The position numbers were made by a program, and so were the translations under genes. Shown piece after piece: positions 1 through 25,712 of a stretch of DNA of 25,712 bases (position 1 is its first letter; every line of letters begins with the position of its first letter). Where the stretch lies: contig JAAFKJ010000126.1 of NCBI GenBank assembly GCA_021399395.1, positions 1 to 25,712 on the forward strand, read 5' to 3'. Origin of the DNA: Candidatus Heimdallarchaeota archaeon. Lineage in GTDB: Archaea; Asgardarchaeota; Heimdallarchaeia; Heimdallarchaeales; Heimdallarchaeaceae. A model generated the notes under the pieces. The model did no database searches and was not told the origin of the DNA. It was given only the letters and a program-made list of their open reading frames with translations.

Positions 1-77
1 AAGCGAAGGCTTTTATCATTCATTTGGAATAAAAGAAATAATTAATAATCAGTTAAATTCTGAGTAAGGTAGAGACA

Positions 78-3000
78 ATGACATACAACAGAATAGATAA
101 GTTCAGTTCACTATTTTTCATAATATTATGTTTAAATTCAATACTATATTATGATATACAAAATCCGGATACTATAGATAACGAGAGTATATTGCCTGGT
201 TTAGATCCAGTAAACGATATCATAGTTGGTGATATACCTCTACCTGATGATTATTCATTTTTAATCAAGAAAGAGACCATACCTGGTAATTACGTCACAA
301 AAGGATTCTTTAGCTATAGTGATGCAATAACCTCTCCCAGCACAGGTGAAGGTATTGTTTATCAATGGTCAGATTATGATGAAATTAATCACGATAGTTC
401 TGGACTAATTAGAGCAAGATATGGAATCGGTGATATAGGGGTTCATCGTTATCCTAGTGCAGACGATACATATCTTCAAGGATATAACATGTGGAACGAA
501 GTTCCATATATAGGCGAATCAGTTATGTATAGCCCACAATTTACTGAAAACACAACTTTAGCTGATAAAGTTCATTATATAGCAAATATACATAGAGATA
601 CAAATGAACCTGGTCCTACTTATACATACAAAACAATGGATATTACTTACAAAATCACACTTTATCATTATTTCTCCTCTAATGACTCTATAAAGGAAAT
701 TACAAAAACTGAATTTTTACTCCCCAAAATTGGTGAAACCCAAACAGAATACTTTAGAAATTTCGAAACCAATAGTACATTTGGGACTTATACTATACCC
801 GCTGGAGATAGAATTAAAGTAACTTATGAGCTCAAATATGAATATAGTAGTGTAACTCAAGGTCATATAACTACTAATATCATGTCAGACGGTGGTGGCG
901 GTGTCAATCCACCTGGAACTAATGTATTCTGGGACATAGATGACGGTGTGCATACTCCTCCTAATCCATACGAGTTTACAAATACAGATGGTATTCTTGG
1001 TGTTCAACTCTATATGAGCGAGGAAATATATCCAGACATAAACTTCTATGGTCCAACTAATAATAGTGTATATACGACTGCAGAAACAGTAAACATAGCT
1101 GTCTCAGAAAATTCAGTTAGTTGCTATAGGTGGGATGGGGGAAGTTGGAACTCATTTGACAGTACTGCCTTAACATCATTACCAACAACTCATGAATATC
1201 ACTATTTAGAAGTTTCAGCAAGTGATCAAACATATAACAATACAAGAATTGAAGTTTTGAGATTAGGTTATGATGCAACATATGATAATTTGGTACTCAA
1301 TAATGCTGTAAGTGGAGATAGATATGCGGGTGGATACATTCTTGATTTCTCAACCTTAAATGTTCTTTCTGCAAATTATTCCTGGGATGGTGATCCAACA
1401 CCTGTTGTTTTGAACAGTCCATATGACATAACTACTCCCCAATTCAATGGTCTTCACAGTTTAGTTGTCAATACAACAGATTTATTCAAAACAAGAACTT
1501 ATAGTTTTGAATTTTACTTTGATTCGAATATCCCAGAAATCTACTTAGATAATGTTGTAAATAACTCATTCCTTCTAGCAAACAAAGAAATCAAACTTGA
1601 ATTACTAGATTATAGTGATTTTACTTGGTTGAATTATAGTTGGGATTTAGGATCAGTACAGTCATGGTCTAGTGATATTAGTAATATTTATTCAACATAT
1701 ATGCCATCTGGATTAGGTGGGCACTCTCTTGATATCTATGTCGAAGATATTTATGGACATAGTAATACTACATCTTTATGGTTTACAACTGACCCTACCG
1801 TATTTTCTGTAGATTTAAGATATATGGATGATGGAGGATATTATCAAGGAAACAATGATGTGGAATTAATTATCCAACAGAGTAATGGAGATGTATACTA
1901 TTCATGGAATGGAGGTTCTGCAACCTATACTATTCTTGTTACTGAATCATTAATTTTGTCTGGGGGAGATTCTCTACCAAACACAGAAGGTACTCACACT
2001 CTAAATATCACTACATTTGATACATTTAGCACTAGATTTGTTTATATTTACACTTTTTACGTTGATAAGACTCCTCCACAATTTATTGGAAGCTATGTTG
2101 CAGATTATAATAACACAAGGCTATTAGACACTCAAGTACTTACATTTGAACTATGGGATAATAATATCTCAGTATCATCATTAATAGTTCTGTATTCAGT
2201 AGATGAAAAAATCTTCAAGTCCTTTGATACAAGATTCGAATTTTCACTGATAGGTTTATCTAATGGTGATCATAGTTTCGATATAAAATCTCAAGATGCA
2301 GCAGGTAATGTCAACATCACTCGGATCTATTTTACCATAGATACTACTCCTCCTAATATTATTCTTGTCAATATGCCTGACGTAATCGATGATTCAGCAC
2401 ATGGCGCTTATTATGTCACTACCAATGCACTGTTCCAAGTATTTTCAAGTGATGCTGATCCTGATTACTATACTTGTTATTCATGGGATGGTCAACCATA
2501 CGAAAACTTCACAGATGATTTCAATCTTGTTTCAGCAAGTGACACTGTTGCAAATCTGACAATAAAAGCCATTGACAGCCTGGGTCTTGAGACTGTATAT
2601 ATTATTACGCTAGTTTATGATACTTCAGCTCCAGAGGTTTTTCTCTTGGATCCTTCTCCTTTAGATTCAATTAATACTCGAATACCTTTGGAGTTCAATG
2701 TAACTGATTACTCGCCATATACGGTTGCTAGTGTGGAATACGAATGGAATATCTTAGCACTCCCTGCTCCTTCATCTTGGGATCTACTAAGCGGAGAATT
2801 CTCGCTTTTGATGACAGAAGTATTTGCAGGATTATATGCCGATGAAGAATTTGCTAATTTGACTATAATTGTAGAAGATCTTTTGGGTAATTCTGATTCC
2901 TATACTTTCGATTTCAGATTTGATGCTACTGCCCCCAACATTAGTTTCTACTTTTTCAACCTAGTAAACACTACAATGGTACCTTTTGTAGAATATTTTG

Positions 3001-4880
3001 TTGTAGGCGGTACAGAAATTCACTATAATATCAGTGATGAAGTTGATATCAATACCATCGAGGTTTATTGGGATGATGAACCTGAACCTGATACAATTCT
3101 ATTTAGCCCAAATTGGACTTTCACAGTACCTCAAGATGATGGAACCCATACTCTTAGGGTAATTTTATATGATCATACTGGTACTAGTGTTATACAGCAT
3201 AATTCAGCTACAACAAATTTCACATTTACTGTTGATGACATTTCAGTTGATTTTATCAATCCTGATGATCTAGATACAAATAATCAGTTTACTATACTTT
3301 ACAACGACACATTTACTTATTCTGTGAATGTAACTGATTCATTTGATGGAGAAATAATAGGTGGTTTAGAAGTCTATATCTCTTATAATACTTATTATAA
3401 TTTTAGCGTTTCAGTTTCCAACGTTTCCACAATTTACACGGTTACTATACATGCTTTAGATGTTACAAATTCATTAGAAATGCCAATAAATGTGCAATTT
3501 TACCAAGGATCTCTTGCCAGAGGACAAACAGTAACTGTTCTTCTAACTGTAGCCCTAAGAGAAGGAATCTTAACAATTCTAGACGATACGGTTACGAGTG
3601 TAGAATTCTATGAAGAATTCGAAATTGTTGTTAATTTCCAAAATGATCTTGGAAGTAATCTCACCATAGAGAATCTATTTGCTAATGGTACTGAGGTATT
3701 AGAAATCAATGCCACAGAATCAGAATGTAGATTCAACTATTCATCCATAGATGTTGGTCATAAAGGTAATTTCTCACTTGTCATTAGTGTTGAATCTTTA
3801 TACTACTTTAGCACGTCAAGTATTAACACAACCATTACTTTAGAAATCAGACCTATACGGGTCTTCCTTCAAGTGTGGGTATCAAATACAACAATATTAG
3901 AAGGTCAGACTCTAACAATTTCAGCTAATCTAACCTATATTGATGGGTCACCTATTCCATTTGAGACTATAGCTTTTATAATTTATATATATTATAAGAA
4001 TGACACAACTATAACTCCAGAATTGGTGATGTTAGCTTTCTCAGATTATAATGACACTGAAGAAAAATCAGATACAACAAACTTTGCAGGAACAGCGACA
4101 ATTACATTTGTGTTAGATGAAACAATTGACCATATTGGCATTGGGGCTAGTTTTGCTGGAACACCAATTTTGGATGTTGTTGATTCCGATTTTAACGAAT
4201 TTGTTATTACATTTCCACCACCAGCTGAATTTCCAAAATGGTTACTCTATACCATTATTGGTGGAAGTATAGCACTAGCTGCAATAATCTCCTTTATAAT
4301 CTATAAATTCACTCGACCTAAATCATTCGAGGAATTGCTCTCCAAAGTTACACCAGAAGAGATGGCGCTCAATTATTCAATCATGTCACCAGGAATAATT
4401 CTAACAATTTTTGATCAACGTAAAGGACCTATCCCTCTTGTAGGTGATCATTCACTTGAGATTGGACGCTATATCGGTAGAATGCGCATAGGTATTGAAA
4501 ACTTCTTACTTAAGATAGCCGATCAAGCTTATTCAAGTTTGGGTTTTGAAGAACATGATGCTGGTAGAAGGGTTGGTTCAATTATTCTTCCAACTGAGAA
4601 AATGACTGGATTTATTCATGGTATCCAGATTCCAAACAAAATGGCAAGAGGAGGATTTGAGAACCTCTCACTTATTGTTTTAGCAGATGCAGAATATGGC
4701 ACTCTTCTCTTAAACTATCAAGAACACATCTATAGCGATATTGATGCTCTAGGTAAAGCTCTAAAGGAAAAGAAACCTTTGAAAGAAATTGAGGAAATCG
4801 TCAAAGCAATTAGAATAAAATCGGTACAGGTAATGATTGCTGCTCAAGGTATGGAAGAGCAACAAGCAAGTAGTGATTAA
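78..4880 (+). CDS. Large single-pass surface glycoprotein with Ig-like repeats and a cytoplasmic longin/uDENN-like (folliculin/SMCR8/NPRL2-like) domain
   Basis: N-terminal hydrophobic signal (FSSLFFIILCLNSILY). Eight Y-x-W-D/N-centred beta-rich repeats (aa ~350-997) with G-x-H-x-L and DxTxP motifs. Many NxS/T sequons. TM helix WLLYTIIGGSIALAAIISFIIY at nt 4239-4304, followed by K/R. The ~190-aa tail contains IILTIFDQRKGP and IPNKMARGGFENLSLIVL. Confidence 0.8.
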   Translation: MTYNRIDKFSSLFFIILCLNSILYYDIQNPDTIDNESILPGLDPVNDIIVGDIPLPDDYSFLIKKETIPGNYVTKGFFSYSDAITSPSTGEGIVYQWSDYDEINHDSSGLIRARYGIGDIGVHRYPSADDTYLQGYNMWNEVPYIGESVMYSPQFTENTTLADKVHYIANIHRDTNEPGPTYTYKTMDITYKITLYHYFSSNDSIKEITKTEFLLPKIGETQTEYFRNFETNSTFGTYTIPAGDRIKVTYELKYEYSSVTQGHITTNIMSDGGGGVNPPGTNVFWDIDDGVHTPPNPYEFTNTDGILGVQLYMSEEIYPDINFYGPTNNSVYTTAETVNIAVSENSVSCYRWDGGSWNSFDSTALTSLPTTHEYHYLEVSASDQTYNNTRIEVLRLGYDATYDNLVLNNAVSGDRYAGGYILDFSTLNVLSANYSWDGDPTPVVLNSPYDITTPQFNGLHSLVVNTTDLFKTRTYSFEFYFDSNIPEIYLDNVVNNSFLLANKEIKLELLDYSDFTWLNYSWDLGSVQSWSSDISNIYSTYMPSGLGGHSLDIYVEDIYGHSNTTSLWFTTDPTVFSVDLRYMDDGGYYQGNNDVELIIQQSNGDVYYSWNGGSATYTILVTESLILSGGDSLPNTEGTHTLNITTFDTFSTRFVYIYTFYVDKTPPQFIGSYVADYNNTRLLDTQVLTFELWDNNISVSSLIVLYSVDEKIFKSFDTRFEFSLIGLSNGDHSFDIKSQDAAGNVNITRIYFTIDTTPPNIILVNMPDVIDDSAHGAYYVTTNALFQVFSSDADPDYYTCYSWDGQPYENFTDDFNLVSASDTVANLTIKAIDSLGLETVYIITLVYDTSAPEVFLLDPSPLDSINTRIPLEFNVTDYSPYTVASVEYEWNILALPAPSSWDLLSGEFSLLMTEVFAGLYADEEFANLTIIVEDLLGNSDSYTFDFRFDATAPNISFYFFNLVNTTMVPFVEYFVVGGTEIHYNISDEVDINTIEVYWDDEPEPDTILFSPNWTFTVPQDDGTHTLRVILYDHTGTSVIQHNSATTNFTFTVDDISVDFINPDDLDTNNQFTILYNDTFTYSVNVTDSFDGEIIGGLEVYISYNTYYNFSVSVSNVSTIYTVTIHALDVTNSLEMPINVQFYQGSLARGQTVTVLLTVALREGILTILDDTVTSVEFYEEFEIVVNFQNDLGSNLTIENLFANGTEVLEINATESECRFNYSSIDVGHKGNFSLVISVESLYYFSTSSINTTITLEIRPIRVFLQVWVSNTTILEGQTLTISANLTYIDGSPIPFETIAFIIYIYYKNDTTITPELVMLAFSDYNDTEEKSDTTNFAGTATITFVLDETIDHIGIGASFAGTPILDVVDSDFNEFVITFPPPAEFPKWLLYTIIGGSIALAAIISFIIYKFTRPKSFEELLSKVTPEEMALNYSIMSPGIILTIFDQRKGPIPLVGDHSLEIGRYIGRMRIGIENFLLKIADQAYSSLGFEEHDAGRRVGSIILPTEKMTGFIHGIQIPNKMARGGFENLSLIVLADAEYGTLLLNYQEHIYSDIDALGKALKEKKPLKEIEEIVKAIRIKSVQVMIAAQGMEEQQASSD
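1020..3240 (+). repeat. About 8 degenerate Ig-like protein repeats (84-108 aa spacing)
   Basis: YRWDG (aa350), YSWDG (434), YSWDL (520), YSWNG (608), YSVDE (706), YSWDG (801), YEWN (888), VYWDD (996). Most are followed by a GxHxL/V...D motif. The repeat is visible at protein level only; boundaries are approximate. Confidence 0.7.
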
Positions 4881-4929
4881 ACTACCAGCCTTTATCGATA
4901 ATTTATTATTGCTTTTTTCTACTATTATC

Positions 4930-4960
4930 ATAAAGGTTATATTAATAACATTATTAGAGG
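4930..4960 (+). promoter_or_regulatory. Putative BRE/TATA box and Shine-Dalgarno site for the first Rag-like GTPase
   Basis: CATAAAGGTTATATTAA (purine-rich BRE followed by TTATATTA), and GAGG at 4957-4960 before ATG 4968. A T-tract at ~4913-4918 may end the upstream transcript. Confidence 0.4.
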
Positions 4961-4967
4961 CTCAACT

Positions 4968-6896
4968 ATGTCCTATCTATTCGATGAATTATCAGGTAAA
5001 GAAGATGCTAAAGCTACTGTTGAAGACAAGATTCTACTCATGGGTCTTCAAGCCGCTGGTAAGACAGCTATCAAAGATGTTGTCTTTTTCAATAAACAAC
5101 CTGATGAAGTAGACGACTACATGGCTACTGTACATTATCAAAGACAATTCTTAGATGAAGAACAGACAAGTATGATCATCGATTCAGGAGGACAAGAAAG
5201 TTATTGGAATGAAGCCGTAACTCATTTTCGTCATCTCGTATTTTCGAATGTTAAATTACTAGTGTGGATAGTTGATGTAACCAAACCTGAATTGTTCGAA
5301 GAATCAGAAAGACGTTTCAGTTTTACCATACGACAATATAAGAAAGAAAATCCTGATGGAAGCATTACAGTTCTATGTCATAAGGTTGACCTAGTTACTC
5401 CAGAAAAGATGATAGTTATTCATCAACATATTCGGGATATGTTTAGCGAGGGAAAATACGAAGTAGATTTTGAAAATACTAGTATCTACTATCAAGATAG
5501 TTTGAGAGAATTATTATTTACTATAATGGAAGAAGCTGGAATCAATACCAAACGTTTCGAACTGATTTCAAATCTTGGTGAAAAAGTCGAACAGAGTGAT
5601 GAATTCCAGAGTTATGTTATGGAACATCAAGAAGATCCAAGAGTTCAGCAATTGCGTGATTATCTTAATCCCGAGCCTGAAGCTCTATTACCTTCATTTG
5701 GAAAACTAAGTATGCAAGTTGATTTGAAGGAATATGATATAGTTGAAATAGTTCTTGTAGATAAGAAAACAAACTCTCCACTAGTCGGTGCTTCATCTCA
5801 GGCAAATGTGAATGCAGAGAATTCTATGGAATATCTAATAGGACTTTATGATTTTAAAAACAAAATTAAAGAAAATGGTGAAAGCTTTGATCCAACTGGG
5901 ACTGTTATGACCTCTTCAACTGGGAAAGTTCATGCAATGATTTTCAGTTTGGATGTAAACTATCTACTCATAACCTCATTCACACCAATAACAGATGAGA
6001 GGAAAGAGTTGCTATATGAGCTAATTCTTAAATTTGCTCAATCAACAGCAACAGATGCAGCACCTGCAACACCAAGTGCACCAGTTACTAAAACTGAGCC
6101 CGTTGCTCAACCCGCACCTGTAGAACAACCTAAACCAGAACCTGTTGTTGCAGCTGAAGAAGTAGTTGTAGCAGAATCTGAGGTTGAAGTTATTGAGGAA
6201 ATTCCTGTTGAGGCATCAGCTCCATTAGAGGTAGAAAAGGAACAACCTAAAGCTAAACCAATCAAGATTGAGGAAATACTAACATCAGAAGAAAAAGAAG
6301 CAGGATTTTTTGAACCAGCTGTAATGGGAGAAGAATATCTAGGTGAAGAAAAACCAATAGCTATTCCCGCACCACCTAAATCTACAAAAGCTGTAGAACC
6401 TGAACCCGTTCTCGAACCACCTAAGGAGATTGAGGAAGATGTAGTTCCTGAACCACCTAAAGTTGAACTTGAACCTGCCCCAGCTGAAATATCTCAAGAA
6501 GAAGTACAAGAAATAGTTGCTGAAGCTGTTTCCAGTGAAAGAGAAGTTAAAATTGAAGACCCGGCTCCAGCTGTAGTACCTCCAACACCAGAACCTGCAA
6601 AAGTAGTCGAGGAAGTAGTTCCCGAGCCACCCAAAGTTGACATTGAACCAGAACCTGTTCCAGTCCAAGAACCTGTAGTAGAACCTGAACCAGTTGCAAC
6701 AGTAGATATAGGTGATGGTGCAGCGATTAGCTTTTCAGCAAATGATATCAAAAATTTTGCAAATTTCTTGGTTCAGAAAAAGGAGACCATCTTGGATGAA
6801 GCAACGACAGTTGATGATATCAAAAGTATGTCTAATTTTCTATTCAAAGGAATAACTGAAGAAGAAGAACAACAAAAAGAAGAAGGAACAGATTAA
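4968..6896 (+). CDS. Rag/Gtr1-like small GTPase with roadblock-like domain and Pro/Glu/Val/Lys-rich disordered tail
   Basis: G1 KILLMGLQAAGKT, G2 MATVH, G3 DSGGQ, VFSNVKLLVWIVDV, G4 HKVD (Rag-type His), G5 TSIY. Roadblock-like segment IVEIVLVDKKTNSPLV...MIFSLDVNYLLIT. PEVK-like tail from about aa 365. Confidence 0.88.
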   Translation: MSYLFDELSGKEDAKATVEDKILLMGLQAAGKTAIKDVVFFNKQPDEVDDYMATVHYQRQFLDEEQTSMIIDSGGQESYWNEAVTHFRHLVFSNVKLLVWIVDVTKPELFEESERRFSFTIRQYKKENPDGSITVLCHKVDLVTPEKMIVIHQHIRDMFSEGKYEVDFENTSIYYQDSLRELLFTIMEEAGINTKRFELISNLGEKVEQSDEFQSYVMEHQEDPRVQQLRDYLNPEPEALLPSFGKLSMQVDLKEYDIVEIVLVDKKTNSPLVGASSQANVNAENSMEYLIGLYDFKNKIKENGESFDPTGTVMTSSTGKVHAMIFSLDVNYLLITSFTPITDERKELLYELILKFAQSTATDAAPATPSAPVTKTEPVAQPAPVEQPKPEPVVAAEEVVVAESEVEVIEEIPVEASAPLEVEKEQPKAKPIKIEEILTSEEKEAGFFEPAVMGEEYLGEEKPIAIPAPPKSTKAVEPEPVLEPPKEIEEDVVPEPPKVELEPAPAEISQEEVQEIVAEAVSSEREVKIEDPAPAVVPPTPEPAKVVEEVVPEPPKVDIEPEPVPVQEPVVEPEPVATVDIGDGAAISFSANDIKNFANFLVQKKETILDEATTVDDIKSMSNFLFKGITEEEEQQKEEGTD

Positions 6897-6898
6897 AA

Positions 6899-8128
6899 TT
6901 AAACTGGTCTGCTATCGTCATATCTTCTATATTCTAAATCACCATCTAAAAAGATTGGAATTTCTCTTATACCTTCTACACACTCATGTAGTGGAAACAT
7001 CTCAACTGAAGTTGCACCAAATCCTTTTTGGATTTTTATACCCCTCTCTAGATTCTCTGAATTTTCTACTGCAACATCAATAAGAGATTTTTGTAGATTA
7101 CGACCACATGTATCACATTTGAAACTAATACTCATCTCTATTCTCTTTTCTACAGCTTCTGATTTTGGAATACCGTTCTTGGCAAGGTAGTCTACTAAAG
7201 TTCCTTTCATCTTGACTCTAGCTCTTCCAATTAACTCGTCAGTTTTGAATAGCTCTTTCATCTCTCCTGCAAGATTCATGAAGTAATTAATTTCTTCATC
7301 AACTGTGTGTTTAGGTGGAAAAACAGTTGTAAGAATTAGATCTTGATCGATTTCTCGCATGTATACTCTGTTTTCATCAAATGAAAAGGTTGCATAATCT
7401 AATTGTAGAGTTGGTGAAAACATTTTAGCTAGATCATTTTTAAGTTTAATAAAATTGAATCCATTGTATCTTTCAGGTTGAGAATAAAGCATTAGTCCTT
7501 GAGCAGTAGATAATGATAGAAACACTAACTCTTGTTTACTGAATGTCTCTTTAATCTTAACAGACTTGGTGTCATCCTTCGGATAGACGTATGCGATTAC
7601 TTGTTGCATTGCATCCCATATGGTGTCTTCAAAAATTGAAGTCCCTACAATAGCTGCGTTAGGATAACTCGAGATTTCAAAGATATCTTTAATTGATTGT
7701 AAAACTGGTTCTCGTTTATTTGGTGGGACAACATCCATCTTGTGGGCAAACACATAGATTCTAGCATTCTCTGCTAGTTGTTTAGCATTTTCCAGAGTTA
7801 GATCAAAATAATATTTCGACCTCATGATGTTTGAAGCATCAGATATATCTACAACAAAGATGAAAGCTTTTGCATCGCTGAAAGTTCTCTCTTTGTATTG
7901 TTCGAAAACTTCATTCAGATAGTTGGATTGACCACCAACATCATAGAGGTTGATAGCACTACCTGCAAGATTGAACAGTTTTCGGTTGATACGAACAGTA
8001 GCTGGGTTCATAGATGTAGCTTCTGGGGCGAAACCCTCAAAGACAACCTGCCTAATTGAAGTTTTTCCAGATTGAGATAGTCCAAGTACTACGATTTTTG
8101 ATTCTAGTTCGCTGTCTCCACTGTACAT
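6899..8128 (-). CDS. Rag/Gtr1-like small GTPase with roadblock-like domain and C-terminal Zn-binding domain
   Basis: G1 VLGLSQSGKTS, G2 PATVR, G3 DVGGQ, TFSDAKAFIFVVDI, G4 HKMD, G5 TSIF. Roadblock-like LVFLSLSTAQGLMLYS...VYMREIDQDLILTTVF. C-terminal CDTC...HEC. GAGG-type SD upstream on the minus strand. Confidence 0.88.
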   Translation of the reverse strand: MYSGDSELESKIVVLGLSQSGKTSIRQVVFEGFAPEATSMNPATVRINRKLFNLAGSAINLYDVGGQSNYLNEVFEQYKERTFSDAKAFIFVVDISDASNIMRSKYYFDLTLENAKQLAENARIYVFAHKMDVVPPNKREPVLQSIKDIFEISSYPNAAIVGTSIFEDTIWDAMQQVIAYVYPKDDTKSVKIKETFSKQELVFLSLSTAQGLMLYSQPERYNGFNFIKLKNDLAKMFSPTLQLDYATFSFDENRVYMREIDQDLILTTVFPPKHTVDEEINYFMNLAGEMKELFKTDELIGRARVKMKGTLVDYLAKNGIPKSEAVEKRIEMSISFKCDTCGRNLQKSLIDVAVENSENLERGIKIQKGFGATSVEMFPLHECVEGIREIPIFLDGDLEYRRYDDSRPV

Positions 8129-8190
8129 TTATCCTCAAGCTAAAAACCCATTTCTTATTATAAAAAATTAGTGATACTCCTAAAGTACTG

Positions 8191-8208
8191 TTTTAAGGGG
8201 GCTTAAAA
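8191..8208. promoter_or_regulatory. Perfect inverted repeat TTTTAAG-GGGG-CTTAAAA (operator or terminator hairpin)
   Basis: 7-bp arms with a 4-nt spacer. It lies between the hydrolase stop and the TATA-like TTTTATATA upstream of the minus-strand Rag gene. Confidence 0.3.
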
Positions 8209-8306
8209 GCAATTTCTTCTAGATAGTGCATGTTTTTCGGTTGTGCATTTCTATGTACAACTGCCTAAACTTGAGAATTCTAAAATTAGATGGCTTCTAA
8301 CGATGT

Positions 8307-9308
8307 TTAGGCATATTTTTTGTACTTGATTGAGTTCAAAAATTCCAATCTTTTTGATTTTATCTTATCCATATCTTCTCCTATCCACATTAAATGGCCA
8401 CCATGTACTTCTATAAGTTCAGAACTTTCTAGATTAGCTTTGAGATATTCGGCATTTACCCATTTAACATCATTATCTTCTTTGCTGTAGATTAATAGAG
8501 ATTTTACATCAATATTATCAACTGGAATATTTTCGATTGAAAGTAAAAGCTCTATATCATGATCAAGACCAAGTTTTCTGATGCTCATAGGAACAGTTGT
8601 ATTCAGAAAATCCACTAACCATTTCCTTCTCGCATTATCTTTAGAAACCAGTTTAGTAAACTGTTTGACTTCTTCTTTGTTAAGTAAAGTTTCTAGTTTT
8701 ATGATGCTCTTGATTGTTATCTTAAAAGCTACTCTCAATGCAATTACGGTTATCAAACTAAGGAAATCTTGTATCTTCTCACTTGTGAACAGTTTCATCC
8801 AAAATGAATCTGGTGCTTCACTTGGTATCTCATATTTTGTACTAACTCCAGCTTCCATCACTAAAGCATAAGTTCTCTCAGGATACTTATTTGCAAAATG
8901 AAGTGCAAGTGGTCCACCAGCTGAATATCCCATGACAACAACTCTATCGATAGCTAATTTACCCAATAATTCTACATACTGATCAACTTGCTTCTCATAG
9001 GAGAGAGGAGTAAAAGGTGTTCTTAGATAACCTGGTCTTGAAACACTAAGTACTGAAAATCCTTCCTCTACTGTATCTTCAATGAAAAGAGCTTGGTCAA
9101 TTCCTCCTGGTCCCCCATGCATAAAGAATAAAACAGGTCCCTCTCCTATTAGTTTGTAATGAATTTTCCCTGTCGCTGTTTCAACTACTTCTCCATCATC
9201 CATTACTTTGCTTGCTAAATTTATCCACCTTACATACAAAATCCTGGGAAGAATGATTACTACTACTATTGCACTTACTACGATTAATACAATGAAAGCA
9301 GGATGCAT
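8307..9308 (-). CDS. Membrane-anchored alpha/beta-fold hydrolase
   Basis: N-terminal TM (FIVLIVVSAIVVVIIL), HGGPGG oxyanion motif, SRPGY, nucleophile elbow GYSAGG, acidic EDND, catalytic His in GGHL. Confidence 0.9.
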   Translation of the reverse strand: MHPAFIVLIVVSAIVVVIILPRILYVRWINLASKVMDDGEVVETATGKIHYKLIGEGPVLFFMHGGPGGIDQALFIEDTVEEGFSVLSVSRPGYLRTPFTPLSYEKQVDQYVELLGKLAIDRVVVMGYSAGGPLALHFANKYPERTYALVMEAGVSTKYEIPSEAPDSFWMKLFTSEKIQDFLSLITVIALRVAFKITIKSIIKLETLLNKEEVKQFTKLVSKDNARRKWLVDFLNTTVPMSIRKLGLDHDIELLLSIENIPVDNIDVKSLLIYSKEDNDVKWVNAEYLKANLESSELIEVHGGHLMWIGEDMDKIKSKRLEFLNSIKYKKYA

Positions 9309-9364
9309 AGATATCTCTTGTACTGTCTCTATATTAATTTTTTATATGTTACTAAGAAAAAATA

Positions 9365-9515
9365 GAAGATTACCTTAAAGTGAACTTACAAGAAGGTAGG
9401 TAGAATTTTTCGTCTGACTACATAGACCTTCTTGGATAGGGCACCTATTTGAAAGGTAATAGTCTTTACAGCAAAATGCAACAAGATTCAGACTTGCTGT
9501 TTCATTCATTTTGCA
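9365..9515. ncRNA. Candidate structured RNA or cis-regulatory leader (three-way junction plus hairpin)
   Basis: Nested complementary pairs 9369-9376/9453-9460, 9389-9397/9426-9434, 9400-9403/9418-9421 and 9436-9440/9444-9448, then a separate hairpin 9471-9478/9507-9514. I do not recognise a known family. Confidence 0.3.
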
Positions 9516-9644
9516 TAAACAATCGAGAAGTTCTTGTTGATCATCTCAATATATTGCATAAACTAGAGGAAGAAAAAGAGAAACTAAGTATTTCAGCTCA
9601 AGAATGATTATAAGTGTCTTAAGATGTATTGAGTTCTGAATATT

Positions 9645-10382
9645 ATGAAAAGAAAGAGTTTAATCATTGCCATAATTGTGATTATTTCATCGTTTGCATT
9701 CTCTTCTTCACCTGTAAATCAAATTCATGCACAGACTGATGTAAATATCCTATTTTTCATCGAAGATGCTTTTGGTGAGAGTTATTACATCAATAAGGGA
9801 ATAATGGAATCATATAACTGGACTGTTACAACTGCAAGTTCAAAGAGTTTTATTGTTGGATGTAAAAATGATGGTAAGAATGTAACTGACACATATGCTG
9901 ATGTTCTTGTTGGAGATATAACAGATAAAGATCTATTTGATTACGATTGTATCCTTGTTCCAAGTGGAGGTCATTGGGGCAATGTGATGGGTGTTGCAAG
10001 AGTAGTCGAGATTATTCAATCATCACATGAAGAAGGAATATTAGTTGCTGGAATTTGTACTGGTATGATTGTACTTGCATATGCTGATATCCTTGAAGAA
10101 GTGGAGGTTGCATATAATATACATGCTACTGAATGGTTAAATTACGCTGGTGCTAATATGACAGGTTATCCTGTTGTATCTGATCAAGGGATAATAACTG
10201 GAGGATTTGGTGGGGGTTTAGGCAGTGGACCTGAGGGAGCTCCGAACGAATTGTTTTGTGAAAAAATCAAAGAAGAGATTGAGTCACGAACTACCCAGGT
10301 TGCTTTGTCGTCAATACTTGTCCTTACAGGAATTCTTGCACTTTGTATAGTTTCAGTACAGCGAAAATATGCAAAAAGATAA
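9645..10382 (+). CDS. DJ-1/PfpI-family protein with signal peptide and C-terminal membrane anchor
   Basis: MKRK + hydrophobic signal ending in IHA. YDCILVPSGG, nucleophile motif AGICTG, VVSDQGIITG. C-terminal hydrophobic helix followed by RKYAKR. Confidence 0.85.
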   Translation: MKRKSLIIAIIVIISSFAFSSSPVNQIHAQTDVNILFFIEDAFGESYYINKGIMESYNWTVTTASSKSFIVGCKNDGKNVTDTYADVLVGDITDKDLFDYDCILVPSGGHWGNVMGVARVVEIIQSSHEEGILVAGICTGMIVLAYADILEEVEVAYNIHATEWLNYAGANMTGYPVVSDQGIITGGFGGGLGSGPEGAPNELFCEKIKEEIESRTTQVALSSILVLTGILALCIVSVQRKYAKR

Positions 10383-10406
10383 TAACATCTTTCATCACTT
10401 TAAATC

Positions 10407-11849
10407 ATGACCTATGATACAATCATAATAGGTTCAGGTCTAGGTGGACTTGTCGCTGGAGCAAAGCTTGCTAAAGAGGGGAGAAGTGTACTATTAGTTG
10501 AGCAGCATTCTAGTACTGGTGGTTATGCAACATGTTTTACTCAGAATAACTTCACAATAGATGCTGGATTCCATTCGATGGATGGGTTATACATACAAGA
10601 TCCAAAAATCAAAGTTTTCGAAGATTTGGATGTATATCTCAATATCGAATTTCTTAAGATTCCAACTGGTTATCTGAGATTTACAAATGAGAGGATAGAT
10701 TTTAGATTGCCAGATACCATAGAAAAAGCAACTAAAGCTCTGATCCAACAATTTCCTAAAGAAGAAAAAGGAATTGTTTCATTTTTTAAGATTCTAAAGA
10801 ATGTATCTTCTTCAAAGTGGAAGGATAAAACTGCTGGAGACATGCTAGATTCTTTATTCAATAATGATGATATTAAGCTTATACTCACTGGAACTATACA
10901 ATATTATGGCGATGATCCTTACACTGTGTCAGCTTTAGCTTTTGCCACAGCTCTATCAAGAAATTTTGAAGGAGGAAATCATTACATTAGAGGAGGGTCG
11001 ATGAAACTAACAGACTACTTTGCAAATCTCATAAAGGAACATGGTGGAAAAACCGTACTGAATAAGAAGGTAACAAAGATCCATCTTGATGCATTCGAAA
11101 CCGTTACAGGTGTGGAGTACGTTTCAACTAAGAATGATGAAACTATTACTACACAAGTGGATGCGAAAAATGTTATACTAAATGCTTCAGTACCTCAAGC
11201 AGCTTTCGAGTTACTTCCAGAAAATGAAACCACCATCATGTTAAGAGAATCTGTTAAACACATGAAATTAGGTCATTCGGTTTTGAACATTTACTTAGGA
11301 TTCAACACTACTCTAGAAAAACTTGGACATATAGATTATCTGACAGTTGTCAATGATAAGAGTGTTATCAGATTAAGTGATATATTTTCTAACAATAATG
11401 GTGGTTATTCAAGAAAGAATTTTCTCTTTATTGATTATGGGCAGATAGAATCAGGAATGGCTCCATTCGGAAAAAGCACAGGTGTTATCAGTACGGTAGA
11501 TTACATAGAAAATTGGGATAAATTAAGTAAAGAGGAATATGCAACTAAGAAAAAAGAGGTTGAGACAGTTTTCATTGAACGTTTGAATAAACTAATCCCT
11601 GATGTGAAAAGCCATATTGAATATGTGAGTGTGGCAACTCCAATGACTATGAAGAGATATACACTTAATCCAAAAGGGTCAACAATCGGTTTTGCACGAA
11701 CTCCTCCACAAGTGGGTATGTATCCGTTAAAATCCCCAATAAAAAACCTTTATTTTTCATCAACATGGTCAATTCCAGATGGTGGATTTACCTCAATAAT
11801 CACAGCTGGTTGGAATAGTGCTGTTGCAATATTGAGAAAAAGGAGATAG
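10407..11849 (+). CDS. Phytoene desaturase (CrtI)/retinol saturase-like FAD-dependent oxidoreductase
   Basis: Rossmann IIIGSGLGGL...EQH..TGGY, IDAGFH, YIRGGS, ATPMTMKRYT.NPKGS, SPIKNLYF...PDGG. Confidence 0.85.
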   Translation: MTYDTIIIGSGLGGLVAGAKLAKEGRSVLLVEQHSSTGGYATCFTQNNFTIDAGFHSMDGLYIQDPKIKVFEDLDVYLNIEFLKIPTGYLRFTNERIDFRLPDTIEKATKALIQQFPKEEKGIVSFFKILKNVSSSKWKDKTAGDMLDSLFNNDDIKLILTGTIQYYGDDPYTVSALAFATALSRNFEGGNHYIRGGSMKLTDYFANLIKEHGGKTVLNKKVTKIHLDAFETVTGVEYVSTKNDETITTQVDAKNVILNASVPQAAFELLPENETTIMLRESVKHMKLGHSVLNIYLGFNTTLEKLGHIDYLTVVNDKSVIRLSDIFSNNNGGYSRKNFLFIDYGQIESGMAPFGKSTGVISTVDYIENWDKLSKEEYATKKKEVETVFIERLNKLIPDVKSHIEYVSVATPMTMKRYTLNPKGSTIGFARTPPQVGMYPLKSPIKNLYFSSTWSIPDGGFTSIITAGWNSAVAILRKRR

Positions 11850-11865
11850 TATCAACTATTTTCTT

Positions 11866-12858
11866 TTAGCTAAATTCAAGTTTGTTTATGGTTAAATAAT
11901 ATTTGTAAACTAGATGACTCATTGCAAAGAGAAACTGTGGAAAACTCTGGTTAGGGTTCATTTCAATGTATGTATCTAAAATAGATTTTTCATGATTAGT
12001 GAGATAGAAGACCATTAGCTCCTTGCATAGAATTACTAGATTAGGCGATAATTCTTGGAGAAGAGTAGCTTGTTCAGTATTGAATCTTCGTAATCCATCA
12101 GAGGAAGATTTTGGGAAAGCTATTGTAGAATTAACAAGTAAATCTAATTCTACTAGATTTCTTTCAGTAGGTTCTTCAACAATGTTGTCATCAAGAAATT
12201 CAGCAATTAGTTTTAGAACTACTTCATCTAAATAAACTAAAGATTCCAGAGTGTCTGCAACATTCTGTATCCATTTTCTTATCTCTGTGAAAGGAAAAGT
12301 TTTTTCTCCAGCTGGAGCAGACTTTAATTGCGCTTTCCAGTCTTTATAAACCTGGGATACGATTTTTTCAGATATGATCATTTTGATTTCAATGAAGCCT
12401 AAGATTGATTTTATTATGATTTGCTTACCAGCTTCTTTTGGTTGAAATATATACATGCTGTTACGGATTTTATCTGTTATTTGAAAACCTGAGATGTTCT
12501 TTCTTTCGAAAGTTTTTGTGTCGTATTCTTTTTTTGTCATAGCTACTTTTTGGGGGATGGGAATTCCAAGCGATTTATACAGATCTTGTTCGTCTTCAAC
12601 TGAAGAGAAATCTCTATCTGTTTCATAACCATAATGCGTCGATTTAATATGAACTTGAGATCTAACAGTTAGAAAGCTGTCAATAAAACATTTGATAGCA
12701 GAAAGGTTATCTTGAGCACATCGATGAACATCCACAAACTCTAAAATTGCGGAAAGAGTGTCGGTTTTGAGTAATTTTGAGGGTATATTCAAATTACGTT
12801 GCTTCTGGCATTTGTTGCATTGATATTCTACCTTCTTTATACCACTTTGATCACTCAT
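11866..12858 (-). CDS. Hypothetical protein with N-terminal CxxC...HxC Zn-binding domain
   Basis: YQCNKC...EFVDVHRC...IKCFIDSFLTVR. The C-terminus is helical and may be winged-helix-like. GGGG-type SD upstream. Confidence 0.7.
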   Translation of the reverse strand: MSDQSGIKKVEYQCNKCQKQRNLNIPSKLLKTDTLSAILEFVDVHRCAQDNLSAIKCFIDSFLTVRSQVHIKSTHYGYETDRDFSSVEDEQDLYKSLGIPIPQKVAMTKKEYDTKTFERKNISGFQITDKIRNSMYIFQPKEAGKQIIIKSILGFIEIKMIISEKIVSQVYKDWKAQLKSAPAGEKTFPFTEIRKWIQNVADTLESLVYLDEVVLKLIAEFLDDNIVEEPTERNLVELDLLVNSTIAFPKSSSDGLRRFNTEQATLLQELSPNLVILCKELMVFYLTNHEKSILDTYIEMNPNQSFPQFLFAMSHLVYKYYLTINKLEFS

Positions 12859-13001
12859 TTGAAACCCCCAGATGTGTCTGAAGAATATGAACCGATTTTC
12901 GTATATATTCTTTTAGATAATTTTAGAGATTTTTGTATTGAAAATTTGATTCTATATCACGATATACTTTAAAAGCAAGTTATTTTGTTTGAATTCGGTA
13001 G

Positions 13002-14117
13002 GTGCTATACAGGTTGACTCAAGCAAAGAAGAAAAAAATAGACCCTTATGAGCAATTAACCAAAGTTTTCAATACCATTCCCCAAGGTTTTCCTACTATC
13101 GAAGATGGAACTCACTTACGTCTTCTTGAATGGATATACGAGCCTGATGAAGCAGAATTAGCTAGTAAGCTCAAATTATCTGGTGAAACTGTCGTAAAGA
13201 TGTCAAAACGACTCAAGATTCCTGAAGACGAACTTGCAGAAAAACTTGAATTGATGGAATCTAAGGGTCAAATTCGTGTCACTAGGTCTTCTAAGGGTGA
13301 AATAAAATATGGTTTGTTGCCTTTTGTAGTTGGTGTTTATGAGGAACAGATCCATAGGATGGATCCAGAGTTCGCACAGTTGTTCGAAGAGTATATTCAA
13401 AAATGTAAAGGAACAATACTCTTCTCCAAGAAACCTGCTATAACACGTGTTGTTCCAGTTAATAGTGTAATAAAAACTGAGTTAGAAATCCATCCGTATA
13501 GTCAAGCTGAGCAGATGATACTTAATGCTAAAAGCTGGGGGATTAGAGATTGCATCTGCAAAGTCCAACAAGACATGATAGGTGATCACTCGTGCGAATT
13601 TCCTGAACGAGTTTGTATGTTATTTTCTAAGAGTGAAAATCGATATGAGGGAAGTCATCAAACAACTCCCATTACTAAGGGTGAAGCTTTGCGAATCCTA
13701 AAGGAATCAGAAGAAGCTGGATTGGTTCACACCTCAATGAATGTTGAATCAGGACATACATATATCTGCAACTGTTGTACCTGTTGTTGTGGAGTTCTCA
13801 GAGGTTTCGTTGAATGGGGACAACCACAAGCTTTTGTCAAATCTGATTACGTTATTGATATTGATGTAGATTCGTGCATTGGTTGTGGAAAATGTATTGA
13901 TAGATGTCAATTTAATGCTCTATCAATTGTAGGTAAGAAGTGTGTTGCTAATGACAAATGTGTAGGTTGTGGTGTATGCGCTCTTGTGTGTCCTAAAGAT
14001 GCACTTAGTTTAGTTGATAGAAATTCGAAAGAAACAAAAAAACCTCCTAAGAATATACTAACTTGGATGTTAAAACGAGCACTTTCAAGGAAAGTGAACA
14101 TTTTCAAGATTATTTGA
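13002..14117 (+). CDS. Cys-rich 4Fe-4S-binding protein with C-terminal 2x[4Fe-4S] ferredoxin domain
   Basis: CICK, CEFPERVC, GLVH...ICNCCTCCCG, CIGCGKCIDRC, CVGCGVCALVCP. The true start may be TTG at 13014, since GGTAGGTG lies about 9 nt upstream. Confidence 0.85.
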   Translation: MLYRLTQAKKKKIDPYEQLTKVFNTIPQGFPTIEDGTHLRLLEWIYEPDEAELASKLKLSGETVVKMSKRLKIPEDELAEKLELMESKGQIRVTRSSKGEIKYGLLPFVVGVYEEQIHRMDPEFAQLFEEYIQKCKGTILFSKKPAITRVVPVNSVIKTELEIHPYSQAEQMILNAKSWGIRDCICKVQQDMIGDHSCEFPERVCMLFSKSENRYEGSHQTTPITKGEALRILKESEEAGLVHTSMNVESGHTYICNCCTCCCGVLRGFVEWGQPQAFVKSDYVIDIDVDSCIGCGKCIDRCQFNALSIVGKKCVANDKCVGCGVCALVCPKDALSLVDRNSKETKKPPKNILTWMLKRALSRKVNIFKII

Positions 14118-14158
14118 TTCCTATAAATTTAATAATCAACAATTGTATGAGAAATTGA

Positions 14159-14776
14159 ATGGATGTTGTATCGGGTCTTACAAATTATTTCTTCATAATT
14201 TATCTAGTTTTTTACATCATTTTTCACATACCATTCGATATAATTATGCTATCCAAAAAAGGTAAAGCCTCATATCCGACACCCAATTTCAAATCGACAC
14301 TTGAAGGATTATCTGTTGTTGTATCTTCCTTCCTATTCTGGTTCTACATGATCCTGAGTCCTATAATTGTCCTAACTTCTGGAAGGAATATTTTTGTACT
14401 TGAAATTATTCCAGAAGGAGCTCAATTACCTATTGTAATTGCTGGGATTGTAATCTTGTCCATTGGACTGATTGTTGGTTGCTTAGGGAGAATAGGTAGA
14501 GGGATCTATCTAGCTAGAAACGAAGCTAAACTCTCAACTAACTGGGGTCATGCTATCGTTAGACACCCATCATATTTCCTATACATTACTGGGTTTATAG
14601 GTATTCCATTTGTTGCTCTATCTCCCTATTTATTCTTATTATATCTTGGAATTCCGGGGTACATAATTACAGCTAAGTTTGAAGAAGAAGCTTTGATTGA
14701 AACCTTTGGAGAAGAATACAAAAAATATCAAAAGAAGGTAGGAAATTTATTCATAAAAATAAAAAGAAAAGAGTAG
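14159..14776 (+). CDS. Isoprenylcysteine carboxyl methyltransferase (ICMT/Ste14)-family membrane methyltransferase
   Basis: Multiple TM helices, VRHPSY motif, and EEEALIETFGEEYKKYQKKV C-terminal signature. Confidence 0.85.
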   Translation: MDVVSGLTNYFFIIYLVFYIIFHIPFDIIMLSKKGKASYPTPNFKSTLEGLSVVVSSFLFWFYMILSPIIVLTSGRNIFVLEIIPEGAQLPIVIAGIVILSIGLIVGCLGRIGRGIYLARNEAKLSTNWGHAIVRHPSYFLYITGFIGIPFVALSPYLFLLYLGIPGYIITAKFEEEALIETFGEEYKKYQKKVGNLFIKIKRKE

Positions 14777-14778
14777 TG

Positions 14779-16131
14779 TTATTTGAAAGGCCACTTCTCT
14801 AACAATCTCAAATTATCTTCCAACTTAGCTTCTTGAAGAATGTCGATAACTTCATTTTTGGTCAATTTCATAGGCATCTCTTTCATTTTGCAAAAAGCAT
14901 CTATGAAAACAAATGCAAAAGCTGTAGATATTTTTGCATCAAGTTTACTGATTTTATCAAATGTATCAGCTGAAGTATGACCATAACCTCTTCCTACCCT
15001 TGGATCAGGTTTTTCACCGAAGATACAAACATTTGGGATTCCCTTCAAGAAAAACGGATAATTATCGCTGGCCGTTATGATGTTTTTCGATATTTTAGCT
15101 TCGTATAATAGTTCATTTTCTATCTCTTTTAATTTGAGAAACAACTCTTCTATGCCACTGCAAGGGATATGCTTTGGTATATGTCCAATTAACCCATCTA
15201 AATTTATCATGGCAACTACATCGGATAGATCTGTATTGTTAACGTAAATTGTTGAACCTACAACCCCAAATTCTTCTACACCAAATGCCATAAATCTTAA
15301 GGTTCTCTCAGGAACATAGTTGAATTCCTTCATCAATCTTGAAATCTCTAGAATTGCTGCTATTGAAGCTGCATTATCGGTTGCCCCTTGAGCTATGTCA
15401 TGCCCATCGTAATGTCCACCTATGACAATAACTTCATCCTTGATTTTTCCTGGTATTTCCCATATAATATGTTTTGAAATCAATTTTGGGGTGTCATTGG
15501 AAACATTGATCTTACAGGTCAAAAAACCCTCTATTTCTAAGAGTTCCTTAATGTGTTCATATGATTCCTTAGATATCCCTATGGCTATAATTTCACCTAT
15601 TCTATTTGATCTTACAGAACCTGTAGGAAAGAGCTGACCAGGGTTGTGGTTAGCAAAAACAAACGCTTTAGCTCCAAATTCGTAAGCATTAGCATATTTT
15701 ATTCTCCTGTGTAACCACCCTTCTTCAGTATTGCCTGAGTGAATCATAACAGCTTTTCCAGGAATCTCTTTCTCCAAACGTTTCAGCTCAGTTTCAGATC
15801 CACCTGCACCATCAAGTATATTCATTTCTAGTGTTTGACTATTAGTTGAAGGAGCTAGAACAAGAGAAATAGCAGAAAATTCATACTCCTTATTTTTGGT
15901 TTTGATACTGAAATCACATTCTCCCCTCATCCAACCTTGATAATCAAATTCATAATTTTCTGCTGAGACTCCAATTCTCTCTAAAAACTGATTCATATAT
16001 TCTTGTGCTACCTTCTCACTTTCAGTACCAGAAAATCGACTTCCCATCAAGCATAAATCTTTGATAGTTTCGTATGTTGAATCTTTTGAAAGAATTCTCC
16101 CGACTATTCTTTCCTTCAAATCTTGAGTCAT
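14779..16131 (-). CDS. M28-family Zn aminopeptidase with PA domain
   Basis: SRFSGTESE, GGHYDGH, GATDNAAS, FGVEEFGVVGS, INLDG, SDNYPF, GHTSADT. Central PA insert (GKAVM...AYEFGAKAFVF). Confidence 0.9.
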   Translation of the reverse strand: MTQDLKERIVGRILSKDSTYETIKDLCLMGSRFSGTESEKVAQEYMNQFLERIGVSAENYEFDYQGWMRGECDFSIKTKNKEYEFSAISLVLAPSTNSQTLEMNILDGAGGSETELKRLEKEIPGKAVMIHSGNTEEGWLHRRIKYANAYEFGAKAFVFANHNPGQLFPTGSVRSNRIGEIIAIGISKESYEHIKELLEIEGFLTCKINVSNDTPKLISKHIIWEIPGKIKDEVIVIGGHYDGHDIAQGATDNAASIAAILEISRLMKEFNYVPERTLRFMAFGVEEFGVVGSTIYVNNTDLSDVVAMINLDGLIGHIPKHIPCSGIEELFLKLKEIENELLYEAKISKNIITASDNYPFFLKGIPNVCIFGEKPDPRVGRGYGHTSADTFDKISKLDAKISTAFAFVFIDAFCKMKEMPMKLTKNEVIDILQEAKLEDNLRLLEKWPFK

Positions 16132-16162
16132 ATTTATACATGAGGGACATGTACTTTTAAAA

Positions 16163-16426
16163 CTAACTCCCTAACGTAAGGAAGAAATCTAGCTGTTTGC
16201 GTAAAAATGTTTCATCTGCACTTCCAATTATTCGCTGATTGTTTGGAAGAACAATTGTTGGTATGGCAACAATTTCGTATTCTCCTGCTCTGGATATGTC
16301 TTTGGTAACGTCAATAATTTCAAGTTCGAGATGATCGATTTCTTTGATTATATGTCTTAAAACACCTTCCAAATACGGACACCAGCTGCATGTGGGGCTT
16401 GTGAAGAATAATATTTTAAGACTCAT
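16163..16426 (-). CDS. Small archaeal thioredoxin/glutaredoxin-like protein (CxxC) with KaiB-like C-terminal half
   Basis: FTSPTCSWC active site, cis-Pro motif AIPT, RIIG. AGGTG SD overlaps the stop codon of the upstream KaiC-like gene. Confidence 0.85.
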   Translation of the reverse strand: MSLKILFFTSPTCSWCPYLEGVLRHIIKEIDHLELEIIDVTKDISRAGEYEIVAIPTIVLPNNQRIIGSADETFLRKQLDFFLTLGS

Positions 16427-16434
16427 TTGAACAC

Positions 16435-17841
16435 CTAATCAACTATCTCTATTAATGGCATTTTATCTTTATATTTCACTACTTTTGGTAGGAATGTTGC
16501 TCCTGTTGAACTTTTCATACATTCCATATAAGTTGTATAATCTTCTCGTGAAAATCGGATAATAATATCAGCTGTAGTTCGTAATCTAGCTAACATTTCT
16601 CTGCTGATTGCATTGAAGTTTATGAAAGAGTAGGCGACAGCTCTTTTCTCCTTGATGTTAAAGGACTGTAATGCAAAATAGCGCAAGAATTCTGTTTCAG
16701 AGAGAATATTGACATCATCGGTCAAATCACCATAGATTACGACTTTTTGCTTGGATTTCTGGAAAGCTTCCATCAATTCAACTGTAACTGATATCATATC
16801 ATCTGTAGTCATCAGCTGACTCATCTCTCTTGCCTCTATTGCTGTCACAGATCGATTATATTTGTCAATGAACACGATATTTCCTTTATTCATAAAAGGT
16901 TCAATGTCACAGTCTGCTTTTTTGAAATCTTCCAAGATTCTGGAAGAGTACATATGTACATTGGAATGTATTATGACTCCCTTCTCTTTTTCTAGATGAT
17001 AGCACAATGTGCTTAAGAATAACGGGAAGTAGTTTGTTTCTCCATCAACTTCAACTAGAACAACACTTCCAGAAGGAATACCTCCTCCTAGTAGATTATC
17101 TAATTTTTCTATACCTGAGGACTCCTCGTGTATAGTTGAAATTGGGGGTTGTTCAGATCTTAGAATAGAAATCCCATCTCTGTTGATGATAAATCTGTTT
17201 TCAAAATTGATTGGTTTGGCTGAACGCAATTTAGGTATTGAAATTCGTTTGATTAGCTGATTGTTCTTAAGTTCAGTACGAATCTTGATTACACCGTCTA
17301 CAAGAAATTCTTCTATTGTAGAATATTCCTCACTCATTTGAGATTCAGCTGTTAAGACTAGAACTGCATCTTCGTTCGTTATTTCTCTGATGAAATCCAT
17401 GAAATTACTTCTTGCAGTTTTCTCGTATTTAAAATCTGCAAAGAATGCTGAAATGGAATCAAAAATAATCATTTTTGCATTAATTTCTTTCATCTTTGTC
17501 TTTGTTCTCGCAATAATAGCTGATAGATTGAATTGATCTGTTTGTACTAAATTAGTCCCTAAAGGCTTTAGAGACATCTTTTCTAGATGCAACAATCCTT
17601 TTTCAACATATGATTCTAGATTCATATTGAATGATTTTCCATAAATCATCAATTTTTCAATATCCACTTCAGTTGAAATAAATAGAACAGGTATCTCTGC
17701 TTTTAGAGCTCCAAGTGTCATGAAAAGAGAGAGAACTGTCTTTCCAGAACCAGCGGTTCCTTTAATTGCATAGCAGAAGCTTGTCCTCAAACCTCCGTCT
17801 ATCATCTTATCAAGTTCTTCTATGCCAGTAGAAATAATCAT
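16435..17841 (-). CDS. KaiC/RAD55-like double-domain RecA-superfamily ATPase; second domain degenerate
   Basis: Domain 1: STGIEELDKMIDGG, Walker A GTAGSGKT, Walker B IIFDS, LVDGVI, PKLRS. Domain 2: SSGIEKLDNLLGGGIPSGS, with VDGETNY where Walker A should be. Confidence 0.88.
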   Translation of the reverse strand: MIISTGIEELDKMIDGGLRTSFCYAIKGTAGSGKTVLSLFMTLGALKAEIPVLFISTEVDIEKLMIYGKSFNMNLESYVEKGLLHLEKMSLKPLGTNLVQTDQFNLSAIIARTKTKMKEINAKMIIFDSISAFFADFKYEKTARSNFMDFIREITNEDAVLVLTAESQMSEEYSTIEEFLVDGVIKIRTELKNNQLIKRISIPKLRSAKPINFENRFIINRDGISILRSEQPPISTIHEESSGIEKLDNLLGGGIPSGSVVLVEVDGETNYFPLFLSTLCYHLEKEKGVIIHSNVHMYSSRILEDFKKADCDIEPFMNKGNIVFIDKYNRSVTAIEAREMSQLMTTDDMISVTVELMEAFQKSKQKVVIYGDLTDDVNILSETEFLRYFALQSFNIKEKRAVAYSFINFNAISREMLARLRTTADIIIRFSREDYTTYMECMKSSTGATFLPKVVKYKDKMPLIEIVD

Positions 17842-17963
17842 CTTTTGTCAATTATATAAACAACTTTACTTCTATAAAATAATATCTAAAGTTGTATATG
17901 ACTTATCCTGTTTTCTAAAATATCTCAATCTATTTATATCAATATTTAAAGAACTAGCTTGTT

Positions 17964-18515
17964 ATGGGTTGCAAATTTCAAGCTCAGATGGTTGGAAGAC
18001 GAATAATAGTATGGAATATCCAACAAGGTATGGAACTATATTCAAGTGGTTTCTATGGAAAACCTATTGGTGTTCGTAAACCTCAATTAGGAGATGAATT
18101 TAGAGACCCTTCAGAACTTTCACCATTTGAAGCAATGTATTTGCTTGATCACAAACTAATATCAATTAAGGACGAGAAGGATAATTCTTTATCTAAGAAA
18201 GTCTTCCAAGAAAAATGCACAGATCACTTCCTCAATTTTGCAAGTAAGATGAGGGTTTATCGACATTTAAGAGATTTAGGATATATAGTTCGACCAGGAT
18301 TGAAGTTTGGTGTTGATTTTGCAGTTTATATCAAAGGACCTGGTTTAGAACATAGTCCATACATGGTACAGATTATTGAGAAGAACGGTAAAATTGATCC
18401 AATTGAATTAGTGAGAGCAGGCAGATTAGCTACAACTGTAAGAAAAAATTTTGTTATAGCTTCAACGATTAAAAACAAACTACACTTCTTCATTTTTGGT
18501 AGATTTAAACCTTGA
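17964..18515 (+). CDS. endA: tRNA-intron (splicing) endonuclease, catalytic subunit
   Basis: ELSPFEAMYL, VYRHLRDLGYIVRPGLKFGVDFAVY..GPG.EHS, RLATTVRK. The Tyr/His/Lys triad is present. Confidence 0.93.
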   Translation: MGCKFQAQMVGRRIIVWNIQQGMELYSSGFYGKPIGVRKPQLGDEFRDPSELSPFEAMYLLDHKLISIKDEKDNSLSKKVFQEKCTDHFLNFASKMRVYRHLRDLGYIVRPGLKFGVDFAVYIKGPGLEHSPYMVQIIEKNGKIDPIELVRAGRLATTVRKNFVIASTIKNKLHFFIFGRFKP

Positions 18516-18599
18516 AAGTCAGCATGAAATTTTAAAATCATCACTGCTGTGCCTTTTTTACTACCATAAAAGATTAAAGGAGTGAAAAATATCCTTTAG

Positions 18600-19793
18600 A
18601 TGATTATGAGTTCTTTGACAGATTGGCATGTAGATGTTCTTGAATATGCCCAAAAGTGCATCTACTGTGGGTATTGCTCACTATGTCCAACTTATAAAGA
18701 ACTCAAATGGGAAACAAATCATCCTAGAGGGATTTTAGAGCAAATCAAACTTTACTTCTCAGAAGGAACAAAGGAAAATGTAAAACTGGAAGTCTCCAAA
18801 ACACTTTTTGAAGCTGTCTTCGCCTGTACAATGTGTAAGGCTTGTGAAAACATTTGTCTGGTTGATATACCATTGATAAAAATCTGGGAACAAGTTAGAC
18901 AAGAATCCTTCAAAAAAGGTCGATGGAGCCCTTCAATGCTTTCTCTCTACAACAAAGTTAAGGATACACAAAATATTTTTGGACTTCCTCCTGAAGAAAG
19001 ACTCATATGGGCTAAGTTAAGCGGTCTTGTTATGACACGAAGAGTCAAGAAGAAAGCTCCTTTAGCTTATTTTGTTGGTTGTCAAGCATCTTATTCTGGT
19101 AAAATGAGTGAAATTGCTCCTAGTGTAGTAAAAATTCTTAGAAAAACTAAAACAAATTTCACAATTTTGGGTAATGATGAATGGTGTTGTGGTTCTCCTA
19201 TTTTCCTAGCAGGAGGTTATTCAGTCGGTAAGAGTTTCGCAAAACACAATTTGGACGAATTAAAGAAATTAGGTGTAAAAAGAATTGTTACAGCATGCTC
19301 TGGTTGTTATAGAGCATTTAAGATTGTATATCCCCGAGTTCTGGGAGAAAGTTGGGACTTTGAAGTACTCCATATCTCTGAATTAGCAAATGAACTGATA
19401 CAATCAGGGAAACTCAAATTAAAAAAACAAATCAAAGAAAAAGTGACTTTCAAAGATCCTTGTGAACTAGTTAGACACTGTGGATTGATAGAAGCACCAC
19501 GTAATGTAATTAATAGTATACCTAATGTTAGGTTTGAGGAACTACCTTCTAACAAAGAAGAAGCTCTTTGTTGTGGAGGTGGGGGTCTCCTGAAACTTAA
19601 TGATTCAGATTTAGGTAATAAAGTTAATTCTAAACTAATATCAGAGATAAAGTATTCAGAAGCTGATATTGTTGCAAATGGGTGTCCAACTTGTTTAGAT
19701 ACAATTCAAGCAGGAGTAAAGAAAGAGGGTTTAGATATTGAAGTAATAGATATAGCTGAACTCATCTTAAGAGCAATGGGGGAGAAAAAGTGA
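18600..19793 (+). CDS. GlcF/HdrD-like Fe-S oxidoreductase (2x[4Fe-4S] plus two CCG domains)
   Basis: CIYCGYCSLCP, CTMCKACENIC, YFVGC, WCCG, ACSGC, DPCEL, LCCGGGG, GCPTC. The start could be ATG 18606. Confidence 0.9.
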   Translation: MIMSSLTDWHVDVLEYAQKCIYCGYCSLCPTYKELKWETNHPRGILEQIKLYFSEGTKENVKLEVSKTLFEAVFACTMCKACENICLVDIPLIKIWEQVRQESFKKGRWSPSMLSLYNKVKDTQNIFGLPPEERLIWAKLSGLVMTRRVKKKAPLAYFVGCQASYSGKMSEIAPSVVKILRKTKTNFTILGNDEWCCGSPIFLAGGYSVGKSFAKHNLDELKKLGVKRIVTACSGCYRAFKIVYPRVLGESWDFEVLHISELANELIQSGKLKLKKQIKEKVTFKDPCELVRHCGLIEAPRNVINSIPNVRFEELPSNKEEALCCGGGGLLKLNDSDLGNKVNSKLISEIKYSEADIVANGCPTCLDTIQAGVKKEGLDIEVIDIAELILRAMGEKK

Positions 19794-21202
19794 CATTAAA
19801 GAGAAATGTAAGATCTAGATTTGTAAGATTTATTGGCAAAAAACTTAGAGAAGATAGAACAACTCTCCAAGTTTACTCAAGAGACATGTCAGATTTGCCA
19901 TCTCTTGTCAGTATTTTTTTCAAAAACATCCCAGATGGTGTTATTCTTGCATCTTCTGTTGAAGATATTCAAACAATCTACTCAATTGCTAATGAAACAA
20001 AAACTCCTATAACACAAAGAGCGGCAGGAACTGCTGGATTAGGTGGGAGTGTAACGTACAATGGAGGGTTAGTTGTAGATACTAAGGGTTTTGAACAAAA
20101 GTTCTTCTTTGACCCTTTAGAACAAACGGTTACAATAAACCCCTCATATGTTTTTTCTGACTTGCAACGAGAGCTAAAACTCCAAGGGCTTTCTTTATGT
20201 TCTTATCCTTCAAGTTATCATTCAGCGACAATTGGTGGGTGGATTGCTCATGGTGGGCATGGAATTGGTAGTGCTCAATATGGTGGTGCTCTTGAGCAAA
20301 TAGTAGAACTAGAAGTGGTTCTCCCCACTGGACATCTTGTAAAATACACAGAACGAGATCATATCTCATTATTTGTAGGATCACATGGTACTTTAGGAAC
20401 AATAACTGAAGTGACCTTACGTGTAAAATTTGATATTCCTCTGAAACACCAAGGTTGTACATTTGATTCACCCGAGGAACTAGTAAAAGGTTTAGGGGAG
20501 ATTGCAACAACCTTTCCACATTCAGTATGGTTCCTAAACCCAAAACATGTAGAGTCGTTTAATGAGACTTTTGGTTATAATTTGCCAAATAGATATGTTG
20601 CAATTATTTCAAAAGAAGTAAGCTTCGAAGAAGAAGAAATGGAATTCAATAGACTTTTCAACAATGCAATACGTAATGCAGGAGGTCAAATTCTTGATCG
20701 TAGATACACAGAAGATATCTGGAAATTCAGATTTAGATCTCTCTCTATGTTGAAACATTGTAGTGACTATGTTGTGTCTGAAGTTATACTTCCAATTGAA
20801 TCTAGTGATAAATACATACGAAAATTGATTTCTAAGTTTAAGGGTAATATACATCTAGAAGGAGAATTTATCTCTCCCACTCATTATGCTTTGCTTATAT
20901 ATGTTCTTTCAGAAGAAAAAATGTCTTCATTGAAGAAAACTCTACTTAATCTGAAACTCTTCAAATTATCTCTGAAAAGCAAGAAAGTAAAAGGGTATCC
21001 ATATTCTACTGGTTTGTGGTTTTCAGGTTTTTACGGACAAATCTATGGAAAAGACGAACTACGAAGATATAAAGAATTCAAGAAAAGTGTTGATCCCAAA
21101 AATATAAGCAATCCTGGAAAAGTCTTGTCCCCCAAGTTTAGATTTTTCCCTATAGTTAGTTTAAAATTCGTAGTAAAATTGGCAAGTAGGTTTATGTTAT
21201 GA
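19790..21202 (+). CDS. GlcD/D-lactate dehydrogenase-like FAD-linked oxidoreductase
   Basis: PITQRAAGTAGLGG, YPSS...ATIGGWIA.GG.G.GS..YG, LFVGSHGTLGTIT, VDPKNISNPGK. GTGA overlap with the upstream stop. Confidence 0.9.
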   Translation: MTLKRNVRSRFVRFIGKKLREDRTTLQVYSRDMSDLPSLVSIFFKNIPDGVILASSVEDIQTIYSIANETKTPITQRAAGTAGLGGSVTYNGGLVVDTKGFEQKFFFDPLEQTVTINPSYVFSDLQRELKLQGLSLCSYPSSYHSATIGGWIAHGGHGIGSAQYGGALEQIVELEVVLPTGHLVKYTERDHISLFVGSHGTLGTITEVTLRVKFDIPLKHQGCTFDSPEELVKGLGEIATTFPHSVWFLNPKHVESFNETFGYNLPNRYVAIISKEVSFEEEEMEFNRLFNNAIRNAGGQILDRRYTEDIWKFRFRSLSMLKHCSDYVVSEVILPIESSDKYIRKLISKFKGNIHLEGEFISPTHYALLIYVLSEEKMSSLKKTLLNLKLFKLSLKSKKVKGYPYSTGLWFSGFYGQIYGKDELRRYKEFKKSVDPKNISNPGKVLSPKFRFFPIVSLKFVVKLASRFML

Positions 21203-21636
21203 AAATACAAGATTATGACTTTCCAGATGATTTATTTTACGTAACTGGTGAGCCTGGACACTTCTGGATTGAACAAATATCTGATAACAAGGTAAAATTA
21301 GGAATCGATCATTATGCTTCTTCAAGGGCAGGTACAATTGAATACGTAATGACTATGAAGGTTGATAAAAGAGTCAAGGTTAATGATACAATAGGTACTA
21401 TTGAAAGTGGAAAATGGGTAGGACAACTAAAATCACCTATTAACGGAATGATTGTGGAAAAAAATGAAAACCTACGTAAAAATCCCGAACTAATCAATAA
21501 AGACCCATACGGGGAAGGGTGGATCATGATTCTTGAAGGAAAAGATATTGAGACTCAATTTGAAGAAAATACATTAATTATTCCAACGGGAGAGAAACTG
21601 GAAGAATATATCTTATGGAGAATTAGCAAAGAGTAA
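21199..21636 (+). CDS. gcvH: Glycine cleavage H-like lipoyl carrier protein (LbpA-like ESGKWVG variant)
   Basis: FPDDLFY...HFWI...KLGI, lipoyl-Lys motif IESGKWVG, SPING..VEKN..L...PELINKDPYGEGWI. ATGA overlap with the upstream stop. Confidence 0.88.
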   Translation: MKIQDYDFPDDLFYVTGEPGHFWIEQISDNKVKLGIDHYASSRAGTIEYVMTMKVDKRVKVNDTIGTIESGKWVGQLKSPINGMIVEKNENLRKNPELINKDPYGEGWIMILEGKDIETQFEENTLIIPTGEKLEEYILWRISKE

Positions 21637-21695
21637 GTTTCAATAATAATCAGAAAGATAAATTTTTAATTTGACATACTCTTTTCATTTTAATC

Positions 21696-22577
21696 ATGTT
21701 TAACTGGTTCATTCTAATTTTTGCACTTTTACAAGGCTTACTTGAATGGTTACCAGTTAGTTCACAAGGACAGACAGTTTCTTTGATAGTAGCTCTATTC
21801 CAAGACAAAGCGGATTTAGCTTTCCAAATTGCACTATGGCTACATCTGGGAACAATGATGGCTGTGATAGTAAAATATAGAAAAGAATTGTTTCTTTATT
21901 TGAACTTCAAAAATAAAGATCCAGAAGTAGTTCAATGGAGACGATTTTTGATTTTTAGCACAGTAGGTACAATAATTACAGGTGTTCCTTGTTTCCTTCT
22001 AGTTAAGTATCTCATTGAAGATAACTCGGTTTTTGGAGAATATGTGATGCTCTTAATTGGTGTAGCTTTAATCGTAACAGCTGCACTACTTTTCTATTCT
22101 GAAAGAAAGAAAACAAAATCAGAATCTCAAAAAGAAAAGGAAGAAACTATAATTTCAGAACAACAAGCAAAAGAACGCAAATCTGTTGCGGATCTATCTT
22201 TACTCCAGATGACAGCAAGTGGTCTGTTTCAAGGCTTTTCCATAATTCCTGGAATTAGTAGATCAGGAATAACTATGAGTGGATTATTGTTTATGGGAAC
22301 AAGAAAAGAAGATGCGATTAAAGGAAGTTTTCTGATGAGCATACCAGCTGTTCTTGGAGGTTTTGTTCTAGATGTTACATTTACAGCTGTTGACGGGGGT
22401 AGTATTTTTCCTATTGATTGGTGGCAAATACTCATAGCCATTTTGATTACAGCAATAATAGGTTATCTGACAATGGAACTATTTCTATTTATTGCTAGAA
22501 AATATAATTTCTCACTGATTTGTCTAATTCTAGGTATTCTCACAATTGTCCTATTCGCTGTTCGTTTTGCAGCTTGA
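21696..22577 (+). CDS. uppP: Undecaprenyl/polyprenyl-diphosphate phosphatase (BacA/UppP family)
   Basis: LQGLLEWLPVSS.G, LHLGT, GLFQGFSIIPGISRSGIT, SFLMSIPAVLG, multiple TM helices. Confidence 0.92.
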   Translation: MFNWFILIFALLQGLLEWLPVSSQGQTVSLIVALFQDKADLAFQIALWLHLGTMMAVIVKYRKELFLYLNFKNKDPEVVQWRRFLIFSTVGTIITGVPCFLLVKYLIEDNSVFGEYVMLLIGVALIVTAALLFYSERKKTKSESQKEKEETIISEQQAKERKSVADLSLLQMTASGLFQGFSIIPGISRSGITMSGLLFMGTRKEDAIKGSFLMSIPAVLGGFVLDVTFTAVDGGSIFPIDWWQILIAILITAIIGYLTMELFLFIARKYNFSLICLILGILTIVLFAVRFAA

Positions 22578-22616
22578 AAATTAATCTAGAATGACTATAT
22601 ATTGCGACCTCCAACA

Positions 22617-22757
22617 GAACTTATATATATTGTAGTAGGATAAGCAATTAACATTAAGAATTAAGTTACAGTTAACGAAAACATTAAATTAATCTTGAGC
22701 GATAATATGATTGTTTATGCTTACTGTACACCAGCTCAGCTAGTTAAAAAAAGGTGA
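22617..22757 (+). promoter_or_regulatory. Putative TATA box and GGTGA Shine-Dalgarno site for the Arf/Sar1-like operon
   Basis: GAACTTATATATA at ~22617-22629; AAGGTGA at 22751-22757 before ATG 22762. Confidence 0.4.
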
Positions 22758-22761
22758 ATGA

Positions 22762-23772
22762 ATGTCTTTCTATGAGTTTCGAAAACGTATTCTAGAGGAA
22801 AAACAAAAAAGAGAAAAGCAGCAAGGTAAACAAGGCGGAACAGAGAAAGTAAGACAAGAAACTGTTATTGGGAGAAATAAGTTCAGTGTAGCACTACTGG
22901 GTTTAGAGAGAGCTGGTAAAACTTCCTTAGTTAAGAAATTACTAAAACAGGAAGATATCGTAGTGCGACCAACTTACGGGGTTAATCTTGAGAATTACCA
23001 ATACCGAGATTTAACCTTCACATGTTTTGATTTAGGGGGACATCAACCATTCCGTTTGAGTTTATGGAAGAAGTTCATTGAAAGAGCAGATGCTGTAATC
23101 TATTTAGTAGATTCAGCAGATCATGCTAGATTTGATGAGTCGAGAGAAACATTTTGGCATTATATTAATTTCGCAAAGCAAAACAGTCCAGTGATGTTTT
23201 TAGCAAACAAGAGCGATCTACCAAATTCTAAGGAATTATCAGAAATAAATGAACAATTTGAACTAGACAAGTTTTTGAGAAATCTTAGACCATTCAATAT
23301 AAAGAAGGTTTCAGCGCTAACTGGCCAAGGAGTATATGAAGCCTGGGATTGGATCGTAGACATGTTGTGTGGCGCTCAACAGTGGAAAGTGAAGATAGGA
23401 GCCGCTGTTCTTGCGGATATTGATGGTAATATTGTTTCTGAAGCCATCTTCGGTAAACCAAGTGATCAAGCTATTATCGCAAATGATTTTAAGAAACTCA
23501 AAGAATTAACCCGTTTATTTGCAATTGAATCAAAAGAGAGCATTCAATCTATAAAATTGGAAAGTCTCTTCAAAAAACATGTTAGTCATGTTAAGCGAGG
23601 AGCTTATTGTCTTTCTGTTATGATTGACCCAATTGATCCCGTTACAAGAGCTCAACAAATTCAACTGCGACTTCTAGAAAATTTCAGTCGCAATCCTGCA
23701 GAAGTACAGAAAAATTTGAATGAAGTTTTCGAGAGTAAATTCCCATTAGAAGTAGAAGGAGGACGTCGTTAA
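22762..23772 (+). CDS. Arf/Sar1-like small GTPase with C-terminal longin/roadblock-like domain
   Basis: G1 LLGLERAGKTS, G2 PTYG, G3 FDLGGH, LW..F...DAVIYLVDSAD..RFDES, G4 NKSD, G5 SALTGQG. C-terminal AAVLADIDGNIV...KRGAYCLSVMID. Confidence 0.9.
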   Translation: MSFYEFRKRILEEKQKREKQQGKQGGTEKVRQETVIGRNKFSVALLGLERAGKTSLVKKLLKQEDIVVRPTYGVNLENYQYRDLTFTCFDLGGHQPFRLSLWKKFIERADAVIYLVDSADHARFDESRETFWHYINFAKQNSPVMFLANKSDLPNSKELSEINEQFELDKFLRNLRPFNIKKVSALTGQGVYEAWDWIVDMLCGAQQWKVKIGAAVLADIDGNIVSEAIFGKPSDQAIIANDFKKLKELTRLFAIESKESIQSIKLESLFKKHVSHVKRGAYCLSVMIDPIDPVTRAQQIQLRLLENFSRNPAEVQKNLNEVFESKFPLEVEGGRR

Positions 23773-24768
23773 TTGAGTGGCTATTTGTCCTTCATCCGAG
23801 ATAAGCTTATGGCTTCTCAGGAAGAGAAGATACCTCAGTGCGCTATCCTAGGTTTAGAAGGGTCAGGCAAATCAAGCGTTATAAGTCGTCTTCTATATGG
23901 AACTGTTTCAGATGATCAACCCATGCAACAAACATGTTTCATCAATGTATCATATGGTAAATCAACAATCACAATTCTTGAAGCTGATGAAGAAACTTCT
24001 CGTGAAAGTCCTTACTTCCAAGATATACTTGGGAAAATTGATGGGATTGTTTTCGTGATTGATTCGCAATCATTAAGACATGTAGAAGCTTCCTTCGAAT
24101 ATATCTTTAGTTTGTTTGATAAGATACCACAAACAACTTCAATTTTATTCTTAGCTAACAAAACTGATCTTCCAGATAGTGTTCCTTTTCCTGATTTACT
24201 TCAGGACCCTGCTTTTCAAGTCATCATGGATGATATCAATAGATCTGTGTCAATTTATCCAGTAAGCATTAAAACTGGAGAAAACTTCTACACGGCATTT
24301 GATTGGGTTATATCAAGAATGACTGGTAGAACCCCCTTAAGAGAAGAAGTTACACCTAAAAGAGTAATCATTCTTCAGGAAGGCGGTGTTCCAGCTTTCG
24401 ATCATACATTTGACGCTTCAGTTGAAGAGCACGATAGCACACTACTTGGAGGGTTGATAAGTGCGTTAAATATTATGGCTTCCACCATATTCGAGTCTGA
24501 ATCCGTAATGGATGTAGTAAAACTTGGTGGAATGAAAATGGTAATAAGAAAAATGGGTGGGTGGAGTATAGTACTTTTTGTTGACCGAGATGATAGTGAA
24601 TCAAAAGCTCAATCTCTTGCAGAAGAGATTCTTAATGCATTTCAAGAAGAAAAAGAGCGAGATCCTTCAAAGGATCTGCCAAAACAGATTAAGTATGAAT
24701 TTCTTACTAAGATTCCTGAAATTGCTATCTTGTTAGATCAACAACCAGAAAGAGATGACGAATATTAA
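23773..24768 (+). CDS. Degenerate Arf-like (pseudo-)GTPase with C-terminal longin/roadblock domain
   Basis: TTG start immediately after the upstream TAA. G1 ILGLEGSGKSS, G4 NKTD and G5 SIKTGE are intact, but G3 reads LEADEE. C-terminal IILQEGGVPAF...LLGGLISAL...WSIVLFVD. Confidence 0.82.
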   Translation: MSGYLSFIRDKLMASQEEKIPQCAILGLEGSGKSSVISRLLYGTVSDDQPMQQTCFINVSYGKSTITILEADEETSRESPYFQDILGKIDGIVFVIDSQSLRHVEASFEYIFSLFDKIPQTTSILFLANKTDLPDSVPFPDLLQDPAFQVIMDDINRSVSIYPVSIKTGENFYTAFDWVISRMTGRTPLREEVTPKRVIILQEGGVPAFDHTFDASVEEHDSTLLGGLISALNIMASTIFESESVMDVVKLGGMKMVIRKMGGWSIVLFVDRDDSESKAQSLAEEILNAFQEEKERDPSKDLPKQIKYEFLTKIPEIAILLDQQPERDDEY

Positions 24769-24779
24769 GGAGAAGAAAA

Positions 24780-25550
24780 ATGATAAATCCTAACGTTTCA
24801 AAAGAACCTTCATTGGTGTTCAGTATCTTCAAAGATTATGGACCTGAAATCCTATTTAATAACTCTGCACTAAATGAGAATACAGCTCTAACATTGGTTA
24901 TGAGTGGTATGACTCTTGTAGAAATGGACAAAGGTTCAATCGGAAGATTGGATGGCACAAAAACCCCTAAGATGCTGGGACCAATTCCAGTTCCAGAGCA
25001 TGAACAATTAAAAGCAATAGCAATACCTTTTGAGACAGAGATTACTTCATCTTCAGATGAAAGAATAGCTGCTGCTGGTCACCGTTTATGTGTTGCATAT
25101 TTTCTATTTGAAGGAATTGCAGTAAGAGATGTTTTAGACAGTTATGGTCTAATAGAACCCTACTTTACCTTGATAGGTAGAGGGTTGCAAAAAGAATCAA
25201 GTATTGACCCAACTTCAATTAAACAACTCTATACAAGAATGATAGACATGTTCTCAGGCAAAATTCCAAGAATATTTGCAATAAATGCCGACAATTCTCT
25301 GAAAGAAATGATAGGTAAGAGATTGGAATATGCTGATACTTATCTGCTTTGTGACTTGGATAAGAATGTTATGCACATCCTTCTTTACAATCCTTCAATG
25401 GATGTATGGAGACGAAGAGATATCTATAAAGTAGCATCCGAACTAAATTCAAGCATGTTCAGAAGTTCAATGAGAATTAAAACTATCGAAGATATAAAAG
25501 AAATGGTTAGAATTCTAGAAATATTGAACATCGAAATCGCTCCAGTCTAA
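24780..25550 (+). CDS. Longin/uDENN-like N-terminal domain fused to gelsolin-like C-terminal domain
   Basis: LVFSIFKDYGP...GPIPVP...AIPF...DERI...CVAYFLF. The C-terminal RIFAIN...DTYLLCD...MHILL...RRRDIYKVASELN...IKTIE...VRILEIL resembles the gelsolin-repeat pattern. AAGGAG SD. Confidence 0.6.
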   Translation: MINPNVSKEPSLVFSIFKDYGPEILFNNSALNENTALTLVMSGMTLVEMDKGSIGRLDGTKTPKMLGPIPVPEHEQLKAIAIPFETEITSSSDERIAAAGHRLCVAYFLFEGIAVRDVLDSYGLIEPYFTLIGRGLQKESSIDPTSIKQLYTRMIDMFSGKIPRIFAINADNSLKEMIGKRLEYADTYLLCDLDKNVMHILLYNPSMDVWRRRDIYKVASELNSSMFRSSMRIKTIEDIKEMVRILEILNIEIAPV

Positions 25551-25575
25551 ACATTCTAACAATTTTGTGCAAGCT

Positions 25576-25605
25576 TGAGAGGATTTTGCTCTCATATTTT
25601 TATTT
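25576..25605 (+). terminator. Putative hairpin + T-rich terminator of the GTPase operon
   Basis: TGAGAG-GATTTTG-CTCTCA followed by TATTTTTATTT, about 25 nt after the stop at 25550. Confidence 0.35.
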
Positions 25606-25712
25606 ACTCTTAAGGTACATAACTCATGAGTTAATTCTTCGAATTTTATTCGAAAATCTATTTGCACCAGTTATCATTTCTGTGTTGGTTACCCTAAACA
25701 TTCAAACAGGTA

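Follow-up and report, generated by a model that had tools for sequence, protein, structure and literature searches.

The window, by which we mean the whole 25,712-nt stretch of Heimdallarchaeota DNA that was analysed, begins with the gene for a giant surface protein (P0001), which is followed on the same strand by the gene for a Rag/Gtr-type GTPase (P0002) and then, in convergent orientation, by the gene for a second GTPase of this type (P0111). The features on which the argument draws are:

78..4880, + strand: P0001 gene, encoding a 1600-aa single-pass surface protein with a cytoplasmic longin tail
4239..4310, + strand: transmembrane helix of P0001 (about residues 1388-1411; Kyte-Doolittle scan), with basic juxtamembrane residues after it
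4311..4877, + strand: cytoplasmic tail of P0001 (residues 1412-1600, 189 aa), a longin domain according to its AF2 model and Foldseek
4410..4430, + strand: FDQRKGP (tail residues 34-40), comprising the end of strand 1, a loop and the GP motif that opens strand 2
4521..4547, + strand: DQAYSSLGF (tail residues 71-79), the end of helix alpha1, with D71 invariant
4644..4664, + strand: ARGGFEN loop between strands 4 and 5, with R1524 (tail residue 113) as candidate arginine finger
4968..6896, + strand: P0002, a 642-aa Rag/Gtr-type GTPase (Pfam Gtr1_RagA, E 1e-25, 90.9 bits), candidate substrate
6899..8128, - strand: P0111, a 409-aa Rag/Gtr-type GTPase with a C-terminal roadblock domain (Pfam Gtr1_RagA, E 1.2e-32, 113.7 bits)

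From its N-terminus, P0001 consists of a hydrophobic signal or anchor, an ectodomain of about 1350 aa built of Ig-like repeats, one transmembrane helix and the longin tail. The ectodomain has a Pfam match to the Ig-like family Big_13 (PF19077, E 1.1e-7) and holds 38 of the 40 N-x-S/T sequons that a sequon scan found in the protein. Residues 1388-1411 form the sole site at which the 19-residue mean Kyte-Doolittle value exceeds 1.8 and are followed by the basic stretch YKFTRPK, in agreement with an earlier note on this DNA that had called P0001 a membrane protein. The 77 long homologues are nearly all labelled Heimdallarchaeota or Asgard, and conservation is highest in the tail, where homologues that share 31-39% over their whole length are 46-71% identical. 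Tandem paralogues occur at two sets of loci (L007 and L011-L013), and the same genome carries a P0001 paralogue on another contig (C196), where the neighbours encode an AlkZ-like glycosylase, a methyltransferase and proteins without a Pfam match, with no GTPase gene around it. A search for stand-alone soluble tail homologues of similar length returned 51 proteins and showed no free-standing form among them, as we read all 51 as fragments of giant proteins because those named by their source bear the label 'partial' and most come from short contigs.

The AF2 model of the tail (pLDDT 93.6, pTM 0.89) has two N-terminal helices followed by the order beta-beta-alpha-beta-beta-beta-alpha-alpha-alpha, with strands at tail residues 28-35, 39-47, 88-93, 98-108 and 116-126, a helix at 62-77 and further helices after the last strand. 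This order contains the beta-beta-alpha-beta-beta-beta-alpha-alpha arrangement of the longin fold, and P0001 ends after three helices beyond the sheet, with no DENN domain following the longin. The top Foldseek match is 8yqg (an Asgard longin dimer, E 4e-6); after it, with a probability of at least 0.98, come 8dhb (the active FLCN GAP complex, 20% identity to the tail), 9o5d (GATOR1), 4zy8 (Lst4), 6ulg (FLCN-FNIP2), 9v0j (GATOR1), 6nzd (FLCN-FNIP2), 9o5a (GATOR1), 8p0v (DENND10, chain M, E 1.3e-2), 7mge (C9orf72-SMCR8-ARF1) and the SEAC entries 9h4q and 8adl, where chain identities were taken from the entry titles alone and the FLCN, GATOR1 and Lst4 entries have E-values of 1e-3 to 5e-3. The confident longin topology and the matches to longin-containing entries confirm that the tail is of longin type, as had been proposed, and its nearest solved structures are the longins of GAP complexes, not those of SNARE, TRAPP, SRX or adaptin proteins. 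A Roadblock/LC7 (MglB-type) identity was dropped, as there is no Robl_LC7 match in Pfam and no MglB or LAMTOR chain among the 50 fold matches listed, which include only Ego3 (E 0.19).

In sequence searches the tail itself has no Pfam match at E <= 10, and 15 of 27 relatives show sub-threshold matches to Folliculin (PF11704), the best of them at E 0.001 and 19.3 bits against a gathering score of 23.3, so that none of the 27 lies above the score for Pfam sequence membership. Of ten relatives that were rescanned, six match, all in one register (tail about 100-165 on profile about 49-111) that spans the arginine loop. Neither Folliculin nor NPR2 (PF06218) is matched anywhere in the genome, which is 81.8% complete, and searches of PDB sequences with the family profile and with the single tail yielded no FLCN, NPRL2 or SMCR8; polyubiquitin, transaldolase and a CENP-E chain were the only PDB-sequence matches, all at E > 0.5, and were set aside. 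As a lead only, Pfam NPR2 is found on 19% of the members of one language-model neighbour cluster.

The earlier note had singled out two motifs in the tail, FDQRKGP at nt 4410-4430 and GFIHGIQIPNKMARGGFENLSLIVL with its Arg codon at 4647-4649, and both are there: the first is encoded by ttt gat caa cgt aaa gga cct (residues 1445-1451), and the Arg codon of the second is AGA and specifies R1524. For GAP-type longins, the available part of PMC12290439 locates the GP motif in the loop joining strands 1 and 2 or where strand 2 begins, and in the AF2 model of the tail G39 and P40 open strand 2 accordingly. R113 (R1524) sits between the strands 98-108 and 116-126, and this strand 4-5 loop is the one in which SMCR8 R147 lies, equivalent to FLCN R164, according to the portion of 10.1101/2020.04.16.045708 that was accessible. 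The additional claim that an F-D/x-x-x-GP opening is typical of uDENN and longin domains stands in that GP opens strand 2 as in GAP-type longins, and it is too broad in that the accessible text of PMC12290439 reports the GP motif as absent from DENND, TRAPP and other non-GAP longins; the same text describes GP and Arg as specific to catalytic subunits, with FNIP2 and NPRL3 lacking them.

F34, G39, D71, R113 and G114 are invariant in all 78 distinct domain sequences from the fetched loci, a set that takes in relatives at 24-29% identity and Longin-GTPase fusions, and position 40 is P in 69 of these domains and A in 9. The arginine is also kept in 75/75 complete tails and belongs to the 12 columns that do not vary in an alignment of 27 sequences with identities down to 24%, which upholds the earlier expectation of its conservation among Asgard homologues; judged from sequence, the occurrence of the motif around R1524 is far above chance. 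Loop position and invariance together support R1524 as a conserved candidate GAP arginine finger. The same evidence bears on a different reading, in which the tail would be a GEF or effector platform (as in DENN, Mon1-Ccz1 or TRAPP) that activates a GTPase or reads out its state. Most longin-containing regulators are GEFs, as stated in the part of Tran et al. 2024 (PMC10933270) at hand, and DENND10 is among the fold matches; we nevertheless consider this reading very unlikely, since the best eukaryotic fold matches are GAP complexes rather than TRAPP, Mon1-Ccz1 or SNARE longins, the invariant arginine occupies the position of the catalytic loop, and the tail carries the GP motif.

Both neighbours of P0001 are true Rag-type GTPases, exceeding the Pfam Gtr1_RagA cut-off of 22 bits. 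In P0002 a GTPase domain at residues 1-200 (GLQAAGKT, DSGGQ, HKVD) is followed by a middle domain that is conserved and by a linker rich in Pro and Glu, and the protein closes with a short C-terminal segment; its PDB sequence matches are Gtr1, RagA and RagC only. P0111, convergent with P0002, matches RagA, RagC, Gtr1 and Gtr2 in Foldseek at E ~1e-19 over about 300 columns; its roadblock domain (AF2: helix 186-198, strands 203-217, helix 226-236, three strands at 245-270, helix 276-293) is followed by a Cys/His-containing extension. RagC-type GTPases have DFPGQ, and the RagA-type DxGGQ that had been attributed to both neighbours, where the earlier note saw a possible trace of an ancestral pairing, is indeed found as DSGGQ in P0002 and as DVGGQ in P0111; in PDB sequence matches, too, both score nearer Gtr1/RagA than RagC. 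P0111 is a candidate either for a second substrate of the tail or for the dimer partner of P0002.

A P0002-like gene lies 90-266 nt downstream on the same strand in 28 of 30 assessable orthologue-type loci, although these are not independent events because kin share gene order, and one of the two exceptions holds both GTPases in a rearranged order. Orthologous loci whose sequence reaches far enough also have a convergent P0111-like gene, and the two divergent Rag-like genes are conserved side by side. In the window, a T-run and a TATA-like box occur in the 87-nt spacer before P0002, and for this reason the tail gene and P0002 may be transcribed separately. A P0002-like gene is absent from all 14 paralogue-type loci, of which only four (L030, L034, L038 and L044) have another Rag-like gene nearby; the GTPases at such loci share 36-41% identity with P0111 versus 29-33% with P0002. 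Among 20 sampled loci of two families (f5 and f22) a Rag-like neighbour was found at three and none at 17. In another Asgard family (f14), each of the six sampled matches is one protein of about 470 aa that joins a longin to a Rag-like GTPase behind it, and these fusion longins match the tail profile at E 1e-13 to 1e-15 and keep FD..GP and ARG.

These patterns also speak to the idea that the tail has nothing to do with GTPases and is, for example, a sorting or assembly module of giant surface proteins whose neighbourhood was inherited within one family. Shared gene order among kin and the lack of a GTPase neighbour at most copies in f5 genomes would fit it; we give it hardly any credence, given that a different family has independently fused the domain covalently to a Rag-like GTPase (all six sampled members), that Rag-like genes accompany some of the paralogue-type and some of the f5 and f22 loci in differing arrangements, and that the fold class and the predicted complex both indicate GTPases.

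We modelled a complex of two tails, residues 1-200 of P0002, GTP and Mg in three runs with 3 controls. The tail-P0002 complex obtained an ipSAE of 0.73 (runs 0.73, 0.70 and 0.74) and the best of the 3 controls 0.00; in the calibration 58 of 80 solved complexes attained this ipSAE mark, as against 2 of 110 mismatched pairs, and our runs used our own alignments and a ligand, conditions outside that calibration. At least 80% of the contacts are common to the runs, and the partner pLDDT is at least 86. The score may nonetheless reflect model memory of the solved FLCN-RagC, GATOR1-RagA and C9orf72-SMCR8-ARF1 complexes. The predicted interface joins tail residues 34-40, 71-80 and 113-118 to GTPase residues 28-29 (P-loop), 50-61 (switch I) and 76-79 (the switch II Gln): residues 34-40 contact the P-loop and switch II, residues 71, 74-75 and 78-80 meet switch I, and residues 113-116 and 118 of the arginine loop lie within the interface. 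Ten of the 12 invariant columns are among the 36 interface residues (hypergeometric P ~1e-6), an overlap that is not independent of the alignment fed to the complex model. Both tail copies touch the GTPase in the model, and the best fold match, 8yqg, is titled a dimer.

The position of this interface weighs on a reading in which the tail would anchor the Rag-like pair at the membrane or scaffold it there (Ragulator- or EGO-like, or non-catalytic as FNIP and NPRL3 are) and would not stimulate hydrolysis, with the conserved arginine serving binding or folding. Longin and roadblock dimers are common GTPase platforms, as the consulted part of Tran et al. 2024 (PMC10933270) sets out. The longin here is membrane-tethered, we noticed no lipid-anchor motif in P0002 or P0111, and gene linkage is equally compatible with scaffolding and with catalysis. 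The reading is unlikely, we believe, in that GP and Arg, the catalytic-subunit motifs that FNIP2 and NPRL3 lack (PMC12290439, in the text available), are both present and, apart from P40, invariant, and in that the complex prediction puts the contact surface on the P-loop and switches, in a model confined to the G domain, while Ragulator-type anchors bind the C-terminal roadblock domains.

The tail might also be a GAP-type longin with a substrate other than P0002, be it P0111 or a GTPase encoded elsewhere, such as an Arf-family protein as for C9orf72-SMCR8. Within the module P0111 shows the same degree of conservation as P0002, the GTPases of paralogue-type loci are nearer to P0111, most f5 and f22 copies have no Rag neighbour, two Arf-family genes lie at 22762..24768 of the same window, and the complex test may likewise let through near relatives of a true partner. 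P0002, on the other side, is the immediate same-strand neighbour in nearly all orthologue-type loci and passed the complex prediction in which the controls scored 0.00, as the sole GTPase in that comparison, and the fused GTPases of family f14 match Rag-like profiles. On balance, we rate a substrate other than P0002 as distinctly unlikely.

The reading that we favour, and think reasonably likely, is that the tail is a membrane-anchored GAP-type longin of the FLCN/SMCR8/NPRL2 class that acts on the adjacent Rag-like GTPase through R1524, and that it probably switches the neighbouring Rag-like GTPases off. Sequence, conservation, predicted fold, gene linkage and domain fusions are shown; dimerisation, catalysis, any signalling role, and binding as seen in the model belong to the mechanism we infer, which would run as follows. 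The single transmembrane helix would hold the longin at the inner face of the cell membrane, where another copy or a paralogue probably joins it to form a longin platform; this platform would bind the G domain of P0002, possibly also or instead that of P0111, with the GP loop and helix alpha1 docking on the P-loop and on switches I and II. Reaching into the nucleotide pocket, R1524 would then act as an arginine finger that accelerates GTP hydrolysis. A large ectodomain of glycosylated Ig repeats suggests that a cell-surface state may be coupled to the GTPase switch, as in a receptor-type GAP. Plexins are single-pass receptors that combine an ectodomain of Ig type with a cytoplasmic GAP that uses an arginine finger on a small GTPase; the analogy with P0001 is one of architecture only, the GAP folds being unrelated (RasGAP-like versus longin), and no homology is claimed.

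To our knowledge, FLCN-FNIP, GATOR1 and C9orf72-SMCR8 are the only longin-based GAPs, and they control mTORC1 signalling and lysosome biology. With FLCN/Lst7, the RagC/Gtr2 GAP that works with FNIP/Lst4, the tail shares its longin fold, the positions of GP (strand 2) and Arg (the loop joining strands 4 and 5), a probable GTPase client from the Rag family, and contact of both longins with the G domain, in the solved active complex as in our model. It differs from FLCN in its covalent tether to a 1600-aa membrane protein, whereas FLCN is recruited from the cytosol, in a sequence similarity below family thresholds, and in the loop itself, which is ARGG-F-EN in the tail and ARGF in FLCN. Unlike FLCN-FNIP and SMCR8-C9orf72 it has no DENN domain, and we identified no distinct second longin subunit or FNIP-like partner gene; Lst7, like the tail, is longin-only, according to the part of 10.1101/2020.04.16.045708 available. 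GATOR1 and SEAC chains are among the best fold matches of the tail, and both neighbouring GTPases score nearer Gtr1/RagA than RagC, which are points in common with NPRL2/Npr2 (GATOR1/SEACIT, the RagA/Gtr1 GAP); the differences are that neither tail nor genome has a Pfam NPR2 match and that no DEPDC5- or NPRL3-like partners were seen.

Asgard longins bearing GP and Arg are already known from a 2025 Traffic paper (PMC12290439), whose accessible text describes FLCN/SMCR8-type longins with the GP motif and an arginine finger in 15 Asgard sequences and asks if their partners are Rag/Gtr or ArfR GTPases. The tail shares phylum, fold and the two motifs with them; in that text transmembrane anchoring, gene neighbourhood and fusion go unmentioned, the words 'transmembrane' and 'operon' occurring 0 times. 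The 8yqg longin dimer comes from a Lokiarchaeota Roadblock-Longin protein, an architecture unlike that of P0001, and our literature searches found no publications on PDB entries 8yqg, 8yl2 and 8zla. The f14 proteins, whose N-terminal longin matches the tail profile, resemble the Asgard Longin-GTPase(-Roadblock) fusions covered in the consulted part of Tran et al. 2024 (PMC10933270), which are single soluble polypeptides as opposed to the separate genes and membrane-anchored longin of P0001. In the literature searched, the membrane anchoring, the Rag gene module and the longin-Rag fusions appear to be unreported.

In a cultured Lokiarchaeon, regulators and GTPases generally lie outside shared operons, which makes regulator-GTPase pairing hard to predict (Tran et al. 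2024, PMC10933270, in the part seen). The locus described here gives a concrete candidate for a GAP-GTPase pairing, with a GAP-type longin, a conserved adjacent Rag-like pair, independent fusions of the two domains and a predicted interface of invariant residues, and in other Asgard lineages longin and Rag are also paired within one chain, as fusions. A much broader scenario is conceivable, though we hold it to be rather doubtful: Heimdallarchaeia may own a plasma-membrane, receptor-type version of the lysosomal Rag-GAP axis, with one to about ten glycosylated Ig-repeat giants per genome, each bearing an FLCN/NPRL2-type longin and switching off a dedicated Rag-like pair as homo- or paralogue dimers in response to ectodomain contacts, and the eukaryotic FLCN/GATOR1-Rag module may have descended from such a cell-surface signalling device. 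If the assignment of the tail as a GAP is true, the tail would be a prokaryotic forerunner of the eukaryotic nutrient-sensing GAPs, and its receptor-like placement suggests a route by which Rag regulation may have become coupled to membranes before lysosomes.

The earlier note placed an arginine, R1524, within an ARGG motif in the tail of a membrane protein and proposed it as a GAP arginine finger of the folliculin/SMCR8 type. Translation of the window, which is the entire contig C31 of a 2.8-Mb genome (81.8% complete), bore out the readings behind this proposal: FDQRKGP is encoded at nucleotides 4410-4430, the string GFIHGIQIPNKMARGGFENLSLIVL occurs in the product of the open reading frame 78..4880, codon 4647-4649 is AGA and specifies residue 1524, and a single strongly hydrophobic segment (residues 1388-1411), followed by YKFTRPK, precedes a tail of 189 residues. 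The DxGGQ motif claimed for both neighbouring GTPases is likewise present, as DSGGQ in one and DVGGQ in the other. The features concerned are:

78..4880, + strand, giant-protein open reading frame of 1600 residues (ORF reading)
4311-4877, + strand, the 189-residue tail, C-terminal to the hydrophobic segment
4968..6896, + strand, P0002, Gtr1/RagA-family GTPase (Pfam E 1e-25; DSGGQ)
6899..8128, - strand, P0111, convergent Gtr1/RagA-family GTPase (Pfam E 1.2e-32; DVGGQ)

The giant protein begins with a hydrophobic N-terminus and continues into a long ectodomain that carries a Pfam match to the Ig-like domain Big_13; of 40 N-x-S/T sequons in the whole protein, 38 are in this ectodomain. Sequence searches returned 77 long homologues, almost all labelled Heimdallarchaeota or Asgard, and scanning all 1.8 billion representatives with HMMER gave 46 matches, including a distant branch (26-29% identity) that is likewise C-terminal in proteins of ~1500 residues and has related fragments under the labels Hodarchaeota or Hodarchaeales. 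Within the protein, conservation is highest in the tail (46-71% identity vs 31-39% for whole proteins), and ten family members bear only the NCBI names 'hypothetical protein' or 'Ig-like domain-containing protein'. The window's genome also encodes a second full-length paralogue (G000:C196:601..4959, locus L003), with a tail ~46-50% identical and no GTPase neighbour, and a short 83-codon frame (G000:C179:10132-10296) whose match to the tail is confined to the C-terminal helices (E 1.8e-8).

The AlphaFold2 model of the tail, built from 27 sequences (pLDDT 93.6, pTM 0.89), is a longin fold, with two short helices, strands at tail residues 28-35 and 39-47, a helix at 62-77, strands at 88-93, 98-108 and 116-126, and three further helices. 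Foldseek comparison with the PDB, in which matches are named per entry and not per subunit chain, returned first the longin dimer from a Lokiarchaeota Roadblock-Longin protein (8yqg, E 4e-6), followed by a chain of the active FLCN GAP complex (8dhb, E 1.1e-3, 20% identity), chains of GATOR1 (9o5d, 9v0j, 9o5a), FLCN-FNIP2-Rag-Ragulator (6nzd, 6ulg), C9orf72-SMCR8-ARF1 (7mge) and the yeast SEA complex (8adl, 9h4q), and the Lst4 longin (4zy8); no SNARE, TRAPP or MglB-type chain was among the 50 matches listed. At the sequence level the link to Folliculin is consistent, though weak: Pfam gives no match for the tail encoded in the window, and sub-threshold matches to Folliculin (PF11704) occur in 15 of 27 family members (best E 0.001), none of which reaches the gathering score. 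In the six of ten rescanned members that match, the stretch is always tail ~100-165 against profile ~49-111 and includes the arginine loop. PDB sequence searches with the tail family gave nothing useful, and a language-model neighbour search led to small Asgard clusters, one with Pfam NPR2 on 19% of its members (score 0.86), which we regard as a lead only.

In the predicted fold the proposed finger sits where a longin GAP would carry one. In the tail model G39-P40 (G1450-P1451) open strand 2, exactly the site of the 'GP motif' that a 2025 paper in Traffic (PMC12290439) describes in SMCR8, C9orf72, FLCN and NPRL2, spatially adjoining the arginine finger, and reports to be missing in FNIP2, NPRL3, adaptins, TRAPP subunits and DENND proteins. 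R113 (R1524) is modelled in the strand 4-5 loop, like SMCR8 R147, which the C9orf72-SMCR8-WDR41 preprint (10.1101/2020.04.16.045708) places in the longin beta4-beta5 loop and equates with FLCN R164. Conservation among Asgard homologues, named in the earlier note as a check, came out in its favour: R113 is constant in 78 of 78 distinct domain sequences from all fetched loci, as are F34, G39, D71 and G114, while position 40 is P in 69 and A in nine. These features would fit a catalytic longin; the missed family thresholds, and the lack of a DENN domain and of a distinct partner subunit, count against a GAP. One rival reading is a non-catalytic anchor or scaffold.

Relatives are encoded at 43 loci in GTDB species genomes, whose neighbours we scored with tblastn. 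Thirty loci, counting the window, could be assessed as orthologue-type, their tails sharing 57% identity or more with that of the window (L009, cut short by the end of its contig, was left out). In 28 of them a P0002-like gene on the same strand starts 90-266 nt downstream, and all of those 28 that reach far enough have the convergent P0111-like gene; of the two exceptions, L036 shows no GTPase out to 10 kb and L037 has both, in a rearranged setting. The P0002-like gene is found at 0/14 more distant paralogue loci (tail 43-54%), four of which adjoin a different Rag-like gene; orthologue and paralogue loci are kin, and these neighbourhood counts are thus non-independent events. The many paralogues that have no GTPase neighbour speak against the GAP reading and would suit a tail with no GTPase role at all, to be set against the covalent f14 fusions described below. 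Two or three giant-gene paralogues lie in tandem at L007, L011, L012 and L013, the last adjoining the GTPase; every one of them ends in a longin tail, with 67-76% identity to that of the window, which suggests that heterodimeric tails are possible.

A profile survey of the phylum found the tail domain in 96 of 301 genomes, including 19/28 in genome family f1, 19/21 in f5 and 10/11 in f6, with weaker matches in f14 (30/68) and some other families and none in f11 (0/76) or f17 (0/19). An f5 genome can carry as many as ten copies, some of them in open frames that exceed 10,000 codons; in f5 genomes including G102, G139 and G256 (loci L077-L095) the domain ends different giant proteins. We sampled 20 loci from f5 and f22 and six from f14. 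A Rag-like gene adjoins the tail gene in three of the 20 (L088 and L089 from G102, and L096 from f22), and all six f14 loci (L097-L102) encode single proteins of ~470 residues, in which residues ~6-155 match the tail profile and ~166-338 match Rag-like G-domain profiles, with FD..GP and ARG retained in the fused longin. Judged by these profile matches, the fusions provide a Rosetta-stone link between tail-type longins and Rag-like GTPases; longin-GTPase fusions as such had already been mentioned in Tran et al. 2024. The f14 proteins have a further C-terminal domain of ~130 residues, and a separate second Rag-like gene lies within ~2.3-4.2 kb at four of the six loci.

Both neighbouring GTPases are nearer by sequence to Gtr1/RagA than to RagC/Gtr2. 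The model of P0111 comprises a G domain, a roadblock domain and a Cys/His-containing extension, and aligns with RagA, RagC, Gtr1 and Gtr2 over ~300 columns (E about 1e-19). This C-terminal extension (residues ~334-409; window 6902..7130, - strand) is conserved; its short strands and C-x2-C ... H-x-C pattern resemble those of a small module for binding metal, one with no counterpart in eukaryotic Rags. The middle domain of P0002 (200-370) is 42-92% identical across loci, and residues ~370-642 (window 6077..6896), which have no Pfam match, consist of a ~230-residue linker enriched in Pro, Glu, Val and Ala and a short segment at the C-terminus. The 87-nt spacer before P0002 (4881..4967) contains six consecutive T (~4913-4918) and, ~27-34 nt ahead of the ATG, the TATA-like sequence ttatatta; P0002 may have its own promoter and be transcribed separately despite its conserved adjacency to the giant gene, and these spacer elements also weigh against the GAP reading. 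Tandem Arf-family GTPase genes lie at 22762..23772 and 23773..24768 (+ strand; 336 and 331 residues, both far exceeding a bare G domain; Pfam Arf E 3.5e-39 and 2.3e-15); a longin GAP could act on their products instead.

Co-folding of two tail copies (alignment A3) with P0002 residues 1-200 (alignment A4), GTP and Mg gave ipSAE values of 0.73, 0.70 and 0.74 (median 0.73; best of three controls 0.00), with at least 80% of contacts common to the runs and partner pLDDT of at least 86. In the calibration set, 58 of 80 solved complexes and two of 110 mismatched pairs attained the 0.73 mark; the custom alignments and ligand of this job fall outside that calibration, and likeness to solved complexes can by itself yield a pass, a caution that holds for this job because FLCN-RagC, GATOR1-RagA and SMCR8-ARF1 are all solved. 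In the predicted complex the contacts of one tail copy lie in 34-40 (FDQRKGP), 71-80 (DQAYSSLGF) and 113-118 (RGGFEN), and those of the second copy in its 33-43 loop, in helix 60-75 and in residues 107-117 and 151-157. On the P0002 side they lie in the P-loop GLQAAGKT (28-29), in switch I (50-61) and around the switch II Gln (76-79). The interface comprises 36 residues, among which are ten of 12 invariant family columns (hypergeometric P about 1e-6), an overlap not independent of the input alignment. Both modelled tail copies touch the P0002 G domain, much as both longins contact the RagC G domain in the active FLCN complex, where R164 adjoins the gamma-phosphate mimic (PMC9473554).

The best-supported reading, and one we consider somewhat probable, makes the tail a GAP-type longin tethered to the membrane and acting on the adjoining Rag-like GTPase(s), with R1524 as candidate arginine finger. 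Less probably, the tail could be a GEF or effector platform, a reading to be weighed against the invariant R113 in the predicted catalytic loop position; or its GAP action could be directed at a GTPase other than P0002, either P0111 or an Arf-family protein, to be weighed against the P0002 model. Structures of Lokiarchaeota Rag-like GTPases ('LokiRagO', 'LokiRagM') and of the Roadblock-Longin longin dimer (8yqg, 8yl2, 8zla, 9m28; released 2025-2026), for which our literature search found no published description, may bear directly on this system.

The longin class itself is known: PMC12290439 already reports Heimdallarchaeial 'FLCN/SMCR8-type' longins with GP motif and arginine finger, and its 15 Asgard examples may include the tail family. 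Its text contains neither 'transmembrane' nor 'operon'. Full-text searches gave no account of the tail's membrane anchoring, of the conserved module with Rag genes or of fusions that bear the two motifs; as far as the literature was searched, these three features appear to be new. The same source asks whether Rag/Gtr or ArfR GTPases partner Asgard GAP-like longins, and the window locus turns this question of the GTPase served into a direct experiment.

Follow-up and report, generated by a model that had tools for sequence, protein, structure and literature searches.

We found that a contig of the Heimdallarchaeia carries a conserved, tightly packed operon of three genes, encoding an Arf-type GTPase with intact motifs (P0001), a degenerate Arf-family paralogue (P0002), and a longin protein with a gelsolin-like domain (P0003). 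From sequence motifs, structural models, and analogy with known systems, we tentatively read the operon as encoding a GTPase heterodimer together with its cognate longin regulator, probably an arginine-finger GAP, a reading to which we give somewhat less than an even chance.

Gene layout and recurrence of the operon

The window, that is, the whole stretch of DNA analyzed here, is the entire contig of 25,712 nucleotides, so nothing can be read past position 25712. A cluster of three genes had been proposed in the first-pass annotation, and the ORF coordinates confirmed it, with all three on the + strand. Gene 1 (22762-23772) encodes P0001 (336 aa), an Arf-family GTPase with a C-terminal longin-type domain; gene 2 (23773-24768) encodes P0002 (331 aa), a degenerate Arf-family GTPase with a C-terminal domain of the same type; and gene 3 (24780-25550) encodes P0003 (256 aa), a longin domain with GP and Arg motifs fused to a gelsolin-like domain. 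The gap between genes 1 and 2 is 0 nt, as the stop codon ends at 23772 and the next start lies at 23773, and the gap between genes 2 and 3, from 24768 to 24780, is 11 nt. Two ribosome-binding-like sites can be read from the sequence (both + strand): GGAGG at 23758-23762, within the end of gene 1 and 10 nt 5' of the TTG start of P0002, and GGAG at 24769-24772, 5' of the ATG of P0003. The orthologues of P0002 start at the same position with "MSxYLSFIR", which agrees with the TTG start. There is no further longin gene in the operon, and the contig stops 162 nt after gene 3. The sequencing runs that hold the locus are DNA runs from sediment and cold-seep metagenomes, which come from few studies, and no RNA run is listed among them.

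When synteny was checked, each of the 27 genomes examined from the same family kept the gene order, as did all four genomes examined of a second Heimdallarchaeia family, whose proteins are 34-42% identical. In each of 25 further same-family loci, the gene just upstream of the P0003 orthologue is P2-like; part of P1 can also be seen in 23 of them, and the other two are cut by the locus end. The complete trio is present in the window, in six longer same-family loci, and in the three best-matching second-family loci (3/3). The arrangement is more than chance, since the gene order recurs across two families. In a third family, four loci encode, in this order and with 8-35 nt between genes, a Rag-type GTPase, a pseudo-GTPase without G1, G3, or G4, a P0003-like protein, and another Rag-type GTPase. 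In the tree of P0003 relatives, the Arf-linked copies group in a starred clade (99/99, 13 rows), and a separate starred clade (100/98, 5 rows) holds the Rag-linked copies. The parallel with the Rag module drawn in the first-pass annotation is borne out by this separate clade, which sits within Rag-type operons holding a pseudo-GTPase. No GTPase gene was found within 300 nt in 23 of 39 P0003-family loci, so the P0003 family is not bound to GTPase neighbours.

Order and tight spacing kept across two families at this level of identity, and an analogous arrangement with Rag-type GTPases in a separate clade, argue against the three genes being merely co-located or co-transcribed, with products that do not act on each other. 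We consider this very unlikely. A complex prediction for the three full-length chains, made with separate alignments and without controls and scored for P0003, gave ipSAE values of 0.01 and 0.00, and speaks neither for nor against binding.

The two Arf-family GTPases

The GTPase domain of P0001 (residues 38-201, Pfam Arf envelope; 22873-23364, + strand) matches Pfam Arf (PF00025) with 134.5 bits (E 3.5e-39, cut-off 22.3), and the best PDB sequence matches of P0001 are Arf1, Arl3, and the Asgard ArfR entries 8ouk and 8oum. The G1 motif GLxxAGKT, T71, D90xGGH94, NKxD, and SA do not vary across the 18 sequences compared, and P0001 is predicted to be a catalytically competent switch. The catalytic Gln after DxxG is absent; His94 aligns with the Arf catalytic Gln, a substitution that we take to be the Sar1/SRbeta state. 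The naming of gene 1 as Sar1/Arf-like agrees with this alignment and with the invariance of D90xGGH94.

P0002 also matches Pfam Arf (56.9 bits, E 2.3e-15). The P-loop residues G27, G32, and K33 and the N129-K130 of NKxD are invariant; G3 (DxxG) is degenerate, reading LEADEE in its own family and IDLGQD, IDIGNE, or IDLGKD in the second family, and the switch-I Thr is not conserved. Judged by its motifs, P0002 is a paralogue within the Arf family in which both DxxG and the catalytic residue are lost. The first-pass label of "pseudo-GTPase" was right about a degenerate paralogue, but "pseudo" is too strong because the P-loop and NKxD are kept. The AF2 model of P0002 (pLDDT 76.6) has a predicted N-terminal helix at residues 2-17, and its top Foldseek matches are Gtr, RagA/RagC, and LokiRagO (8fw5_D, 8yl2, 6s6a, 4arz) over about 310 columns. 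DSSP on this model gives the C-terminal domain (residues 195-296; 24355-24660, + strand) the order beta-beta-alpha-beta-beta-beta-alpha, with strands at 195-201 and 207-212, a helix at 222-240, strands at 246-251, 254-261, and 264-271, and a helix at 276-296.

The C-terminal domain of P0001 (residues 206-336; 23377-23769, + strand) matched that of P0002 in hhalign with a probability of 89% (E 2e-6, 101 columns), and through this profile match we infer it to be longin-type as well. F230, G231, P233, D289, D292, P293, and R296 are invariant in it, and its scores in the protein atlas, 0.78-0.81, are at chance level. Because both GTPases have homologous longin-type ends, they share the two-domain layout of Rag/Gtr GTPases. 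P0001 and P0002 would heterodimerize by way of these ends, in the manner of Rag/Gtr pairs, and P0002 would be the non-hydrolysing partner. A Rag-like gene pair in an operon of MK-D1 is likewise predicted to heterodimerize (Tran et al. 2024, PMC10933270).

The longin and gelsolin-like domains of P0003

P0003 has no match in Pfam or NCBIfam. We collected 37 close homologues, and all 10 with names belong to Heimdallarchaeaceae or Heimdallarchaeota. The AF2 model (pLDDT 86.2) and Foldseek place a longin domain at residues 11-136 (24810-25187, + strand), with strands at 11-18 and 21-27, a helix at 33-49, strands at 66-71 and 74-87, a helix at 94-99, a strand at 101-111, and a helix at 112-136. Among its closest Foldseek matches is the Loki longin 8yqg_B (E 4.4e-4, TMt 0.65); the best eukaryotic matches are the GATOR1/SEAC chains 8adl_U, 9v0j_A, and 7t3b_B and the FLCN-FNIP2 entry 6ulg_N, identified by entry chain, since Foldseek does not say which subunit a chain represents. 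A longin/roadblock-type domain in all three products, as the first-pass annotation had it, is supported by the models of P0002 and P0003 and by the profile match of P0001.

The F-x-x-x-GP opening and the DER triplet claimed earlier are both read in P0003, as F17-K-D-Y-G21-P22 and D93-E94-R95. The GP motif G21-P22 (24840-24845, + strand) lies in the beta1-beta2 turn, between the strands 11-18 and 21-27 of the model, a position that fits the GP motif as defined in section 2.4 of PMC12290439. Conservation was assessed in three sets, A1 (24 sequences), A4 (16 sequences), and a broad set of 47 relatives, in some of which the domain is fused to other domains. In the broad set, G21 never varies and P22 reaches at least 90%, and both are found in 24/24 (A1) and 16/16 (A4). 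D93-E94-R95 (25056-25064, + strand; R95 codon aga at 25062-25064), a candidate arginine finger by conservation, lies between beta4 and beta5. D93 is present in 24/24 and R95 in 23/24 (A1), and each in 15/16 (A4) and in at least 90% of the 47 relatives; no positions are better conserved in the family than GP and R95. The spacing from G21 to R95 is 74 residues, and that from G68 to R147 in human SMCR8 is 79 (positions from PMC12290439). The first-pass annotation had also tied the R95 loop to the ARGG of a receptor tail at 78-4880. The likeness of motifs holds, as the GP motifs line up, but a profile relation does not (hhalign probability 0.68%, E 0.083), which leaves the motif as the sole basis.

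The GP motif lies at the turn before beta2, beside the Arg finger, in the GAP longins of FLCN, NPRL2, SMCR8, and C9orf72, and is absent from the longins of FNIP2, NPRL3, TRAPP, adaptin, and DENND (PMC12290439, section 2.4). The GP/Arg motif pair has been reported in Asgard longins (PMC12290439, sections 2.4 and 2.6), and SMCR8 R147 was observed within the ARF1 active site (PMC8213707). In sequence searches, the Pfam models NPR2 (PF06218) and Folliculin (PF11704) gave no match to P0003 at E up to 1 and none anywhere in this genome at E up to 10, and no DENN model matched P0003 either, which leaves the "uDENN" of the first-pass label without a Pfam match. Run over 400 genomes of the phylum, the two models gave no usable match, with weak NPR2 matches in three genomes, all under the cut-off. 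The broader 47-sequence profile of P0003 matched no longin chain in the PDB, and hhalign found no relation between the C-terminal domains of P0001 and P0002 and either P0003 domain (probability <1%). For P0003, the protein atlas gave weak leads (scores 0.82-0.89), which point to unnamed Asgard clusters and a cluster in which NPR2 occurs in 19% of the members. Since neither NPR2 nor Folliculin matched by sequence, the link between P0003 and the eukaryotic GAP longins is carried by the fold matches, whose E-values are modest (4e-4 to 1e-2), and the two short motifs.

The same searches bear on whether P0003 is a non-catalytic partner. Such a partner could be an effector or a scaffold, or a longin platform of the GEF type seen in TRAPP, Mon1-Ccz1, Ragulator, or SRX-SRbeta; P0003 would then read or set the nucleotide state without an arginine finger, and R95 and GP would be structural or serve binding. 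The missing NPR2 and Folliculin matches suit this role, operon linkage suits a partner of any kind, and most longin/roadblock partners of GTPases are GEFs or platforms (PMC3747258; PMC12290439, section 2.4). Nevertheless, we regard it as fairly unlikely, as the pairing of GP with a conserved Arg is particular to GAP longins and is not found in those of the GEF type (PMC12290439), and these are the very positions that the P0003 family conserves most.

The C-terminal part of P0003 (residues 144-248; 25209-25523, + strand) is gelsolin-like by Foldseek and by family profile. Foldseek matched it to Thor ProGel (7c2f_B, TMt 0.69, probability 1.00) and to gelsolin G2 entries (6h1f_B, 1kcq, 6qw3; TMt 0.53-0.59), and the family profile searched against PDB sequences matched ProGel (E 5.6e-4 and 1.1e-4) and villin (0.049 and 0.21). 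The proposed fusion of longin and gelsolin-like domains in gene 3 is thus supported by AF2, Foldseek, and the family profile. As Thor ProGel was solved with actin in 7c2f_B, and the weaker matches are to gelsolin G2 and villin, the module could be chiefly an actin regulator, in which actin is bound by the gelsolin-like domain under the control of the GTPase pair, exerted via the longin. This is compatible with our best explanation; as the chief role of the module we find it distinctly unlikely, for Pfam Gelsolin has no match in P0003, the window has no actin gene, and the gelsolin-like domains of Sec23/24 are not known to bind actin.

Sec23/24 entries are also among the Foldseek matches of P0003, and P0001 has the Sar1-like His at its catalytic position, so the gelsolin-like domain rather than the longin might supply the catalytic arginine to a Sar1-like GTPase, with R244 as the residue proposed in the first-pass annotation. 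R244 is conserved in only 4/24 (A1) and 2/16 (A4), which does not support it as a Sec23-like arginine. The best-conserved Arg of the domain, R164, reaches 18/24 (A1) and 10/16 (A4), the TMt to Sec23 is about 0.12, reflecting the shared gelsolin fold only, and we consider this route extremely improbable. N223 is conserved in 23/24 (A1) in the same domain.

Proposed mechanism and comparison with known systems

In the preferred reading of a heterodimer with a cognate regulator, the longin of P0003 would dock on the GTPase domain of P0001 and insert R95 as an arginine finger, a role modelled on SMCR8 R147, NPRL2 R78, and the FLCN arginine. P0003 would thus be a GAP, or at least a regulator of the nucleotide state, and the gelsolin-like domain, taking the place of the DENN or C-terminal lobe of the eukaryotic proteins, may provide a second docking lobe or a link to actin. 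Of the first reading as a whole, the domain types, the conservation of R95, and the Rag parallel stood, and R244 and the "pseudo" label fell away; the trimer and its membrane-remodelling or actin-linked role are hypotheses.

Longin-domain GAPs underlie nutrient, lysosome, and Arf signalling in eukaryotes, and the trio suggests an archaeal forerunner of such complexes. It is possible, if doubtful, that in Heimdallarchaeia one family of GP/Arg longins with a gelsolin-like lobe comprises true arginine-finger GAPs for both Arf-type and Rag-type heterodimers, each made of one active and one degenerate subunit, within a longin GAP system that predates eukaryotes and possibly couples the switch to actin. 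If so, the P0003 family would show, in a prokaryote, an ancestor-like state of the GATOR1, FLCN-FNIP, and C9orf72-SMCR8 complexes. This would also answer a question of the 2025 survey that reported GP/Arg longins in Asgard archaea, namely the identity of the Asgard GTPases targeted by GP-motif longins, as an Arf-related or a Rag target was left open there (PMC12290439). The conserved operons offer concrete candidate pairs for either type of GTPase, and the proteins are small (256-336 aa) and expressible for testing. The components are already published for Asgard archaea; we did not find the longin-gelsolin fusion or the operon linkage described in the literature searched, and the supplements of Liu et al. 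and those of PMC12290439 (Data S1, asCOG tables) may list the proteins. The new details are the recurring design of an active and a degenerate GTPase and the gelsolin-like lobe in place of the DENN lobe, both of which bear on how longin GAP complexes were assembled before eukaryotes.

Eukaryotic longin GAPs operate as heterodimers of two longin proteins, which counts against the preferred reading. P0003 resembles GATOR1 (NPRL2-NPRL3), FLCN-FNIP, and C9orf72-SMCR8, and also the FLCN/SMCR8-type Asgard longins noted in PMC12290439, in its longin fold, its GP between beta1 and beta2, and a conserved Arg about 75 residues downstream, but it consists of one 256-aa chain and has no gene for another longin subunit next to it, it has no Pfam NPR2 or Folliculin match, and its C-terminal lobe is gelsolin-like instead of DENN or NPRL2-specific. 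Like the eukaryotic longin GAPs, it is associated with Arf-type or Rag-type GTPases, its own partner being suggested by operon context. P0001 and P0002 are adjacent paralogues, each with a GTPase domain and a C-terminal alpha/beta dimerization-type domain, like Rag/Gtr (RagA-RagC, Gtr1-Gtr2) and the Asgard fusions of Rag-like GTPases with roadblock/longin domains (PMC10933270; LokiRagO 8yl2). Unlike Rag/Gtr, their GTPase domains are Arf-type by sequence, as the Gtr1_RagA model gives 30.9 bits for P0001 and 18.3 bits for P0002 (under its cut-off of 22), far below the Arf scores; furthermore, one partner, P0002, has a degenerate G3 and a longin-like strand order in its C-terminal domain.

In sequence and fold, the pair resembles Asgard ArfR/AArf (bioRxiv 10.1101/2024.02.28.582541; PMC11914678) as well as Arf, Arl, and Sar1 of eukaryotes, and HodArfR1 and GerdArfR1 are among its PDB matches. 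Unlike these proteins, both carry a C-terminal longin-type domain of 130 aa. As to the amphipathic N-terminal helix with which Arf-family proteins bind membranes, the model of P0002 has a helix at residues 2-17, while a simple test of the hydrophobic moment of residues 2-16 did not point to amphipathicity in either protein, as 35-72% of shuffles came as high. Finally, the C-terminal domain of P0003 is like the Asgard gelsolins (Thor ProGel, Loki 2DGel), matching ProGel by fold and profile; it differs from them in being fused to a longin and in its lack of a Pfam Gelsolin match, and from Sec23 in having no conserved Sec23-type Arg.

The three-gene cluster and its GTPase pair

The cluster at 22762-25550 (+) comprises gene 1 (P0001, 22762-23772, +), gene 2 (P0002, 23773-24768, +) and gene 3 (P0003, 24780-25550, +), and these ORF coordinates bear out the intergenic gaps of 0 and 11 nt given by the first-pass annotation. 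GGAGG precedes gene 2 and GGAG precedes gene 3, as read from the sequence, while an AT-rich spacer of 184 nt sets gene 1 off from an upstream BacA-family gene. The window is the entire 25.7-kb contig, from a MAG that is 81.8% complete, and wherever a close homolog of P0001, P0002 or P0003 bears a name, it is Heimdallarchaeaceae or Heimdallarchaeota. The rest of the window holds ordinary archaeal genes; the exceptions code for two GTPases of Rag/Gtr type and, at the left end, for a surface protein of 1600 aa. A KaiC-family ATPase (2.5e-50) is encoded at 16435-17841 (-), followed by a small thioredoxin/KaiB-like protein at 16163-16426 (-).

P0001 matches Pfam Arf with an E-value of 3.5e-39, and its closest solved relatives are Arf1, Arl3, Arf6 and the Asgard ArfR structures 8ouk and 8oum. 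The P-loop, T71, D90-x-G-G-H94, NKxD and SA are invariant among 18 orthologs. In the alignment with PDB relatives, H94 falls in the column of the Arf catalytic Gln; a His at this position is the state found in Sar1.

P0002 also matches Pfam Arf (2.3e-15), and its 14 orthologs keep G27, G32, K33 and N129-K130. The switch-I Thr is not retained in these sequences, and G3 reads LEADEE in the window's family and IDLGQD, IDIGNE or IDLGKD in a second family. P0002 is probably still able to bind nucleotide, but without the machinery to hydrolyse it. The earlier label of pseudo-GTPase is too strong for a protein that keeps its P-loop and NKxD, and "degenerate GTPase" fits better. The AF2 model (pLDDT 76.6) places a domain of beta-beta-alpha-beta-beta-beta-alpha topology (residues 195-296) after the GTPase domain. 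The top whole-chain Foldseek matches of this model, over about 310 columns, are Gtr, RagA, RagC and the Lokiarchaeal RagA-like 8yl2, while a search with just the GTPase domain leads to Arl and Arf (TMt about 0.8). The C-terminal domains of P0001 and P0002 are homologous (hhalign 89%, E 2e-6). Taken together, these matches indicate that the two proteins combine Arf-type sequences with a Rag-type two-domain layout.

P0003 and its candidate arginine finger

P0003 has no match in Pfam or NCBIfam. Its close homologs number 37, of which 33 have 254-256 aa and the other four 179-250 aa, with identities of 63-96%; a representative library of 1.84 billion proteins gave 40 matches at E <=1e-3, 12 of them at <=1e-10. 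The AF2 model, for which 24 sequences were aligned (pLDDT 86.2), shows longin topology at residues 11-136, and four strands, a long helix, a strand and a short helix at residues 144-248. The best PDB match found by Foldseek is the Asgard longin 8yqg_B (E 4.4e-4, TMt 0.65), followed by the SEAC/GATOR1 entries 8adl_U/S, 9v0j_A, 9o5a_H and 7t3b_B; the FLCN-FNIP2-Rag-Ragulator entry 6ulg_N is matched as well, and for all of these complexes the match is to a chain whose subunit is not named. The C-terminal domain matches Thor ProGel 7c2f_B (TMt 0.69), gelsolin G2 domains (TMt 0.53-0.59) and Sec23/24. ProGel is also found by sequence alone with the family profile (E 5.6e-4, or 1.1e-4 with a 47-sequence profile). 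These model, fold and profile matches uphold, at the fold level, the proposal that gene 3 encodes a longin-gelsolin fusion.

Both motifs previously quoted for gene 3, F17-x-x-x-G21-P22 and D93-E94-R95, are present. G21, P22, G67, P68 and D93 are invariant in 24 family sequences, and R95 is kept in 23 of them. When the set is widened to 47 relatives, some of which have only the N-domain, joined to other domains, G21 and G67 remain invariant while P22, D93 and R95 exceed 90%. G21-P22 occupies the turn before beta2, an exact fit to the definition of the GP motif, which occurs in FLCN, NPRL2, SMCR8 and C9orf72 and is absent from non-GAP longins (PMC12290439). R244, which had been put forward as a Sec23-like arginine, is kept in just 4 of the 24 sequences. 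Several points count against a GAP role for P0003: the fold E-values are modest, the operon encodes no second longin subunit, and no NPR2 or Folliculin sequence signal was found for P0003 or elsewhere in its genome, while among 400 genomes of the phylum only 3 have NPR2 matches, all weak and under the cut-off.

The 1600-aa protein (78-4880, +), in which a Big_13 Ig-like domain is recognised and the sequence around residue 1380 is hydrophobic, has a C-terminal tail of about 200 aa with F-DQRK-G1450-P and later M-A-R1524-G-G. As to the suggested match between the Arg loop of P0003 and this ARGG, the GP motifs line up and the G-to-R distance of 74 equals that in P0003, but the hhalign comparison is not significant (0.68%, E 0.083). 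After a distance of 88 nt the gene is followed by two that encode GTPases of Gtr1_RagA type, at 4968-6896 (+) and 6899-8128 (-). Elsewhere in the genome, locus L006 (contig C52:1217-1507, -) matches the part of the family profile that covers the gelsolin-like domain (E 2.9e-5). The matched stretch contains two TGA codons in frame, and Pfam gives nothing for a 317-aa ORF that overlaps it.

Distribution and GTPase neighbors of the P0003 family

When 400 genomes of the phylum were searched with the profile of the 24 sequences (E <=1e-10), the P0003 family had a match in 88, namely the window's own, 80 of 82 others of the same class and only 7 from the remainder; two families have several paralogs per genome. 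Synteny was evaluated in 40 regions, each some 10 kb long and together representing 8 families, and in 29 short loci from the profile search. In the window's family, a P0002-like frame lies immediately upstream of the P0003 ortholog in 25/25 short loci, and the end of a P0001-like frame is visible in 23 (in the remaining two the locus stops too early to show it), while the full trio is seen in the window and in 6 long loci. The operon proposed earlier is thus conserved, with the trio order kept in 27/27 same-family genomes examined (four further matching genomes are not among these) and in 4 genomes of the second family. The best-matching loci of that family carry the same trio in 3/3 long and 2/2 short loci, at identities of 34-38% (P0001), 28-30% (P0002) and about 40% (P0003). 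Downstream of the trio there lies a gene for a Ras-family GTPase, 173-175 aa long, which Pfam Ras matches at 4.9e-33 (L056:5933-6460, +; L057:5961-6482, +; L075:4319-5092, -; positions local to each locus).

A four-gene operon of Rag type occurs in another Heimdallarchaeia family (L052:4040-7773, -; L049:4034-7840, -; also L070 and L073). Its genes, separated by 8-35 nt, encode a Gtr1_RagA GTPase (334-358 aa), a 307-339-aa relative, a P0003-like protein and a second Gtr1_RagA GTPase (309-312 aa). The first and last are classed as active Gtr1_RagA-type GTPases. The second protein has a weak Gtr1_RagA match only and, in L052 and L049, is without GxxxxGK[ST], DxxG or NKxD (G1, G3, G4). The P0003-like copies retain GP and D-x-R. 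That an active GTPase, a degenerate one and a GP/Arg longin recur together with two GTPase families suggests that they work as a unit. In a maximum-likelihood tree of 39 family proteins, 10 Arf-linked copies and 3 without a GTPase neighbor form one starred clade (99/99), while the Rag-linked copies and one of the two loci with a merely adjacent Rag-like gene make up a second one (100/98); the deeper branching order is not secure, as several branches are long.

ORF calling found a family member in 39 loci, 2 of the 40 regions being without one. Arf-type loci account for 10/39, Rag-type loci for 4/39 and loci with a neighboring Rag-like gene for 2/39. In the remaining 23/39, the 300 nt to either side hold no GTPase gene, and in three of these a Ras-like gene follows some 2 kb further downstream. 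This lack of GTPase neighbors for many members also weighs against a GAP role. In two other families, P0003-family genes without a GTPase neighbor lie within about 1-1.3 kb of genes for 200-251-aa proteins (L041:4266-4868, -; L043:6817-7566, -; L045:3133-3888, -). These proteins bear a weak resemblance to the longin-type C-terminal domain of P0002 (phmmer, 4e-5 to 7e-5), those at L041 and L043 have no Pfam match, and all may be free-standing longin partners.

A proposed switch and its relation to known systems

The domain make-up, motif conservation and synteny of the trio are established, and from them we infer how the proteins may work together. P0001 and P0002 would pair through their C-terminal domains in the manner of Rags, and the longin domain of P0003 would dock on the active GTPase and contribute R95. 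The gelsolin-like lobe would occupy the place of the eukaryotic DENN or C-terminal lobe, or else bind actin.

Parts of this arrangement have precedents. Asgard GTPase-longin/roadblock fusions have been published (PMC10933270; Liu et al., bioRxiv 10.1101/2020.10.19.343400), as have Asgard gelsolins, and two Rag-like genes in one operon, with a heterodimer predicted for their products, were described in another Asgard archaeon (PMC10933270). Liu et al. also describe NPRL2-like longins as abundant in Asgard archaea, some fused to two-component domains. Two relatives of the P0003 longin domain in the window's own genome agree with this, one fused to a response-regulator receiver domain (L004:1492-2343, -; 3.3e-16) and the other to a weak PAS_9 match below the cut-off (L002:985-1875, +; 0.0042). 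In the accessible parts of the literature searched, including the ArfR and AArf papers and a 2026 structural-clustering preprint, we found no longin-gelsolin fusion (supplementary tables may list the proteins), no conserved operons linking the P0003 family to Arf-type and Rag-type pairs, and no recurring degenerate GTPase subunit.

One proven arginine finger for ARF1 is SMCR8 R147 (PMC8213707). It lies 79 residues after G68, as compared to 74 from G21 to R95 in P0003, a likeness in sequence spacing. Some longins of Asgard archaea that carry the GP motif together with an Arg finger have already been published, with their GTPase partner explicitly left as an open question (PMC12290439). The P0003 operons are of interest because they turn that question into a testable pairing.
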